The notes under the pieces: generated by a model | The model's input: the letters and a program-made list of their open reading frames with translations, nothing else | The model's database searches: none | Told to the model about the DNA's origin: nothing | Source of the DNA: Promethearchaeota archaeon | GTDB taxonomy: Archaea > Asgardarchaeota > Lokiarchaeia > Sigyniarchaeales > SOKP01 | Assembly: GCA_029838195.1 (NCBI GenBank) | Contig: JALGVJ010000005.1 | Span: forward strand, 64,001-128,000 | DNA length: 64,000 nucleotides | Direction of reading: 5' to 3' | Part shown: piece after piece, positions 1-64,000 of the stretch | Numbering within the stretch: the first letter of the stretch is position 1 | Layout: every line of letters begins with the position of its first letter | Position numbers and translations under genes: made by a program

Positions 1-143
1 CATACTTTCAATTCGAAAAAAAAGATACGAGATAAAGGGTCCAATATCACTCACACTATGATAATATCAAGATAATACTCTAATTTAAGATAAAAATCAC
101 TTTCAGATTATTTACACCTCTCAATAATTTATCATGGAGGAAA

Positions 144-485
144 GTGATGGTAGATAGAATCATCAAGCAATCAGAAGTAGATTCTTTTTTGATTCGGATT
201 AAAAATATTTTTCCAAATTGTATTGCAGGCATTATATGTGACCATCATGGGTTTCCTATTTCTTCGCAAATTGCTGATAAAGTGAACATGAAAGAAAATG
301 AATTAGCCTTATTAGCAATTTCAAATAGGATTTCTTTAAATAAAAAATTGAAAATAAGTAAAATCAAGTTAGATTTAGATGAGGAAAAAAAAATTAAATT
401 ATTATTGTTAATAGAAGGTACGAATAAGAACCTCTGTGGAATAGCGGATCTTCGAAACATTGTAAAAAATCAGTTAATTTTTTAA
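144..485 (+). CDS. Roadblock/LC7-like domain protein (divergent)
   Basis: Helix followed by 'IAGIICDHHGFPISS', then a helix and beta strands, matching the Roadblock/profilin-like pattern; tandem with a clearer Roadblock gene. Confidence 0.55.
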   Translation: MMVDRIIKQSEVDSFLIRIKNIFPNCIAGIICDHHGFPISSQIADKVNMKENELALLAISNRISLNKKLKISKIKLDLDEEKKIKLLLLIEGTNKNLCGIADLRNIVKNQLIF

Positions 486-648
486 ATTTTTCGAAACAAG
501 CAAATTTTTTTATGAATTTTTTTTTTTTTAATAATAGAGTATAAGAATATTAATGCTTTTTTAAAAATTTTTTTACGAGAAGTAATCGAGAGTCGAACGA
601 GTGAATCTCGAACCAATTAATAAAACAACTATAAAAGGAGCTTGATAA

Positions 649-1125
649 ATGGATTCTTCACGAGATTTTCATGAAGATGAGAAGGAATTAAAAGAAATTT
701 TACGCACGATCGTTAATAGCACGGCCGGCATTAAATATTCCTTGATTATTGATGATACAGGATTAACCCTCTTAAGTCATTCAAAATTTAATTTGACTAA
801 TGATGAGATGATTTCTGTGGAAAAAATTGGAGCAATAGGGGGCGCCGTGTTCATTGCAGGAGAAGAGCAAGGAGAGGTTTTAGGGTATGGTCATATCAAC
901 ATGCAGATTACTGAATATAATAAAGGGATGATATTTTCAGTAAAAGCTGGAAAAGGCATTCTCTGCCTTGCTACGGATAAGAACGTGAACATTGGATATG
1001 TTAGGGCGATTACTAAAAAATTTGCTCCAAAAATAAAAAAAGTACTTGAAACTTATTTAGAAGAGGACAGTTCTAAAGGGAATAAATTAAAAGAATTATT
1101 AGATTCAGATTCTATTTTGATTTGA
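649..1125 (+). CDS. Roadblock/LC7 (MglB-like) domain protein
   Basis: 'GIKYSLIIDDTGLTLLS...EKIGAIGGAVF...ITEYNKGMIFSVKAGKGILCL...NIGYVR' is the typical Roadblock signature. Confidence 0.85.
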   Translation: MDSSRDFHEDEKELKEILRTIVNSTAGIKYSLIIDDTGLTLLSHSKFNLTNDEMISVEKIGAIGGAVFIAGEEQGEVLGYGHINMQITEYNKGMIFSVKAGKGILCLATDKNVNIGYVRAITKKFAPKIKKVLETYLEEDSSKGNKLKELLDSDSILI

Positions 1126-1533
1126 ACTGATTCTATAAAAAGAGGAGCATGCTGTCGCCTAACACACTAACTCTCCCTCTCACTTCTTGGAATTCTCCAA
1201 AAAATCAATAGAGCTCTCTCATGTGAGGCAGTTAATTCATGCTCTAAGGGGACTTAATCATGTATACTGCTTCATGCTGTCTTAGACCCCATCGCTCGGA
1301 ATTTACCTTAAGCTTGGGTTAAATGCCCATTTCGAGCAGTAAAGTATTGATTAAAAACTCCGGATGTATGCATTTTTTTGCTCTCATAATCATCCTCTTT
1401 CATATGAGTCCTCGAAAATGCAAATTTTCCATCATTATTTCCCCAATAAAATATAATGACCGTTAAATAAAAAAATTATTCCCTTAAAATTTGAAAAAAA
1501 TGTGAACTCTTCAAAAAAAGGTAAGAGATCTCA

Positions 1534-2019
1534 TTAACTCGGTTTCTTCTTTTTTGAACGTCTTGAAAAATAAAATTTGAAATAAAAAAACAATCCAAGA
1601 TAGACGCAGAACTCCGAACCCATGTACAGTGTATTTTTAACTATTTTTAAATGATCTTGAGGAACATTTTCGGGATTCATCATCGTTAAAAATACTTTTT
1701 TATAGTCGGCATTTGATACAATCCAATGAGCCATGAAAGTTTCGTCATTCACGGTCCTTAGTCCAAGTGCTTTATAATTTTTTACTATAATTTCATATAC
1801 ACCGGTATTAAGTTTCAGGGTTCCACCATATTCTTGAAATTTATTATTAAGCAGATCACTAATCCCATGAATACCACAGGATGGATTCCAAATTCCTTTC
1901 ACTGACACCACATTCCACATGAACGCTAAATGCAGCATTGACATTATGGGTGATTGGGTGCCTTGAGATCCTAAAAGCCTTTTTAAAGAATCATAATCAT
2001 CGTAATTCTCTTTCTGGAT
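1534..2019 (-). pseudogene. Internal fragment of a phytoene desaturase-family FAD oxidoreductase
   Basis: 'GIWNPSCGIHGISDLL...GGTLKLNTGVYEIIV...WIVSNAD...FCVYLGL' matches the central CrtI-like region; the frame is open about 25 codons upstream of the called Met; no N-terminal GxGxxG and no C-terminal half. Confidence 0.65.
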
Positions 2020-2029
2020 TTAAATCCAC

Positions 2030-2245
2030 TCACATGAAGATTTCTTCAATTTGATCCAAGGTAATTAATTTTTCTTCTACTAGTTGTCTAATGAACTTAT
2101 AGGCAGCACATTCATATTCCTTTTCCCAGTATTCTTGGTCTTCTTTATAAAAATTGCATTTATGACAGACGCGATTAATTAATTGTTTATTTAACGGAGA
2201 GATGTCATTTTCTGTTCTTAAATAGACATGTTTTTTTTCCACCAT
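2030..2245 (-). CDS. Small Cys-motif protein (CxxCxF...EC), possibly metal-binding
   Basis: CHKCNFY...ECAAY; AGGTGA SD-like element upstream; co-oriented directly downstream of the radical SAM gene. Confidence 0.6.
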   Translation of the reverse strand: MVEKKHVYLRTENDISPLNKQLINRVCHKCNFYKEDQEYWEKEYECAAYKFIRQLVEEKLITLDQIEEIFM

Positions 2246-2286
2246 TTATTTTTCTCACCTTTTTTTCATTATTAAGTTCTTTTAAA

Positions 2287-3408
2287 TTAAGGATTTTTTT
2301 CGTTTTTAGGAAGACGTCCATATCGATAACACATGTAAATATCCTCCCCTAACACGTCGCCTGTTTCAACATAAGCTCGATATCTACATCCACCTCTACA
2401 TTGATTTAAAAACTCACAATTAATTTCAAAACATTTCAGATCTTTAATATTCCAATTTAATCTTTCTTGTATTTTCCTCCAGCTCTGTTTTACCCCTAAT
2501 TCAAACACGTTTCCTAAATCATTTTCACTGAAGAATCCACATTTCGAAATATTCCCTAAAACATCTATAGCCATGATATTTGGCCCACATGCTAAATCCT
2601 TAAAGGAGGTTTCTGACTCGTAAAAAACACCCCATCCATAAGACTTTAAGACTTCTGCTCCTTTTTTACCGGAAATTGCATATTTTTCACGAATGTCTTT
2701 CGGAATGGATTCGTCATAGGTGGGGATGTCTAATATCCAATTTTTAATAGGCCCTAAATTTTTAATGAATTGTTTAAGGGCATTAAATTCATTTACATTG
2801 CGAGCATGAATCATGGTATTTATGGTAACATGAATATCGTGGTGTAATAAAAGTTTAATTCCTTCAATAGTATCTTGGAAACATTTAACATTTCTAAATT
2901 CATCATGCGTATCTTTTAATCCATCTAAGCTTACAAAGACTTCAAAATAATTTTCCTTCAGTAGAGGTAATAGTTCTTTTTTTTGTTTAATTAATGTACC
3001 GTTCGTTAACAAAACTTTTTGTAAAGGAACTTTTTTGAGAAATAGAAGTAATTGTTTCAAGTTTCCATATAAAAATGGTTCTCCTCCCGTCAGAATTATT
3101 CTTAACCCGTGTAATTCATAAAAATCCCTAATTAATTTTATTAAATCTTCTATTGCTATATCTTGTTGCTTCTTATTCGTGAGATAACAATGCTTGCATT
3201 GCAAATTACATTTCTCGGTGATATTAATCATTAATTTCGTTAGATATGGTTCTTTAAAAATATTCTTTTCCGGTAAATTAAGATGCTCCTTTGATACCAT
3301 GGCCTCGTTAGTCATGGGAAAAGGGGAGGATTGAATGATACCAAGTTCTATGAAATTCTTGAATGCATCTTGAATTTCTTTTCTTTTTTCGGGAAGATAT
3401 TCATCCAA
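2287..3408 (-). CDS. Radical SAM/SPASM domain protein (main part)
   Basis: CNLQCKHC cluster motif, TGGEP, TNG; SPASM Cys pattern ACGPN...GNISKC...CFEINCEFLNQCRGGCRYRAY...YMC. Confidence 0.9.
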   Translation of the reverse strand: MDEYLPEKRKEIQDAFKNFIELGIIQSSPFPMTNEAMVSKEHLNLPEKNIFKEPYLTKLMINITEKCNLQCKHCYLTNKKQQDIAIEDLIKLIRDFYELHGLRIILTGGEPFLYGNLKQLLLFLKKVPLQKVLLTNGTLIKQKKELLPLLKENYFEVFVSLDGLKDTHDEFRNVKCFQDTIEGIKLLLHHDIHVTINTMIHARNVNEFNALKQFIKNLGPIKNWILDIPTYDESIPKDIREKYAISGKKGAEVLKSYGWGVFYESETSFKDLACGPNIMAIDVLGNISKCGFFSENDLGNVFELGVKQSWRKIQERLNWNIKDLKCFEINCEFLNQCRGGCRYRAYVETGDVLGEDIYMCYRYGRLPKNEKNP

Positions 3409-3569
3409 TATTTCCTGAAAAGTTTTTTTCCCTCAATTTTTTTTAAAATTGCAAAAGCTTCTTCATCAATAAGATAGGATTCATCATTTTTTAAATCAAA
3501 AAGGTTGATTTCTTGGTATTTTCTAAGCGTGATGTGGTGTGGAAGATATGGATATAGATTAAGATTCAT
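3348..3569 (-). CDS. N-terminal PqqD/RRE-like domain of the radical SAM protein, separated by a -1 frameshift at about 3423-3432
   Basis: Adding one A in the run joins the frames as 'ESYLIDEEAFAILKKIEGKKTFQEILDEYLPEKRKEIQDAFKNFIELGII', an RRE-like wHTH pattern. Confidence 0.7.
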   Translation of the reverse strand: MNLNLYPYLPHHITLRKYQEINLFDLKNDESYLIDEEAFAILKKIEGKKLFRKYWMNIFPKKEKKFKMHSRIS

Positions 3570-3946
3570 TGATTAAACATAAAAATGCCATGTATAAAAA
3601 GATTCAGCTGATAAATAAAAAACTTATTAAAAAAGATGATTTCATCATGTAAATTCTAGAATTTCTTATTAAAATTCAATTTTCGGGATTGCCGAGTCAT
3701 TAAAATAAAAAAAAGAGTAAGAAAGATTTGACTGCGGGTATAGATTTCTTCCCTATTAAGATTAACCGAGAATATATGGCTTTAATTGCTTTCATTGAGT
3801 TAAAGAAGAATCTTTGCTTGTCTTTATTTGATAAAAATGTTAAGCTCGGAAAATTCGATAAAATTAAAAACTTTTAATACATCCTTTTTTTATTAATTTT
3901 TTAATTATTAAAATTCTATTAAAATATTAATGGACATGCGAAGCTC

Positions 3947-4726
3947 ATGAGTGAACAGGATAATGGTATTGAAAAGAGAGATAATAAACGCTCTCAAATG
4001 AAAATCAATATTATTTTACTACTTTTTCTCGGTCTCATCATAATTGTCACTATTCTATCGGCTCTTTATAAAAATATCGGAGAATTCTTTAACTTGACAA
4101 ATTGGTTTGACTCTGAAACTCTTGAAGCCATACCAATTTATAGTGCTATAGGATTTACGGTACTTGTCTGCTTCATAGGAGCGATTATACCCATTCCGAT
4201 CCCTTATCCTCTTCCCATTACTGCCTTTACAGCTACTTGGTTGAATTCTAATGAGAATGCATGGTTCTTAATTACCCTATTAGTATTATTTGCCGCACTC
4301 TCCAATACATTAGGAGACATGTTAGATTGGTTTATAGGTCGAGGCGCTCAAGGATTGTTGAGTAAAGAATCCCCTGAATTACAAAATCCATGGAGTCAAT
4401 TGATTCTAAGAAAACCTAAGATTATTCCCCCCATAATTTTATTATTTGGTGCGACTCCTCTTCCCGAATCGATTCTCTTTACTACTTTGGGGTTTTTGAA
4501 ATATAATAAAAAAAAAGTATTAATATATTGTTTTATCGGAAAAATTATCATGATGGTATCTTTTGCTCTTTTAGGAATTGTGTCTTTAGGGTTCTTATCC
4601 CTTTTTTCCGAAGAATCTAGCCCCAATGGTTGGATAAGCGGCATTATCACGCTTTATATTCTCTGGGGAATCATCGTATTAATGGTGAAATTCAAACCTA
4701 AATTGAAAGAAGAAAAGGAGGGGTAG
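3947..4726 (+). CDS. VTT/DedA (SNARE-associated) family membrane protein
   Basis: Multiple TM helices; IIPIPIPY, 'NTLGDMLDWFIGRG', 'FGATPLPE...LGFLKY...FIGK' motifs. Confidence 0.75.
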   Translation: MSEQDNGIEKRDNKRSQMKINIILLLFLGLIIIVTILSALYKNIGEFFNLTNWFDSETLEAIPIYSAIGFTVLVCFIGAIIPIPIPYPLPITAFTATWLNSNENAWFLITLLVLFAALSNTLGDMLDWFIGRGAQGLLSKESPELQNPWSQLILRKPKIIPPIILLFGATPLPESILFTTLGFLKYNKKKVLIYCFIGKIIMMVSFALLGIVSLGFLSLFSEESSPNGWISGIITLYILWGIIVLMVKFKPKLKEEKEG

Positions 4727-4860
4727 AAATACTTTCTTTTTAAATTATTATTTATTAAAATGTTGACACCATGTCTCCTTTTTTTTAATTTTAAAATATA
4801 ATCTTAAAATTTTATTTAAATCACCCCATTAATTGCATAAAGAATAAACTTTTCTGAAAA

Positions 4861-5211
4861 ATGAGATTAACTGAAGATGCTATAAAAGTCATTCAAGAAC
4901 AGCACGAAGAAATCTTAAAAGAGGATGAATCGAACACCCCTGCTCTCTTAATATATCAATATTACACGAGATCATGATCCAGAACGTCTTGCACCATCGT
5001 GGTTCGACTATTTCCAAAGAGCCAAATCTTGGCCCATGAAGATAAAATAAAAAAATGGACTGAAATAGAAGTAGGTGATAAAAAAATCGAAGTTTTCTTA
5101 GAAAAAACTCTTCTCGGTGAATTAAAAAACCCTGAAGATTTCATCCTCGATGGTCAGATCTGGAAAATGGTCAAATGGAGTCGAAGTTATTTATTCTTGA
5201 AAAATAAATAA
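4861..5211 (+). CDS. Putative selenoprotein, HesB/IscA-like fold, 116 aa with Sec (UGA at 4975-4977)
   Basis: ATG 4861 reads MRLTEDAIKVIQ...ALLIYQYYTRS-TGA-SRTSCTIVVRL, in frame with ORF 4999..5211; SECIS-like hairpin just downstream. Confidence 0.8.
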
Positions 5212-5224
5212 AAATAGAAAAAAG

Positions 5225-5260
5225 ATGACCTAATCTTAAAAAACCTAGAAGATTAGTGAT
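5225..5260 (+). promoter_or_regulatory. Eukaryote-like (Lokiarchaeal type) SECIS element in the 3' UTR
   Basis: ATGA-C-CTAATCTT-[AAAAAACCTAG]-AAGATTAG-TGAT: AUGA/UGA kink-turn quartet, perfect 8-bp stem, unpaired A run at the 5' side of the apical loop. Confidence 0.8.
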
Positions 5261-5344
5261 TTACGGCTGCAACCGTTTTTCCTCATTCCTTTTTTTTCTC
5301 GTGCTTTTTCATTGCCCATTGAACTCTCTCATCTCTTTAAAATG

Positions 5345-5533
5345 CTATTTTCCTACCATGGAACCTAAATCATTTTTTTTCATTGATACCTCTACTTTTT
5401 CCAATCTATCTAACGCTTCAATAATGTGCTCACTTGATAAATAACAAGGAAAATGTTTCTTCAATGCTGATTTATCATTATTTTTTAGATATTCGGTAAT
5501 TTGATCCCAAATTTCCTCTTCTGATCTTTTCAT
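5345..5533 (-). CDS. Small hypothetical protein
   Basis: 62-aa ORF with protein-like composition; preferred over the overlapping + strand ORF. Confidence 0.5.
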   Translation of the reverse strand: MKRSEEEIWDQITEYLKNNDKSALKKHFPCYLSSEHIIEALDRLEKVEVSMKKNDLGSMVGK

Positions 5534-5745
5534 GGTCTTTTTAGAGGTTTAATTATTTTATTTTCCACTAAACTCATTACATGTGTAAATCTTATAAACT
5601 ACTAAATTTCTTCCGATCAACTTTTTTAGTCTTTCTTTAATCTCGTAATTTTCTAAAGAATTTTTAATTAAATCAATCCCAGCTTTTTCATATTTTCATT
5701 TCATCTTTTTTTTACATGAATTTGTCGTGCTTAACTTTTCTAAAA

Positions 5746-6042
5746 TCATTTTTGAAAAAGAAGATCAATATCATTTCTTTTCGTTTTCTTCTTTATGAAT
5801 AAATCATACAAACCAATATACCAGCACAAAACATCATGCGGTGTTTGGGAAAAGAAAATTTTCTCCGCCACCTTGCTTATCAGGTCGTCAGAAGGATGTG
5901 TGAAATTTTGCTCCACATATAATTGACGCTCTGCTAATAACCAACATAATATGTCGTAAGGATGTTTCTTTTCCCATATATAATACGCTGCAACGCTAAT
6001 CTCCTCATCGGAAATGTCATGCTTTAACTTCATTTCTCGCAC
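5746..6042 (-). CDS. Small protein with two DUF2934-like repeats
   Basis: Internal duplication 'ISVAAYYIWEKKHPYDILCWLLAE' / 'ISKVAEKIFFSQTPHDVLCWYIG'. Confidence 0.6.
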   Translation of the reverse strand: MREMKLKHDISDEEISVAAYYIWEKKHPYDILCWLLAERQLYVEQNFTHPSDDLISKVAEKIFFSQTPHDVLCWYIGLYDLFIKKKTKRNDIDLLFQK

Positions 6043-6227
6043 CCCACCCCTTGCCTTTTTTTAATAATCTTCATTTTTACATAATTCCATGTCTTAATAA
6101 TTTATCTCTCTAATAAAAGGGATACAACACGAAATATATATTTTTATTTATTTTGAATGTTTTAAGAACAAATGAAATAAATTAAAATTCGATAATTTCA
6201 TTATTTTAGTTAAAAAAATGGTCGTCA

Positions 6228-6440
6228 ATGATAATCATGGATGATAAAGTAGAGGAGAAAGACCTTGTAGATAATAAAAACTTAAATAAAAAAAATCAAG
6301 TTCCAAAGGAATGCGATCACGATTTTATTCATGAGGATTTATCCCAGATTTTTATTACTTTTAATAGCTCGAACGAATATGATTATCTCTTTCAGTCAAG
6401 GAATGCAATGTTTATTCTGAACATGATTAAACTTGTTTGA
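6228..6440 (+). CDS. Hypothetical protein (possibly a remnant)
   Basis: 70-aa ORF with no recognisable motif. Confidence 0.3.
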   Translation: MIIMDDKVEEKDLVDNKNLNKKNQVPKECDHDFIHEDLSQIFITFNSSNEYDYLFQSRNAMFILNMIKLV

Positions 6441-6614
6441 ATGAAAGAACTTCCCTCATATCAACATTAAACCTTTTTAAAATATTATTAGACCAAAATC
6501 ATTTCTAATTTAAAGAAAGTAAGTATTTCTTTACTTTTATTCAAGATAAAAATATGAAAAAAAGAGAGTTTTAATTATTATTAGAAAAAAAATAGAAGAT
6601 TAGCCAGGTTTTTC

Positions 6615-6722
6615 TTAGCACGCATCTCCTCCACACTTACAGGAGAGACTAATGCATGCATCTCCACCGCATTTACAGCTTACGGCTTCAATCTTTTTCT
6701 TTTCTTTTTTTACGATTTTCAT
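6615..6722 (-). CDS. 35-aa Cys-rich peptide MKIVKKEKKKIEAVSCKCGGDACISLSCKCGGDAC (RiPP precursor-like or metallothionein-like)
   Basis: Manual translation; the duplicated core is encoded with synonymous differences (agc tgt aaa tgc ggt gga gat gca tgc vs tcc tgt aag tgt gga gga gat gcg tgc); AAGGT SD-like element upstream, TATA box upstream, T-run downstream. Confidence 0.85.
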   Translation of the reverse strand: MKIVKKEKKKIEAVSCKCGGDACISLSCKCGGDAC

Positions 6723-6800
6723 TTTTTTTACCTTTTTTAGTTTTGTTTTAAATTTATTAGAACAAATTAATTGAATTTGTTATACTAACTGATTAGGTAA

Positions 6801-6808
6801 TATATAAA
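6801..6808 (-). promoter_or_regulatory. Putative TATA box (TTTATATA) for the Cys-rich peptide gene
   Basis: Consensus archaeal TATA about 80 nt upstream of the ATG; weak evidence in AT-rich DNA. Confidence 0.35.
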
Positions 6809-6949
6809 TTCATTGGTTATAGAGGGTAGTATGAGTGTTTTACAAAATGGTGTGAATTAATGGGTTTGTTATAAAAAGGATTTAAGGAGTATGAGGGATT
6901 TCAAGAATAATATGAATGCAAGTAAAAAGGGGGTGAAAGATCCGATGGA

Positions 6950-7717
6950 TTAAGGTGGGGAGGATTTTTTAAAGGATTGGAATAATTCTTCGATTTGTTC
7001 ATAGGAGCCTAGAAGATTTTTAATTTTGGGGTTGCTTAATCCTTTGATGGCATCGCCTTCATAGAATTTTTTACCATCTTTTAAGATAAAGACTTTTTGA
7101 GCCCATTTTTCGACAAAAAAAAGGTGGTGGGTCGTGAATAAGATGGTCATTTTTTCTTGAGTGCGCAAGGTTTCGATAATTTTGATGTGATTATGAATGG
7201 ATTGAAAATCTAGATTAGCAAACGGTTCATCGAGGATGAGCAATTTAGGCTTAAGCACGAGCAAGCCAGCGAGGGCGGCTCTTTTTTTTTGCCCCCAAGA
7301 GAGATTAAAGGGGGATTCATTTTTATAGTGTAAGAGATTTACGGCTTTTAAAGCCCATTCCGTGCGTTTTTGGACCTCCTCTTCGGGTAATTTTAGATTT
7401 CGCGCGCCAAATGCCACGTCTTCGGCGATAGTAGGGGCGAAGAGTTGGTCATCGGGGTTTTGGAATAAGAATCCGATTTGTTGGCGTATTTTCCAGAGTT
7501 GTTTTCGATTTCTTGTTAAAGTTTTTCCAAATATCTTAATGGTCCCGGATTTAGGTTTTAATAATCCGACCATGAGTCGAAGTAAAGTAGATTTTCCGGC
7601 ACCATTATTTCCGAGTAGGGCATAAATTGATTCTTGTTCGATTTGCAAGCTGATATTTTCAAGAGAAAATCCTGAGTTATATTTAAAACTAAGGTTTTCA
7701 ATTTCTACTGCAAGAAT
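6950..7717 (-). CDS. cbiO: ECF transporter ATPase (CbiO/NikO); start extended beyond the called TTG at 7648
   Basis: GNNGAGKST, FQNPDDQLFAPT, LSWGQKKR, ILDEP; upstream in-frame 'ILAVEIENLSFKY' is the usual first ABC strand. Confidence 0.9.
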   Translation of the reverse strand: MLAVEIENLSFKYNSGFSLENISLQIEQESIYALLGNNGAGKSTLLRLMVGLLKPKSGTIKIFGKTLTRNRKQLWKIRQQIGFLFQNPDDQLFAPTIAEDVAFGARNLKLPEEEVQKRTEWALKAVNLLHYKNESPFNLSWGQKKRAALAGLLVLKPKLLILDEPFANLDFQSIHNHIKIIETLRTQEKMTILFTTHHLFFVEKWAQKVFILKDGKKFYEGDAIKGLSNPKIKNLLGSYEQIEELFQSFKKSSPP

Positions 7718-8511
7718 AGGGCATAAACCTCCTGATAGAATGCTTTCAAGTCAAGGAAAAAAAGAAAAGAGATCACGAGGAGAAGGAATCCTAATAACGT
7801 TAATGCGTCCCAAATTTTCAATTTTTTTTTAGAAAAGGTGATTTCACCGGAAAAGCCCCGCATTTTAAGGCTTTCATAAAGACGCTCGCTACGGTCCATG
7901 TTGATGATAATGCTTTTTGCCATAATATAAGCGTGGGTTTTCAATTTTGACCAATACGATGTAATTTTTTTCCCCCGTAATTCTTGAGCCTCGAGAATTT
8001 TTTTATTAGAATCAGCCAATATGGGGAGATAATGAAGCATGATCACGAGGCTTCCAATGAAGAAAGAAGGAATGACTTTAGCCTTGGTGAGAGCTTCGAT
8101 AAATTCCGAATAGGTGAGAGAAGACATAAACGCCATGAAAATGAAAATCGCCCCAAAAATCCTCAAGAAGAGAAGGAGTGCTAAGATGATTCCTTCTTGA
8201 TAAATGATAAGGGTGATGCCGAAGAAAAGGCGATACGCAACTGTATTCCCTATATAGAGGGGAAGAAAAATGGTGATGAGCAGGATGAAAGGGAGAACTT
8301 TTAAGATCCGCTTTAAGATTCTACTTAATTTTAATTTAGCGATTATGGAAATTAGAAAAGTAGAGAGAATTAGGGTGAAAATGAGAAAAATGTCATTTAC
8401 AAGTAAAAAAGGCACTACAAAAATAAACGGTAAAAGGAACCGGATTAGAGGATGAATTGTAGACAAAATTGTGGATTCGTGCTCATGTCTGAAGGGTAAT
8501 ACCGAGTCCAT
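7705..8511 (-). CDS. cbiQ: ECF transporter T component (CbiQ/NikQ)
   Basis: IHPLIR N-terminal motif, TM helices, 'AQELRG' and 'SLKMRGF' coupling-helix Arg motifs. Confidence 0.9.
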   Translation of the reverse strand: MDSVLPFRHEHESTILSTIHPLIRFLLPFIFVVPFLLVNDIFLIFTLILSTFLISIIAKLKLSRILKRILKVLPFILLITIFLPLYIGNTVAYRLFFGITLIIYQEGIILALLLFLRIFGAIFIFMAFMSSLTYSEFIEALTKAKVIPSFFIGSLVIMLHYLPILADSNKKILEAQELRGKKITSYWSKLKTHAYIMAKSIIINMDRSERLYESLKMRGFSGEITFSKKKLKIWDALTLLGFLLLVISFLFFLDLKAFYQEVYALFLQ

Positions 8512-8936
8512 TTTCTTTCTATTTTTTTGTTTTTTTATGCAGACCTTAATTTCAAGATGAAAAAATTTAGAATGCTTAAAAAGAATTTATTTATAAAAAA
8601 TTTGCGAGATTTCGGATCATACTTGATAAATTATATTTTTAAAACTTGAACCAGCTTTAATTTCAATAAGGCAGAATTATAATCTCATATAACGATTCAA
8701 AATGGCTTTCTTTAAAAATTGATTTCGGATTACCATATTTCTTTAGATTTAGGTTTTTTTTTAGCTAATTAAGGAAATTTAATTCATTATTTAACCTTTT
8801 TTAATTATTTTATTGCTCTTCATACTTGGTTATAATATAGTAATACTTTTAAATAATTTATAATTTATAATTTATAATACTAACTTTCAAAATAGTAATA
8901 TCTTAAAAATAAAATATAAAAATAAATGATAAAAAA

Positions 8937-9608
8937 ATGCACATACCAGATGGACTTTTAGATCCCTTCACAATTGTTATTTTGTGGGCCACGAGCATTA
9001 TAATGATGGTTTTTGGATTTAAAAAAATCAAGAAAATTTTTGAAAGCGAAGATTCAGAGAAAATGATACCTTACATTGGCGTATTAGCTGCGGTAATTTT
9101 CGCCTTTCAATTTGTAAATTATCCCGTACCAGGAGGAACTTCCGGGCATCTCGTCGGAGGCACATTAGTTGCCGTTATACTGGGGCCATGGGCAGCAATT
9201 CTCGTTCTGTTCTTAGTATTGGTCGTTCAAAGCTTATTTGGTGATGGGGGCATTACGGCTTTAGGAGCGAATACTTTTAACATGGGGATCATTGGGGGCA
9301 TGGTAGGTTTTTATATCGTCAAATTAGTAATGCATGGATTAAATAAGACCAATTGGAGCAAAGAATTAAGAATGGCAATTGGAACAGCCATAGGGTCTTA
9401 CATTGGAATAGTATTAGCCGCCTTGAGTTGTGGAATCGAAATTGGAATAGGAGGGATCATTCCGATGAATATTGCTATAATGGCCATGGTTTATTGGCAT
9501 TTATTAATTGGCATTGGCGAAGCGGTAATTTCTGCATTGATTATATTTTATATTTATAAAGCGAAGCCGTCTTTGATCATGACAGAGCGGCAATTGGGGG
9601 TAATTTAA
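8937..9608 (+). CDS. cbiM: Co/Ni ECF substrate component (CbiM/NikM)
   Basis: N-terminal MHIPDGLL metal-binding motif, GGTSGHLVGG, FGDGGITALGAN. Confidence 0.95.
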   Translation: MHIPDGLLDPFTIVILWATSIIMMVFGFKKIKKIFESEDSEKMIPYIGVLAAVIFAFQFVNYPVPGGTSGHLVGGTLVAVILGPWAAILVLFLVLVVQSLFGDGGITALGANTFNMGIIGGMVGFYIVKLVMHGLNKTNWSKELRMAIGTAIGSYIGIVLAALSCGIEIGIGGIIPMNIAIMAMVYWHLLIGIGEAVISALIIFYIYKAKPSLIMTERQLGVI

Positions 9609-9610
9609 GG

Positions 9611-9931
9611 ATGCAACCGTTAATTCGATATAAAGGGGTTATTTTAACCATAGCTATAACCCTCATGGTGCTTCTATTGATGATTGCAATCGGTTTTTCT
9701 ATTGGGATTTTATCTGACAATCCCGATGGCTTGGAAAGAGTATTGATTGATGCTAAAGGGGAACATTGGTTAGAAAATTTACCCTCACCTTGGGAGCCCA
9801 TCTTAGGAGGAATCGAAAATGAGTACATTGCAGGCGTCTTGGGAGTGATTTTAACCTTGGTAATCATCATAGGGATATTCTATCTTATTATCATCTTGAA
9901 AAAGAAGAAAGAAGAGAACGATAATGAATAA
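9611..9931 (+). CDS. PDGLE-domain membrane protein (NikN/CbiN-like)
   Basis: SDNPDGLERV between two TM helices; directly after cbiM. Confidence 0.85.
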   Translation: MQPLIRYKGVILTIAITLMVLLLMIAIGFSIGILSDNPDGLERVLIDAKGEHWLENLPSPWEPILGGIENEYIAGVLGVILTLVIIIGIFYLIIILKKKKEENDNE

Positions 9932-10100
9932 GATCTTAAAGAATTCTCGATTATACAGACGCTCGACCATTTTTTAAAGGTGGTACTTCATAATTACCTC
10001 TTAAGAACTGATAATAATTCTTATTTTCCAATTTTTTTTAATAAATTAATGTTTAATCGCGTCTAAATGAAATAAAATGAGAGAAAAATAAAAACAAAAC

Positions 10101-10676
10101 TTACTCTTTTTCTAGCGTTCTCCCGTTCTTGTAGCTTATATCAAGGAATTGTTTTTTAGCTTGAGAAGGTAATAACGCATTTTTTATGGATTCTATTAAA
10201 TCTTCTTGAAAATCGTTAAAATTCTCGCCCGTTAGAGCGGAAATTTCGAAGTATCGCATGTTATTTTGTTGCGCTATTTTTAGAGCATCTTCTCTTGAAA
10301 CCACCCGAGGATTACTATCAATTTTATTTGCTATAAGGTAGGTTTGTATAAGATTTTCGTTTTTGATAAGAGGGAGCCAAGATGAAATATTTAAAAAAGA
10401 AGGAAACCGAACCACGGAAAAAGTTAGAATGAGGACGTGCGCACTTTCAAAAAATTTTTCTTGAAAATCTCTAAATTGAGTTTGTCCTCCTAGGTCCCAT
10501 ATCTGGGCATGAATTAGATTTTCCTCCGAGATCTTAAGATGGTGGAAATCGATTCCAACCGTCATTTCTCTATTCTTGCTTAAATCCAATGTCCCTGTTA
10601 ATTTTTGAGCTATAGTTGTCTTTCCGACACCGCCATCTCCGCAGAGAACAATCTTTAACCAAGTTTTTGTTGACAT
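10101..10676 (-). CDS. Rab/Ras-like small GTPase
   Basis: G1 GDGGVGKT, G2 TVGIDF, G3 WDLGGQ, G4 NKID, G5 EISAL; no C-terminal prenylation Cys. Confidence 0.9.
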   Translation of the reverse strand: MSTKTWLKIVLCGDGGVGKTTIAQKLTGTLDLSKNREMTVGIDFHHLKISEENLIHAQIWDLGGQTQFRDFQEKFFESAHVLILTFSVVRFPSFLNISSWLPLIKNENLIQTYLIANKIDSNPRVVSREDALKIAQQNNMRYFEISALTGENFNDFQEDLIESIKNALLPSQAKKQFLDISYKNGRTLEKE

Positions 10677-11026
10677 TTTAAGAACTTAATCAATTATGAG
10701 AGATGTATTTTAAAATAAAAGGATAAAATCCTTAATCATTTAAAATATCCCTTAATCTATTTAATTTATTAATAGCGTATGGCGAAATGAATAAAATTCA
10801 TTTATTAATTTTAATTGAAAAGAAGACCTATATAAAGTTTTCTTATTTTAAGAAGGTCATAAAATTAGCGCATATTAAAGGCTCCAATAATGCGCAAAGA
10901 TAAAAAGAATTATCTGTCAATAAGAGATTTCAATCGGATATAAAATTAATAAAAAAAATTAATCTTAATAGGAGTGTTAATTTAAGCTAGAATGATTTCA
11001 TTTCTTAAAGAAAATCAATACCTACC

Positions 11027-11536
11027 ATGTCAGAAGAAAAATTAAAAATAGAGCGCATTAAGAAGGGAACAGTAATAGATCACGTGGAAAGCGGTTATGC
11101 TCTAACGATATTGAATTTAACGGGCTTAGATGAATCGCCGAATTTAATGACAATTGGAGTAAATGTAAATTCAAAAAAATTTGGAAAAAAAGACATAATT
11201 AAAATCGAGAACGTGTTTTTAACTGAAGTACAAATGCAACAAATATCCATCTTATCCCCTAATGCAACCATTTCTTTAATCGAAGATTATAAAGTGATAG
11301 AAAAAAAAAGAGTGAAACTTCCAAAAATAATCAAGAAACTCATCGTGTGTACCAATAGAACGTGCATAACAAATTCACGGGAAGAGCCAATAGATTATGA
11401 ATTTAACGTGTTGCAAGAAAAACCATTGAGGATTCAATGTGTTTATTGCGATAGAATATACCGATTGGATGAGATCATTTTTGCCACCAAGAGGAAAAAA
11501 GAGAATAAATTTCTAAAGCAAATAATTGAATTATAA
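11027..11536 (+). CDS. pyrI: Aspartate carbamoyltransferase regulatory chain
   Basis: IKKGTVIDH, GKKDIIKIEN, Zn ligands CTNRTCIT and CVYC. Confidence 0.95.
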   Translation: MSEEKLKIERIKKGTVIDHVESGYALTILNLTGLDESPNLMTIGVNVNSKKFGKKDIIKIENVFLTEVQMQQISILSPNATISLIEDYKVIEKKRVKLPKIIKKLIVCTNRTCITNSREEPIDYEFNVLQEKPLRIQCVYCDRIYRLDEIIFATKRKKENKFLKQIIEL

Positions 11537-11657
11537 TTAGAATCGATATATTGTCCCCTCATTTGACTTTTTTATTCCTTAATTTTCCGTTTCATTTTTC
11601 AAATTACCTTGAAAAAGGAAAATGGATAACAATAATCAAATTAAAATATAGATGCTT

Positions 11658-12089
11658 TTAGTAAAACATTAATAACGTATGAATCAGAGTTCCCACAATC
11701 ATGAATAAAAAAAAGTAAATTCCTACTCCGGGTAAAATAATATTTTTCCAATTCCACGTTTCTTTATCATATTTATATCTAAAAAAGACGAAACTCACGA
11801 AGAAAGGAAATAAAAACCAAAATGCAAGCATCCAGATAAAAAGGGACCATCCCACAAATCCGAGGATGTATCGCCCGACAAATGCACTCAATATGCCAGT
11901 TGCGGCCCTAATCCAATACATGCGCGTTTCTTTTCTTAAACGGATTTCGAGCTCATCTTCTTTTTCTTTAATTTCTTTTTTTTCTTCAATTTTTTTAACT
12001 TCTTTTGGAGGCAATTGTTTTTGTTTTTCCTTGATTAGTTGTTTTCTTCGTTTTCTGAGGTCAACTTTTTTCTTTCTCCTTTTAAACAT
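11658..12089 (-). CDS. EMC6/Rab5IF-like three-TM membrane protein
   Basis: Charged N-tail, 'YWIRAATGILSAFVG..ILGFVGW', C-terminal 'GVGIYFFLFMIVGTLIHTLLMFY' resembling the EMC6 pattern. Confidence 0.55.
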   Translation of the reverse strand: MFKRRKKKVDLRKRRKQLIKEKQKQLPPKEVKKIEEKKEIKEKEDELEIRLRKETRMYWIRAATGILSAFVGRYILGFVGWSLFIWMLAFWFLFPFFVSFVFFRYKYDKETWNWKNIILPGVGIYFFLFMIVGTLIHTLLMFY

Positions 12090-12218
12090 ATTTATATATT
12101 ATTATTAAAATAAAATAATCTTTCTATTTTTATTCAAAAAGAAGACGTGTTCAAGATTCTCTAAGTTTTAAAGATTAAAATCATTATAATTTCACGTAAA
12201 ATTGGCTGGGATGATGGG

Positions 12219-14264
12219 ATGATCTCGTTTTCAAATATTGACGTTCTTGCGATTTGTAAAGAATTGGATGAAGTGCTTCAAGAGGGTACGATTTCAAACA
12301 TTTATGAAGTGGATGGTCTATTAATATTAAAGATACAGACAAAGGAGAGGGAAAAGAAGAATTTAATCATTGAAAGAGACATGAGGATAAATTTAACGGA
12401 CTATGATTATCCTCTCCCAAGATATCCTTCTCAATTCATTTTATCTTTAAGGAGATTTTTGAGAAGGAGGCGCATTTTGCGGGTGTATCAGCACGATTTT
12501 GATAGGATTATAATTTTTGAACTTTTTAATGCGGATTCAGCCCCTTGGAAATTTGTTATTGAACTATTCAATAAGGGTAATTATCTTTTAATTGATGAGG
12601 GAAATAGAATCATTATTGCTAAGAAATATTTAAAATTTAAGGAAAGGGATTTATTACCAAAAAAAGAGTATAAATTTCCTTCACCTAGAGGCAAGAATTT
12701 CTTAGAAATTCAAAAAACAGAATTTAAGCAGCTTTTAATGGATTCAAATGACGAGTTAGTGAGAACAATGGCCCGTAGCATCAATATTTCGGGGATACAT
12801 GCGGAGGAAATTTGTTTTAGAGCAGGCATAGATAAATCAATCAAAAGTAATGAATTATCAGAAGAACAAATTGCCAATTTATATAAATCCCTTAAGAAAT
12901 TACGAAATGAAATTTTATTCGGGCCGATTCAGGGTCAAGTAATCTTAAATGAGGATGAAAATTACGGGAGATTTTCACCAATTAAGTTGGAAATTTTTAG
13001 GACGAGAAAAAAAATAGATTTTGAAAGTTTTAATAAAGCTGTTGATGAATTTTATTCTAAAATTGATTCCTTACGGTTAAAGCCACCCATAGGAGGGGAG
13101 CTGAAGGGAAAAATTGAAGCTCAAGAAAAGATTTTGGCACGGCAATTAGAATATATTGAAGAATTGAAGGAAAAGGAAAAAAAATATTACGAGATTGGAG
13201 ATCACTTGTATAATAACTTCAATTCCCTTCAACGCCTATTAGATGTGATAAAAGATGCTCTAAAGAAAGGATATAGCTTTAATGACATTGATATGAAATT
13301 AAAAAAGGCACGAGAAGAGGGGATTGAAGGTACAGACTTTTATAAGAAAATTCTTCCCGCCTTTAAAAAAGTAATCGTGGAAATTGAGGATAAGGAAATA
13401 GAATTAGACCTCTATAAAAGCATCGGGGAAAATGCTAATTTTTATTATGACAAGGGAAAAAAAGCTAAAAAAAAGATACAAGGAACGATCACAGCTCTTT
13501 CAGAAACGAAAAAAAAATTAAAGCAATTACAAGAAGAGAAAGAAAAGAAGGAAGAATCTTACGCTTATTTGATTAAAAAACCGAAAAAGAAATGGTATGA
13601 AAAATTTAGATGGTTTATCTCTTCTGATGATTTTTTAGTGATTGGAGGAAGAGATGCGAGTTCTAATGAGGTAATCTTTAATAGATATTTAGAACCCCAC
13701 GAACTCGTGTTTCATACCGATTTTCCCGGCTCTCCCCTGGCAATAATTAAAAATCCTGAGAAAAAAGCCATTCCCGAAAAAACAATTCAAGAAACTGCTG
13801 AATTTGTAGCGAGTTATTCAAAAGCATGGAAAGAAATATGGGGATATGCTGATGTGTTTTATGTCAATGCTGATCAAGTATCTAAAAGTCCTCCTGCAGG
13901 AGAATATCTCCCCAAAGGATCTTTCATGATTTTGGGCAAAAAAAAATTTTTGAAAAACATTTCAACTAAATTAGCAATTGCCGTTTGGTTGATAGAACTG
14001 GAAATTAATTCGTTTGAAGAAAAAGTTTTTTATCCTAAAGTAGTTTCAGGTCCGATAAGTGCGATCACAAGTCGATATGATAATCACGTATTGTTAAAAC
14101 CATCCAGATCCGGACTTTCTAAAGGCAAGTTAGCAGATAAAATAAAAAACTTGCTATTGCATCAATCGGACAGTTCTATGAAAAAATGGGTAAAGTTATT
14201 GTCGATTGATGAAATCATATTATATCTACCACCAGGATTTTCAGAAATTGAACAAAAAGATTAA
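12219..14264 (+). CDS. rqcH: Ribosome quality control factor Rqc2/NEMF/RqcH
   Basis: NFACT-N (FDRII, IELFNKGN), coiled coil with ENANFYY, NFACT-R (KWYEKFRWFISSD, GGRDA, GEYLPKGSFMI). Confidence 0.93.
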   Translation: MISFSNIDVLAICKELDEVLQEGTISNIYEVDGLLILKIQTKEREKKNLIIERDMRINLTDYDYPLPRYPSQFILSLRRFLRRRRILRVYQHDFDRIIIFELFNADSAPWKFVIELFNKGNYLLIDEGNRIIIAKKYLKFKERDLLPKKEYKFPSPRGKNFLEIQKTEFKQLLMDSNDELVRTMARSINISGIHAEEICFRAGIDKSIKSNELSEEQIANLYKSLKKLRNEILFGPIQGQVILNEDENYGRFSPIKLEIFRTRKKIDFESFNKAVDEFYSKIDSLRLKPPIGGELKGKIEAQEKILARQLEYIEELKEKEKKYYEIGDHLYNNFNSLQRLLDVIKDALKKGYSFNDIDMKLKKAREEGIEGTDFYKKILPAFKKVIVEIEDKEIELDLYKSIGENANFYYDKGKKAKKKIQGTITALSETKKKLKQLQEEKEKKEESYAYLIKKPKKKWYEKFRWFISSDDFLVIGGRDASSNEVIFNRYLEPHELVFHTDFPGSPLAIIKNPEKKAIPEKTIQETAEFVASYSKAWKEIWGYADVFYVNADQVSKSPPAGEYLPKGSFMILGKKKFLKNISTKLAIAVWLIELEINSFEEKVFYPKVVSGPISAITSRYDNHVLLKPSRSGLSKGKLADKIKNLLLHQSDSSMKKWVKLLSIDEIILYLPPGFSEIEQKD

Positions 14265-15025
14265 ATCTTTTTCTCTTTTAACCATTTTTTAATTATCGTA
14301 ATATTTTTATAATTATCAAAAAGGATTCCGTCGATCTTCATTTCAATCAATTCTATGATTTTTTTTAAAGGATGTTGCGTGTTTAAAAAATCCCAAGAGA
14401 GGGCTAAAATCTCATTTTCATGGCAAAGATTAATGAATCTCTTAGTAATTAAATCCGATTTTAAATTTATTAAAGTTGGTCTAAAAGGCAATTTTTTTTT
14501 CTCACCTTTTTTTAGGAATTCTTGTAATGACAAATCTTTTCCATGTGTTATATTATAACAAGTTTTAATCTGATGATCATGATGGTGAATCATTTTTAAA
14601 ACGCTAAGTTTTCTTTCACTAATAACACAATTTTTTGTAAGATCTTTGGTCTTAATCATCTTTATTACGTCTTTCATGAGTTCAGCTTGTTTAAGATGAA
14701 TCATGAAATTTATTTTATTTTTGAATATTTCGAAAATTTCAGAGAGGAGAGGTATTTTTGAGCCAGTGATTTTTGTCTTGAAAGTTTTAATCTCTTCTAA
14801 ATTGAAGTCTTTAATAGCTCCTGACAAATTTGTTATTCGATTTAACTTCTCATCGTGAAAAATAATAATCTTTTTATCCTTAGTAGCTCGTACATCAAAT
14901 TCAATATAGTTTGCTCCTGAGTCTATAGCTATTTGAAAAGCTTCGATTGTATTTTCATCAAAACCGACTCTTGTTCCTCGATGTCCAATGAAAAAAAATT
15001 GATTATTATTATTTAGTAAAGTCAT
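14261..15025 (-). CDS. Glycerophosphodiester phosphodiesterase family protein
   Basis: IGHRG, ENTIEAF, IEFDVRATKD, FHD. Confidence 0.9.
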   Translation of the reverse strand: MTLLNNNNQFFFIGHRGTRVGFDENTIEAFQIAIDSGANYIEFDVRATKDKKIIIFHDEKLNRITNLSGAIKDFNLEEIKTFKTKITGSKIPLLSEIFEIFKNKINFMIHLKQAELMKDVIKMIKTKDLTKNCVISERKLSVLKMIHHHDHQIKTCYNITHGKDLSLQEFLKKGEKKKLPFRPTLINLKSDLITKRFINLCHENEILALSWDFLNTQHPLKKIIELIEMKIDGILFDNYKNITIIKKWLKEKKI

Positions 15026-15047
15026 TTGGAATAGAGAGCAGAGAGGA

Positions 15048-15473
15048 TTAACTTTCTTGAGTTAAATACAAATAAAGAAGGATTAAAACCACACCTATTA
15101 ATGTGGAGACAAAAACCCATAAACTTCTAAAAGTTTGAGCTAAAGCGAGTCCAGAAAGAAATAATAATTCCTTCCAATTAACGGGTTTTCCTGTTATATC
15201 TTTGAAATTTCCGAGGGTTACAAAAGAGAAGAAAAAGCAAGATAAAATCGTAGCAACTTTTAATGCGATGTCGATCACATCCCAAATTATTCCTTTCTCC
15301 ATGAAAATTGTAATTATACCTCCATTTAGAAACAAAGAAATCACTAAAAAAATACCCGTCAAGATCGCGGAAATCACCAGAGATTTAAATGCAAGAGGGT
15401 CATCAAGTATTTCCGATTTCTTATTCTCAGATTGGATTTTTTTAATTTTTTTGCCTTTTTGCATGCCAGCCAC
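15048..15473 (-). CDS. Hypothetical membrane protein (about 4 TM)
   Basis: Hydrophobic helices. Confidence 0.65.
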   Translation of the reverse strand: MAGMQKGKKIKKIQSENKKSEILDDPLAFKSLVISAILTGIFLVISLFLNGGIITIFMEKGIIWDVIDIALKVATILSCFFFSFVTLGNFKDITGKPVNWKELLFLSGLALAQTFRSLWVFVSTLIGVVLILLYLYLTQES

Positions 15474-16272
15474 GAATAGTTTTTAATTTTTTCTTTAAAA
15501 TAATGATTTTATATATATAAAATCCATAGAGAGCACCAAGAGCACTGAAAGTCAATATGCTGAGAATGAGAAATAACCGGTCATAATCAAAACCACTAGG
15601 CGTTGAGGGAGGGTATTCTATATAGATGTTCACGATAGCTTCTTTTAAAATACTGGTAGGATAAGAGAGACCAATGCCAAAAATTATTTTGAAAGCATAT
15701 TCTTCTCCATAATCCAGAAAAACATCTTTTTCTTCTCCCGAAGTATTAACGGGGATTTGAAATTCATAAATCATGGTTTTTTCATCCAATTGGGCCGCAG
15801 CACTTCCATTTATTTTCGTATCTCTCTTGTAAACATTATTTTCTATATGAAGATCGAGAAATTCCGAATTATTTTGGACGACATTCTTAAATTGAAGGAT
15901 TTTAGCATCATAAAAATTTTGCGCTTTAGATCTTGAGATTAATATGCCCATGAACTCATAATTTTCATGGTTTTCTAGGTCTAATTGAAAGCAGAAAAAA
16001 AGTCCGGAATTATTTTGCATAACCCAAAAATCTATAGGAAGACCTTTATCACTAGGAGAACTAGAGGAATTTAAAGTAAGGGTGATTTTTAAGGCTCCAT
16101 TCCATTCATTAATGGAACGATTAATATAACCATCAATTTGAGGTAAATCTCCATAATCCGGCTCAATCGTTTCTACTTGAGCTTGAACATTAGGAATGAA
16201 AAAACATGAAAAGCTTAAAATAAATAAAATATAAAACAAACAGAAATAACGGAAAATTGGAGATTTTACCAT
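15442..16272 (-). CDS. Secreted, C-terminally anchored beta-sandwich (DOMON/CBM9-like) protein
   Basis: Signal peptide, 'PQIDG...EW', 'YEFQIP', C-terminal TM helix. Confidence 0.6.
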   Translation of the reverse strand: MVKSPIFRYFCLFYILFILSFSCFFIPNVQAQVETIEPDYGDLPQIDGYINRSINEWNGALKITLTLNSSSSPSDKGLPIDFWVMQNNSGLFFCFQLDLENHENYEFMGILISRSKAQNFYDAKILQFKNVVQNNSEFLDLHIENNVYKRDTKINGSAAAQLDEKTMIYEFQIPVNTSGEEKDVFLDYGEEYAFKIIFGIGLSYPTSILKEAIVNIYIEYPPSTPSGFDYDRLFLILSILTFSALGALYGFYIYKIIILKKKLKTIRGWHAKRQKN

Positions 16273-16468
16273 GGTAAAAATGATAATGCTTAAATGTTCC
16301 TTTATTAATGCATAAGATAATTCAGTTTGAATTTAATATTTTTTCATCCACATGGAAAATTTTGAGCGAAATTAAATCTTTAAAAATATAAAAAACCATT
16401 ATTTTAATTCCGTATCCAAAATGTTTTCATTAAATCACGGAATTTTTTTAATCTCCCAATATTCTTGT

Positions 16469-16957
16469 TTAGACTTTGTGCAAGGACTTGAGAAAATTAG
16501 GAAGGAGAATTATGCATTCGAATTTATTAATATAAGAAATGATATAGTTTAAAAGTCTCTTGATGGAACGTTTAGCCTCAGAATTATTGAGAGTATATTC
16601 AAAAAACAGTTTAGGTCCAATAGCTACCAAAATCCCCGAAAGATTTTTCTCTCTTTTAATTAAAAGCCAAAATGATTTCATTTTCTCTAGATCTTTAATT
16701 AATAACAGGATCCAAGCGTTATTTGTCCAATCTTTATCTTCAGGGTTTATGATTTTTTCGATACCTTTATGAGAATTATATTTTTGCGAGATTTTTATAG
16801 CTTTAATGAGGGCATTAAAGTACGTTCTTCTTATTCGTAAATATCCATTAAAAATTCCGCGAGCATCCATTAACTGTAATTCTTTTTTTAATGTTTGCGA
16901 AGTATTTGGTATTTTTATCAAAACTTTCCAAGGCTTCATGGTTCCAAAATTATTCAA
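16469..16957 (-). CDS. Hypothetical protein
   Basis: ORF overlapping the upstream gene in the rnp3-rnp2 run. Confidence 0.55.
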   Translation of the reverse strand: MNNFGTMKPWKVLIKIPNTSQTLKKELQLMDARGIFNGYLRIRRTYFNALIKAIKISQKYNSHKGIEKIINPEDKDWTNNAWILLLIKDLEKMKSFWLLIKREKNLSGILVAIGPKLFFEYTLNNSEAKRSIKRLLNYIISYINKFECIILLPNFLKSLHKV

Positions 16958-17388
16958 ATTAATGATATTTCTTCAATAATTAATTCTTGAAAAAAGGGTT
17001 TTATTTTTTCAAGGGATTGTTGTAGGATTTCCTCATCTTTGCTTGAAATTTCAATATTCAAATAACATTCATAAAGAAGTTGATTTTGAGCATCATAACA
17101 TAATCCAGATGAATGAAGGATTTCATAATTTTGAAGAATATCCAGTAAGACACGAATAGTTTCTTTTGGAATATCTTTTCCTCGCATGCTTATTTTTATA
17201 ATTTTCTCTTTATCAAGAGGATAAATCGTTATTTTTACAATTTCAGCCGTAATGGATTTGATGATAAGTAAATAAGGGGATTCTTCTAACTTTTTAAATT
17301 TGGAGAGAGAAATGAGTAAAGAATTTTTACTAAGCATGTTTGTCTTTTGAATGAAAGCTTCTGTCAGTAAACATTTTTTCATTTTCAT
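16954..17388 (-). CDS. Hypothetical protein, possible C-terminal ACT-like fold
   Basis: 'ILHSSGLC...YECYL' with alternating beta/alpha pattern. Confidence 0.55.
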   Translation of the reverse strand: MKMKKCLLTEAFIQKTNMLSKNSLLISLSKFKKLEESPYLLIIKSITAEIVKITIYPLDKEKIIKISMRGKDIPKETIRVLLDILQNYEILHSSGLCYDAQNQLLYECYLNIEISSKDEEILQQSLEKIKPFFQELIIEEISLI

Positions 17389-17400
17389 TATTAAAATCTT

Positions 17401-17772
17401 TTAATCTGATAAATTTTTTGAAATATCAAATTTTTTAATCATTTTCCGATATTTAACTTTTTTTTTAAGTCTTCGAATCGTACCAGACGTTTTCATGGGT
17501 GCTATGATCACTTTATTTTTATTGATTTCTCTAATTAAGGATAAGACAGAAATAACCTCATCTTTAGTATCTTGAGTACATCTTAGAATACCATGTCCTT
17601 CCATTGGATTATATTCAATTAACCAGAGTCCGATTTTATTAGCAATTTTCATACCAAAATATTTCCAAATAGATGGCCACAGCACGTTTAATAACAATTG
17701 TTTATTAATCACGGAATTATTATCCACGAGCAATTCAAAATAAATATATCGCTGTCGCTCCTCTTTAACCAT
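17401..17772 (-). CDS. rnp2: RNase P protein Pop5 (Rpp14/Pop5)
   Basis: ERQRYIYF, GILRC, KTSGTIRRL. Confidence 0.9.
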   Translation of the reverse strand: MVKEERQRYIYFELLVDNNSVINKQLLLNVLWPSIWKYFGMKIANKIGLWLIEYNPMEGHGILRCTQDTKDEVISVLSLIREINKNKVIIAPMKTSGTIRRLKKKVKYRKMIKKFDISKNLSD

Positions 17773-17783
17773 TTAAAAACGCC

Positions 17784-18509
17784 TTATTTTAATAATTTTA
17801 CTCCATTTTCAAAATAATTTTTATCATACCGGAATTTACTTCTATTTATCAACCGTTCAACATTCGTTCTCACTGCATTTTTTGCTTGAGGAATGGAGAG
17901 GTCAAATAATGAATGGCAGATACTAATAAAGGTTTTAGGATGTCTAATTTCAAGGGGATGATGAAAATTTCCGCTAACAATGTAATTAGCTTTTTCTCGA
18001 ATTGCGAGATGGATAAAACGATAAAAATTTCTAAAATACCTCGATTGAAGATACTTATTATCCTCCATTAAGGGGGACAATGAGAGTTCTATAAATGAAT
18101 TGTTTTGTTTGGTTAGGGAAAGCACGCCTTTATCGAGAGTTTTTAAAATTGCAGGATCTGAAAAAGAAAGCAAATCAACTCGGCTGTCTCTTGCTGCCCT
18201 TATTTGAATTTCCTTATTAGCTGTTTCAACAGATATGATATGGGGTTGTTTCTCATAGGTTTTAATTTTTCTTTTAAAATCTTTTAAATTGAGAGGTTTT
18301 ATATTAATTCTTAAGTAAAGAGCTGGAGTTTTTTTTGTATTGATTAGATTTAAAAGGCGAGAAATCTGTTTCATGTTATTATTAAATGATCTCTCATCAA
18401 TCTCCAGAATGACGTGGGTTACTCCGAGCCATTCACAAATTTTTAATTTATCATTAATATTTTTTTCATCCTTAAAATTAATGGGTAAACGAGCTTCAAA
18501 ATAAGGCAA
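17784..18509 (-). CDS. rnp3: RNase P protein Rpp30
   Basis: AARDSRVDLL, FIELSLSPL, IVSG...EIRHP; adjacent to Pop5. Confidence 0.88.
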   Translation of the reverse strand: MPYFEARLPINFKDEKNINDKLKICEWLGVTHVILEIDERSFNNNMKQISRLLNLINTKKTPALYLRINIKPLNLKDFKRKIKTYEKQPHIISVETANKEIQIRAARDSRVDLLSFSDPAILKTLDKGVLSLTKQNNSFIELSLSPLMEDNKYLQSRYFRNFYRFIHLAIREKANYIVSGNFHHPLEIRHPKTFISICHSLFDLSIPQAKNAVRTNVERLINRSKFRYDKNYFENGVKLLK

Positions 18510-18734
18510 CGATAATATAACCTCTATTTCAGGGCTTCTTCTAAATCCAACTAATTAATTTTTATTTAGTTAAAAACCTCTGTAATATGAAAAATTTTTT
18601 GGAATAAAAAAGTATACCCTTACAAAAAATCTATAAGAAGATAAAATTATCATAAAATGATCCGAACGCTTGCTCAAAATTAAGATTTATTTGTTTCTCG
18701 TGCAATTTAAAGAGAAAAGAAATTGATTTCCCAT

Positions 18735-19412
18735 TCATTGGGAATTCGTTAATTTGAAAGCCCCTAATTCTTGAATGAGGAAAGTAATGATGAAGAAAAA
18801 ATGAACAATCTTTTGGGAAACGACTTGAAAATAATATACTTCGAAGCTAAAGTTCTGGGGTAATATGAAGAATGTAAAAGAATACATGATACCGAGAATA
18901 AATAAGATAAGTAAAAGAAATCCGTAGAAATTGGGGTAATTATCATTTTTAAAGATAGTAATGGCTAAAAATAAAATAGCAAGCAATCCTGAAATGTTAA
19001 AGATATTAGCGAAAATGATGTGAATATATCCAAAGATATCCCAAAATATAAAAGCTCCAACCAGTAATGCACCACAACAAATAACACCAAAAAAAATACT
19101 TATTTGAGAAAAGATATTATTATGCATGCGAGTAAAATAGAACATGAATATCATAAGGGATAAGGCCAATATAATTGACCCAATCATGTAAATAATGGAA
19201 GAGAGCACGTTTGAATTATTAGATAAAGAAACGGTTCTACTCAAATCTGAAATGTAGTTCAAAAAAAAGTCATATTTTGGAGAATTGGTGTCCAGATAAT
19301 TCCCCCCGGCATAAAAGTACATGGAAAGCATTAATAAAATTAAATATTGAACCGTGCCTATTAAAGAAATGAGAAATCCATTTCTTTTATTCATGAATTT
19401 ACTTGAGAACAT
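18735..19412 (-). CDS. DUF998-like membrane protein
   Basis: YAGG...YDFFLNYISDLSRT, several TM helices, conserved H and QK. Confidence 0.65.
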   Translation of the reverse strand: MFSSKFMNKRNGFLISLIGTVQYLILLMLSMYFYAGGNYLDTNSPKYDFFLNYISDLSRTVSLSNNSNVLSSIIYMIGSIILALSLMIFMFYFTRMHNNIFSQISIFFGVICCGALLVGAFIFWDIFGYIHIIFANIFNISGLLAILFLAITIFKNDNYPNFYGFLLLILFILGIMYSFTFFILPQNFSFEVYYFQVVSQKIVHFFFIITFLIQELGAFKLTNSQ

Positions 19413-19645
19413 GTTGTAATATCCGAATTAATCTTTATAAACTCCTTAAAAAAAGAATTATAGAAGTATTTCTGGAACAACGAAGATTTTTTTTTTTAAT
19501 CCAATGAAAAAAGAATTCCTTTCCTTAAAAATTGCATGTTCTTAGATACAATTCATCAATAGTATGTCAAGATTTGAACAAGATATTTAATCAAAAAATT
19601 TTATTTCGAAAAAGAATTTAAATTGTTATCCTTTAATAAAGTTAG

Positions 19646-20953
19646 GTGTCTTTCGTGAATAAAAAAAGAACACTCACGGAAATAAATCAAAAAATCAAAA
19701 AGGGAATTGCTAACATCCTTAGCGTCCAAGAACTTATCGATCGCTTGAAAGATGGTGAAAAAATTCAATTCGAAGATGTGGACGTGATCACGACGGCAAC
19801 AAAAGGCCTCATGAGCGGGGTTTCTGGAATTTTTTCCTTAAGATTAACACCTCCAAAGCGAGTAAGAAAATTTACTGATGTGCTAGTAAATGGAATTCCC
19901 GGATATCCTGGTCCTTGTCCCAATGAATTTCTCGGAATCATAGATTTTATCCTCTACGGTACCGCTCAAAGCGAAACCATCGAGAATTATTCTGGAGGAA
20001 AATTGTTTCGGGATTTAGTAGAAGGAAAGGAGGTTGAAATAAAAGCAAAAAGTGAGAACGGCGAAATCATTGAAAAAACCATGACATTAGATGATTTTCA
20101 ATTTGCTCGAATGATGGGAACACGCCAAGCAATAAAGAATTATTTCGCCATGGTAAATCCTTCTGAAACTCCAGTGGAAACCATTTTTTCCGTCCTTCCT
20201 TTTGAAGGAAATTGCTCTCAGTTAACTTTTTCTGGTTGTGGAGCAATGAATCCCTTTCAAAATGACCCCAATGCGGAGATTTTTGGAGTAGGAACAAAAA
20301 TTCTCGTTAACGGACAAATTGGATATATTATTGGCCCTGGAACGCGTAATGATCGATTGAAACCCAATCTGCAAACAATTTGCGATTTTAAGGGCATGTC
20401 ACCTGAATACATGGGAGCCTTAAAAACCTCATATGGATTAGAAAGCATCTGCGCCATCGCCATTCCAATTCCCATTTTAAATGAAAAAATATGGAATAAC
20501 ATTGTTAAATCGGACCATGACGTGCCTCTTGTTGTGTTAAATGTTGTAGGAAGAGAAAAATTAGGTGTTATCACCTATGGTGATGTTTGGGATGATAACT
20601 TTTTAATCATCCATAATCATAAGAAATGCAAGGATTGTACTGAGTGTCCTGTCGAAGTTCAGTGTCCAACAGGAGCTTTTAATCCTGAAAAAGGAATAGA
20701 CCGGAGTTTATGTTTCAATTGTGGGACATGTGTAACAATATGCCCTAAAAAAGCTTTCAATGTGGATTTAAAGAGAGTTAAAGTTAAACTTAATAATAAT
20801 GACCAACTTTTAGAAATTCCAGTCGTTCTTAGAGAATCTGACAGGCATGGTGCCATAAAATTAGCAGAAAAATTAAAAAAAATGATCCTTAATGAAGAAT
20901 TCATCATTAAAGAACCTACTGGAAAACTGGAATTTTATCCGAGAGTGTTTTGA
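19646..20953 (+). CDS. Methanogenesis marker 16-like metalloprotein (DUF39/homocysteine biosynthesis family with ferredoxin domain)
   Basis: RTLTEINQKIKKG, VDVITTATKGLMSG, GPCPNE, FSGCG..NP.QNDP, C-terminal CKDCTEC...CP and CFNCGTC...CP. Confidence 0.85.
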   Translation: MSFVNKKRTLTEINQKIKKGIANILSVQELIDRLKDGEKIQFEDVDVITTATKGLMSGVSGIFSLRLTPPKRVRKFTDVLVNGIPGYPGPCPNEFLGIIDFILYGTAQSETIENYSGGKLFRDLVEGKEVEIKAKSENGEIIEKTMTLDDFQFARMMGTRQAIKNYFAMVNPSETPVETIFSVLPFEGNCSQLTFSGCGAMNPFQNDPNAEIFGVGTKILVNGQIGYIIGPGTRNDRLKPNLQTICDFKGMSPEYMGALKTSYGLESICAIAIPIPILNEKIWNNIVKSDHDVPLVVLNVVGREKLGVITYGDVWDDNFLIIHNHKKCKDCTECPVEVQCPTGAFNPEKGIDRSLCFNCGTCVTICPKKAFNVDLKRVKVKLNNNDQLLEIPVVLRESDRHGAIKLAEKLKKMILNEEFIIKEPTGKLEFYPRVF

Positions 20954-21014
20954 CTAAAAATTATTGCTATTACATTTTATATTTAAAAAATAATTTCAAA
21001 TACAAGTTCATAAG

Positions 21015-21449
21015 ATGAAAATAACCAAATTTGATCAAATTGGAATAATAGTAAAAGATATTGAAAAAGCAGCAAAAATTTATGAAGATATCTTCGATTT
21101 TTCCTCTCCACTCAATATAGTAACGCAAAAATCACGAGTCATCTATAAGGGAAAGGAAATTGAATTCACCATGAAAAAAATTATGCAAAATTTCAGTGGA
21201 AAGCAATTCGAAATCATTGAATTAGTAGATTCCACAGGAGAACATTTATATTCTGATTTTATCAAAGAAGGCAATGAAGGACTCCATCATTTGGGAATTT
21301 ACATGAAAGGAGCGGAAGATTTTATTAATCAAGTTAAAAAAAAGGAGAAACTCGAAGTAATCCAACAAGGAAGCGCGGGCAAGGTTAATTTTTATTTTTT
21401 AGACACGAGAAAAATTTTGGGATATTATATTGAAATCATTTCTTTCTAA
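21015..21449 (+). CDS. VOC/glyoxalase family protein (methylmalonyl-CoA epimerase-like)
   Basis: QIGIIVKDIEKA, FEIIE, EGLHHLG, IEII. Confidence 0.85.
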   Translation: MKITKFDQIGIIVKDIEKAAKIYEDIFDFSSPLNIVTQKSRVIYKGKEIEFTMKKIMQNFSGKQFEIIELVDSTGEHLYSDFIKEGNEGLHHLGIYMKGAEDFINQVKKKEKLEVIQQGSAGKVNFYFLDTRKILGYYIEIISF

Positions 21450-21517
21450 AATGTGTGCGTGTCTGGGAAATTTTGAAAGATGAAAAAATTTTTTAGTCAT
21501 ATTTAATCCTAAGAAAT

Positions 21518-23257
21518 ATGGCTAAAATGGAAAAATTTGGTGGAGATTTATTAGTTGAACAGCTTCTAAAAGATGGAGTTCAAAAGATCTTCGGTATTGT
21601 GGGAGGAGAACTCTTACGCATTTATGACGCCATAGAACGGTGGGGTAGAGAAGAAGGAATTGATACGGTAATGGCCCGTCACGAGCAAGCTGCAGGTCAC
21701 ATGGCGGATGGATGGTCGAGGGCAACGGGAGAACTTGGGGTTTGCATGGGCACGGTAGGGCCAGGTGTCACGCATTTGGTACCTGCAGTCGCCGCAGCGA
21801 ATGCGGATTCCATCCCTCTATTAGTCATTGGTGCTCAAGTAGGTAGAATGTTTGAAGACACGGGAATATTGCAAGGGGGTTTAGATCAAATTGCACTCAT
21901 GAAACCCATAACAAAAGAAACCATTTCCGTGGAAGATCCTTATGAAATTCCTCATGCAGTGCAAAGAGCCATAAAGGTGGCAATGTCGGGAAGGAGAGGT
22001 CCCGTATTTTTAGAGCTCAGAGAAACTGCGTTAGTAAGAAAAGCTACTGAAGAAGATTTTAATAATATAAGGGAACCTTATCAATATAGACCTCTTCATA
22101 GACCAAGTGCGAATCCCGAGACTATAGAGAAAGCCGTGGAGTTGTTAAAAAATGCCTCTAAACCCATCATCATAGCAGGAGGGGGAGTAATTGCAGCAGA
22201 AGCTCATAAAGAATTACAGAAACTTTCTGTGACATATTCAATTCCGGCGGGAACCTCCATTAATGGAATTGGCTCTATCGGTTCGAATAAAAAGACTTTT
22301 TTAGGCTCTTATTTAGTGGATAATGTTTATAGGACTGCTGTTGGCGAAGCTGATATGGTATTATCTATTGGATGTAAATGGGATTATACCCTTCTTTACG
22401 GAGCACCGCCCATATGGAATCAAGAACAAAAGATCATACAAGTAGATATTGATCCGAAAGAAATTGGGAAAAATAGACCGATAGAACTTGGCATAATTGG
22501 TGATGCGAAAGCTGTACTGAACCAACTTTTACTTGCCATGGAACAGAAACTTCCCAAGGAAAAAGTTTCCGAATGGGCAAAATGGAATGAATACTTGCAA
22601 GAATTAAGGAAAAATGATGCTAAAATTATTGAAAAATTACTGAAACATAATAAATTACCCATGAAACCCGAACGACTTGCTTATGAAGTATTATCGAACA
22701 TTCCTGATGATACATTACTGGCATTAGACGGTGGAGATATTTTTGTTTTCACAATGAGCTTCATTAACATTAAACCAAGGCCTCCGAGAAGCACATTTTA
22801 TCCTGTTTCTATGGGTCATTTAGGAACGGGTATTCCTCATGCAATTGGGGCAAAAATAGCAAAACCAGACAAGCCCGTGGTATGCATAACGGGAGATGGA
22901 AGTTTCATGTTCAATGTGCAGGAATTAGAAACCGCAGTTAGGTTGAAACTACCCATCATCGTCGTGATAGGCAATAACAGCGCCTGGGGAATGATAAAAT
23001 CAAATCAAAAATTAAATTTTGGTAAACGGTATAAGGATACGGAATTTCCAGACTTAGATTATGCAGAAATAGCACGTGGGTTTGGATGTAATGGAGAGCG
23101 AATTGAAAAACCCGAAGATATAAAGCCCGCATTAGAACGAGCGCTTAAATTGGATATACCAACGGTATTAGATGTTAAAATTGCCTTTGAAACGCCGCCT
23201 GCCATGAAAATGATTGGTTTATATAAAAAGAGCAAGGGTTTATTGGGAAGAGAGTGA
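21518..23257 (+). CDS. ThDP-dependent enzyme, acetolactate synthase large subunit / 2-hydroxyacyl-CoA lyase family
   Basis: RHEQAAGHMADG, TVGPG, GDGSF...GNNSAWGMI ThDP motif. Confidence 0.9.
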   Translation: MAKMEKFGGDLLVEQLLKDGVQKIFGIVGGELLRIYDAIERWGREEGIDTVMARHEQAAGHMADGWSRATGELGVCMGTVGPGVTHLVPAVAAANADSIPLLVIGAQVGRMFEDTGILQGGLDQIALMKPITKETISVEDPYEIPHAVQRAIKVAMSGRRGPVFLELRETALVRKATEEDFNNIREPYQYRPLHRPSANPETIEKAVELLKNASKPIIIAGGGVIAAEAHKELQKLSVTYSIPAGTSINGIGSIGSNKKTFLGSYLVDNVYRTAVGEADMVLSIGCKWDYTLLYGAPPIWNQEQKIIQVDIDPKEIGKNRPIELGIIGDAKAVLNQLLLAMEQKLPKEKVSEWAKWNEYLQELRKNDAKIIEKLLKHNKLPMKPERLAYEVLSNIPDDTLLALDGGDIFVFTMSFINIKPRPPRSTFYPVSMGHLGTGIPHAIGAKIAKPDKPVVCITGDGSFMFNVQELETAVRLKLPIIVVIGNNSAWGMIKSNQKLNFGKRYKDTEFPDLDYAEIARGFGCNGERIEKPEDIKPALERALKLDIPTVLDVKIAFETPPAMKMIGLYKKSKGLLGRE

Positions 23258-23355
23258 ATTCTTTTAATTTTTTAATTTTGAGTTTTTTTAGATTTTATTT
23301 TACATTTTATATTATTAACTCGAGAAGTGATTAAAAAAGAGATGGAATCAAAAAA

Positions 23356-24156
23356 ATGGAGAGAGATTTTTTAAAAGAAAAGGTTGCATTAGTCACGGGA
23401 GCCGGAAGTGGCTTTGGAAGGAAAATGTCAGAACGATTTGCCAGTCTGGGTGCAGATTTGGTATTGAATGATATTAATATGGAAGGTTTAGAGGAGACAC
23501 GGGATATCATATTAGAAAACTATCAGAGGGAAATCTTATTAGCACGCGCAGATATTTCAGATTCAGAGCAAGTCAAAAAAATGGCAGACGAGGTATTTAA
23601 TAAATTTGACAACGTTTTTCTCTTGGTGAATAATGCGGGTATAGATGGTGGGTTATATACATCTTTAAAAGCCAAGGAAGAGATTTATGATAAAGTCATG
23701 AGTGTAAATATTAAAGGAGCTTGGAATGTTACAAAAGCTTTTTTTAGGAGAATGAAGAGGCAAAAGCAATTTAAGCCCATTGTAGGGAAAATAATAAATA
23801 TAGCATCGTGTGCTGGAACGGACAATGGTTTAAATCCCTTTATTGGCATATATAGTGCGAGTAAAGCGGCATTAATAGCATTTACTAAACTCTGGGCATT
23901 AGAATTAGGCTCCAGTAATATTACCGTGAACGCCATCTCACCAGGCGTTTTTTTAACGCCGATTTATAACAATGATCCGAAATTAATAAGACAATTTTTA
24001 GATTCTAGGGGCGTGAAATTACCCTTGAATAGAATTGGAGAGGCAGAGTGGGTTGCTGACGTAGCAGAGTTTTTAGCGTCCCCCGCCGCTGATTATATTA
24101 CAGGACAAAACATGATTCTCGATGGAGGCATGACGATTTCAATAAACAAATTATGA
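23356..24156 (+). CDS. Short-chain dehydrogenase/reductase
   Basis: TGAGSGFG, NNAG, YSASK, VNAISPG, YITGQ. Confidence 0.93.
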   Translation: MERDFLKEKVALVTGAGSGFGRKMSERFASLGADLVLNDINMEGLEETRDIILENYQREILLARADISDSEQVKKMADEVFNKFDNVFLLVNNAGIDGGLYTSLKAKEEIYDKVMSVNIKGAWNVTKAFFRRMKRQKQFKPIVGKIINIASCAGTDNGLNPFIGIYSASKAALIAFTKLWALELGSSNITVNAISPGVFLTPIYNNDPKLIRQFLDSRGVKLPLNRIGEAEWVADVAEFLASPAADYITGQNMILDGGMTISINKL

Positions 24157-24185
24157 AAAGAACGTCATTTTTCAAAAATAAAAAT

Positions 24186-24770
24186 TTATTTTCCTCGCCC
24201 TTTATTCGCTCGAATACTTGGTCTTGTTTTCTCAGAACCCCATCCTTTTTTGCGCAACCCCCGTGCTTTCTTTCCCGCGGAGGTTAATCCCCTGTGCACT
24301 CTTTTTCTATTAGCAGGGTGTAAAATCCAGTTAATTTTTGGGTCTGATTTAATGACGGGATGGTGTTTATCCACTAAAATTACTTCATAATAATGGTGTT
24401 TTCCATCCGCATGAACTTTATAACTGTTTAACACTTCCATATTAGGATATTTTCTTTGAACTCGTTCTTCTGCAACCCATTGCAAGTTCTTGCCAGGTGT
24501 ATATTTATTGACACCCATTGCACGAGGTTTTCTTCCCCTTTTAGGGCGTACTTTATGCATGCCCCCTTTTCTAATTCTTGCACGAACGATGATGTATCCT
24601 TGTTTAGCTTTATATCCTAAAGAGCGGGCTCTATAGATCTTAGTGGGCCTTTCAACACGTTGAATGGATTTACCCTTTCGATATTCGATACCTCTATGCC
24701 AATTCGGGGTATCATATCCTTTCTCGTGTCGTTCAAAAGTTTCTTTAACGTATTGATATCCTGATTTCAC
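24186..24770 (-). CDS. rpl15e: 50S ribosomal protein L15e
   Basis: ARSLGYKAKQG, EERVQRKYPNMEVLNSY, RGLTSAGKKARGL. Confidence 0.97.
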   Translation of the reverse strand: MKSGYQYVKETFERHEKGYDTPNWHRGIEYRKGKSIQRVERPTKIYRARSLGYKAKQGYIIVRARIRKGGMHKVRPKRGRKPRAMGVNKYTPGKNLQWVAEERVQRKYPNMEVLNSYKVHADGKHHYYEVILVDKHHPVIKSDPKINWILHPANRKRVHRGLTSAGKKARGLRKKGWGSEKTRPSIRANKGRGK

Positions 24771-24869
24771 TTAGATCAATTTTATTTTTTTATTTTAGGA
24801 AAATAAATTTCGCATGATTTTAGAAATTTATTATTTGCATGAATTGAAACTTCGATATATTTTGAATTT

Positions 24870-25805
24870 TTAAGAGTTATTGAAAAAATCTATAATTTTT
24901 TGAACTACTTGCATGCTTGCATTTTTTTGGGTTTCATAAGTCTGAGAGCCTATGTGAGGTGTGAGAATTAAGTTTTCCTCTAATTTACAGAAATCCAAGT
25001 TTTTAAAGGGTTCTTCACGGTAAACATCTAAAGCAGCACCTGCGATGGTTTTATTTTTTAAAGCATTTAACAAGGCTTCCTCATCAACGAGATTTCCTCG
25101 TGCGGTATTGATAAGCAAGGCGTTTTTGTCCATTAATTTTAATCTCCTTTCATCAATAATATTTTCTGTTTTTACCGTAGCCGGTACGTGGAGAGAAATG
25201 ATTTGAGAATTCTTAATTAAATCATCAACCGACGGATATATAGTAAAACCTTGCTCTAATGCTATTTTAACAGCTTTAGGATCGGTATCATAAATGCCGA
25301 TATCCATTTCAAAGGCAGCCGCTCTTTTTCCAACAGCTTGTCCGATATTTCCAAAACCGATTAGGCCCAATCGTTTTCCTTTTAATTCAAATCCCGTGTA
25401 ATCATTTTTGCACCATTCTCCGCAATGCATTCTTTTATCGATTATGGAAATTTTTCGAACTAGGGATATAATCAATCCAATTGTAAGTTCGGCTACAGAA
25501 ACCGAAGGAGCTTCAGGAGTATTAACAACCTTTATTTTTAATTGTTCCGCAGTATCTAAATCAACATTATCTAACCCGACCCCTGCTCGTCCAATGATTT
25601 TAAGGTTTTTTGCTTTTAATAATATATCACGGTAGAGTTTAGTGCGGGATCGAATTATAATAGCGTGGTATTTTTCAATTTCTTTTTCTAACTGGGGCAT
25701 GCTGATGGAAAAGTCGGTTTTCACCGCAAATCCATTATTTTTTAGGACATTAATTGACTCTTCGTGAATTCTATCTGAGATTAGAATATTCATTATATGT
25801 TTCAC
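24870..25805 (-). CDS. serA: D-3-phosphoglycerate dehydrogenase-like 2-hydroxyacid dehydrogenase (no ACT domain)
   Basis: IIRSRT, RAGVGLDNVD, SVAEL, GFGNIG, INTARG, TPHIG. Confidence 0.8.
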   Translation of the reverse strand: MKHIMNILISDRIHEESINVLKNNGFAVKTDFSISMPQLEKEIEKYHAIIIRSRTKLYRDILLKAKNLKIIGRAGVGLDNVDLDTAEQLKIKVVNTPEAPSVSVAELTIGLIISLVRKISIIDKRMHCGEWCKNDYTGFELKGKRLGLIGFGNIGQAVGKRAAAFEMDIGIYDTDPKAVKIALEQGFTIYPSVDDLIKNSQIISLHVPATVKTENIIDERRLKLMDKNALLINTARGNLVDEEALLNALKNKTIAGAALDVYREEPFKNLDFCKLEENLILTPHIGSQTYETQKNASMQVVQKIIDFFNNS

Positions 25806-25918
25806 GAATCTTGATAAAACTTATTTGTTAATTGAAATATATTATTATCGAGAATGAAAGAAGGAAGTAAAACTTTTACCTAAAATTTCTCATGTGAGGA
25901 TAAGGAAAAAGAAAAATC

Positions 25919-26437
25919 ATGGATGATAAAGATAAGAAAGAGAAAAAAGCATTTAAACCGCCTCTCATCGATGATGAAAAAGGACTTACCATAAGCTATG
26001 ATAAGGAAGAGCTAAAAAAATACTTGCCCCATTTAATGAGAGAATTAAATTCGGAAGAAGAAGGACAAACCATGAATCTTCATGAAATCAGCGATGTTTT
26101 AACAAGAGAACGGTCAAATGAGCAACTTTTGGACAAGGAAGAGAGAAGTGAACTAATCAATCCAGGAGCACTTGATTTTATTAGACGCTGTTCTAAAAAA
26201 GAAGAAGCCGTGGAAATATTGGATTTTTTATTAAAAAGAAAAGAAATTGAGAATGAAGAATATAATGATATAATGAATAAATTAAATCAAGAAGATGGAT
26301 TAAGAAAACTCATTGAAGAATGTGGTGGATTTAAAAGACCGGGTTATTATGAAAAGAAATTTTATTTAAGAAGATTTTATTTGGGTAAAAATGTAAAAAA
26401 AATTAATGATCATCAAGAAAAGGGAGAAAAAAAATGA
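25919..26437 (+). CDS. DUF2095 family protein
   Basis: KKYLPHLMREL, PGALDFIRRC...EAVEILDFL, PGYY. Confidence 0.75.
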   Translation: MDDKDKKEKKAFKPPLIDDEKGLTISYDKEELKKYLPHLMRELNSEEEGQTMNLHEISDVLTRERSNEQLLDKEERSELINPGALDFIRRCSKKEEAVEILDFLLKRKEIENEEYNDIMNKLNQEDGLRKLIEECGGFKRPGYYEKKFYLRRFYLGKNVKKINDHQEKGEKK

Positions 26438-26499
26438 TGAACTCAATGACAAGAAGAACTACTGCTCGTGGTCATGATTGAGTCATGCCCCAAAACTGA
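26434..26499 (+). ncRNA. Candidate box C/D sRNA
   Basis: Box C ATGATGA (26434-26440, overlapping a stop codon), C'-like ATGATTGA, box D CTGA (26496-26499), A-run/T-run terminal stem. Confidence 0.3.
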
Positions 26500-26573
26500 T
26501 TTTTTCTCCTTTCAAAACATTTTAAGGGATGTTTAAAAAAGAAAGGTAAAAAAACTAAATTTTCCTTCACGAT

Positions 26574-26831
26574 CTAACGAGAAGCCATTAATTTCACATA
26601 TAACTTCTTTCCTTTTTCTGTCAAGCTATATTCATCATTTTCTTTTTTAATGAGATTAAGCTCAAGGAGGACGGGCAATCTCCCGTGAATACAATTATAA
26701 GAAACTCCACTAAATAATTTTATAGTTTCTAAGTGTTTTGCACCCCTTTTTATCGACGTCAATATTTCTAAACCAATATTTCCAAGGAGATATTTCATGT
26801 ATTCCAATGATTCATGGTCCTCATTTGTCAT
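26574..26831 (-). CDS. Small winged helix-turn-helix protein
   Basis: 'RLPVLLELNLIKKENDEYSLTEKG' wing motif. Confidence 0.75.
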   Translation of the reverse strand: MTNEDHESLEYMKYLLGNIGLEILTSIKRGAKHLETIKLFSGVSYNCIHGRLPVLLELNLIKKENDEYSLTEKGKKLYVKLMASR

Positions 26832-26916
26832 GATATTGAGAGCGTGGAAATTTTTTTAGAATCAACTTGTTTGGGAAAAATTCAGTATTTTAGTTTTCTG
26901 TTGGATAAAAAAGGTA

Positions 26917-28173
26917 TTATTTATTAATATTTTTTTTTTTAAAATTTTCTTCAGATCCTCTTTTATTAAAAACTTTAGAGATTTGATCTTCCCCTTTAAT
27001 ATTTCTATCATTGAAGGAAGGGAGACTTTCTTTCATTGGTGTATATTTATTCGCTATAACGGGTTTTGTCTCTTTAGGTAAAAGCTTTCTTAAATATTGT
27101 GGAAAGGTCGTGGATACTTGAATATTCGTCTTCAAAAATAAATATTTTTCTCCTTTATACTCCAATTCATCAATAATATCATGTTTTCTTAAAAAATCTA
27201 AGATTTCATTCAATGCAGTTAATGTTTTTTCCGATACAAGTGTTGGTAATTTACTGACGGGAATCAGTCGATCTCGTAATTCAAATAATACGTTATATTT
27301 TTTTGGATCTGCTAGTACCTGAAAAAGAATGAAGGAATCTTCCAACAGCTCCTCCTTGGTTTTTAATATATAATTACTAAAATATTCTTTTATCTCTGGT
27401 AAGATTAAAGCAATCAATTCAGGATTCTCATCAATATATTCAATAACACTGAAAGGAGGGATCCTCTCCGCATTGACTTCTTTTAGCAATAAAACATATT
27501 TTTCTACCCGGCCAATCTCATTAATGAAAATAAATTGATTATCAATTAAAGTATCAATGAGCTCCTTAAAGTCTTTATCGGAAAATTTCTCTTGGAACCA
27601 ATCTTCTAAATCTTCCAGTGATATAGGTCCTTGAGATAATTTTTTTAGAGTTAAAAAGATATATTTTTTATTGATTAATGATGCGATGATTTCTTCTTCG
27701 CTTTTTTCTCTAGTTTCTTCAACGATTGCCCGATATAAATCTCTGACGAGCTCTTTCATCAACTGGTGATTTTTTAGGATGAGTTCTCTATCCTCCTCAT
27801 CATAATATTCCAATTCATTAATATGAAAAGCGGTGAAAATCTGATCGTTAGCTTGAAATTTTTTAGAAAATTCATGACATAAATTTAATACTTTTGACTC
27901 AACTTCAAGGGTAGTTTTATAGTCAAATATTATCGATACCATGAGCATTTCTTTGTTTCCACGAGCCCAATCGGAATCAATCTCAAAATAATAATTCATG
28001 GAATGAAATTTCTCAAAAGAATGCGTAAAAAATCCCTCATCAATGACTTGATCCATGATATTTGCAATTCGAATAGAAAGTTGTTCATCTAAAAGGGATT
28101 CTGGGTAAGCATAAGCATTTATTGGACCAATCTTTTTATGAAAATAAGATAAGCAAACAATCGTCGTTTTCAA
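26917..28173 (-). CDS. Longin/uDENN (NPR2-like) N-terminal domain plus tandem winged-helix protein
   Basis: 'LSYFHKKIGP...YP' longin/uDENN start, 'YYFEIDSDWARG...MVSII'; two wHTH-like segments in the C-terminal half. Confidence 0.6.
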   Translation of the reverse strand: MKTTIVCLSYFHKKIGPINAYAYPESLLDEQLSIRIANIMDQVIDEGFFTHSFEKFHSMNYYFEIDSDWARGNKEMLMVSIIFDYKTTLEVESKVLNLCHEFSKKFQANDQIFTAFHINELEYYDEEDRELILKNHQLMKELVRDLYRAIVEETREKSEEEIIASLINKKYIFLTLKKLSQGPISLEDLEDWFQEKFSDKDFKELIDTLIDNQFIFINEIGRVEKYVLLLKEVNAERIPPFSVIEYIDENPELIALILPEIKEYFSNYILKTKEELLEDSFILFQVLADPKKYNVLFELRDRLIPVSKLPTLVSEKTLTALNEILDFLRKHDIIDELEYKGEKYLFLKTNIQVSTTFPQYLRKLLPKETKPVIANKYTPMKESLPSFNDRNIKGEDQISKVFNKRGSEENFKKKNINK

Positions 28174-28344
28174 GCTAATTTCCCACGCATTCCCTCTAAA
28201 TTATAAATATTTGATATAAATGGTTGGATTAATTATAAAAATTATAAATTATTATTATATTTTTTAAAATTTTTGCGTTATGCTTATAAATAAAGATAAT
28301 ACTTAATATTTTTGGATAACGAATAACGTATATGATTTTATATA

Positions 28345-29088
28345 ATGGGCCAAAAAATTAAAGTTGTGGGTTTTGATTTAGACGATTGTTTATTTGATTC
28401 CACGGGTTTGAGTGCTCAAGCAAGGATAATGGGAATAAAAGCGATGATTGATTTAGGATTAAATGTCAACTTGAGTAAAGCTAAAATCATGATGGATGAG
28501 ATAGTTTCTGATTATGGTTCTAATTTTCCTAAGCATTATAATTATTTAATAAAGAGATTGAATAATTTTGAAGTAGGGGTAGATATTCCTCCGGGCGAAC
28601 AATATAAATATATTTCAGCAGCGGTTATTGCATATCATCAGGCAAAAATCGATAATATAAAGCTTTATGATGATGTAGAAGAATGCTTGAAGAAAATAAG
28701 GAAATTGAAAATAAAAACAGCGATAATTACGGATGGGATACCCATTAAACAATATGAGAAAATCCATAGATTAGGATTAACGAATTTAATTGATTTGGTT
28801 GTCATTTCAGATCAATTGGGAATAAGAAAACCAAATCCTAAATTATTTGATTATTGTTTAAAAAAATTTGGGGTAAAAGGTGAGGAAGTAATATACGTGG
28901 GAGATAGAATTGAGAAAGACATAATTCCCGCTCTTTTGAACAACATGATAAGCATATATATTCATAGAGGAGGAAAATGGGATACGCGCACGACAGGGAT
29001 GCGGATTCCAAATGAAATCCAACCTGATTACGAGATTTCAAATTTAAATGAATTAATTGCCATAATAGAAGAATTAAATGAGAAATAA
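28345..29088 (+). CDS. HAD-superfamily hydrolase (TIGR02253-like)
   Basis: FDLDDCL, ITDG, KPNP, YVGDRIEKDI. Confidence 0.9.
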   Translation: MGQKIKVVGFDLDDCLFDSTGLSAQARIMGIKAMIDLGLNVNLSKAKIMMDEIVSDYGSNFPKHYNYLIKRLNNFEVGVDIPPGEQYKYISAAVIAYHQAKIDNIKLYDDVEECLKKIRKLKIKTAIITDGIPIKQYEKIHRLGLTNLIDLVVISDQLGIRKPNPKLFDYCLKKFGVKGEEVIYVGDRIEKDIIPALLNNMISIYIHRGGKWDTRTTGMRIPNEIQPDYEISNLNELIAIIEELNEK

Positions 29089-29906
29089 TGATTAATGTTG
29101 CGTGCATTCAACCGAAAATACATTCGGATAGAGATAAATGTTATTCTGAAATAGAATATTTATTGGAAAGACTGTTAAAAGAATTTAAAACTTGCGAAAT
29201 AGCGTGCTTGCCCGAACGTTGGGTTCCCTTTCAACCTGACCTTTCGGAGAATTTTCAAGAAGAACGAGGCCAAGATTATGAATTTATAAAAGAGTTGGCA
29301 CGAGAACACGAAATCTATATTCTAACGGGAGCAATTTGGGAAAAGCGTGCCTCCCATAAAAAGCCTTGGATCACGTGCTATTTTATAAACAATAAAGGCG
29401 TTGAAATTGGACGTCAAGATAAATTGCATTTATACACTTATGAAAGAAAATATTTCATGGCCGGCAATGTGTTGAACATTTTTAAATTAAAAAGTATTCG
29501 TTTTGCGATATTAATTTGTTTTGATATGGCTTTCTATGAAACTCCAAGAGCAGCGACAGAATATGGAGCAGATATTTTATTTTCACCGACTCAAATTCGG
29601 TCAGATGGCAATCAAAACTGGGAAATATATTTAAAAGCACGAGCATTAGAAAATAGAATTCCTGTTGTAGCTTGTAATAGTCTTGGCAAAGTTTTAGAGC
29701 ATGAATTTAAGGGAAATAGTAAAATAATATCTTTTCATGAGGGGTATATGACACCATCCAGACTTAAAGTCAAGGAAGCTCCATTCGGAAAACGCGGTTA
29801 TGTATATGACAGGGTTAATATTGAATTTCCAAGAAAAATGAGAACGGAGCGTTTAAATGAAAAAATTAATATGAATAATATTCAAATAAATAGAGTTTTC
29901 AAGTAG
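29088..29906 (+). CDS. Carbon-nitrogen hydrolase (nitrilase family)
   Basis: Catalytic triad LPE, KLHL, ICFD; RALEN. Confidence 0.9.
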   Translation: MINVACIQPKIHSDRDKCYSEIEYLLERLLKEFKTCEIACLPERWVPFQPDLSENFQEERGQDYEFIKELAREHEIYILTGAIWEKRASHKKPWITCYFINNKGVEIGRQDKLHLYTYERKYFMAGNVLNIFKLKSIRFAILICFDMAFYETPRAATEYGADILFSPTQIRSDGNQNWEIYLKARALENRIPVVACNSLGKVLEHEFKGNSKIISFHEGYMTPSRLKVKEAPFGKRGYVYDRVNIEFPRKMRTERLNEKINMNNIQINRVFK

Positions 29907-30137
29907 ATATCTTCTTTAGTATCCTTAATAAATGCATCCTTCTATATATTCTCTAAAAACTTCACGGTATCGTTTACAATTAAGTTTTAGTTTAAATTTT
30001 TAAATTTGAAATATCTTCGGATAATTAATTGCATTTTTCAAGTCTTATTTTCATGTTTTTAGCTTATCAGACATTCCTAATTAAAAAAGAGTTTTACTTT
30101 TAGTGACCTCACTCTCTGGGGGGTTTATATAGGTTAG

Positions 30138-31373
30138 TTGAAAATAAAAATAAAAAATGAAATAAAAAGAAAAATGATATCACCAACTACCCTTAACCCT
30201 AATTTTATTGGTCCTAGAGCCTTGTTTGATGATAATTTCATCCCTCCTAAATTATTATATAGAAGAAAAGAAAAAAATGCCTTTTTTTCCTTGTTAAATG
30301 ACGCCATCATAGATAATTTCGATTTAAGCGTATTATTTCAGGGAACTCGAGGAATTGGAAAGAAAGCTTTAGTTAATACGGTTTTAAGAGATTTAAAGCA
30401 ATTTCATGAGGATATTATGACAATAAACCAGATTAATATCAATTGTAGAGAAAAGAAAACTAAGGAGATTCTTTTTTCATTGATTACTCAAATGGATTCA
30501 ATATTGAATATTGATATTGATTTGAATGCGATTTGGAATTCAAGCATTAGTAATCTGTGGAATTTAATTAAAATCGTTTATGCTAGAATTAAAAATGAGC
30601 TCATTATCGTATTTAATAATGTGGAATATATAGAGCCAAAAATTTTTAATAAATTTTTAAATTTAGGCAAGGATGTTAATATAACAACGATTTACACGAT
30701 AAACAAGGTATTAGATCCTTCTACATTAGAAGTGCTTTCGAAATTTGACTTTAAAAATAGGTTGAATTTTTTTTCTTTTAAACAATTATATGATATTTTA
30801 AAACAGAGATGTTCCCTTACATTTCCCTTTGAGCTCGATCGAGAAATGATTGAATATATCGTAGACTTAATTTTTGAACATCACGTTCCTGTTCCGGGAA
30901 AGGGTATTGAAATTTTAAGAGATCTTTATCCATTTCTTCATAGAAAAAATACTATTACTCAATTTGAAATTTTAGAATCATGTCAGACTAATTTTGAAAC
31001 GCTTGGAATGATTGATGAGTTTAACTTGATTAATTTCATATCCGAAGAGAATATGTTAACTATTATATTTTTGGATAATTTGGCGGACTATTTTCTTACC
31101 CATTCATCAAAATTTTATATTTCTCGACTTGAATTGCATGAATTATATGAGCTATCGTGTGAAGCGTTGATTTATGAAAAAAATGCCAAAGAATTTAATA
31201 ACTTGATTCAAATGATAAATAATATAGGGATAATGAGCCGAGCAAGAAAAAAACCACTTGAAAGCTTTTCGAAATCTAAAAAAGAGACGAATAATGAATA
31301 TTATTTCATGGTTTTAGAAGCAAATAGGCTGAAAACCATGGTTGACACGATTTTTTCTAATTCCCAATTTTAA
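30138..31373 (+). CDS. Divergent Orc1/Cdc6-like AAA+ protein with degenerate Walker motifs
   Basis: 'FDDNFIPPKLLYRRKE', GTRGIGKK, INC, 'QLYDILKQR', C-terminal wHTH-like region. Confidence 0.7.
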   Translation: MKIKIKNEIKRKMISPTTLNPNFIGPRALFDDNFIPPKLLYRRKEKNAFFSLLNDAIIDNFDLSVLFQGTRGIGKKALVNTVLRDLKQFHEDIMTINQININCREKKTKEILFSLITQMDSILNIDIDLNAIWNSSISNLWNLIKIVYARIKNELIIVFNNVEYIEPKIFNKFLNLGKDVNITTIYTINKVLDPSTLEVLSKFDFKNRLNFFSFKQLYDILKQRCSLTFPFELDREMIEYIVDLIFEHHVPVPGKGIEILRDLYPFLHRKNTITQFEILESCQTNFETLGMIDEFNLINFISEENMLTIIFLDNLADYFLTHSSKFYISRLELHELYELSCEALIYEKNAKEFNNLIQMINNIGIMSRARKKPLESFSKSKKETNNEYYFMVLEANRLKTMVDTIFSNSQF

Positions 31374-31500
31374 TTTATATTTTTTTTTAAAACTTTCTTT
31401 TTTCATGAGATCTAAAGATTATTAAGGTTCTATTTTCTTCAATAATTTAGACCCATAAATAAGAAATTTAAAGGTAGACTATATCTTTTTTCTTATAATA

Positions 31501-34500
31501 TTGAAGGAAGGGAGTGTTACCGTGACATATATTAGAAAGATTTCGATGACGGGATTTAAATCATTTGGTGATAGAACGGTTACAATAAATTTTTCAAAAG
31601 GATTTACTTGTATTGTGGGCCCAAATGGAGCAGGAAAATCGAATATTATAGATGCATTGTGCTTTGCTTTAGGTCGATTAAGTAAAAAGACTATGAGGGC
31701 AAAAAGTTTAGAAGATTTAATATTTGCGGGAACTACCGGTAAAAACCCCAGCCGTAGAACTGCTGTTACCATCACCTTTGATAATTCCGAAGGAGTGTTT
31801 CCTGGAGGAACCGAAACGTTTGAGATTACGAGAATCATCAAAAGGGGTGGTTCGGGAAAGTATAAAATGAATGGAAAAACAGCAACGCGACAACAAATTT
31901 TAGATGCTTTGGCAAGAGGAAATATTGATCCAGATGGCTCGAATCAATTTGTTTTACAAGGAAAAATCGTAGAATTGACTCACATGAATGCAGATGAGAG
32001 AAGAAAATTTATCGAAGAGTTAATAGGATTGGAAAAATATGATGAAATGAAAGATGCTACTTATAAGGAATTAGAAAAAGCAGAGCGGGATTTAGGGCAA
32101 TTTGAGGCAATTTTTAGAGAGGTCTCTGCTCAACTAAAAAAGGTAGAGAGAGAAAAAAATGATGCATTAGCATGGAAAGAATTAGAGGAAAAAATTAATT
32201 TGTATAATGCTCAATTGATTGCTCTAAAGATTGCGAAATTACAAGACGAGGAAAAAGAATTAGAGGAAAATATTGATACTGCTAAAAAAGTGATTAAAGA
32301 ATTAGAAGAAAAAATTACAAGGGAAGAAAATCTATTAAAACAAGAATCCTTGTTGATGGAAAACATTCAGAGAAAGATTTCGGAGAAAGAATCAGATAGA
32401 GAAACCATTATTGAAGCTATAACCAATCTTAAGACAAATTTATCTTCATTGAAGACAGAATTGAATTTATCAGAACAGAGAAACGTGAAATTAGTCCAAG
32501 AAGTAGAAAAATTAAAGTCGCTTCAGATGCGATTAGAAGAGGGCCAAACTTATGATTTGTTAATAGATGCGATGAAAAATAAAATTAAAGACTGTGAAAA
32601 ACAGATTGAAAGCGCTAAAGGTGAGATTGAGCAGAGACAACAACGTCAAACAGAAATTGAGGAGAAGATTAATACCCATGAAAAGAAGAAGGCAGAATAT
32701 AATTCAGAAATTTCCCTAAAAAAACAAGAGATTTCTTCATATCAGACACAAATTAGGATTTTAAGAGAAAATATTAAGAAAAATGAGGAAAAGAAAATTA
32801 AATTAATCGAAGACCTAAATAGATTGAAGGGTGAGTCGGAAGATATTGAAACCGCCATGAAAACGATAAAATTAGAAGAAGATCGGCTAAGAGAGAGAAT
32901 AGAACGATTAAAACAAAAAATTTCTCTAGAAAATGAAAGACAAAAAGAATTAGAAGTAAAAATAAATCAACTATTACAAAAAAGAACTGAGATTAGTTCA
33001 AATGTATCGAGCCTTCAAACATCTTTAACCTCCTTAAATACAGAGATTAAAATTCAAAAAGAAAATATTGAAAACTTGGAAAAAAAGAAATTTACCTTGG
33101 GAGAACGCATAAAGGAATTAAGTAATGGAAAAGATACGGAATTCATAGTAAAAGAATTAATAACACGGAAAAATGATTTATTAAAAAAGATTCAAAATCT
33201 TAAAAACGAAGCAAAAAAAAATGAATCCAATTATAGGAATAATGAAAAAGAATTAGAGGTCTGGAAATTTCGGCAGTCTACGATTAATTCTGAAATAAAT
33301 GCGATTCAGAGTAAAATTGAAAACATGCAACTTGAATTAAATATTTTTGAAAAGGAATTGGTTAATTTACAGAGGGAAAAGCAAGGTTTGGAATTAAATT
33401 CGGAGAATTTACAAGGAAAGTTAGAAAAAATTGAGGCGAATTTAAATAATTTTAACACGAAAAAGGAAAATATTAAACGGAGATTATCTGAATTATTAGA
33501 AGAAAAAAAGAGTACCATTCAAAAAATAAATAATGCAGAACAAGAATATGAAAAAAATAGAGAAGATATAAGAGCGATTTTACAAATATTAAACATGCTC
33601 ACACAAAACATTGAAATTTCCGTAGATTCAATTAAAGGAAGCATTCAACAATCTAACTCTGAGGCAATTAAACTTGCGGGAGAGGATCTTAGAAAATTTA
33701 TATTTGACATCGTTGATATCATGAAAACTATTGAAAGTGTGAAGTGTGAGGAAGATAATATAGAAGAAATGGAAAATTTATTAAATTCCATTCGTCAAAC
33801 ATTAGATATGTTCACTGAGAATGTAGATTCTTCCATAGAACAGCTATTATTTAAAGTCCGGGAATCTGTTGATATTGCAGTCCAAGATTCTACTGCCAAT
33901 TTTGATTCATTCATTCAAGATTTAATGGAGATTTTAGAAAATATTCACGTTTCATTAAAGACGTTGACAGTTTCAAAAAGTCAAGACTTATATAAACAAT
34001 TAGAAGAAATTACCGAAAGTATTGCTTCCCAACAGAATGAATTAAATGCTATTGAACGAAAAATAGCAGAAACTGAATTGAATAAAAAACATGATATTGA
34101 AAATTTAAATTCTACGCAAGCAAGATTAAAAAATATTAATGAAAGGATTAATGAATTAAATGATAAGGTTAAAGAATATAACAATAATATTGAAAAAAAA
34201 AATCAAGAGCTTCAAAAAAAAGAAGATGAGTTAAATAGCGTGATCACGGAGATTGAAAAAATTACAACTGAAAAAAATTCATATTGGGAAAGCTTCTCAA
34301 AAATTCAACAAGAAATTGAAGAGAATCAGAAATTATTCGATGAATTACAGGTGAAATTGCAGGATTTACAAGGAATTCAATCATTTTATGAAAACATTAA
34401 TGAAATTGACCAAAATATCGAGGAAATAAGTAAATTAATCGAAATTAATAAGGGCAAAAGAGAGGAGTTAGAAAAAGAAATCAAGGAAGTACTGGAGCAA

Positions 34501-35964
34501 AGAGTTAAACTACAAGAAGAAATTGATAATTTAAACCTCGAAAAAGAGAAATTTTGGGGAAAAATTAATGATTTAAACAAGGAAATTGATGATACAACCC
34601 TTCAATTAGAAAATATAATGGATAAAAAACGCGCGCTTGAAAATGTTCAAAGAATTATTGATTCAATTGAAGAGATCTCACTAGAAAATTCTGAAGCAAA
34701 AAAAGAGATAGAACAAAGTAAAACGTTAATAGAGGAGATAAATTCCCAAATTAACACCCTTCAATTAGATGCGGATAGAATTCAGGAAATGATTTCTTCT
34801 CTAAGGAAGGAGAAAGAACAAGAGTTAAAAGAACAAAAAGAAGTTCAAAAACAATTAAATAATTTGAATAAAGATCTCCAAAAATTTCAAAGAGAATTAA
34901 ATGAGCTATTTAAAAACAAGGACCGAGAGGAGCAAATTTTATTATTGGTAGATGAAAAAAAAAATACAGAAAATAAAATCTCCGAATTAAAAAATCAAAT
35001 TGAAAAGATAGAAGAAGAGTTAATAAGAGAAAATAAAAGAAAAGATGAAAAACAAGGAGAAATTGATGATTTATTAACAAAGAAAGATGAATCGTGGAAT
35101 AAACAAAAATCTTTACAAAAAAAGATCTCAGAGCTAAAAACCTCGCATTCCTTGGAAACCTCTAAATTAAGCAACTTTGAATCAAAAAAAATCATGTGTG
35201 TTGATCAGATTGAAACTTTATATGAGCGATCTAAGGATTATGGAACTCTTCCCCCAGTTCCGGAAAATTTAACAGAATCAATTTTACAAAATCAAATTTT
35301 AGATGCAATAAATAAGAAAAAAGCTTTGGAACCCGTAAATCTGAAAGCTATTGAACAATATGACGTTATAAAAGAAAGATTTGATGAAATTGACATGCGT
35401 CGACAAACTATCCAAAGAGAACGGAAAGCAATATTAGATGCTATTGAAAAGATTGAGTTAGAAAAAACTAAATCATTCATGAAAGCATATCACGAGATTA
35501 ATAGAGCATTTTCTAATATCTTTCAAAAATTATCTCCTGGAGGATCTGCTAAAATGATTTTAGATCGGCCCGATTCTCCTTTTGAGGGAGGAATAAGCAT
35601 TGAAGCACGACCACGGGGTAAAAAGATCTCTTCTTTAGAAATATTGAGCGGAGGAGAAAAGACATTAGTTGCGCTCTCTTTCATATTTGCTGTGCAGGAA
35701 TTTTTCCCCGCTCCTTTTTATATCATGGATGAGATTGATGCAGCTCTGGATTCATTAAATGCTCATAGAGTTGCAATGGTTATAAAAGAATTTGCAGAAC
35801 AAGCTCAATTCATCATTATCAGTCATAGAGAAGAAGTTATTGTAAATGCGGAAAGAATATATGGCGTATCTATGCAAGAAAGCGGAATTACAGATATCTT
35901 TAGCGTGGACCTTCAGTCTGAAGCAAAAAAATTATTAGAACCAGAAAAAGTTAGTGCTAATTAG
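31501..35964 (+). CDS. smc: SMC chromosome segregation ATPase, 1487 aa, no canonical hinge
   Basis: GFKSF, GPNGAGKSN, LQG Q-loop, VNLKAIEQY, LSGGEKT, MDEIDAALD, ISHR. Confidence 0.93.
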   Translation: MKEGSVTVTYIRKISMTGFKSFGDRTVTINFSKGFTCIVGPNGAGKSNIIDALCFALGRLSKKTMRAKSLEDLIFAGTTGKNPSRRTAVTITFDNSEGVFPGGTETFEITRIIKRGGSGKYKMNGKTATRQQILDALARGNIDPDGSNQFVLQGKIVELTHMNADERRKFIEELIGLEKYDEMKDATYKELEKAERDLGQFEAIFREVSAQLKKVEREKNDALAWKELEEKINLYNAQLIALKIAKLQDEEKELEENIDTAKKVIKELEEKITREENLLKQESLLMENIQRKISEKESDRETIIEAITNLKTNLSSLKTELNLSEQRNVKLVQEVEKLKSLQMRLEEGQTYDLLIDAMKNKIKDCEKQIESAKGEIEQRQQRQTEIEEKINTHEKKKAEYNSEISLKKQEISSYQTQIRILRENIKKNEEKKIKLIEDLNRLKGESEDIETAMKTIKLEEDRLRERIERLKQKISLENERQKELEVKINQLLQKRTEISSNVSSLQTSLTSLNTEIKIQKENIENLEKKKFTLGERIKELSNGKDTEFIVKELITRKNDLLKKIQNLKNEAKKNESNYRNNEKELEVWKFRQSTINSEINAIQSKIENMQLELNIFEKELVNLQREKQGLELNSENLQGKLEKIEANLNNFNTKKENIKRRLSELLEEKKSTIQKINNAEQEYEKNREDIRAILQILNMLTQNIEISVDSIKGSIQQSNSEAIKLAGEDLRKFIFDIVDIMKTIESVKCEEDNIEEMENLLNSIRQTLDMFTENVDSSIEQLLFKVRESVDIAVQDSTANFDSFIQDLMEILENIHVSLKTLTVSKSQDLYKQLEEITESIASQQNELNAIERKIAETELNKKHDIENLNSTQARLKNINERINELNDKVKEYNNNIEKKNQELQKKEDELNSVITEIEKITTEKNSYWESFSKIQQEIEENQKLFDELQVKLQDLQGIQSFYENINEIDQNIEEISKLIEINKGKREELEKEIKEVLEQRVKLQEEIDNLNLEKEKFWGKINDLNKEIDDTTLQLENIMDKKRALENVQRIIDSIEEISLENSEAKKEIEQSKTLIEEINSQINTLQLDADRIQEMISSLRKEKEQELKEQKEVQKQLNNLNKDLQKFQRELNELFKNKDREEQILLLVDEKKNTENKISELKNQIEKIEEELIRENKRKDEKQGEIDDLLTKKDESWNKQKSLQKKISELKTSHSLETSKLSNFESKKIMCVDQIETLYERSKDYGTLPPVPENLTESILQNQILDAINKKKALEPVNLKAIEQYDVIKERFDEIDMRRQTIQRERKAILDAIEKIELEKTKSFMKAYHEINRAFSNIFQKLSPGGSAKMILDRPDSPFEGGISIEARPRGKKISSLEILSGGEKTLVALSFIFAVQEFFPAPFYIMDEIDAALDSLNAHRVAMVIKEFAEQAQFIIISHREEVIVNAERIYGVSMQESGITDIFSVDLQSEAKKLLEPEKVSAN

Positions 35965-36197
35965 TTCTAGTTAAAATTAGAGTGGATTATTAAAAATTTT
36001 TACACTTTTAGAACTATTCAATTTTTAAATCTTAGTTTAATAACCTCGTGTAAAAGATATTAATGGTAATTAATCAAAGAAATTTAAAAATGAGCTGAAT
36101 TGTGCTATTTCTAATAAAATAGAGTTAAAAAGGTTAATCAATACTAATAAAATAATCACGAGCAATATTATTTTACAAATGCCTTCGGATTTCAAGT

Positions 36198-36854
36198 TTA
36201 ATTCCTTCTATTTATTATTTTCAATATTTTTTTTTCAAGATCCGTTAAGTTTAGATTATTTTGATCAATTTTTTCAAAAATATCGTGTAAAAGTTCTAAT
36301 AGATATAATTGATTAAAATCATTGTATCTATCTTGAATTGCAACCCTCTTTTCTCTATATTCTTTAATTATCGTTTGGATATTTTCTTTAGAAATAATTT
36401 CTTTGTTAATTTCTTGAATTTTAGGATTTTTTTTCAAATCATTAATAATTTTTTTGGTTAAATCGGAGATTCCCTCTAAAATGGTTGTTTTAAAATTTTT
36501 AAATTTCTGTGTGTACTTTAAATTTCTTTGAATGGTTGGAATTTCATCAGAATCTTCTTTATTTAATTTTAAATCATTTGGAGTTTCTAGTTCTTGAATA
36601 CATTTTTGCTTACTATTTCCAATAGATTCTTCTTTTTCAACATTTTCTTTAACAACATCACCTTCCCTATAATCATCTAAAATATTTTTTTGCCATTTCT
36701 GTCCATCTAATGCGAATAACTCCATTGAGCGTACTTCATCCCTCTGTTCTATTGAGATTTCATAAAATTCTCTTAAAATTTTATCGATTTCATAGTCATT
36801 ATCATTTTCTTGATCCTCTGAGAAATCCTGGTTAATTTCTGAAATAATCTGCAC
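36198..36854 (-). CDS. Hypothetical acidic/charged protein
   Basis: 218-aa ORF with no recognised motif. Confidence 0.5.
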   Translation of the reverse strand: MQIISEINQDFSEDQENDNDYEIDKILREFYEISIEQRDEVRSMELFALDGQKWQKNILDDYREGDVVKENVEKEESIGNSKQKCIQELETPNDLKLNKEDSDEIPTIQRNLKYTQKFKNFKTTILEGISDLTKKIINDLKKNPKIQEINKEIISKENIQTIIKEYREKRVAIQDRYNDFNQLYLLELLHDIFEKIDQNNLNLTDLEKKILKIINRRN

Positions 36855-37185
36855 CTCTTTTAAAAATAATTTTTAAGAAAGAAATTCAAGCATTATTTGT
36901 TGATTTGCCCTTTTAAAGTCCTATATTTTCTCTTTTTCAAAATTATTAAAAAAATCTCGAATTAAATCAATTTTCAATTCTTTTAGGGAACAATTAAGAA
37001 CACGTTTATTTCATTCCCAATTCTATCGTGATTTTTTAACCAATCTTTGACAAAAAATGAAACTTTTTAGTTAATTCAAGAGATAATAATGAAATTTCTT
37101 AAATTTAAAAAATAAAATGTTTACGATTAATTATCTGATTAGAGAAAAAAAGTAGGTATTGAATTAATTTCTTCATAATAAAGAG

Positions 37186-37485
37186 ATGATGGAACTAAAT
37201 TACATTATTTTTGGAATTTTTTTATTCACGAGCTTTTTCATAATTATTTTTGTTTTTGCCGCACTTTCAGCAGATCTCTTCATTACGGTGATATCGTTTT
37301 TATTTTATCTCATATTATTAATACCCTTTTACATCCTACTGAATGAGTTTAAAATTCAAATTTATTATTATGATTTAGAAACCTTATCTTATTTTATTTC
37401 TTTTTACTCGTTTTCCATTTTAATAACTTCTTTTTTCGGAATATATCTTTTTATTCAAACGTGCTACCTAATTTTAGCAGCATGA
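37186..37485 (+). CDS. Small hypothetical membrane protein
   Basis: About 3 hydrophobic helices. Confidence 0.5.
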   Translation: MMELNYIIFGIFLFTSFFIIIFVFAALSADLFITVISFLFYLILLIPFYILLNEFKIQIYYYDLETLSYFISFYSFSILITSFFGIYLFIQTCYLILAA

Positions 37486-37611
37486 TCTTGGTCCTTTTTT
37501 AAATAAAAAAGTAAAGTGTTTATGAGAGTAATATAATGAACTTCTCTCTTCTTTAGAATTTTAAAATTAAAACGTTCTATTTAAATAAATTGTCGCGGAC
37601 AAAAAATAACC

Positions 37612-38259
37612 ATGATTGTCGATCAACTATCTAAAACGATCTTCATAAAAATTATTTTATACGGTCCTGCGATGGCAGGAAAGACCACCTTAATGGATTT
37701 CATCCACTCAATTCACGGAGATCGAGGAGTATTAGATAAAATTGAAGGAACCCATGGAAGGACATTATTTTGGGATCACGGTGTTTATACTTTTGTAATT
37801 TCAAAGGGCTGGAAAGTAAAATTAGTATTAATTGGCACTACGGGCCAAAAATATTATAAAGATAACCGCATGGTGATAATGAAGCAAGGATGTGATGGAA
37901 TTATCTTTATAGCAGATGCGAGAAAAACAGAGATCGAACGAAACATGGCAAGTTTCGCTGAATTGGTGGGAATATTTGGTCCAAATTTATCAAAAATTCC
38001 AATTGTAATCTGCTTGAATAAGTATGATTTGGACAAAAATACGTTAATCTCGTTAGAAGATTTCCGAAAGATTTTAAAAGACCGATTTAAGGAAATTATT
38101 GAAAATGAAGAACGTTTGCGAATCTCTTATAGAATTACGATTGCCGTGAAAGGATATGGAGCGATGGAAGCTTTAAGACAAGTTTTATTATTCATTAATC
38201 CCGATCTATTAAAACTATTGGAACCTGAATTAAAGAGTGGTCAAGTTATAATAATTTAA
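37612..38259 (+). CDS. MglA-like small GTPase
   Basis: KIILYGPAMAGKTT, 'GRTLFWD', G3 GTTGQ, DGIIFIAD, NKYD. Confidence 0.8.
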   Translation: MIVDQLSKTIFIKIILYGPAMAGKTTLMDFIHSIHGDRGVLDKIEGTHGRTLFWDHGVYTFVISKGWKVKLVLIGTTGQKYYKDNRMVIMKQGCDGIIFIADARKTEIERNMASFAELVGIFGPNLSKIPIVICLNKYDLDKNTLISLEDFRKILKDRFKEIIENEERLRISYRITIAVKGYGAMEALRQVLLFINPDLLKLLEPELKSGQVIII

Positions 38260-38532
38260 AGTAATTCTTTTTTCTTTTCTATTATTTTTCTATTTATCTC
38301 AAATAAGAATGATCATTTAGCTTCCATAGATAAAAGATTAATTTTTATGTAGGTCGTTATGAATCTACGATAATAATCGAAAGGGGAGAAGAAGAAAGAT
38401 ATTTAAAAAAGAACCTTTATGGAATAATTAGAACTTAATAAATTTGAAAAGAAAATCTTAAATTTATAATTAAGGATTTGGAAAAGACATATTTTTAAAT
38501 TTTTTTAAAAAAAGTTATTATTACTAAAAAAG

Positions 38533-39597
38533 ATGGTTCATTCATTAGAAGAGATTAGTGGCATAGGGAGAAAAACGGCTCAGATTTTAAAACAAGTTGG
38601 GGTCAATTCAGTTGAAGATCTAGCCTCAATAAACATAAATGATTTAATCAAAGTAAAAGGGATTGGAAAAGCTACTGCTGAACGATATATTAAAAAGGCA
38701 AAAGAATTCCTACAAATGAAGAAACAGGGGGAAAAAAAAGAAGTTGAAGGAGATAAAGAGGAAATCATTGAAGAGCTAATTGCCGGAGCAGAGGAGGATT
38801 TCTCAACCGCCAAAAAAGAGAGCCTAGATTTAAATTTTTGGAATAAACCACCATATTCTAGTTTGTTGGATTCGGAACTCGCGAAAGAATCGAAACTAGT
38901 GTTTTATAATCTTAGTAATTTGGTTAATGAATTCTTCGATAAAATGCTCAAGGAAGAAATCATTAATTATAAGATTTCGGGCATAGCTTTAAAAAATTCA
39001 GCTATTTTACATCATTATAAAATCAGCAGCGTGATAAAAGAGGAGGAAGAGATCCAAAAACAAGAGGATATTGAAAAACTAAGAGAGAGCCATAGAAGAA
39101 CCATTCCAAAAACCCTCCCCCAACCATTGCGTCCAAAAATGGAGATCTCAACTAAAGAAGAGCTATTTGAAGCCATGAGATCTGCCATCATTGAAACCAT
39201 GCAAAAGAAAGAAAAACTAAAGAGAAGGAGAATTCTGCGAGAACAGAGAAAACAAAAGAGATTACAAATGAGGTCTAAAGCAAAATTACCAAAAGAATTA
39301 TTAAAGCATATCACCGGAAAAGAACAAACAGTAGAAGAATTACACGAATCGTGGTTTAATCGGATAAAATCTATAATCAATTTAAATAATAAGGAAAGTA
39401 CTTCATTTTTTGAACTTATAGATTTAATAAATAAGGAAGAAAAAACGGAAATTGGAAAGAGATTTAGTTTAGTTCGCCTCTTTCTTGCCTTGATGTTTTT
39501 ATCTACGGGAGGGGTTAAAAGTACTGCTAAAATGAATCCCGTGATTCAATTATTTCAAGAACATGATTTTAATGATATTAAGATTCAATTAAAATAA
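38533..39597 (+). CDS. scpA: Kleisin ScpA with an N-terminal (HhH)2 domain
   Basis: EISGIG and KVKGIG HhH motifs; kleisin N-region 'NEFFDKM...ISGIALKNSAILHHYK'; C-wHTH 'RLFLALMFL...QEHDFNDIKI'; upstream of scpB. Confidence 0.8.
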   Translation: MVHSLEEISGIGRKTAQILKQVGVNSVEDLASININDLIKVKGIGKATAERYIKKAKEFLQMKKQGEKKEVEGDKEEIIEELIAGAEEDFSTAKKESLDLNFWNKPPYSSLLDSELAKESKLVFYNLSNLVNEFFDKMLKEEIINYKISGIALKNSAILHHYKISSVIKEEEEIQKQEDIEKLRESHRRTIPKTLPQPLRPKMEISTKEELFEAMRSAIIETMQKKEKLKRRRILREQRKQKRLQMRSKAKLPKELLKHITGKEQTVEELHESWFNRIKSIINLNNKESTSFFELIDLINKEEKTEIGKRFSLVRLFLALMFLSTGGVKSTAKMNPVIQLFQEHDFNDIKIQLK

Positions 39598-39619
39598 TTA
39601 TAATTCATCTACTTATAAC

Positions 39620-40351
39620 ATGAATGAAAATACGGAGAATAGTATCAAAGAATTTGAAAAGAAAGAAACAGAAAAGGAAATTGAGGAGAATGGGAAAGCT
39701 TTAGAAGGGGAATTTTCGGAAAAAGCTCTATCTTCCCCCGCACAAAAAGAAACAGAAATTAATCATATGGAAAAGACCTTAAAAAATTCACTTGAAGCAG
39801 GAGCAGGAATAGATATGAGACATTTTAAGAAAAATTTAATTGAAGCATCGTTATTTGTAGCGGGTAGTTCTCTTAATATCGAAGAAATCTCAAGTAAATT
39901 AAATATAAGCAAAAAAGAAGTAAAAGAATTAATAGAAGAATTAGCTATTGATTATCTGGAAAGAAATTCTGCTTTAATAATTGCACAATTAGGGGAAGAC
40001 ACTTATCAATTACAAATCAAGACGGAATACATGGACCATATCTCCAAATTTGCTAAAGGAGGGGCAATTCCAGAAAAATATCTGCGAACTTTAACAATTA
40101 TCGCCTTAAAACAACCCATATTGAAATCAACTTTGGTAAAAATAAGAGGGTCAGGAGCTTATGAACACGTGAGCTATTTACTTGATAGGGGTTTGATTTC
40201 AGCTGTAAAAAAAGGGAGGAGTCAAGAATTAACAACCACCGAAAAATATGCAGAAATGTATGGTTTGCCAAAAAATATTGAAGAAATGAAGAAAGTGATG
40301 ATAAAACAATTAGGAATCGAAAATAATATAGAAAATAATAAAAGAGAATGA
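39620..40351 (+). CDS. scpB: Segregation and condensation protein ScpB
   Basis: IEASLFVAG, RTLTIIALKQPI, KIRG, TTEKYAEMYGL. Confidence 0.92.
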   Translation: MNENTENSIKEFEKKETEKEIEENGKALEGEFSEKALSSPAQKETEINHMEKTLKNSLEAGAGIDMRHFKKNLIEASLFVAGSSLNIEEISSKLNISKKEVKELIEELAIDYLERNSALIIAQLGEDTYQLQIKTEYMDHISKFAKGGAIPEKYLRTLTIIALKQPILKSTLVKIRGSGAYEHVSYLLDRGLISAVKKGRSQELTTTEKYAEMYGLPKNIEEMKKVMIKQLGIENNIENNKRE

Positions 40352-40352
40352 T

Positions 40353-42956
40353 TTATTTTAGGGAAATTAAAACTTTTAAATTCAATTCTTGAATGGTTTC
40401 CTTGAGATCATGAGATCCTTGATAAGCTTTTTCTCGTTTTATTGAATCTATGATAAGTTTTTTTGCACGGATTGTATTAATAATATCATCTTTTACTTGT
40501 TTAAGTTTGTTTTGATTCTTAGAATTCGTTAATAAAATAATTTTGCATATTTCTTGATTTAGGGGGATTTGAAGTTTTGATTTAAATCGTCTGAGATTCT
40601 CAATAACTTTGATAGCCAATTCACCCACTTTTTGCTTCTCTTCATCAATACCCTCATGTGGTTTTGGCCAACCTTCCAAATGGATTGATTTCTTTTTAAT
40701 AAAAGGCTGATAAATTAGAAAATAGATTTCTTCAGTAATAAACGGCATGATCACTGCCAAGATTTTTAAAGTTTGGTAAAAGAGGTTCAAGGCATTTATC
40801 AAAGCTTTAGTTTGAGTTTTTTTATCTTCTGTGTAGAATTTATATTTAATCGCTTCAAGGTAATTATCGCATAGTCCGTTCCAAAAAAATAACCTTAATG
40901 AAACATAACCTTCATGCCAATTGTACTGATCAAAATATTGGGTGATCTTTACTAATGTTTTATTGAATTCTTCATAAAAATAGTAATCAATACAAGAAAG
41001 TTCCTCGGGAGTAATCGATTTTAATTCAATATTTGATTTATCAAGATTAATTTTGAGAAAACGATAAGCATTCCATATTTTTGTCAAAAATCTCGAGGCA
41101 GCAATCAATTGTTCAAATCGACGGCGATATTTCTTATTAAACTTCTCTTCTGTTAATTTTTCTCTTTCTTTTTTAATTATTTCCTCAGAAACAGGTTGAT
41201 TTTTATGGATATCGTACCAAGTATATTCAAAAGGATAATCATCTCCAAGAGTCCCTAACGCAGCCCATTGTCTTATTGCATCTGCACCGAATTCAGGTAT
41301 TACTTCATCCGGAGAAACGATATTACCAAAGCTTTTTGACATTTTTCTTAAATCGGGACCCGCGACCATTCCATTAATCATTATTTCAGAAAATGGGGCC
41401 TTGCCGGTCAGTAATTTACATCTAAAAAGAGTATAAAACAACCACGTTCGAATGATCTCATACCCTTGAGGGCGATGAACCTGGGCTTCCATGTACGTTT
41501 TTTTGAAAAAATTTTCATCTTCTAACCACTTACTAATTGCTAAAGGCGTAATACTAGAATCAATCCAACAATCACACACATCTTTCTCTCCTTCAATGCG
41601 CTTATTCCCACAGTTGGGGCATTTATCAACAGGAGGGGGTATTTTTACTGGATCCAAAGGTAAATCATCCTCTGAGGGTGCTATTACTTCCCCGCAATCT
41701 TTACAATACCAAAATGGAATTGGAGTGCCAAAAACTCTCTGTCGGGAAATAACCCAATTCCAATCTAATCCTTCACACCAGTCAATCAAGCGCTGTTTAT
41801 GTTTTTCAGGATACCATTTCATTAAATTGGCGGACTCAATGATGTCATCAGTAAAATCTTTCACGTTTATGAACCATTGATATATCGGTAAATACTCTAT
41901 TGGTTTTCTACAAGATGATCGTTCTGAATGGATGATTATTCGATGGTCATGATCTTCTACCTTCTCTAATAAGCCCATTTCCTTCAATTTTTTTACTATC
42001 TCCTCCCGTGCTTCAAGGATGGTTAATCCTTTAAACTGAGAATTCTCATTCATGTGGCCATCTTCCGTGAAGATTTGAATTTCCGGCAAATCATATTGAA
42101 GTTTCCACTTAATATCCATCTCATCACCATACGTACAACAATAAACGATCCCCGTACCAAAATTCATATCCACATTTTTATCCATCTGTATCCGAACCGT
42201 CCGATTGGTAAAGGGAATGCGTACCTCAGCAGCAGAAAGATGATAATAACGATCATCATTGGGATGAATGAAAACCCCCACGCATGCTTCCATGTATTCT
42301 GGCCGCGTGGTAGCAATCGTTATATATTCATTTTCCCTATCTACTAAAGGTAATTTGATATACCATAATTTTCCTTTTTCTTCTTCATATCCTACTTCTG
42401 CTTTTGCCACCGACGTTTCACAATTCACGCAGAAATGAGTGGGAAACTTCTCTCGATAAAGCCAGCCTTTCTTCCAGAAATACAATAAGGACCATTGAAC
42501 CTTGTACTTGTAATCATCATTCATAGTTCGATAGGTATAATTCCAATCCGTTGAATATCCTAACTCATCGAATTGTTGCGTCATGTTTTTAATATTATCT
42601 TCCACCCATTCCACGCACTTGGCAAGAAATTCATCTCTATTCTCCTTAGAAATCCCATAATTTTTTTCGACTGCCAATTCAACAGGTAAGCCATGACAAT
42701 CAAAACCTTGAGGAAAATAGACATTCCTTCCTCTCATTTTATGAAAACGTGCTACAAAATCAATCCAAGAATGATTAAGCACGTGACCCAAGTGAAGGGT
42801 TCCACTAACAAAAGGAGGCGGGGTATCAATTGAAAAAACTTGGTCTTTTTTCTCTGGATCAAATTTATATATACCTTCCTCTTGCCAGTATTTTATCCAT
42901 TTTTGCTGGATTGGGCCGTGATTATATCTTTTAGGATAAGTTTGTTCTCTTGTCAT
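40353..42956 (-). CDS. valS: Valine--tRNA ligase (archaeal type)
   Basis: IDTPPP, HLGH, DCHGLP, ATTRPE, WVISRQR, KMSKS. Confidence 0.95.
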   Translation of the reverse strand: MTREQTYPKRYNHGPIQQKWIKYWQEEGIYKFDPEKKDQVFSIDTPPPFVSGTLHLGHVLNHSWIDFVARFHKMRGRNVYFPQGFDCHGLPVELAVEKNYGISKENRDEFLAKCVEWVEDNIKNMTQQFDELGYSTDWNYTYRTMNDDYKYKVQWSLLYFWKKGWLYREKFPTHFCVNCETSVAKAEVGYEEEKGKLWYIKLPLVDRENEYITIATTRPEYMEACVGVFIHPNDDRYYHLSAAEVRIPFTNRTVRIQMDKNVDMNFGTGIVYCCTYGDEMDIKWKLQYDLPEIQIFTEDGHMNENSQFKGLTILEAREEIVKKLKEMGLLEKVEDHDHRIIIHSERSSCRKPIEYLPIYQWFINVKDFTDDIIESANLMKWYPEKHKQRLIDWCEGLDWNWVISRQRVFGTPIPFWYCKDCGEVIAPSEDDLPLDPVKIPPPVDKCPNCGNKRIEGEKDVCDCWIDSSITPLAISKWLEDENFFKKTYMEAQVHRPQGYEIIRTWLFYTLFRCKLLTGKAPFSEIMINGMVAGPDLRKMSKSFGNIVSPDEVIPEFGADAIRQWAALGTLGDDYPFEYTWYDIHKNQPVSEEIIKKEREKLTEEKFNKKYRRRFEQLIAASRFLTKIWNAYRFLKINLDKSNIELKSITPEELSCIDYYFYEEFNKTLVKITQYFDQYNWHEGYVSLRLFFWNGLCDNYLEAIKYKFYTEDKKTQTKALINALNLFYQTLKILAVIMPFITEEIYFLIYQPFIKKKSIHLEGWPKPHEGIDEEKQKVGELAIKVIENLRRFKSKLQIPLNQEICKIILLTNSKNQNKLKQVKDDIINTIRAKKLIIDSIKREKAYQGSHDLKETIQELNLKVLISLK

Positions 42957-42991
42957 GTTAAAATTTGAAAAATTTTATCTTCAATAATGGA

Positions 42992-43093
42992 TGGACCTGA
43001 CGGGATTTGAACCCGTGACCTCGAGAATGCGAATCTCGCGTTTCAGGGGGGCTTTCAAGAAACCCAAACTATCTGCGACTGATCTACAGGCCC
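42992..43093 (-). tRNA. tRNA-Ala(CGC) with a 30-nt non-canonical intron (43041-43070) in the D arm
   Basis: Acceptor GGGCCTG/CAGGTCC-A with G3:U70; anticodon arm CGAGA-TTCGCAT-TCTCG; T arm ACGGG-TTCAAAT-CCCGT; removing the intron restores a GATC/GATC D stem. Confidence 0.85.
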
Positions 43094-43465
43094 GCGTTTT
43101 TGAATGTTTTCTTAATTATTTTTAATTCCTTCTACAAAAAATTGTTTTTTCTTTTTAATAATTAATAAAAAAATATAATTTTTGCGTAATTCAATCAGAG
43201 GGAGAAATTTTACATTAAAATCATTATCTCCCATAATTTTTGCTTAAATTGCCAACCAAGAGATTACTAATAAAAAATGAATTAAAATAATGAATCTCTT
43301 AAAATGAGGGAATATTGAACTCAATCAACAAAATTTTATCATTAAGTCAGACAATTCAATCATTAAATTTAGTAAAAATTTCTATTAAATTCACGATAAA
43401 GATCTTTAAGAACGAGAAAAAGAAAAAAATTAAAAACTCAAGAAAGTAAAGATGGTTCATAGATT

Positions 43466-45856
43466 TTAATATTCCGTTCTTGCAATGATTTCATTCTGGG
43501 CATTTTCTGATAGTTCATTAAATAACACAGAATAGCCAGCAATTCTCACTACGAGACCCACGTGTTTTTCCGGATGTTTTTGAGCGTCAAGAAGGGTGTC
43601 TTTACCCACCACGTTAAATTGAATGTGGTATCCCCCATCTTTCGTGAAAAAGGATCGTATTAACGAAGGAAATAATTCTATTTTGAAGGAGGTTGGATGG
43701 AATGATAAAATAAGAGAGTTCCCATTAGTTTGAAGAGAATTATCGAGTTTCTTGATGCTATTTAAGATAGCCGTGGGCCCATTCTTATCTCTTCCGTGCG
43801 TGGGACCAACACCATTGGAAAGAGGTTCTCGAGAGCGTCTTCCATCCGCAGAGGCACCTGTAAAAGAGCCGAAAGCCAGATGTAAAGAAGTAGAATATAT
43901 TCCGGGGTTAAATTTTCCTCCTCTAAAATTATCATGCCTTGCTATTTCTTCGCAAAAGCTCTTGACGATTTCTACTGCAATTTCATCCACGTAATCTTCA
44001 TCATTACAAAATTTGGGAACTTTATTAATGAATATTTCTTGCCATTCTTTCCCTGTCTTTCCTCTATAGGTTCCCTTGAAATTTCTTTTCAAAATGGTAA
44101 CCATATCATCTAACGAGAGCAGATTTTGCTCAAAAACGATTTTTTTAATGACTGCTAAACTATCTGCTGCGGTAGCTAATCCAATCATTTGAGGACCTGT
44201 GAAATCGTAGACAGCGCCCCCTTGAGTGATATCTAACCCTCTCTCAATGCAATCATCAATCGTCGTGGAAAGAAAGGGTTGAGGCTTAATTTCTGCAATC
44301 GCCTTATCCAAATAATACATTGCGTCGACCATGTATTTGATGAAATATTTCATGTTCTCAATAAACCGATGCCATAATTCTTGGTAAGACGTTATGGGAG
44401 AATCAAATTTTAATCCGATTTCTCTCCTTAAAAATACATCCGTGCTATTGTTTAGTGCTAATTCTAAACATTTTACTATGTTGAATTGATTGGCATTCGT
44501 GGACCCAAATGATTTGTGCGGATGTTGGGGTTCCACGCACCCAATGGGCGCATATTCCCGCGCATCTTCTATCGTAAAACCTCTATTTACCAAACCCTTG
44601 ATCATGATTTCATCATTGAACAACGCCAAACTCGTACCTTGTTTTATAACCTCTCCGACTTTCAATAGAAAATCATCGGAGGTCTTTTCATGTACGCGAA
44701 CGGAAAAAGTAGGTTGGACCGTTTTTAAGTTAGAATAGGCTTCTAAGATGATATAGGACAATTCATTTGTTGCATCTTGACCACGTGCGTCCAATCCTCC
44801 TATCGTGAGATTTTCTGCTATGGGTGGGCCTTCTGCAGCATTCACACCAAGATAAAAGACGTAATTCCACAGTGTATTTAATTTTAAGAAGAAACATTCA
44901 ATGAGAAACTTGACTTCTTCCTTAGTAATCGTGTTATTCTTGATATCATTAATATAGAACGGGTATAGATATTGGTCTAATCTACCTATACTAATTGCAA
45001 ATCCGCCATCTTCCAGACCGCAGATAACTTGAGTAAAATAAATTAATTGAATAGCTTCTTTAAAATTTTTCGGAGGTTTACCGGAAATATTGTTACAAGC
45101 ATTACTTATTTCAAGTAACTCTTTTTTACGTTTTATATCTTGTTCTTTTTGTGCCATGCTAAAGGCTAATTCAGAAAATCTCTTGATGTAGCATTTTGCT
45201 GCTTTTAAAACAATCAACATTGCACTCAATGCTAAACTCATCTGGTCATTGTTCTCTACAAGGGCAATTTTATTTTCTATCTTCTGGATCAATCCATCCA
45301 ATCCGTCTTTCAATATATTTTTATGACCGGGCATAAAATGTCCAATTCCATTGGTGACCTCAGTTTCAATCGTAAATACTAAGGTATCTACTTTTTCTTT
45401 AATCTCTGGAGGGATGCTAGACAAAAATCTTTCTTTTAGGGTTTTTTCATCGTTCTTCCAATAGGGAATGATTTCAGATTTTAGGACCGCTTTATCTTCT
45501 TCCGAAATGAATAATTTTTGAGCTTTTCTGTTATCATAGGTATCGATATCTTGTTCGATGGTATCAATTCTTACTTCTGGGTAAAGAGGGGTACCGATAA
45601 ATTTAGTGCATCGGTTTCCTATGATATACTCATCATCCCATATAATAATGGTCATTTCTTTTAATAATTTTTCCATGGCTTTGGCGAATCGAATGTAAGG
45701 GAGCTGATCTCTTGTTTTTTTATAGGATTCCGTGAATATTTTTGCTCTTTCAATACATATTTCGTGAGGGGAGGTCAGTATTTTGTTTTTCATTTTTAAA
45801 ATTCTTTCTTCGCGAGATAAACTTGACGCTTGTTTAGTTATCATAAGAATTATCAA
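43466..45856 (-). CDS. Glycyl radical enzyme (PFL2/dehydratase-like, single Cys)
   Basis: ICIERA, SIGRLDQYL, PIGCVEP, SADGR, HIQFNVV, VRIAGYS. Confidence 0.92.
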   Translation of the reverse strand: MIILMITKQASSLSREERILKMKNKILTSPHEICIERAKIFTESYKKTRDQLPYIRFAKAMEKLLKEMTIIIWDDEYIIGNRCTKFIGTPLYPEVRIDTIEQDIDTYDNRKAQKLFISEEDKAVLKSEIIPYWKNDEKTLKERFLSSIPPEIKEKVDTLVFTIETEVTNGIGHFMPGHKNILKDGLDGLIQKIENKIALVENNDQMSLALSAMLIVLKAAKCYIKRFSELAFSMAQKEQDIKRKKELLEISNACNNISGKPPKNFKEAIQLIYFTQVICGLEDGGFAISIGRLDQYLYPFYINDIKNNTITKEEVKFLIECFFLKLNTLWNYVFYLGVNAAEGPPIAENLTIGGLDARGQDATNELSYIILEAYSNLKTVQPTFSVRVHEKTSDDFLLKVGEVIKQGTSLALFNDEIMIKGLVNRGFTIEDAREYAPIGCVEPQHPHKSFGSTNANQFNIVKCLELALNNSTDVFLRREIGLKFDSPITSYQELWHRFIENMKYFIKYMVDAMYYLDKAIAEIKPQPFLSTTIDDCIERGLDITQGGAVYDFTGPQMIGLATAADSLAVIKKIVFEQNLLSLDDMVTILKRNFKGTYRGKTGKEWQEIFINKVPKFCNDEDYVDEIAVEIVKSFCEEIARHDNFRGGKFNPGIYSTSLHLAFGSFTGASADGRRSREPLSNGVGPTHGRDKNGPTAILNSIKKLDNSLQTNGNSLILSFHPTSFKIELFPSLIRSFFTKDGGYHIQFNVVGKDTLLDAQKHPEKHVGLVVRIAGYSVLFNELSENAQNEIIARTEY

Positions 45857-46131
45857 ATTAGAAGATGTTTAATTTCAAATTCATATATTTAAACAATTAT
45901 GATATGAATGGAGCTTTTATAAAATTTTAGAAATACTCATGAGGTTTTATAAGCAAGCGAATGTAAAGTTGGGGGATATATATTTAAAATAAGAAGGATG
46001 TAATTATTATTCAACAAGATTTATTATAAATAATAAATGGATAGAATGAATTTCTCATAACTTATTTTATTTAAAGATAAAAATTATCAACAATTAATTC
46101 TTTTTAAATAAAAAAGCGTAAGATTTGAAAA

Positions 46132-47073
46132 ATGATTGACAAGGAACGATTTGCGAAATTATTTAATCAACAACTAATTAAAGATATTACTCAAGAGGAG
46201 ATAAAAATTGTATTATCTGGCCAATACGGGAAAGCTTTAGAGTTATTGAGAGATGCGGAAGCAACATCATTGTTTCCAGCTTTGATTGGGCCACCTGGCG
46301 TAGGAAAGACCATTTTGTGCCGTTATTTTGCTAGCTTGAGGGCAAAAGAGCAAAAAAGCCGAAATTTTTACTGGCTTACCATGGATGAGAGCATAAAACC
46401 ATCTCATTTTATTGGAACTTTTGATCCAGCCATCGTTTTAAGAAAAGGTTTTACTTTAGAGGCATTTAATCCGGGTCCTTTATTAAATGCCATGTTAGAG
46501 GGAGGGACATTTTTAGCTAATGAAATAAATAGAGCGACGGAATATTCTCAGAATACTTTATTAGAACCATTAGAGGAGGCTTCAGTAACCGTGCCTCATT
46601 TAGGAAGAATAAAAGCGAATAAAGATTTTTTTTTCATATGTGCCATGAACCCCGAAGAGTTATCGGGAACGCATCGATTATCTGAAGCATTAAAGGATCG
46701 AATTAAAGTGTGGATAAAATTGGATTATCCTAATAAAGCAACTGAATTAGATATCATTAGAATTAATTTACCCGAACATTTCACGATAGATGAATCTGAA
46801 TTAGAATTAATTTATTCAATCATCAAAGAGACCCGCAAAAATATGATTGATATTGAAATTCCGGCTTCAATTAGGGCGGGCATTGCTATGGCGAAATTAT
46901 TAGGGCGCAAGCGAGAATTAGAAGAAAAAGAAAAGACTAAAGAAAAAAAATCTGCGTACTTGCATTTATCCGAAATTGCTCGATATGTCTTATTAGGTAG
47001 TATTAAACCAAAACCGGGAGTAAATGTAGAAGATGTAGTGGATAATATTATAGCAAAAACAGTTGGAGGGTGA
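46132..47073 (+). CDS. MoxR/CoxD-type AAA+ ATPase
   Basis: GPPGVGKT, GPLL, ANEINRA, AMNP, GTHRLSEALKDR, LDYP, ASIR. Confidence 0.88.
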   Translation: MIDKERFAKLFNQQLIKDITQEEIKIVLSGQYGKALELLRDAEATSLFPALIGPPGVGKTILCRYFASLRAKEQKSRNFYWLTMDESIKPSHFIGTFDPAIVLRKGFTLEAFNPGPLLNAMLEGGTFLANEINRATEYSQNTLLEPLEEASVTVPHLGRIKANKDFFFICAMNPEELSGTHRLSEALKDRIKVWIKLDYPNKATELDIIRINLPEHFTIDESELELIYSIIKETRKNMIDIEIPASIRAGIAMAKLLGRKRELEEKEKTKEKKSAYLHLSEIARYVLLGSIKPKPGVNVEDVVDNIIAKTVGG

Positions 47074-49574
47074 TTAGCTCATTGGGAGTTTTTCCAGAAA
47101 ATCCATGTGAATTTAGTGTTGAATTCATAAGGCGCATGAGAAATCATCCGGATGTAATTCAAATTCCTTCTTCTCGTCAAGTATTATCCATTCCAAAATT
47201 AATTCTTTCAAGATTTTTTCGGAGAGGGTGCATAACACCTCAAGATTTTATAGATATAAGCATTGTAACATCTTTTCCTGATAATCAAGAACTCGCTAAA
47301 AAAATTGCTTTTGAAATTTTATTTCCAAATTATAACAAGGATGTAATAGGAGCTTTTTTCCAAAACGAGCAGGAATTGGAAGAGTTTGAAGATTTTATAT
47401 CTCCTTCCCAAAAAGATGAATTAGATCAATTGCAAACCTTGATTGATGAGATTGAAGCTTCTAAAGCGGTAAATGTTGATTTAATCGAACAAATGGAAAA
47501 TTTTCTTAATGAACTGGAAGAAAAAAAGAATTTAGAACCGATTAAATCAGCATTAAATTATTTTGAGGGTGATGCGGATTTATTCAAGGAACAAATCACG
47601 TCCATAGAGCAATTATTAGAAGAAGCAAGAAGACGATTAGCTCAAAAGATTAATTCTTTAGAACCGCCTGATTTAAAAGCAGCAAAGGAATTAAATTTGA
47701 ATGATTTAATTCAAGAGAAATCCTTAAGACAATGGGAAAAATTAACCAGTAAGGCTCTAAGTAACGAAAATATTGATTCTGATTTAAATGAATTATTAAA
47801 ATCAGGAAAATTTGACGATTTGATTCAATCTATGAAATTTTTAAAAGAAACAGGCGCTATTTCTCGAGAAAAAATACAAGAATTAATGAATAACTTAAAA
47901 GATAAAATCAATAATTTAGATCAATTATTTAATGCTTCAAAAAATCTTGGAGAAGTTCCTGATTTTGATTTAGAGAAGATAATTGAAAACTCTTTGAAAA
48001 ATTTTGATTTTGAACACAATTTTAATTTAGCAAATGCCTTGGATCAGTTTTTCGGGACCAACATGAGGAATCCACTCTTAGATAAATTAAATGAGAACAT
48101 GAATACTCTGGAGATGAAACCTCTTTCTCTTGAAATGCTTTCAAAAGCCGCTTTAGCAAATAAATCATGGAAGGAACTTTTTGATAAAGCGCTTCAAAAA
48201 GCAGTTGAGAATGCAATACAACAAGACAAGAAATTTGAAGCCTTTAAATCCTTATCACATCAATTACAACAATTAGCAAATTCATGTTCAAACATTCATT
48301 GTAGCCAAAAGATCGCTCAAAAAATACCGGAGATGATAAAAAAAACGTTAGAATCTTGTGAAAATCCAAACCAATTAAAAAATTCTATCGAATTTTTGAG
48401 AAATATTGGATTACAACCGAATCCTAAAGATATTGAACAAATCGGTAAAAAGTTAAACATGCCTGAGGAAGAGATCTATGAATTAATCGAACCGAATTAT
48501 CAATTATTAAAGAAACTCATAGATAAAAATGTTCAAGATTTCAATAGACTGAGCAATCTCATAAATCAAATTAAAGATCAATTGAATGAGGAGAGAATTA
48601 ACGACCTTTTAAAAAGTGCTTTAGCATCCAATAATAGAGACGCAATGGCAGCACTGGGACATTTTGATTTAGAAAAAGCTTTAAAAGGAGCAAATAAAAT
48701 CGGAGGAAATGAAGGGATGAATGAAGTTATCGGCTCGCTACAAGCAGGTAGCGGAGAGAATCTTTTGAAACAATGGTTCATTCACAGACAAAATATCCCT
48801 CCTAAAGCAAAAGAAAAGGTAAAAGCTTTAGCAAAAAAGATTTTAATAGATTTAGGGATTTATTATTCAAGAGCGAGGTTAGGATCGGCGGTTTCTGGTC
48901 CTATTCCCATCAATGTAGTGAGACCTTTAACCATTGGGGATGATTATGATAATATCGATTTAGAAGAAACCATCAATAATATATTAGAAAAGGGAAAAAG
49001 ATTAGAACACATTGATTATGATGATTTTTTCGTTTTTGAGACCGCAAAAGGATTGCGTAGTGCTTGTTTTGAATTGGATATTTCTGGAAGCATGTCAGGA
49101 GAAAAATTGGCGTATATGGGAATTTGTATAACCATGCTGGTATATGGCATGAAAAAAGATGATTTGGCCATTACATTTTTTGAGTCAAATACTCACGTAT
49201 TAAAAGAAATGAAGCAAAAAATTGATTTAGAGGAGTTAGCAGATGAATTATTATCCGTATCAGCAAGAGGAGGAACCCGTCTTAAGGCAGCTCTTGATTT
49301 TGCAATAAGACAATTTAAAGAAAATGCATTTTCCCGGGAAAAACTAAATGTTCTTTTTACGGACGCTGAAATTTATGATATAAAAGAAGTCGCAGAAGAT
49401 TTAAGGATACTTCGCTCGATGGGAGTTGATTTTATCTTAGTCTGTCCAGAAACACAATATAATTTAAAAGAAGCGGAGAAAATGGTAAAAATAGCGGGAG
49501 GACAATTATTAATCATTTCTGATTGGAATAATTTTCCAAATTTGATTGCGGATATTATTAAATCAAAATTTTAA
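47070..49574 (+). CDS. VWA (CoxE-like) domain protein
   Basis: IDLEETI, MIDAS DISGSM, GGT, FTD; overlaps the MoxR stop. Confidence 0.88.
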   Translation: MISSLGVFPENPCEFSVEFIRRMRNHPDVIQIPSSRQVLSIPKLILSRFFRRGCITPQDFIDISIVTSFPDNQELAKKIAFEILFPNYNKDVIGAFFQNEQELEEFEDFISPSQKDELDQLQTLIDEIEASKAVNVDLIEQMENFLNELEEKKNLEPIKSALNYFEGDADLFKEQITSIEQLLEEARRRLAQKINSLEPPDLKAAKELNLNDLIQEKSLRQWEKLTSKALSNENIDSDLNELLKSGKFDDLIQSMKFLKETGAISREKIQELMNNLKDKINNLDQLFNASKNLGEVPDFDLEKIIENSLKNFDFEHNFNLANALDQFFGTNMRNPLLDKLNENMNTLEMKPLSLEMLSKAALANKSWKELFDKALQKAVENAIQQDKKFEAFKSLSHQLQQLANSCSNIHCSQKIAQKIPEMIKKTLESCENPNQLKNSIEFLRNIGLQPNPKDIEQIGKKLNMPEEEIYELIEPNYQLLKKLIDKNVQDFNRLSNLINQIKDQLNEERINDLLKSALASNNRDAMAALGHFDLEKALKGANKIGGNEGMNEVIGSLQAGSGENLLKQWFIHRQNIPPKAKEKVKALAKKILIDLGIYYSRARLGSAVSGPIPINVVRPLTIGDDYDNIDLEETINNILEKGKRLEHIDYDDFFVFETAKGLRSACFELDISGSMSGEKLAYMGICITMLVYGMKKDDLAITFFESNTHVLKEMKQKIDLEELADELLSVSARGGTRLKAALDFAIRQFKENAFSREKLNVLFTDAEIYDIKEVAEDLRILRSMGVDFILVCPETQYNLKEAEKMVKIAGGQLLIISDWNNFPNLIADIIKSKF

Positions 49575-49580
49575 ACAAAA

Positions 49581-51932
49581 ATGTCTGAAGAAAAATTAAA
49601 AGAACAAATTATAGAAAGATTTGGAACTAATTTATATCAGAAAGTTAAAGATTTTCCAAAAAATAAGATAAATATTCTTTATTATAAGACATCTCCTTTA
49701 AAAATTAGAAGTATCATACTTGATAATGAACGGGAATTTCATCTCATTATAGACGAGAAAAAGGGAGAAATATTCCATGATTGTCCTTCCTTTTTAATTT
49801 ATCCCGAAATAAATAAAAAAATCTGTGTTCATTTACTAAAAATACTTTCCATAATAAATGAAAATTTGGCTCTTAATGTACTGAAAAATATTGAAAAATA
49901 CAATCTTACCCATGAGGACTATGGATCTCGGAAAAAGAGTAAGAATTACCTATTATTAGCGAATAGCTGTATAAGTGAAAATAATTTAATCGAAGGCTTA
50001 AGTTTTCTGAATAAGGCGATTATAAATCAAAAAAAATGTCGTAATATTATTAATAGATATTTATTAATTTCAATTAATAATAATCTTTTCCTTGAGTTTT
50101 TTAATTTTTTAGAATATGGATTAGAAAATGATTTGGGAGAATTTTTTATCCCTCATGAAGAAGTCATTAAGAATGGATTTCAAAAATTCTTGAATTCTGT
50201 TTCAAGATATTCTTTTTATGATATCCTTCAAATACTTCATTCTATTGATGAAATTTTTGAATTTGGATATCTTTTTTTGATTGAGGAAAATTTTACCAAG
50301 ATTAAAAAAATGAATTCAAGTCCAAATTTTAAAGAAAAGTACTTCTCTTTTTACATTATTAAAAAAAATATTAACAATATTCGGAATTATTATCTTGATT
50401 TTAACGAACAAAAATTTATAGATGATTTAAACACCTTCAAAGAAGATTTAATACGTTATTTTTTGAGCCAAATTGAAAATTTTTGCCTAATAGACACGTT
50501 AAAATTCATGAAAAATCATTTTAAAATTTTTCAAGTTCCGAAAAATAGATTTCAAGGGGAATATTCTAAATATAAACGAGAATTAAAAGAATTAGAACGA
50601 AAGCTTTATTTGAAAAAATTTGCTTTTTTAAAAGTCTTAATTGAACAACATGCTTTAAATAAAACGAATGCTAATTTTCGGAAAAAGCGAAATACCTATG
50701 TAATTTCGCATGATCCCGCGAATATAGAAAAACCAGTTTATCATTATATCTTATCTCGAATTGGTTTTCTTGGAATCAAAGAATTAACCATTAAATCATC
50801 TGAAATAGGGTATAATTATTATATTTTTAAAGAATTATTTTCTGATAATTTAACTGCCTATTCAGACATAATGTATTATAAAAATCAATTTTGGGGTGAA
50901 GAAGATAAATATACAATTAATACCTTGGATGGGTACGCATTGCTTTCCAAAATCAACAGCTATAATTATCAATTAGACCAACAATTTTCAGATATCAATG
51001 ATATTATTATAATTGAATGGGACTTAGTAAACAAACCCATTCAAGGAAGTATCGTCCAGGCGTATGGAAATCAAATTATTATTCCTGATATAAATAATCC
51101 TTTATTTTTCGATATAAAACCATTTGATTTATGCTATTGTAAAAAGAAACCGGTAAAAATCGAAGCTAATATCATAAAATCAGTAAACGTGATTAGTAAA
51201 TGTTCATTTGAGGACGCTATTAAAAGCATTCAAAAAGGAATGGAGTGTATCGAAGGATTTTATCCCCTTTCTCTTGTTAGGAAGGTGATTCAAAAAGAAA
51301 TAAGCCTTTTTAAGGCTTTTAAATTAGTTATAAGAAATCCTAATAGAAAATTTATTCCGAACTATGATAAATTTGTTTTAGCTTTTAAAAAATTTTTAAT
51401 AGAATTCATTGAAGAAGAGAAAGAGTATATCTTCAATGAATTAAAAAACGATTTGGAAGAGAAAACAGACCAATTATTAATAATTCTGGACCTAAAAAGA
51501 GAATTAGAGGGGTTAAACATTGATTTTTCCGAAATTATAAAAAAAATACCAAAAGAAGATTTAGATTTAAAATCTTTTAAAATAACGTTTATTAAGGAAG
51601 TTCATGCTTTTATCGAGAATCTATTAAAAGAAAGGAAAATAGGCGCTACAAACATTTTTAAGTTAAGTAAAATGCGAAATACTCCATTTTCGAAGTATTT
51701 TAAAGAAATCTTGAAAATCAGAAAGGAAGAATTTGAAAATTCAAAAATTTTACATGAAAATTCAAATTATGATTTATCGTTAGTAAAAAATACTTATTAT
51801 GGTCAAAAAATAATGGAATTATTGGGGATAGAGAGAAAAGAAATTATTAATGATAAAATATATGATAAATTCGTGAATTTAGCCTCCACATTAAACTTAA
51901 AACCACGCGTGGTAGAAAAAAACCATGGTTAA
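49581..51932 (+). CDS. Large protein with N-terminal SWIM-like zinc finger
   Basis: HDCPSF...KICVHL (SWIM-like, first ligand His) followed by a helical region. Confidence 0.65.
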   Translation: MSEEKLKEQIIERFGTNLYQKVKDFPKNKINILYYKTSPLKIRSIILDNEREFHLIIDEKKGEIFHDCPSFLIYPEINKKICVHLLKILSIINENLALNVLKNIEKYNLTHEDYGSRKKSKNYLLLANSCISENNLIEGLSFLNKAIINQKKCRNIINRYLLISINNNLFLEFFNFLEYGLENDLGEFFIPHEEVIKNGFQKFLNSVSRYSFYDILQILHSIDEIFEFGYLFLIEENFTKIKKMNSSPNFKEKYFSFYIIKKNINNIRNYYLDFNEQKFIDDLNTFKEDLIRYFLSQIENFCLIDTLKFMKNHFKIFQVPKNRFQGEYSKYKRELKELERKLYLKKFAFLKVLIEQHALNKTNANFRKKRNTYVISHDPANIEKPVYHYILSRIGFLGIKELTIKSSEIGYNYYIFKELFSDNLTAYSDIMYYKNQFWGEEDKYTINTLDGYALLSKINSYNYQLDQQFSDINDIIIIEWDLVNKPIQGSIVQAYGNQIIIPDINNPLFFDIKPFDLCYCKKKPVKIEANIIKSVNVISKCSFEDAIKSIQKGMECIEGFYPLSLVRKVIQKEISLFKAFKLVIRNPNRKFIPNYDKFVLAFKKFLIEFIEEEKEYIFNELKNDLEEKTDQLLIILDLKRELEGLNIDFSEIIKKIPKEDLDLKSFKITFIKEVHAFIENLLKERKIGATNIFKLSKMRNTPFSKYFKEILKIRKEEFENSKILHENSNYDLSLVKNTYYGQKIMELLGIERKEIINDKIYDKFVNLASTLNLKPRVVEKNHG

Positions 51933-53095
51933 TTTCCCTTACTTTGTCTTTTTTTTTTGAAATTTTCAAAAATTTTATCAAAAAAGTTTAAATAAATTTG
52001 AATACTTTTTAAATATTCTTCAATTTCAATATACTCTTCTTGAGTGTGTTCTAATTTAGGATCCCCGGGGCCATAAGTGATAGAAGGGATATTCTTAGCA
52101 GGTGCAATTAAATTGATCATTGTGGTCCCTGTCTTTTTAATCATCTTTGGCTTTTTTTTAATAGTTTTGAATATTGCCCATCTTAATGCTCCTATAATTA
52201 ATTTATCTCCCTCAAAATCATAACCATTAACTAAACTCAAGATTTTTGCATTAATTTTAATGGTACTATCAGAATTTTTTTCGTAAATCTGCTTAAGATT
52301 ATCAACATTATTCAGAATTAGGGTCAAAATATCATCAGCATCAATTCCTGGAGGAAATCTAATATCAACAGTTAATAAGCATTTAGCCGGAACAGTATTA
52401 GTTAATTCTCCTCCAAATATTTGAGTTATATTGGGAATAATTTGATTGAAATATTTTAGATTTGAATTAGCATCATATTTTTCATATTTTTGGTTTAGTT
52501 CCGTGCAAATCCTCAGAATTATTTTCCAAATTTCAAGACAAATAGTTATTGAGTTATGAAATAACCATGCACTAGCTACATGGCCGGATTCAGTTATAAC
52601 TTTAAATTCAATGCATAACCTCCCTTTATAACCCGTACAAAATTGATCAATTTTCGTTGGTTCTCCAAAAATCGCATAATCTGCATGAATCGGAGAATTC
52701 ATGAATTCTTTTATTCCTATCAAGCTATCTTCTTCTCTTACAATTCCCACAAACGTGAAAGTACCAGAATTTTCTTCTTGAAAATCATATTTTGAAATCG
52801 AATATACCATGCTGGCAAGAGAAGATTTACAATCCACCGCTCCCCTCCCATAGATTTTTCTTTCCTTTTCAATGATAGGTAATTCCCCGGGAATAGTATC
52901 TAAATGAGAAATAAGCAATATTTTTGGCTTTCCAGAGCCTTTCTCAGCAATTAAATTTCCGATTTTATCAAATTGTACCTTAAAATTATTCTTTTTTAGA
53001 AAATCGGCTATAAAAAGAGAAAAATCTTGCTCTTTCCCCGAGGGGCTGTAAATTTGAAGGCATTGTTTTAAAAATAAAATAGCATCCTCATTCAT
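51929..53095 (-). CDS. lysK: [LysW]-lysine/ornithine hydrolase (M20 family)
   Basis: YSPSGKE, HLDTIPG, GRGAVDCK, REE, YGPGD..LEHT; in the lysXZ operon. Confidence 0.85.
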   Translation of the reverse strand: MNEDAILFLKQCLQIYSPSGKEQDFSLFIADFLKKNNFKVQFDKIGNLIAEKGSGKPKILLISHLDTIPGELPIIEKERKIYGRGAVDCKSSLASMVYSISKYDFQEENSGTFTFVGIVREEDSLIGIKEFMNSPIHADYAIFGEPTKIDQFCTGYKGRLCIEFKVITESGHVASAWLFHNSITICLEIWKIILRICTELNQKYEKYDANSNLKYFNQIIPNITQIFGGELTNTVPAKCLLTVDIRFPPGIDADDILTLILNNVDNLKQIYEKNSDSTIKINAKILSLVNGYDFEGDKLIIGALRWAIFKTIKKKPKMIKKTGTTMINLIAPAKNIPSITYGPGDPKLEHTQEEYIEIEEYLKSIQIYLNFFDKIFENFKKKRQSKGN

Positions 53096-53927
53096 TAATT
53101 ATCACGGTTCCTTTTTCTTGTTCTATTGCATCAAATAATGGAGATTCTCTTAAACCCGAACAAATTATAATTTTTTTTACACCTAAATTTATTGCTTCTA
53201 AGATTGCATGCGCTTTTTTTTTCATACCTCCTTTTAACTCATTAATTAAATTTTCCAATTGGTTTTTATTAATCTTTGAAATAAGACTCTTTTTATCATC
53301 GAAGTTTTTATAAATCCCCTCTACATCTGTAATGCTAATTAATAGATCCGCATTTAAAGCACTTGCGATATTAGCGGCAGCACGATCCCCATCAATATTC
53401 ACAATTTCACCTTCTTTACTCTTAGCAATGCTGCCTATAACGGGTAAATAGCCGGTATTAAGAAGAAATTCAAGAATTTCTGTATTCACCTCTATTACTT
53501 TTCCCGAATATTCTCCTCTCTTAATAATTCTTTTACCATTTACCAGAACCATTATTTTATCTTTTCTTTCAGCTAAGATAATACCTCCATCAAGTCCGGT
53601 AAGACCCACAGCATTTATCCCTTTTTTTTGTAAGGCTTCGACAATCCGTTTATTATTTAATCCTGCCAAGCTCATGATTACTGCATCAATAGTCTCTTGA
53701 TCCGTGTAGCGCGTTCTAAATCCTAAGGGCGTTTCAAAATATTTTGGTTTAAGATTTAATTTTACCAAGATTTCATCTATTTGAGGCCCTCCTCCATGGA
53801 CAATTAATATTTCATAGTTTTTTCCTGGATTCATTTTTATTTTTTCAAGATCATTCACGACATTTTGAAAATTTTTTGCTATTAATGCTCCTCCTATTTT
53901 TATTACAATTCTCATTTTTAGCGCCAT
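53088..53927 (-). CDS. lysZ: [LysW]-aminoadipate/glutamate kinase
   Basis: VIKIGG, VHGGG, RYTD, GLTGLDG, NIDGDRAA, GGMKKK. Confidence 0.88.
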   Translation of the reverse strand: MALKMRIVIKIGGALIAKNFQNVVNDLEKIKMNPGKNYEILIVHGGGPQIDEILVKLNLKPKYFETPLGFRTRYTDQETIDAVIMSLAGLNNKRIVEALQKKGINAVGLTGLDGGIILAERKDKIMVLVNGKRIIKRGEYSGKVIEVNTEILEFLLNTGYLPVIGSIAKSKEGEIVNIDGDRAAANIASALNADLLISITDVEGIYKNFDDKKSLISKINKNQLENLINELKGGMKKKAHAILEAINLGVKKIIICSGLRESPLFDAIEQEKGTVIINE

Positions 53928-53948
53928 GATAATTTTATTTCCATTAAT

Positions 53949-54821
53949 TTAAACGTGGTTTTCTATAATATAATCAACGATTTTCGAGGCTATGTTAATG
54001 CCAGTAGCCTCTGTAATACCTCTGAATTGGGGGGTTCCATTTATTTCAATAACCTTATAATCACCATTTTCTTTCATGATATCGATACCCAGAATTTCCC
54101 CGCCTATGACTCTTGCTGATTTTAAGCTTAATTCTTCTAATTCCCTTGTAAGTTCTATCGAATTTGCACTCCCTCCGATTGCGAGATTAGCTCTAAAATC
54201 TTGGTTTGGATGATATCTTCCCATGCCAGCAACACATTGATCACCAACTACAATGATCCTCAAATCCGTGGGTGTTTTTGACTCTTGTGTGGGATTTCCA
54301 ATGAAACGCTGTAAATAATAAATTTTTTGCCAAACATTCCCCATAATTTCTCTGCATTCTAAATTTGCCATAGCGGAATTATAATCATCCAATTTTGCTA
54401 TTAATCGTCCCCAGGAACCTATTATTGGCTTAATGACAACAGGAAAATTCAATTCTTCTTCTATAGCTTTTATCGACGCCTCTTTTGTAAAGGCAATACA
54501 TGTATTTGGGGTTGGAATATTATTTTCGACTAATTTTAAGGACGTCAATAATTTATTTCCGGTTAAATTCAAACATTCATGAGAATTTAGTACTCGATAC
54601 CCTTTTAATTCCAAAATCGCGGAGGCAAACAGACCTCTTATATGACTTAAAGAACGTTCCAAAAAAAGGTCATAGTTCTCTTCTAAATCTTTTTTCTTAG
54701 ATAAAGTAAAAAATACATTTTGATTGTTTATTAAATCAGATTTTACATGCCTTTTTTCAAATTCATTTACAATTTGTTTTATTTCCCACGTGATTCTATT
54801 CATTAAAATTGCAATTTTCAA
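53949..54821 (-). CDS. lysX: Alpha-aminoadipate/glutamate--LysW ligase (RimK-like ATP-grasp)
   Basis: KPIIGSWGRL (LysX/ArgX signature), FRANLAIGG, EING. Confidence 0.88.
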   Translation of the reverse strand: MKIAILMNRITWEIKQIVNEFEKRHVKSDLINNQNVFFTLSKKKDLEENYDLFLERSLSHIRGLFASAILELKGYRVLNSHECLNLTGNKLLTSLKLVENNIPTPNTCIAFTKEASIKAIEEELNFPVVIKPIIGSWGRLIAKLDDYNSAMANLECREIMGNVWQKIYYLQRFIGNPTQESKTPTDLRIIVVGDQCVAGMGRYHPNQDFRANLAIGGSANSIELTRELEELSLKSARVIGGEILGIDIMKENGDYKVIEINGTPQFRGITEATGINIASKIVDYIIENHV

Positions 54822-55072
54822 CGGAATGACCTCATTAAATAATAAAGATCTTAAAAAAGAAAACCAATTAAACGTTTGTATCTTAAGTTAAAAGTCATTG
54901 TAGCAAGGAGTTTGGATAGTGAGATAAATCTGAGAATCATTAAGGTATCGGAGTTGATTGCATAAAAATTCTTTTTTATATGACAGGAAAAAAATCTTGA
55001 AAGAAATGTAATGATTTTTTTAATTCATAAATGATTTTTACATTATAAGAAAATAAATTATTTAATAAAAAA

Positions 55073-56353
55073 ATGTTTCCCGAAAAACCTCAACATCCAT
55101 CGAAAGATATCCTCGAATCCGAAAGCACGATTTTAAGAGGAAAAACTATTTGCATGTGCATTACGGGTTCTGTGGCGGCTATCCAATCACCTATCATAGC
55201 GAGAGAATTAATGAGGTTAGGTGCTGAAGTCATTGCAGTAATGTCTAAAGCAGCGTGTAAATTAATAAATCCTACATTAATGCATTGGGCTACTGGAAAT
55301 CCTGTCATAACGGAATTGACAGGTGCCGTGGAACATGTTTATTTAGCGGGAGAAAGGCCTAAAGCTTTTGGCAAGGCAGATTTAATACTCGTGTGTCCAG
55401 CAACGGCAAATACGATCTCTAAGATAGCATGCGGGATCGATGATACACCTGTAACAACGGTGGTAACAACTGCGTTTGGTTCATCTCTCCCAATAATAGC
55501 ATGCCCGGCAGCCCATGAATCAATGTATCATCACCCCATTGTAGAAGAAAATATTAATAAATTGAGGAGTTTGGGAGTAGAAATATTAGGGCCAAGAATT
55601 TCTGAAGGAAAAGCGAAAATGGTTCGAATTAATACGATCATCGATCGCGTGATTGATCTTTTGATTTCTAAAAAAGATTTAAAGGGGAAAAAGATTCTTG
55701 TTACGGCTGGACCCAGTAGAGAGTATATTGACCAAATAAGATTTGTGAGTAATAATTCCAGTGGACGAATGGGAGTTGAAATTGCTAAAGAAGCGGCTGC
55801 TAGGGGAGGAGAAGTATTATTAATAGCGGGAAAGTGTTTAGTCAAGATACCAGAATATTTAAATACAATACACGTAATTTCTACAAATGATTTTATTAAA
55901 GCCGTAAAGGATGAATTAGGAACAAGAGATTATGATTTCTTTATTTGTGCTGCGGCGATTAGTGATTACACTCCAAATACCTGTATCAATGGAAAAATTT
56001 CTTCAGATGAGATGCAGGAATTAAAAATAAACATGAGATTAACTCCAAAAATCATAAATGAGGCTCGAAGAAAAAACCATAAAGTATTTATAGTGGCATT
56101 CAAGGCTGAAACGAATGTTTCTCGAAGTGAATTAATCGAACGGGCCTATAAGCGATTAAAAGAGTCCGATGCCAATTTGATTGTTGCTAATGATATAGGA
56201 AGAGAAGGAATCGGGTTTGAAAGCAAAGAGAATGAAGTTTATATCATAGACCCCAACAAGCGTGTAACACACGTAAAAAGACATTCTAAACGATACATTG
56301 CTTCAAGAATTATCGATATTGCACTAGAAAATTATAGGCTGTTAAATAAATAA
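55073..56353 (+). CDS. coaBC: Bifunctional phosphopantothenoylcysteine decarboxylase/ligase
   Basis: TGSVAA, PATANT, TAGPSREYID..RF.SN.SSG.MG, AAAISDY, FKAE, VAND. Confidence 0.95.
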   Translation: MFPEKPQHPSKDILESESTILRGKTICMCITGSVAAIQSPIIARELMRLGAEVIAVMSKAACKLINPTLMHWATGNPVITELTGAVEHVYLAGERPKAFGKADLILVCPATANTISKIACGIDDTPVTTVVTTAFGSSLPIIACPAAHESMYHHPIVEENINKLRSLGVEILGPRISEGKAKMVRINTIIDRVIDLLISKKDLKGKKILVTAGPSREYIDQIRFVSNNSSGRMGVEIAKEAAARGGEVLLIAGKCLVKIPEYLNTIHVISTNDFIKAVKDELGTRDYDFFICAAAISDYTPNTCINGKISSDEMQELKINMRLTPKIINEARRKNHKVFIVAFKAETNVSRSELIERAYKRLKESDANLIVANDIGREGIGFESKENEVYIIDPNKRVTHVKRHSKRYIASRIIDIALENYRLLNK

Positions 56354-56847
56354 TGGAAAATCACGCGCCTTCTTAAATATAAATTTTTCAAATCTTAAAT
56401 TAAAATTCGGATAAGCACAAGAATACATGTTAAATTTGAATATCACAGGATTTTGTGAGTAATAATTCCTAATTATGCAAATTTTGCTTGAATAAAAACG
56501 CTGACGAGTCAAGAATGATTTATAATCAAATTATTCCTCATTTATAACTAACTAATTCTGCGAAATAAAGGAAAATTTTACCATATAAATTTTTTGATTA
56601 ATATTTAGGCTCTAAATCAAAACGAGTAAAATTTTTTACCGATTAGATATGGTATTAATTTAATAATGAAAAAAACATGAAAAATGGAGGAACTCATCAC
56701 GAATTCCAAGTCATAGTTCGAAATAATTTATTTTTAAACCAAAAGTTTAAATAAGAATTCAATCTCTGTAAAATCTGAAAATTTAATGAAATTTTATTGA
56801 TCTTTAAATAAAGCGTTTTTAATACATGTAAAACAACTAATAGGAGC

Positions 56848-59800
56848 ATGGTACAAATCACGAGCGTTGACATTGAAGAGGAGGAAGAAGAGGGAAGAAT
56901 TAAACAAGGAACGATTGCACAGTTTATGCGCAAGAGGACCCAATTAGTCGGGTTTGAATTTGGTTATTGGAAGCACGTGCAATACTGTGCTGAATTTTTA
57001 GATAATGCTTTAGATGCAATCGAGGAGTTTCAATGGCAAGAGTTAAAGAAACCCGATTCCAAAATAAAATTCTCCTTAGATCAAGAATTATCCTTAGAAA
57101 ATATCTCATTGATAGAGGATGAGATGGAAAAACGGGATGCTCAAAGGCTCGAATACAATGCTAAAGAAATTCTCAAAAAAGAACTTGAAAATGGGGTTGA
57201 GTTAACTAAGCAAAAAGATTCTAAAATTTTAAAGGAGGAAAAAGAGGAAGGGGCTGTAGAATTAAAAGATAAGAAGAAGATAGAAATTGAAGAAGAAGTA
57301 ATGAATATCATTGAAGACATGACAGAACTTTTAAAACCCGTTGAAAAAATCATTGATACAGAACCTTTAGTAATAATTAGACTAAGAGAGGCAGAAGCCT
57401 CTACTTATTTAACTGCAGAATTAAATCAGAAAAATGTTATGAGTTATACTTTTGAAATTTTTGATAATGGAATTGGAATGAATAGGGGTGATATTAAGAA
57501 ATTCGGTCAATATTTAGCGTCTTCAAAAAGCACCCAATTAAAACAAACAAGAGGAAGTCAAGGATTTGGAGCACCCAGTGCCTTCAGCGACGCACAAAAT
57601 ACTACAGGAAAACCAATTATCTGTGTATCAAAAAGCGCAGAAAACGTTTATGCAACCGTAACTGAGTTTTTTACTACTTCTAAAAATAAAAAAAGATACG
57701 TGATTCACCCTACAGATATAGACAGCCCATTCCTCCATGGTACATATATAAAATTAAATTATTTGAACACGAAATATATACGGGGATATGTAGACACTTA
57801 CATAAGAGAAACTGCCATGCTAAATAGTCACATCACAATAATTTACATTGATCCTTATGGTAAAGAAGAAAAATACCCACGATTAGCATTAAGTTTTCCC
57901 GAGGAACCTAAATATGCTAAACCACATCCTGCTTCTACTAATATCGGCGATCTTCAAGATCTTTTGTCAAAATCGGAAAGTTATAAAACTCTTACTTCAT
58001 TTTTGAAGGATAATTTTGTGAGGATAAGTCAAAAGGTCGCCGATAAAATAATTGATTTAGCAGAAAAAGATCTCCAAGATAAACTCAATATATTAATTTT
58101 AAAAGATGGTTTTTTAACAAAGGGTTCAAAATCTACTGATAGCATCTATTTTGCTCGTAAAGAAAAGCGAATATATGGTAAATCAACTAAACCTCGAGAT
58201 AAGCTTGTTATATATCAATTAACCTCGGAGGAATTATTAAATAAATATTGGAAATTAATAGGAGAATATGATCAACAATTAAAAAAAAATAAAAAAATAG
58301 TAAAAGAGATTAAAAAATTAAATGATAAAATAGAAAAGAGTGAAATTAAAAAAGAAATTAAGGTTTATAAAAAAGAAATAGATCAATTAAAGAAAAAAAT
58401 TAAAACACTTAGGAAAAATAAAGAAGATATTAAAAATAAATTACATGAGCTTTTAATATCTTCAAAAGAAGGACTGATTGAGTTAAAAAAATTTAAAAAA
58501 AGAGAAGATTTTGAAGATTTAATTAATGAGGTTCAAATATCAAAAACCAAACCATCTAATTTGACCAAAAATCAATTTGATTCCTTATTTTTAGCTTTTA
58601 AATCAATTAATTACATGGCACCTCCCACAGATACTGTGATCCCCGTAGAAGAAACTACTTTAGAAAATACAATGATAAAAGAATTAGGACTGAAAATTTC
58701 TGAAAATCTTGATGATTTTGACACGCCCGTTGATACATTAAAAGAGTTCCGAGAACAATTGCTTGAAGAAAAACGAAAACTACTTGCGGGAAATAACGTA
58801 AAAAATAATCCTAATCCTTTTTCTCAAATCACGGTGGAAGAAAATGAACTCATTCAATTAAATTCGCAAATTTTAGCAAGTATTTACATTAATACAACAA
58901 AAACATCGAAAGAGAGAGTAATTCAAACCATTGAAGATATTGTGTCTTTAGAAGAGACAGAATCTAAAGAATCGTATGAAGAGATTTTTGAATATTTTTT
59001 AGAAACATTTAGTAAAGATGACGATTTTGTTGCTGCTGAAACAAGACGTCCCACTAGCGGCAAAGGTTTAGCCTACGTTGTCGAAGCCGTTTTGGCATAT
59101 TCAAATAGATTAGAAATCCCAAAACGCTCCAGAGATGTTTTATCTCGATTTGTAAATAGAACGCCAAAACTAAGAGATAGTGCCGATTGTGCCATTACAA
59201 AAGCAGTACAATCCGTAAACTGGAAGAATTATAAATTAGATACTTACGATAATAACTTACCTAAAGGACCAATTAAACTTTTAGTAAATGTTTCAGGACC
59301 ATATGTTCATTTAATGTTTAAATCCCAATCTAAAAATGCTCTTGCCGATGATGAGAATTTAATAAAAGAGATAAAATATTGTTTAGAAGCCATCGGAAGA
59401 AGATTAAGAGTATATCTCAATAGAAGAATTGCGATTACTAAAAGAGAAAAAAGAGCGAATTTAATAGAAAAATATATCCCGAAATTTGTTAATAGTCTCT
59501 ATAACATTGCTAAAGAAGGAAGTAAATTTAAAGATAGTTTGAAAAAAGAAGAGTTAGAGATGTTAATTAGAACTTCAATTACAAAAAAGACGCCCCTTCA
59601 AATCGCGCCTAAATTGATAATTAAACCTAAAGAAGAGAAAAAATTAGAGAAACCAAAAGATTTAGAAAAAAAGAGGGAAATATCCCTTAAAGAAAAAGGC
59701 GAAAAGCCATCGAAAAAGAAGGAATTAGAGAAGAAACCATTGATAAAAGACATTCCGAAAGACCTAAATAAATTGACTATTAAACAATTAAGAAGCTTAG

Positions 59801-60243
59801 CCAAGAAAAATGATATTAAAATACCTTCTAAGGTAAAAAAGAGTGAAATTATAAAAATAATAAAGAAAGAAATCTACAAAGAAGAAGCACTTGTTGAAAC
59901 GCCTTTAGTGGAAGAAAAAGAAATTGAAAAAGTTAAAACAAAAACTAAAGAGGAAACAAAACAAATTTTACCGGAAACTTCATTAAAGAAAGTTAAAGTT
60001 AAGGAGAAAACTAAAAAGAAATTACCCAAACCTAAGCAAATGGAATTGCCAATAATAACTACGGATAGAATTTTAGAGGTTTTAACCGATGAGTGGCAAA
60101 CTATAAAACATTTAATTTTTAAATTAAAAATTAAGGACATGTTGGATGCTCGATATTTAACAGTTAAATTGAAAGAATTGGAAAGAAAAGGAATAGTCGA
60201 AATGGACATCAAAACTGGAAAAACGCATTGGAGATTAAAATGA
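56848..60243 (+). CDS. top6B: DNA topoisomerase VI subunit B, expanded (1131 aa)
   Basis: EFLDNALDA, DNGIGM, RGSQGFG, KPHP, RFVNRTP, FKSQSK; upstream of top6A. Confidence 0.9.
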   Translation: MVQITSVDIEEEEEEGRIKQGTIAQFMRKRTQLVGFEFGYWKHVQYCAEFLDNALDAIEEFQWQELKKPDSKIKFSLDQELSLENISLIEDEMEKRDAQRLEYNAKEILKKELENGVELTKQKDSKILKEEKEEGAVELKDKKKIEIEEEVMNIIEDMTELLKPVEKIIDTEPLVIIRLREAEASTYLTAELNQKNVMSYTFEIFDNGIGMNRGDIKKFGQYLASSKSTQLKQTRGSQGFGAPSAFSDAQNTTGKPIICVSKSAENVYATVTEFFTTSKNKKRYVIHPTDIDSPFLHGTYIKLNYLNTKYIRGYVDTYIRETAMLNSHITIIYIDPYGKEEKYPRLALSFPEEPKYAKPHPASTNIGDLQDLLSKSESYKTLTSFLKDNFVRISQKVADKIIDLAEKDLQDKLNILILKDGFLTKGSKSTDSIYFARKEKRIYGKSTKPRDKLVIYQLTSEELLNKYWKLIGEYDQQLKKNKKIVKEIKKLNDKIEKSEIKKEIKVYKKEIDQLKKKIKTLRKNKEDIKNKLHELLISSKEGLIELKKFKKREDFEDLINEVQISKTKPSNLTKNQFDSLFLAFKSINYMAPPTDTVIPVEETTLENTMIKELGLKISENLDDFDTPVDTLKEFREQLLEEKRKLLAGNNVKNNPNPFSQITVEENELIQLNSQILASIYINTTKTSKERVIQTIEDIVSLEETESKESYEEIFEYFLETFSKDDDFVAAETRRPTSGKGLAYVVEAVLAYSNRLEIPKRSRDVLSRFVNRTPKLRDSADCAITKAVQSVNWKNYKLDTYDNNLPKGPIKLLVNVSGPYVHLMFKSQSKNALADDENLIKEIKYCLEAIGRRLRVYLNRRIAITKREKRANLIEKYIPKFVNSLYNIAKEGSKFKDSLKKEELEMLIRTSITKKTPLQIAPKLIIKPKEEKKLEKPKDLEKKREISLKEKGEKPSKKKELEKKPLIKDIPKDLNKLTIKQLRSLAKKNDIKIPSKVKKSEIIKIIKKEIYKEEALVETPLVEEKEIEKVKTKTKEETKQILPETSLKKVKVKEKTKKKLPKPKQMELPIITTDRILEVLTDEWQTIKHLIFKLKIKDMLDARYLTVKLKELERKGIVEMDIKTGKTHWRLK

Positions 60244-60272
60244 TTGCCTTGGAGGAGGGTGATTAATTAAAA

Positions 60273-61463
60273 ATGAGTAAAAAAAAAGTAAAAGAGTGGA
60301 ATTTAAAAGCTGCTAAAGAATTAATAAAAAGTTATCTGGAAAAACATAAACACGAAGAAGGGAAATCATTATCTCTTCCTGAAGGAACAATCCGAATAGA
60401 AGATCTAGATAGAAAGCAAGTATTATCTAGAATATATAATGTTGTCGATGAAATCATTGAAAAAGTGTACAAATCAGGAAAGCCTTCTATTAAGCTACCA
60501 TCAAGAAGTAGTTCAAATATTATATGGGATGAAGAAAATGATTTATTGCTCCTTGGTGAACAAATTATGGAAAAACAATTTCATTCCTTAACCAGCGTGG
60601 CAGACTTCACTAGATTAGTTCGGGTATTGGAAATAATTAATGAATTACTGTTAAAAAATATTCATGCTACAAAACGAGAGATTTTTTACAATGATGTAAA
60701 GTTATTTGGAGACCAAAAGAATAGTGATAAATGTATAGAAGATGTAGCAACCATGTTATATACCACTAGAAATTCAACGCATATCGTTGCTTCTGCTAAA
60801 GGTTCTTGTATCGGGAGATTGCGGATTAGAGATAGAAATGACATAATTGATCTCGAAGGATTGGGGAGCGGTGGATGGACGATAAGTCCCATGCTTGACA
60901 ATATAGAGATTTTAGAGTCTGATGCCGAATTTATTCTAGTAGTAGAAAAAGATGCAGCCATGATTCGTTTATCAGAAGCAAGATTTTGGAAGCAATATCC
61001 TTGTATTATTTTAACAGCTAAAGGAGCCGCTGATATTGCTACTAGAATGTTTTTAAAAAGATTAAGTAAGGAACTTAAATTACCCGTTTTTAGTTTAGTT
61101 GATAGCGATCCGTATGGACATTATATTCATTCTGTATATTTAAGAGGATCGAAACGGTTGAGCTATGAATCACCTTTTTTAGCAACACCAAATATAAAAC
61201 TATTAGGTGTTTTAACGAGAGATTTGGATAAATATCACATCCCAAATGATTGCAGATTGCCCATGAATAAAATGGATTTAAAAAGAACTAAGGAACTATT
61301 AAATGAAAGCTTTGTGAAAAAAAATAAAGAATGGGAAAAAGACCTCCAATTGGCATTGAGATTGAAAATTAAAGCTGAAATTCAAGCGTTATCTTCTCAT
61401 GGCTTTGAATTTCTAACTGATCAATATCTTCCAGAAAAATTAACTACAGGTGATTGGATTTGA
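60273..61463 (+). CDS. top6A: DNA topoisomerase VI subunit A (Spo11 family)
   Basis: TKREIFY (catalytic Tyr), VVEKDA, DSDPYG, KAEIQAL. Confidence 0.95.
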   Translation: MSKKKVKEWNLKAAKELIKSYLEKHKHEEGKSLSLPEGTIRIEDLDRKQVLSRIYNVVDEIIEKVYKSGKPSIKLPSRSSSNIIWDEENDLLLLGEQIMEKQFHSLTSVADFTRLVRVLEIINELLLKNIHATKREIFYNDVKLFGDQKNSDKCIEDVATMLYTTRNSTHIVASAKGSCIGRLRIRDRNDIIDLEGLGSGGWTISPMLDNIEILESDAEFILVVEKDAAMIRLSEARFWKQYPCIILTAKGAADIATRMFLKRLSKELKLPVFSLVDSDPYGHYIHSVYLRGSKRLSYESPFLATPNIKLLGVLTRDLDKYHIPNDCRLPMNKMDLKRTKELLNESFVKKNKEWEKDLQLALRLKIKAEIQALSSHGFEFLTDQYLPEKLTTGDWI

Positions 61464-61981
61464 GAATTTTTAATAAAAAGGATGGGGGAATTGTACAAGT
61501 TATCGATAAAGAAAAGATGAAGGATTGGCCCGTGGAATTGCCATTAATTTTTGTTGAATACATGCGGGAAAAAAAGGTAAATACTTATGACGATCCTAAG
61601 GTAAAAAAAGAAGTTTCGAAATATTTAGATGAAATTTTAAGAGATATAGCCATGCCAAGATTAATCTCTTTGTTAAAGGAAGAAAAGGAAGAAGAAATCA
61701 TCATGGCGCTTGAGAGATTAAAAGAATTGGCTCAAAAAAACTTGGAAATGGTAAAACCCATGCGCCCTTATTTAGATGATTTATTGAAAAAAAAAAATAA
61801 ACAAATCGTTAAATTAGCTAAATCTATTTCTGAAAGTTTTGCTCGAGCGGAAAAAAATAAGCTATTAGCTGAAAAAAGAAAATTAATGCAAGAAAAAGAG
61901 AATTTATTTTTACAAGGGAAAATAACTGCCGAAGAATACGCAAAATACAGAAAAGAGTATTTATTATTAAAAAAGGGTTAA
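61454..61981 (+). CDS. Hypothetical helical protein (HEAT-like repeat, C-terminal SHOCT-like motif)
   Basis: 'MPRLISLL...ALERL...LDDLL'; 'GKITAEEYAKYRKE'. Confidence 0.6.
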   Translation: MDLRIFNKKDGGIVQVIDKEKMKDWPVELPLIFVEYMREKKVNTYDDPKVKKEVSKYLDEILRDIAMPRLISLLKEEKEEEIIMALERLKELAQKNLEMVKPMRPYLDDLLKKKNKQIVKLAKSISESFARAEKNKLLAEKRKLMQEKENLFLQGKITAEEYAKYRKEYLLLKKG

Positions 61982-61987
61982 ATATTC

Positions 61988-62674
61988 ATGGTGTGGAAGG
62001 AAGAAAAATTCATTGAATTCATTTTAGATAATAATGTTCTCGAATTTGTTGATACCCCTTTCACCCTAAAATCGGGAAGACTTTCATATTGGTATATTAA
62101 TTGGAGAAATATTTCAGAAGATGTCTTTTTATTAGAAAAATTAACAGATTTTATTTTGGATTATGTAGACGATTTTAATCTAGATCCGGATACATTTTAT
62201 GGCGTGCCCGAAGGAGCAACAAAATTAGGGATTATAACTCAATACAAGTGGGCTAAATGTCATGATAGGTTAAAAAAAGGCGATTTTGTGTTATCCATGG
62301 GGAGAGCATTACCAAAAGATCATGGAGATCCAAAAGATAAATATTTTTTAGGAAAACCGCGAGGGAAAGTTGTTATATTAGAAGATACTATCACTACTGG
62401 AGAATCCTTATTAAATACAGTAAAAATCATGAAAAGTATGAATATAAATATAGGTGCGATTATCTGCTTATCCAATCGAAATGAATTAAGGGCAGATGGT
62501 AAGAATATTGCAGACATTATAAAAGATTTAAATATTAAATTCCATTCCATGAGCAATGCTATCGATATCCTACCTCGTGCAATAAAAAAATTTCAACTTA
62601 AAAAATCCCTCATCCAAGAGATAAAAAACTATTTTGAAAAGTATGGTAGCGTGAAATTAAACTTAGATACATGA
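61988..62674 (+). CDS. pyrE: Orotate phosphoribosyltransferase
   Basis: FTLKSGRLS, KDHG, VVILEDTITTGES PRPP motif. Confidence 0.9.
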   Translation: MVWKEEKFIEFILDNNVLEFVDTPFTLKSGRLSYWYINWRNISEDVFLLEKLTDFILDYVDDFNLDPDTFYGVPEGATKLGIITQYKWAKCHDRLKKGDFVLSMGRALPKDHGDPKDKYFLGKPRGKVVILEDTITTGESLLNTVKIMKSMNINIGAIICLSNRNELRADGKNIADIIKDLNIKFHSMSNAIDILPRAIKKFQLKKSLIQEIKNYFEKYGSVKLNLDT

Positions 62675-62740
62675 TTTCTTGAAATACAGATCCTTTTCGC
62701 AAGGTCATGAATTAGAATGTTTAAGGTTTTTTGGCGTATT

Positions 62741-63316
62741 CTAATCCGCAGATATAGGATTCTTTTCAAGGAAAAAGTTTCTCCACGTTTTTATTAAATT
62801 AGAGAGCATTTTTATGAGAATCCTTTCTGAAGTGGTTAATTTTTTCTCTTCTTCCAAAGAAAATTCAGAAATTGCCAATTTTAGAATTTTTAATAATCTT
62901 GTATCAATTAAATTCGAATAATAAGAATTAAAATTATCCATTGCTAAATTAGTTTTAATACCTTTATCCACGTCATTTTTCATAATTGTTTTAAATTCTT
63001 TAATTTTATTTAAGAGGAATTCCTGTTCTGGATTAGCTAGTTGTTGTTCATTTTTTTCATTAAAAGCATGCCTTTGTACATCAAGGTGATCGCATTTATC
63101 CGCAGGAGACACGCTTAAAATATTCTTTTCAATAAGAGGAAGTGCTAGGAAAAACGGCAGATTATATTTATTGTTGTTTTTAAATTTTGGAAAAGAATAT
63201 CCTAATAATTCAAATCCGTTATAATCTTTTACACAATAAGTTTGAATTATTTCATGCTGAAAGATTAAATTAATACGTCTTAAAGAGTTAATTAGATTTT
63301 GAGAAATTAAATTCAT
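62741..63316 (-). CDS. GINS subunit, Gins23/Psf2 type (B domain then A domain)
   Basis: 'VKDYNGFE...LPFFLALPL' B domain; 'RLLKILKLA...LTTSERIL...WR' A domain. Confidence 0.7.
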   Translation of the reverse strand: MNLISQNLINSLRRINLIFQHEIIQTYCVKDYNGFELLGYSFPKFKNNNKYNLPFFLALPLIEKNILSVSPADKCDHLDVQRHAFNEKNEQQLANPEQEFLLNKIKEFKTIMKNDVDKGIKTNLAMDNFNSYYSNLIDTRLLKILKLAISEFSLEEEKKLTTSERILIKMLSNLIKTWRNFFLEKNPISAD

Positions 63317-63433
63317 GAATTATTCTGGACGGGTTATTAAAATTAGAGAGATTTTATTTAATTGATAATGCTCATTATCTATTAATAAATTAATCTTTTT
63401 TATGCGTTAAAAAATTTTTTAAAAGGAAAATAT

Positions 63434-64000
63434 ATGATGTTAGAACTCGTTTTCGTGCTTATTTTTATTGGTTTTTCAATTTTTGGGTTTATAATAATCT
63501 ATAGACAAGTTAATTTAATTAAAAAAGGCGAGTTTACTTTAAAAGATCGGTTATTTTGCTTTATTTATGCTATATTTTTTGCCATGGGAGCAAGTGTCGT
63601 AATTGGGATGGCAATAATTTTCACGATTGAAACACCAGATTTTTGGGAGACTAGTGAAACACCTCCTCCCACGTTTAATCCTTTATTTTTTTTAATTCCA
63701 TTTTTTGCTTGTTTAGGTTATATATCAATCTATCCCTTAATGGATTTTTTATTCATGGCATTAAATAAAAGAACAGAAAGAGGTTTCACTCCGATCCATG
63801 AATTTATTGAGGACAAGATAATTAATTTGAAGGAAAATCACGTGGTAAGAATAATTATTTCAGTATTGTTGTATCTAGGAGCGATTATAGCCCCTATCAT
63901 GATTCTTACGTTAATAGGTGTACCTTTAATCATTAGTTATATTTCTTGGGTCCTAATTTATCCTTTAATTATTCTAACATATTTTGGCTCGAAAGGATAC
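63434..64000 (+). CDS. Multi-pass membrane protein, partial (runs off the window)
   Basis: ATG 63434 MMLELVFVLIFIGFSIFGFIIIYRQ...; the frame appears open to the window end. Confidence 0.7.
   Translation, partial: MMLELVFVLIFIGFSIFGFIIIYRQVNLIKKGEFTLKDRLFCFIYAIFFAMGASVVIGMAIIFTIETPDFWETSETPPPTFNPLFFLIPFFACLGYISIYPLMDFLFMALNKRTERGFTPIHEFIEDKIINLKENHVVRIIISVLLYLGAIIAPIMILTLIGVPLIISYISWVLIYPLIILTYFGSKGY

Follow-up and report, generated by a model that had tools for sequence, protein, structure and literature searches.

A divergent selenoprotein family of predicted IscA/HesB-type fold, with Loki-type SECIS elements, in Lokiarchaeial genomes

Positions 4861-5211 on the plus strand of the window, i.e., the whole 64,000-nt stretch of Promethearchaeota archaeon DNA analyzed here, are almost certainly a single misannotated gene for a 116-residue selenoprotein with a Loki-type SECIS element. 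The protein represents a divergent selenoprotein family of predicted IscA/HesB-type fold that is unlisted for Asgard archaea in published surveys (PMC4989117 and PMC11227280, in their available text, and PMC13188914). Taken as a whole, we consider it highly probable that the locus is a selenoprotein gene decoded through a Loki-type SECIS, whose product has an IscA/HesB-type fold and a putative active role for Sec39 and Cys44.

A single reading frame across an in-frame UGA

The frame opens with the ATG at 4861 and continues through 38 sense codons, the TGA at 4975-4977 and 77 further sense codons to the TAA at 5209-5211. The read-through product is 116 aa long and reads ...YYTRS-U-SRTSC... around the UGA, where U39 and C44 form a U-x4-C motif. 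The coding features are as follows.

4861-5211, plus strand: selenoprotein coding sequence (almost certain), 116 codons plus the TAA at 5209-5211; the family HMM spans positions 1-116, on both sides of the TGA, and the full-length AlphaFold2 (AF2) model has a pLDDT of 93.6
4975-4977, plus strand: in-frame UGA, the predicted Sec codon (U39); TGA at this column in 40 of 40 aligned TGA-bearing homologues, Cys in two paralogues
4990-4992, plus strand: Cys44 codon TGC, the U-x4-C partner; near-invariant in alignment A2, Ser in both Cys paralogues read

The initial annotation had already described this 116-aa frame with its in-frame UGA, ending at 5211, which is the last base of the TAA. It had also argued that standard pipelines would truncate the gene, and this is what happens: translation table 11 yields two ORFs of 38 aa and 70 aa, and database fragments of homologues are cut at the same place. 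Contigs from run X1, which may be the sample the genome came from, cover 4850-5012, including the TGA, with zero differences from the window sequence, and those from run X2 cover 5157-5400 only. One low-depth contig from another study carries a G>T change at 5251, which would disrupt one pair of the stem described below.

Family distribution and the TGA column

Searches that started from the window protein alone gave few relatives: the sole match of a word-index protein search was the window's own C-terminal fragment, and a scan of the genome contigs returned no related loci. An exhaustive phmmer search yielded 14 matches, some of them N-terminal pieces of 38 aa and C-terminal pieces of 59-73 aa, broken at the very point where the window gene is split. 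We set aside one candidate, P0005, an 877-aa tandem-repeat protein that matches residues 33-70 twelve times, as a repeat artefact.

The extent of the family was established by a six-frame search of whole genomes covering 161 genomes of the class. Homologues occur in 56 of these. The taxonomic family to which this genome belongs accounts for 53 of them, out of its 134 other genomes, often with two or three copies per genome; homologues come from 13 of 30 genera. In about 67 copies, the matched region contains a single TGA. To look for Cys or TGA at the UGA column had been proposed as a check, and its outcome favors a selenoprotein: the TGA falls at the same column in all 40 aligned copies, where it is the sole invariant column of alignment A2, and the Cys at +5 is near-invariant. 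Three copies are TGA-less, all in tandem arrays (genomes G047, G052 and G053), and the two of these paralogues that were read have Cys at the Sec column and Ser at +5.

Two subfamilies can be told apart. The window copy belongs to subfamily A (motif RS-U-SG.FC..VQL), and the second copy in this genome (contig C7, 31772-32131) belongs to subfamily B (motif S.-U-TM.FCGN...NVYG). The tandem arrays of G047, G052 and G053, all from one genus, are trios made up of a subfamily B gene with Sec, a Cys paralogue without SECIS and a subfamily A gene with Sec. At two of the tandem-array loci (L006:1983-2324 and L007:1981-2322, both minus strand), two genes that encode membrane proteins of unknown family come after the trio.

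All seven full-length homologues from the databases (P0006, P0007, P0010-P0012, P0014 and P0016) show W at the Sec column, as would be expected if the UGA were read as tryptophan or by near-cognate readthrough, with the hairpin merely stimulating readthrough or stabilizing the mRNA. Several observations speak against such a reading. The only tRNA with anticodon UCA listed by Aragorn is the tRNA-Sec (contig C3, 36948-37040); the TGA-less paralogues have Cys at the Sec column, not Trp; and the hairpin shows specific SECIS descriptors common to the VhuU and VhuD genes of this genome. Five family members end in TGA, and in two of them the stop lies inside the SECIS AUGA, so TGA also serves as a true stop in these genes. 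At all other Trp positions the family uses TGG, and for each W-bearing database protein, TGA occupies the Sec column in its closest genomic relative (by tblastn, the W-bearing homologues are 41-76% identical to the fetched loci, none being identical). Because of these last two observations, the W in the database homologues probably comes from gene callers that read TGA as Trp. Decoding of the UGA as tryptophan appears very improbable. Such W residues in public proteins would hide the family from searches for Sec/Cys pairs.

A Loki-type SECIS element behind the gene

The hairpin ATGA-C-CTAATCTT-AAAAAACCTAG-AAGATTAG-TGAT begins at 5225, 13 nt past the stop, and is the first of three features in the 3' region.

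5225-5259, plus strand: Loki-type SECIS core, with AUGA at 5225-5228, a stem at 5229-5237/5249-5257 (8 pairs plus a basal C.U), an 11-nt loop at 5238-5248 (AAAAAACCUAG) and GA at 5258-5259
5263-5276, plus strand: ACGG-CUGCAA-CCGU, a second small hairpin immediately after the SECIS core, conserved in the family; all three tested pairs change on both sides
5276-5280, plus strand: five-T run, a possible archaeal transcription terminator; the T-run after hairpin 2 is kept in subfamily A

According to the available text of Mariotti et al. (2016; PMC4989117), a lokiSECIS lies close behind the coding sequence and has a 9-bp stem, preceded by AUGA and followed by GA (rarely AA), that carries an 11-nt loop; the first five bases of its loop are mostly A, and the last is an ultraconserved G, usually preceded by A. 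The window element (5225-5259) agrees with this description at every point. In the family alignment A4, its ATGA has an invariant G, with the T and final A kept in at least 90% of the sequences. Its nine-position stem consists of 8 standard pairs and the basal C.U, a position that is unpaired in 13 of 32 family members, and both the terminal G of the 11-nt loop and the GA after the stem are invariant across the family. The hairpin that had been proposed at this distance from the stop, with an AUGA/GA design, thus fits the published lokiSECIS descriptors. Its designation as a eukaryote-type SECIS holds in the published lokiSECIS sense and fails in the sense of the Rfam eukaryotic SECIS model: across 4700-5500, no SECIS family, SECIS_1 included, was among the matches of Rfam covariance models up to E 10, a mismatch to be expected because the lokiSECIS stem is shorter.

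Neither the bare motif nor the stability of the hairpin distinguishes it from chance. The strict pattern (ATGA, then nine stem positions of which at least 8 pair, around a loop of 9-13 nt that reads AAA...G, and finally GA or AA) occurs at 3 sites in the 4.5-Mb genome, and since four Markov-1 simulated genomes gave 1-3 hits each, the motif count is uninformative. The folding energy of the isolated hairpin is unremarkable relative to shuffles (z -1.48), many of which are as good. What does exceed chance is the position of the sites behind TGA-bearing ORFs, the conservation of the TGA column and the covariation of the stem. All three real sites lie directly 3' of TGA-containing ORFs, the other two being behind VhuU-type genes (FDCULSCAAH). 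Among family members, the strict script found a SECIS downstream of 29 of the 39 testable TGA-bearing copies, and the other 10 have slightly variant elements, i.e., an ACGA or AUGU core, one extra mismatch or a one-base bulge. No hairpin was found behind the two Cys paralogues read.

Covariation was assessed in a 32-sequence alignment, in which pairing holds in 93% of the cells and both partners change in 10 of the 12 pairs (7 of 9 in the SECIS stem, and the three tested in hairpin 2). None of 500 shuffles did as well, and when the partner was shifted by 1-3 columns, the paired fraction fell to 42-53%. The covariance model R1, built from 31 relatives with the window excluded, finds 5220-5261 of the window at 59 bits (E 1e-7) and the element of the paralogue at 67.8 bits. 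Across the genome it matches nothing else above 27 bits, and its weak matches at 20-27 bits lie behind no TGA-bearing ORF. R1 also misses the VhuU and VhuD SECIS elements of the same genome, the model being too family-specific.

The persistence of the TGA and the covariation of the stem bear directly on whether the gene might be disrupted, or the locus consist of two short ORFs (38 and 70 aa) that have nothing to do with each other, followed by a fortuitous hairpin or an ordinary terminator. The two ORFs under table 11, a motif that is by itself no rarer than chance genome-wide and an unremarkable folding energy would all suit such a locus. A nonsense mutation, however, would not persist at one column in ~67 copies from 13 genera with both halves conserved, the stem covaries, and the full-length model is one compact domain with a pLDDT of 93.6. 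The first two of these already contradict a broken gene, to which we assign a very low probability.

In part of subfamily B, a lower stem, in which the last codons pair with sequence beyond hairpin 2, clearly closes a three-way junction, with a duplex of -8 to -12 kcal/mol (z -3 to -4.8). For the window SECIS an enclosing lower stem is unsupported, at -3.2 kcal/mol for the duplex vs -3.7 for shuffles. Related arrangements were seen elsewhere in this set of genes. Behind the SECIS core, an additional short hairpin whose loop is in most cases UGCR was observed in three of the four VhuD genes that carry TGA (downstream regions of G000 C1:7185-7553, C75:15316-15684 and C84:56471-56839), in both VhuU genes and in the window family; for VhuD, VhuU and subfamily B, the three-way junction is closed by a lower stem. 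In both VhuU-type genes (at G000 C34:92270-92330 and C35:169205-169268, both minus strand and outside the window), the true stop TGA is the UGA of the SECIS AUGA; the two family members with the same overlap are both in L029.

Selenocysteine machinery and proposed decoding

The presence of Sec machinery in the genome had been named as a further check. SepSecS lies beside the tRNA-Sec (389.5 bits) and EFsec/SelB is on the same contig (255.6 bits, above cut-off). A PSTK-like gene is full length and scores 153.6 bits, below the equivalog cut-off of 290.5 bits. SelD has the classic in-frame TGA, with a longer 3' structure of its own, and four MvhD/VhuD genes contain one or two TGA codons, three of them with a SECIS of the same design downstream. 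All components searched for were therefore found, PSTK as a gene under the strict cut-off. With the TGA fixed at one column, Cys in the TGA-less paralogues, a covarying Loki-type SECIS and Sec machinery in place, the proposal of the initial annotation that the gene encodes a selenoprotein is upheld.

We propose that the transcript would start before 4861 and end at about the T-run at 5276-5280, and that the UGA at 4975-4977 would be decoded by Sec-tRNA(Sec) brought by archaeal EFsec. The decoding signal would be the kink-turn (AUGA...GA) SECIS hairpin in the 3' UTR, 247 nt 3' of the UGA and 13 nt 3' of the true stop, and the mechanism would be that published for the Lokiarchaeota VhuU, HdrA-VhuD and PrxL genes. 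We infer that Sec is actually inserted at position 39.

Predicted fold and relation to IscA/HesB proteins

AlphaFold2, run on a 28-sequence alignment, gave a model with a pLDDT of 93.6 and a pTM of 0.83. It combines a helix at the N terminus with six long strands, and residue 39 lies in the turn that links those at 27-37 and 42-52. A Foldseek search, likewise proposed at the outset, returned IscA and SufA as the best PDB matches (E 3.6e-3, TM ~0.5). In an independent search of 48,161 chains, the top 7 matches were all IscA/SufA/DsrR/HesB-type (Z 8.2-5.1, 84-91 residues, spanning the whole model); the next match was partial, at Z 4.0.

Sequence models gave a different picture. For the window protein, no Pfam family matched at E up to 10, PF01521 included. 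TIGR01911 did not match it either (the best of 28 relatives reached E 0.054), and its UxGP motif is absent, the window protein reading USRT. Nor did NF041239 (3 of 28 relatives at E 0.026; cut-off 40 bits), and the window protein has no Cys adjacent to Sec (S-U-S). PDB sequence searches, with profiles and with one cousin, gave chance matches only. With every HesB/IscA sequence model unmatched, the cut-offs of TIGR01911 and PF01521 place the window protein outside both families. More distant TGA-bearing cousins in other Asgard families (loci L035-L041) keep the Sec column and come closer. Against NF041239 they score at most 37.5 bits across almost the entire model, short of the cut-off of 40, and against PF01521 they reach E 2e-4, albeit with only 22 bits vs a cut-off of 26.3. 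When the family and cousins were compared with canonical Asgard PF01521 proteins by hhalign, the match was weak (E 6e-4, probability 28%) and placed the Sec column on the GGC*G cysteine.

The earlier description of the protein as HesB-like therefore stands for the predicted fold (by AF2, Foldseek and the chain search, with the weak hhalign match) and falls for sequence, where no HesB/IscA model matches. Overall, the HesB/IscA fold of the window protein, as modeled, is well supported, and Sec39 is likely equivalent to the first ligand cysteine of IscA (Cys35). The cluster ligands of IscA/HesB proteins are three conserved Cys, one after strand 2 and a C-x-C in the C-terminal tail; the C-terminal C-x-C is absent from the window protein.

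This missing pair of ligands and the resemblance of U-x4-C to a redox couple raise the question of whether the protein might be a genuine selenoprotein whose likeness to IscA is just a common small alpha/beta arrangement, i.e., a thiol/selenol oxidoreductase unrelated to Fe-S carriers. A Z of 8.2 is within the range common for models without clear relatives, the Foldseek E is just 3.6e-3 at a TM of ~0.5, and the HMMs of the HesB/IscA group leave the window protein unmatched. Against this, the top seven structures all belong to the IscA/SufA/HesB group and align over the whole chain before the gap to Z 4.0, the TGA-bearing Asgard cousins approach both PF01521 and NF041239, and hhalign sets Sec on the IscA cysteine. 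We thus regard an unrelated oxidoreductase as quite unlikely and retain the IscA/HesB-type fold.

On that fold, the turn that joins strands 2 and 3 would hold Sec39, whose position probably corresponds to that of the first cluster-ligand cysteine in IscA; Cys44 lies five residues further on, and the two may form an active pair on the beta2-beta3 hairpin. They could act as a selenenylsulfide redox couple, or together bind iron, an Fe-S cluster or another soft metal through selenolate and thiolate ligands. The site would probably be completed across a dimer, as in A-type carriers. We infer a redox or metal site as the function of the protein.

Genomic context and possible role

No canonical PF01521 protein was found in this genome or in any of the 25 genomes sampled from its family, and of 151 genomes sampled across the phylum just 5 had one. 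Given this absence, the Sec-containing IscA-fold proteins may be the A-type Fe-S carriers of the lineage, with a selenolate as cluster ligand, a role that we put forward as a speculative and on balance rather unlikely one. It would tie the maturation of Fe-S proteins to selenium supply.

The window copy lies between a gene for a VTT/DedA-like membrane protein and small minus-strand ORFs, and its neighbors (VTT/DedA-like, radical SAM, DUF2934 and an ECF-type ABC pair) give no functional lead. Among 30 loci of relatives, a P-type cation ATPase adjoins the family gene in 21, two membrane proteins of unknown family do so in 14, and aconitase in 10, from 4 genera; these counts are not independent because the genomes are related. 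The adjacency of aconitase would fit the reading of these proteins as A-type Fe-S carriers.

Two further ORFs of the window were noted in passing. The first, at 649-1125 (plus strand), has a Roadblock/LC7-type match (Pfam MAPKK1_Int, 26.8 bits); Roadblock/LC7-type proteins are eukaryote-like signature proteins typical of Asgard archaea. The second, at 6615-6722 (minus strand), is a 35-aa ORF that ends in two copies of SCKCGGDAC and may be a small Cys-rich peptide or a chance ORF. It adjoins the ECF-type ABC ATPase/CbiQ pair (6950-8511, minus strand), a few kb from the radical SAM gene (2287-3408).

Position among catalogued Asgard selenoproteins

In their available text, PMC4989117 reports five Loki selenoprotein families and PMC11227280 seven across more than 400 Asgard genomes, which were searched only with previously reported families; the main text of the latter mentions neither HesB nor IscA. 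A 2026 review (PMC13188914) repeats that Asgard list and gives TIGR01911 and NF041239 as families of other prokaryotes, and a full-text literature search for an Asgard HesB selenoprotein returned reviews only. The suggestion that the family was uncatalogued in Asgard archaea is thus confirmed as far as these three lists go, the first two in their available text.

The family described here adds one to the seven Asgard selenoprotein families of published surveys. It is common, being present in 53 of the 134 searched genomes of the Lokiarchaeial family, yet its members are annotated as fragments or with W at the Sec position. It also supplies ~40 more natural Loki-type SECIS elements, with clear covariation and a conserved extra arm, a set useful for defining an element thought to be ancestral to the eukaryotic SECIS.

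Comparison with known systems

The closest structural likeness is to the A-type carriers IscA and SufA (PF01521; PDB 1r94, 1s98, 1x0g and 2d2a), with which the window model shares a fold at Z 8.2 and 7.5 over 87-91 residues. In a weak profile comparison, its Sec aligns to their first ligand Cys. The window protein differs from them in having Sec for Cys and an extra Cys at +5, and in lacking the C-terminal Cys-x-Cys.

NF041239, the CC/Se motif family of (seleno)proteins predicted in Moorella thermoacetica, offers the best sequence-level link, with cousins at 37.5 bits. All scores nevertheless remain below its 40-bit cut-off, and the partner Cys of the window family stands at +5, whereas that of NF041239 is adjacent to Sec.

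TIGR01911 is the HesB-like selenoprotein of Methanococcales and anaerobic bacteria. Like it, the window family consists of small single-domain proteins of (predicted) HesB/IscA fold with Sec in the turn after strand 2. The motif of TIGR01911 is UxGP (PMC13188914), and most subfamily A members read U-S-G. The window protein, in contrast, reads U-S-R-T-S-C, without Pro, and goes unmatched by the HMM, and its gene carries a Loki-type SECIS, not one of the euryarchaeal GAA_A type.

As for the decoding signal, the window element differs from the lokiSECIS in serving a gene family unlisted in the available text of PMC4989117 and PMC11227280, in the C.U mismatch at the pair next to AUGA, and in the conserved extra hairpin with a UGCR loop after the core, a feature undescribed in the same text of both sources. 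Its architecture is the same as that of the lokiSECIS, or Asgard type I eSECIS-like element (PMC4989117; Huang et al. 2024, PMC11227280; available text of both), and is also found behind the VhuU and VhuD genes of this genome.

Follow-up and report, generated by a model that had tools for sequence, protein, structure and literature searches.

The window, i.e., the whole 64,000-nucleotide stretch of Promethearchaeota archaeon DNA which was analysed here, holds on its minus strand a very short gene, which is given below along with the elements that flank it.

6615 to 6722, minus strand: candidate precursor peptide gene, ATG start, 35 aa; leader MKIVKKEK plus a linker, then two CKCGGDAC cores
6730 to 6733, minus strand: SD-like AGGT, 8 nt before the ATG; GGT is found also in the same-genus genome G162
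6801 to 6808, minus strand: TATA box TTTATATA; TTTA[AT]ATA does not vary among 8 aligned orthologous promoters, and 36 promoters contain it
6585 to 6592, minus strand: T8 run, 22 nt past the peptide stop; archaeal-type terminator signal

The encoded peptide begins with a basic leader and ends with two identical nine-residue units, S-CKCGGDAC, which have ISL in between and the second of which terminates at the stop codon. A 35-residue minus-strand reading frame with a duplicated SCKCGGDAC is what the first-pass annotation had described, and such a frame is indeed present. The two units differ at five of nine codons, i.e., one fewer than the six originally counted, with all five differences synonymous (Ser agc/tcc, Lys aaa/aag, Cys tgc/tgt, Gly ggt/gga, and Ala gca/gcg). 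The SD-like element, TATA box, and T run that had been pointed to are likewise there, the latter two at positions conserved in seven orthologous loci. A T run (5 to 12 T) is seen at the equivalent place in eight of eight aligned loci, even where the start of an enzyme gene, described below, follows 70 to 90 nt later. No Rfam family overlaps the peptide region, and the exact CKCGGDAC core pattern occurs at a single locus in the window's genome.

Upstream of the peptide gene and on the same strand are cbiQ and cbiO, from which cbiM-cbiN diverge, and downstream are a DUF2934-like ORF and, on the other strand, a VTT/DedA gene. The enzyme gene is in the window approximately 3.2 kb from the peptide, with an opposite-strand gene in between. 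Between peptide and enzyme are found as well, within 4861 to 5262, two short plus-strand ORFs (4861-4977 and 4999-5211), the second of which has a homologue in G162 at 51% identity. Several genera have in common, upstream of the peptide, a gene for a Rab/Arf-like small GTPase (window 10101-10676, minus strand; L031:5800-6336; L035:3358-3888; L055:617-1114), which probably is plain synteny.

The peptide belongs to a family of approximately 40 gene versions, these from Promethearchaeia, Hydrothermarchaeota, and other metagenome contigs, and given these homologues the ORF at 6615-6722 is a genuine conserved gene rather than a chance reading frame. The family leader, MKI[VE]KKEK, is eight residues long and almost invariant. 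It is followed by one to three copies of a C-K-C-x3-C core, located at the C-terminus or one residue from it. The four-residue core spacer of the window's peptide (GGDA) is peculiar to the window, with all other members of the family alignment displaying x3. Occupying the variable core positions are GGD, GGG, GGS, GSA/GSS, GDS, HKS, and GAS, among others; as these include sets without Asp, this possible thioether acceptor is not invariant in the cores, and the sole invariant candidate acceptor residue is Lys.

By synteny, a homologue of 43 aa was located in same-genus G162, where it has three CKCGGDC cores, and a looser core pattern led to three-core homologues in G148, G169, and G174; in the taxonomic family, four genomes beyond G162 also carry the peptide. 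A profile search of 5.8 billion proteins, for which the 43-aa member was placed first in the query, returned six small proteins, from Promethearchaeota or unnamed sources, with the named ones described as hypothetical. A leader-based DNA pattern gave 15 loci among 185,579 species genomes, twelve of them from Promethearchaeota, Promethearchaeia, or uncultured archaea and two from Hydrothermarchaeota. The leader pattern as used with metagenomes supplied approximately 21 true members among 35 matches, the other 14 or so being dismissed as unrelated short ORFs. Searching instead from the enzyme added seven further peptides, these with slightly diverged leaders. Single-core peptides adjoin more distant enzyme relatives. 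Rejected as chance were the one match to a back-translated CKCGGDAC pattern in 400 genomes of the phylum, which is out of frame inside another ORF, and single CKCGGD matches in G158, G197, and G211, where there is no ORF.

A sub-family (L036:1299-1454, L035:6001-6117, L071:832-987) has CK and CGGDC 10 to 11 residues apart, with the intervening residues rich in aromatic and acidic ones, the MKI[VE]KKEK leader kept, and the enzyme nearby. The G159 assembly has two peptide genes, L038 and L047, which differ by one residue and are found on different contigs, just one of them beside the enzyme; these are paralogues or strain variants.

Neither Pfam nor NCBIfam offers anything for the peptide at E values up to 10. 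In the literature, neither its core nor its leader strings were found, nor was any report found combining radical SAM, precursor peptide, and Lokiarchaeota, and the peptide-enzyme system is not described in the databases or literature searched. The family has been overlooked by gene callers in many assemblies, and it thereby illustrates the extent of small-gene biology which annotation omits.

That the synonymous differences between cores reflect selection on the peptide had been suggested from the window's gene, and the family bears this out. When cores of the same gene are compared, for 32 multi-core genes, there are 359 synonymous versus 25 nonsynonymous codon-path differences. The codons of different cores, that is, are approximately as divergent as random synonymous choice permits, with the protein identical. 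Variable core residues differ among lineages, and within one gene the cores nearly always agree. This is relevant to viewing the ORF as a regulatory upstream or leader ORF, e.g., one involved in cysteine or metal sensing, which gives rise to no product. The ORF is indeed very short and rich in Cys, and there is a T run between it and the next gene. Conservation nevertheless is on the peptide sequence rather than on codons, the gene has its own conserved TATA promoter, and in several genomes it is divergent from the enzyme or kilobases away. We consider a regulatory leader ORF to be scarcely credible.

The enzyme in question, along with a small gene that follows it, is found downstream of the peptide in the window.

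2287 to 3569, minus strand: RRE-radical SAM-SPASM enzyme gene, interrupted so that it is read as two overlapping frames (3348-3569 and 2287-3408); Pfam Radical_SAM 7.9e-20
3423 to 3429, minus strand: A7 run at the enzyme frame break, with a 1-nt shortfall; reads G_GGA_AAA_AAA_C, where G162 reads GGAAAAAGTACA, has no A run, and is intact
1997 to 2245, minus strand: small three-Cys helper gene (C-H-x-C ... C), a homologue of which is found together with the enzyme in Promethearchaeia, in Hydrothermarchaeota, and on other archaeal contigs

By tblastn, the intact G169 orthologue of the enzyme matches the window at 52% identity over residues 47-418 and, in another frame, at 62% over residues 1-47. 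Across fifteen orthologues, the CxxxCxxC motif and seven SPASM Cys are invariant, as also are D29, D35, E37, and A38 of an N-terminal region of approximately 85 residues. An AlphaFold model of the enzyme (pLDDT 86.8) has N-terminal strands plus three helices, i.e., a beta3-alpha3 fold. Its fold matches are, best first, SuiB (E 5e-15, TM 0.66), SkfB, CteB, and TigE, and then anSME, all of which are radical SAM enzymes of the SPASM/twitch type, peptide maturases for the most part and in several cases with an RRE. A search of PDB by sequence returned matches to the radical SAM core only. Among NCBIfam equivalogs, PapB (NF047865), AlbA (NF012164), StsB (NF045574), ACGX (TIGR04340), and mycofactocin (TIGR03962) are not reached at cut-off, with best NCBIfam scores of 59-115 bits versus cut-offs of 265-850. 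Four orthologues (L111-L114, from G167, G168, G166, and G150) match the G169 enzyme over residues 1-320/324 only, within frames of 446-467 aa, and their SPASM ends may be divergent or extended.

How closely peptide and enzyme are associated may be gauged from 33 distinct gene versions obtained by peptide-first searches, ten of which are cut by contig ends. The enzyme is present in the same locus in 18 of the 33, six of these with a gap of 100 bp or less, and absent from the stretch examined in five. In 19 of 23 informative loci the peptide is on the same contig as the enzyme, with the other four showing no enzyme within 5-7 kb of the peptide. For two of the five enzyme-less stretches the enzyme is on another contig, and all five of the peptide genomes so checked have the enzyme elsewhere. 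Compact loci have the peptide gene 68-94 bp upstream of the enzyme. Particularly, in G169 and G148 it is 88 and 76 bp upstream, respectively, of an intact enzyme orthologue, which a homologue of the helper then follows; in G162 the enzyme is 9.3 kb downstream of the peptide, on the same contig. A compact locus is seen also in L031, with peptide, enzyme, and helper at 9911-10036, 10127-11383, and 11460-11702, respectively. From the perspective of the enzyme, 23 of the order's 154 genomes have an orthologue, every one of them from a single family, and it is missing from the 96 genomes of the two largest genera; the peptide is present in at least 18 of the 23, and two remaining loci are cut by contig ends. 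The peptide tracks the enzyme across genomes, with proximity to cbi genes seen in two genera only.

This association is kept through changes in how the genes are arranged. Most Promethearchaeia have the order peptide-enzyme-helper, in G166-G168 and L051 the peptide gene is divergent from the enzyme, and Hydrothermarchaeota and L119 have instead the order peptide-helper-enzyme. In Hydrothermarchaeota and on other archaeal contigs, the peptide has one core and an identical or similar leader; the enzyme beside it is 34-35% identical, and a homologue of the helper is present too. As the linkage persists across gene order, orientation, and phylum, synteny alone is not an explanation. No protease, exporter, or other gene is found as a widespread neighbour of the cassette. 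Two wider enzyme relatives, L116 and L117, have no CKC peptide nearby.

The window's peptide had been proposed as a substrate of this enzyme. That proposal gains support from the linkage, the co-occurrence, the recurrence in a second phylum, and a predicted leader-RRE complex. The latter was modelled using the G169 enzyme and G169 peptide along with SAM and three clusters. Its ipSAE is 0.81, 0.79, and 0.81, versus 0.08 for the best control, values which describe a model rather than a measurement; the mark used for such scores is reached by 58 of 80 solved complexes and by 2 of 110 mismatched pairs. Contact agreement among runs is at least 50%, and the pLDDT of the partner is 39-48. The predicted interface brings peptide residues 1-13 together with enzyme residues 29-38, 41, and 65-76, i.e., the usual RRE groove, and with 312-318. 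The leader, residues 1-13, is confidently placed, docked on the RRE, and the cores are left unplaced. Part of this success may reflect likeness, as relatives have solved RRE-leader complexes. The model supports leader-RRE binding as a prediction.

The helper gene which follows the enzyme is read in the window as a 71-aa CxxC protein. Within its family the helper is approximately 81 aa long and has a 74% mean column identity, a conservation above that of the enzyme; C-H-x-C and the third Cys are invariant and a DLNPxR tail is conserved. Shorter homologues from Hydrothermarchaeota and other archaeal contigs display the motif C-x2-C-x-FYK ... EC-x-A[FY]K. No Pfam or NCBIfam model matches the helper. 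Its model is helical (pLDDT 70), without a fold match in PDB and, in the Atlas, with a match only to its own Promethearchaeota cluster. The helper may bind a metal or cluster, or may act as a chaperone.

In the window, both the enzyme and the helper are interrupted. Supplying one extra A at 3423-3429 restores the conserved protein sequence of the enzyme, and a -1 ribosomal slip on A_AAA_AAA, or the addition of an A in transcription, would result in exactly that conserved protein. The break may instead be an assembly error or a real mutation. Within the helper there is an in-frame TGA (2030-2032, minus strand) where relatives have Arg or Lys. It removes the last 10 residues, with the conserved DLNPxR tail still encoded at 2000-2029, and it may represent a nonsense mutation, an assembly error, or read-through. 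Both genes are intact in same-genus G162, and the peptide gene itself is intact in the window. The lesions may be assembly errors, or else the system may be impaired locally. Nearby, at 1534-1944 on the minus strand, a 136-aa ORF matches only part of a 516-aa FAD-type oxidoreductase. In G162, L040, L044, and L075 that oxidoreductase is encoded downstream of the peptide or of the cassette. The 136-aa ORF may be another truncated gene of the region.

From one perspective, then, what is seen in the window is a decaying relic of a family which is functional elsewhere, with enzyme and helper as pseudogenes and the peptide as a remnant that has not yet degraded. Two independent lesions in partner genes which are both intact in a same-genus genome, as well as a peptide that is down one core and of atypical core length, are consistent with such decay. 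The frameshift nevertheless falls within an A7 homopolymer, a typical site of assembly error or slippage, and the nonsense codon costs the helper only its last 10 residues. The window's cores, further, differ only synonymously and both have the extra Ala, as encoded by different codons (gca and gcg), which would suggest that the peptide stayed under selection in the window's lineage. The window promoter, as considered next, also is the genome's best match to that of the family. Local change or decay of the system we view as rather unlikely, though the most serious of the rival readings.

The promoter is where a tie to metals is encountered, and the relevant elements in the window are these.

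6828 to 6834, minus strand: proximal operator box, TCATACT; its start is 26 nt upstream of the TATA box start, at the position of family box 2
6889 to 6915, minus strand: exact double box TCATAT-N15-TCATAC, with a 21-nt period; further upstream, just past the cbiO stop
8819 to 8826, plus strand: TTCATACT box of the cbiM promoter; this operator element is shared with the peptide promoter

A single architecture is shared by 36 distinct peptide promoters, consisting of two TCATAYT boxes 21 nt apart, the second of which is approximately 25-26 nt upstream of TTTAAATA; as these promoter blocks were picked by CATAY near a TATA box, the sample favours box 2 but not box 1. An exact TCATAY-N15-TCATAY is seen in 30 of the 36 and in 10 of 24 cbiM upstream regions of the family, the latter including genomes without the peptide system. 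The background in the window's genome is 9 sites in 9.0 million positions, both strands (approximately 1e-6 per base), and the double box at 6889-6915 is one of the nine. A TTCATACT box is present at least once in nearly all cbiM promoters, the window's included, and some have an everted form, TCATACT-N12-AGTAWKA. Using a full-promoter matrix built from other genera only, the window promoter ranks first in its 4.5-Mb genome, at 26.8 bits versus 17.3 for the next. The third-best match is the divergent promoter of a ZnuA/ABC-3/ABC ATPase/FmdE metal importer, in which a TCATAC box is present. That importer promoter (G000 contig C87:4775-6294, L149) carries TCATACTATTTTATAAAAGGGTATTA, which is almost identical to the G162 cbiM operator. 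The G000 cbiM promoter has one box only and was not ranked high by either the promoter or a box-only matrix. A simple box-plus-TATA pattern has 20 genome matches, which is about the chance level, and so is uninformative alone; a palindromic TCATAC site at C22:37016 is inside a coding region and was set aside as chance.

The E. coli NikR operator is an inverted repeat, GTATGA-N16-TCATAC (PMC7055735). Its resemblance to the elements seen here consists of the hexamer TCATAC, in two copies approximately two helical turns apart, at Ni/Co uptake promoters. The boxes of the peptide promoters, by contrast with that inverted repeat (PMC7055735), are repeated in direct orientation, with a period of 21 nt. 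The window's genome has a NikR gene (contig C87, from 95769), and NikR autoregulation was rejected, there being no operator upstream of NikR genes. Given a double TCATAY common to cbiM promoters and a TCATAC at a ZnuA-type importer, the peptide is probably part of a metal (nickel/cobalt) homeostasis regulon.

The first-pass annotation had offered, as an alternative to enzymatic modification, that the peptide is a Ni/Co binder, this because it follows cbiQO. Of that argument, adjacency to cbi genes does not hold up as a general rule, as cbiM is within approximately 10 kb of the peptide only in genera g1 and g10. What does stand is the operator shared with cbiM promoters. Probably, as judged from sequence, a role involving metals is not exclusive of modification, concerning instead the function of the modified product.

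In its strict form, i.e., as an unmodified, metallothionein-like Ni/Co (or Zn) binder in which CxCx3C binds metal as translated and the enzyme is merely syntenic, the alternative is a true rival. Cys-x-Cys is a classic N2S2 metal site, as with Cys-Gly-Cys at the distal Ni of acetyl-CoA synthase. Along with the cbiQO neighbours and the TCATAY operator, it also is the case that the enzyme is broken in the window and the peptide gene is not. Five family peptides, however, matched no Pfam metallothionein family at E values up to 10, and some members have a single core and so only three Cys. The cbi genes, moreover, are near the peptide in two genera only, the enzyme linkage survives changes in gene order, orientation, and phylum, and the invariant leader docks in the model on an RRE, so that an unmodified binder appears improbable.

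The preferred explanation is instead that the ORF is the conserved precursor gene of a radical-SAM-modified peptide, one that relies on leader/RRE docking and likely is part of a metal regulon, a combination which we hold with good though not full confidence. Modification of the peptide by the nearby radical SAM enzyme, as a separate matter, is very probable from sequence. By this mechanism the basic leader would bind in strand form to the N-terminal RRE of the enzyme, at its acidic beta3/alpha3 groove. Every core would then be modified by the SPASM enzyme, most likely through formation of an intramolecular thioether, or otherwise of another cross-link via Cys or the invariant Lys. The thioether is a guess, as no acceptor residue other than Lys is invariant; an S-C-alpha bond would place the product among sactipeptides, and an S-C-beta/gamma bond among ranthipeptides. 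The product probably is intracellular, as no conserved protease or exporter is nearby and the core is invariant across phyla. Within a nickel/cobalt homeostasis regulon, the regulator and direction of control of which are presumptive, the peptide would probably then handle metal via its Cys-x-Cys sites.

Taking these steps further, and only tentatively, the radical-SAM-tailored, ribosomally encoded Cys peptide might be an intracellular Ni/Co chaperone, buffer, or cofactor-like chelator, which would be co-regulated with importers and have a conservation reaching from Asgard archaea as far as Hydrothermarchaeota, and which would be neither an antibiotic nor a signal. Were the product such a tailored metal-handling peptide, then it would be a new player in the supply of Ni/Co to the hydrogenases, CODH/ACS, and corrinoid enzymes of anaerobic archaea. 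Asgard archaea are the closest prokaryotic relatives of eukaryotes. To our knowledge, archaea have hardly been explored for radical-SAM-modified peptides, and no such peptide from an Asgard archaeon has been characterised. A short leader combined with a fused RRE would also make for a compact peptide-engineering tool.

Several known systems resemble that described here. The SCIFF (CteA)/CteB ranthipeptides of Clostridia (PDB 5WHY/5WGG) likewise have a short, strongly conserved, Cys-rich precursor beside a single RRE-radical SAM-SPASM enzyme, with no protease or exporter in the cassette, and CteB is among the best fold matches. By contrast, the present system is archaeal, has a leader of only 8-13 residues and one to three C-K-C-x3-C cores, and has in addition a conserved three-Cys helper and a metal-type operator, with no curated model at cut-off. 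Freyrasin, i.e., PapA/PapB with six CX3D thioether motifs, similarly has a repeated short Cys motif, the copies of which presumably are modified independently, and the window enzyme aligns with the PapB model over positions 3-327 of 330. The score, however, is 59-75 bits against a cut-off of 340, and Asp is missing from many of the cores seen here (GGG, GGS, GSA, HKS).

From archaea, CrpA/CrpC of Methanococcus voltae also involves an RRE-radical SAM-SPASM enzyme beside a repeated Cys-rich substrate (PMC13692751). There the enzyme installs a thioether (ranthionine) on the substrate encoded alongside, and the system is reported to be linked with metal/sulfur supply, being upregulated on pyrite (PMC13692751). 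CrpA differs in being more than 100 aa long with a 47-residue N-terminal recognition region, and CrpC belongs to family TIGR04463 (PMC13692751). Proteins of less than 100 aa were left out of that study (PMC13692751).

Mycofactocin (MftA/B/C) and PQQ (PqqA/D/E) combine a tiny, invariant precursor with a small accessory protein and a radical SAM-SPASM enzyme. Invariance from phylum to phylum, together with the absence of export genes, suggests a cofactor-like intracellular product here as well. RRE and enzyme, however, are fused in the present system, the accessory protein is helical with three Cys and has no fold match, and the core is Cys-rich rather than Tyr/Glu-based. The ACGX-repeat peptide system (TIGR04340), lastly, has repeats of a short Cys-Gly motif beside a radical SAM-SPASM enzyme; the enzyme here scores 67-80 bits against that model's cut-off of 400, and the peptide matches no NCBIfam peptide model at E values up to 10.

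Judged by its sequences, the family has the architecture of RRE-dependent radical SAM-SPASM peptide systems and at the same time falls below every curated equivalog threshold. It is set apart by a minimal leader, by a three-Cys core which is invariant across phyla, and by a metal control element. The features specific to the family are its eight-residue leader, its C-K-C-x3-C core, its helper protein, and its metal-type operator.
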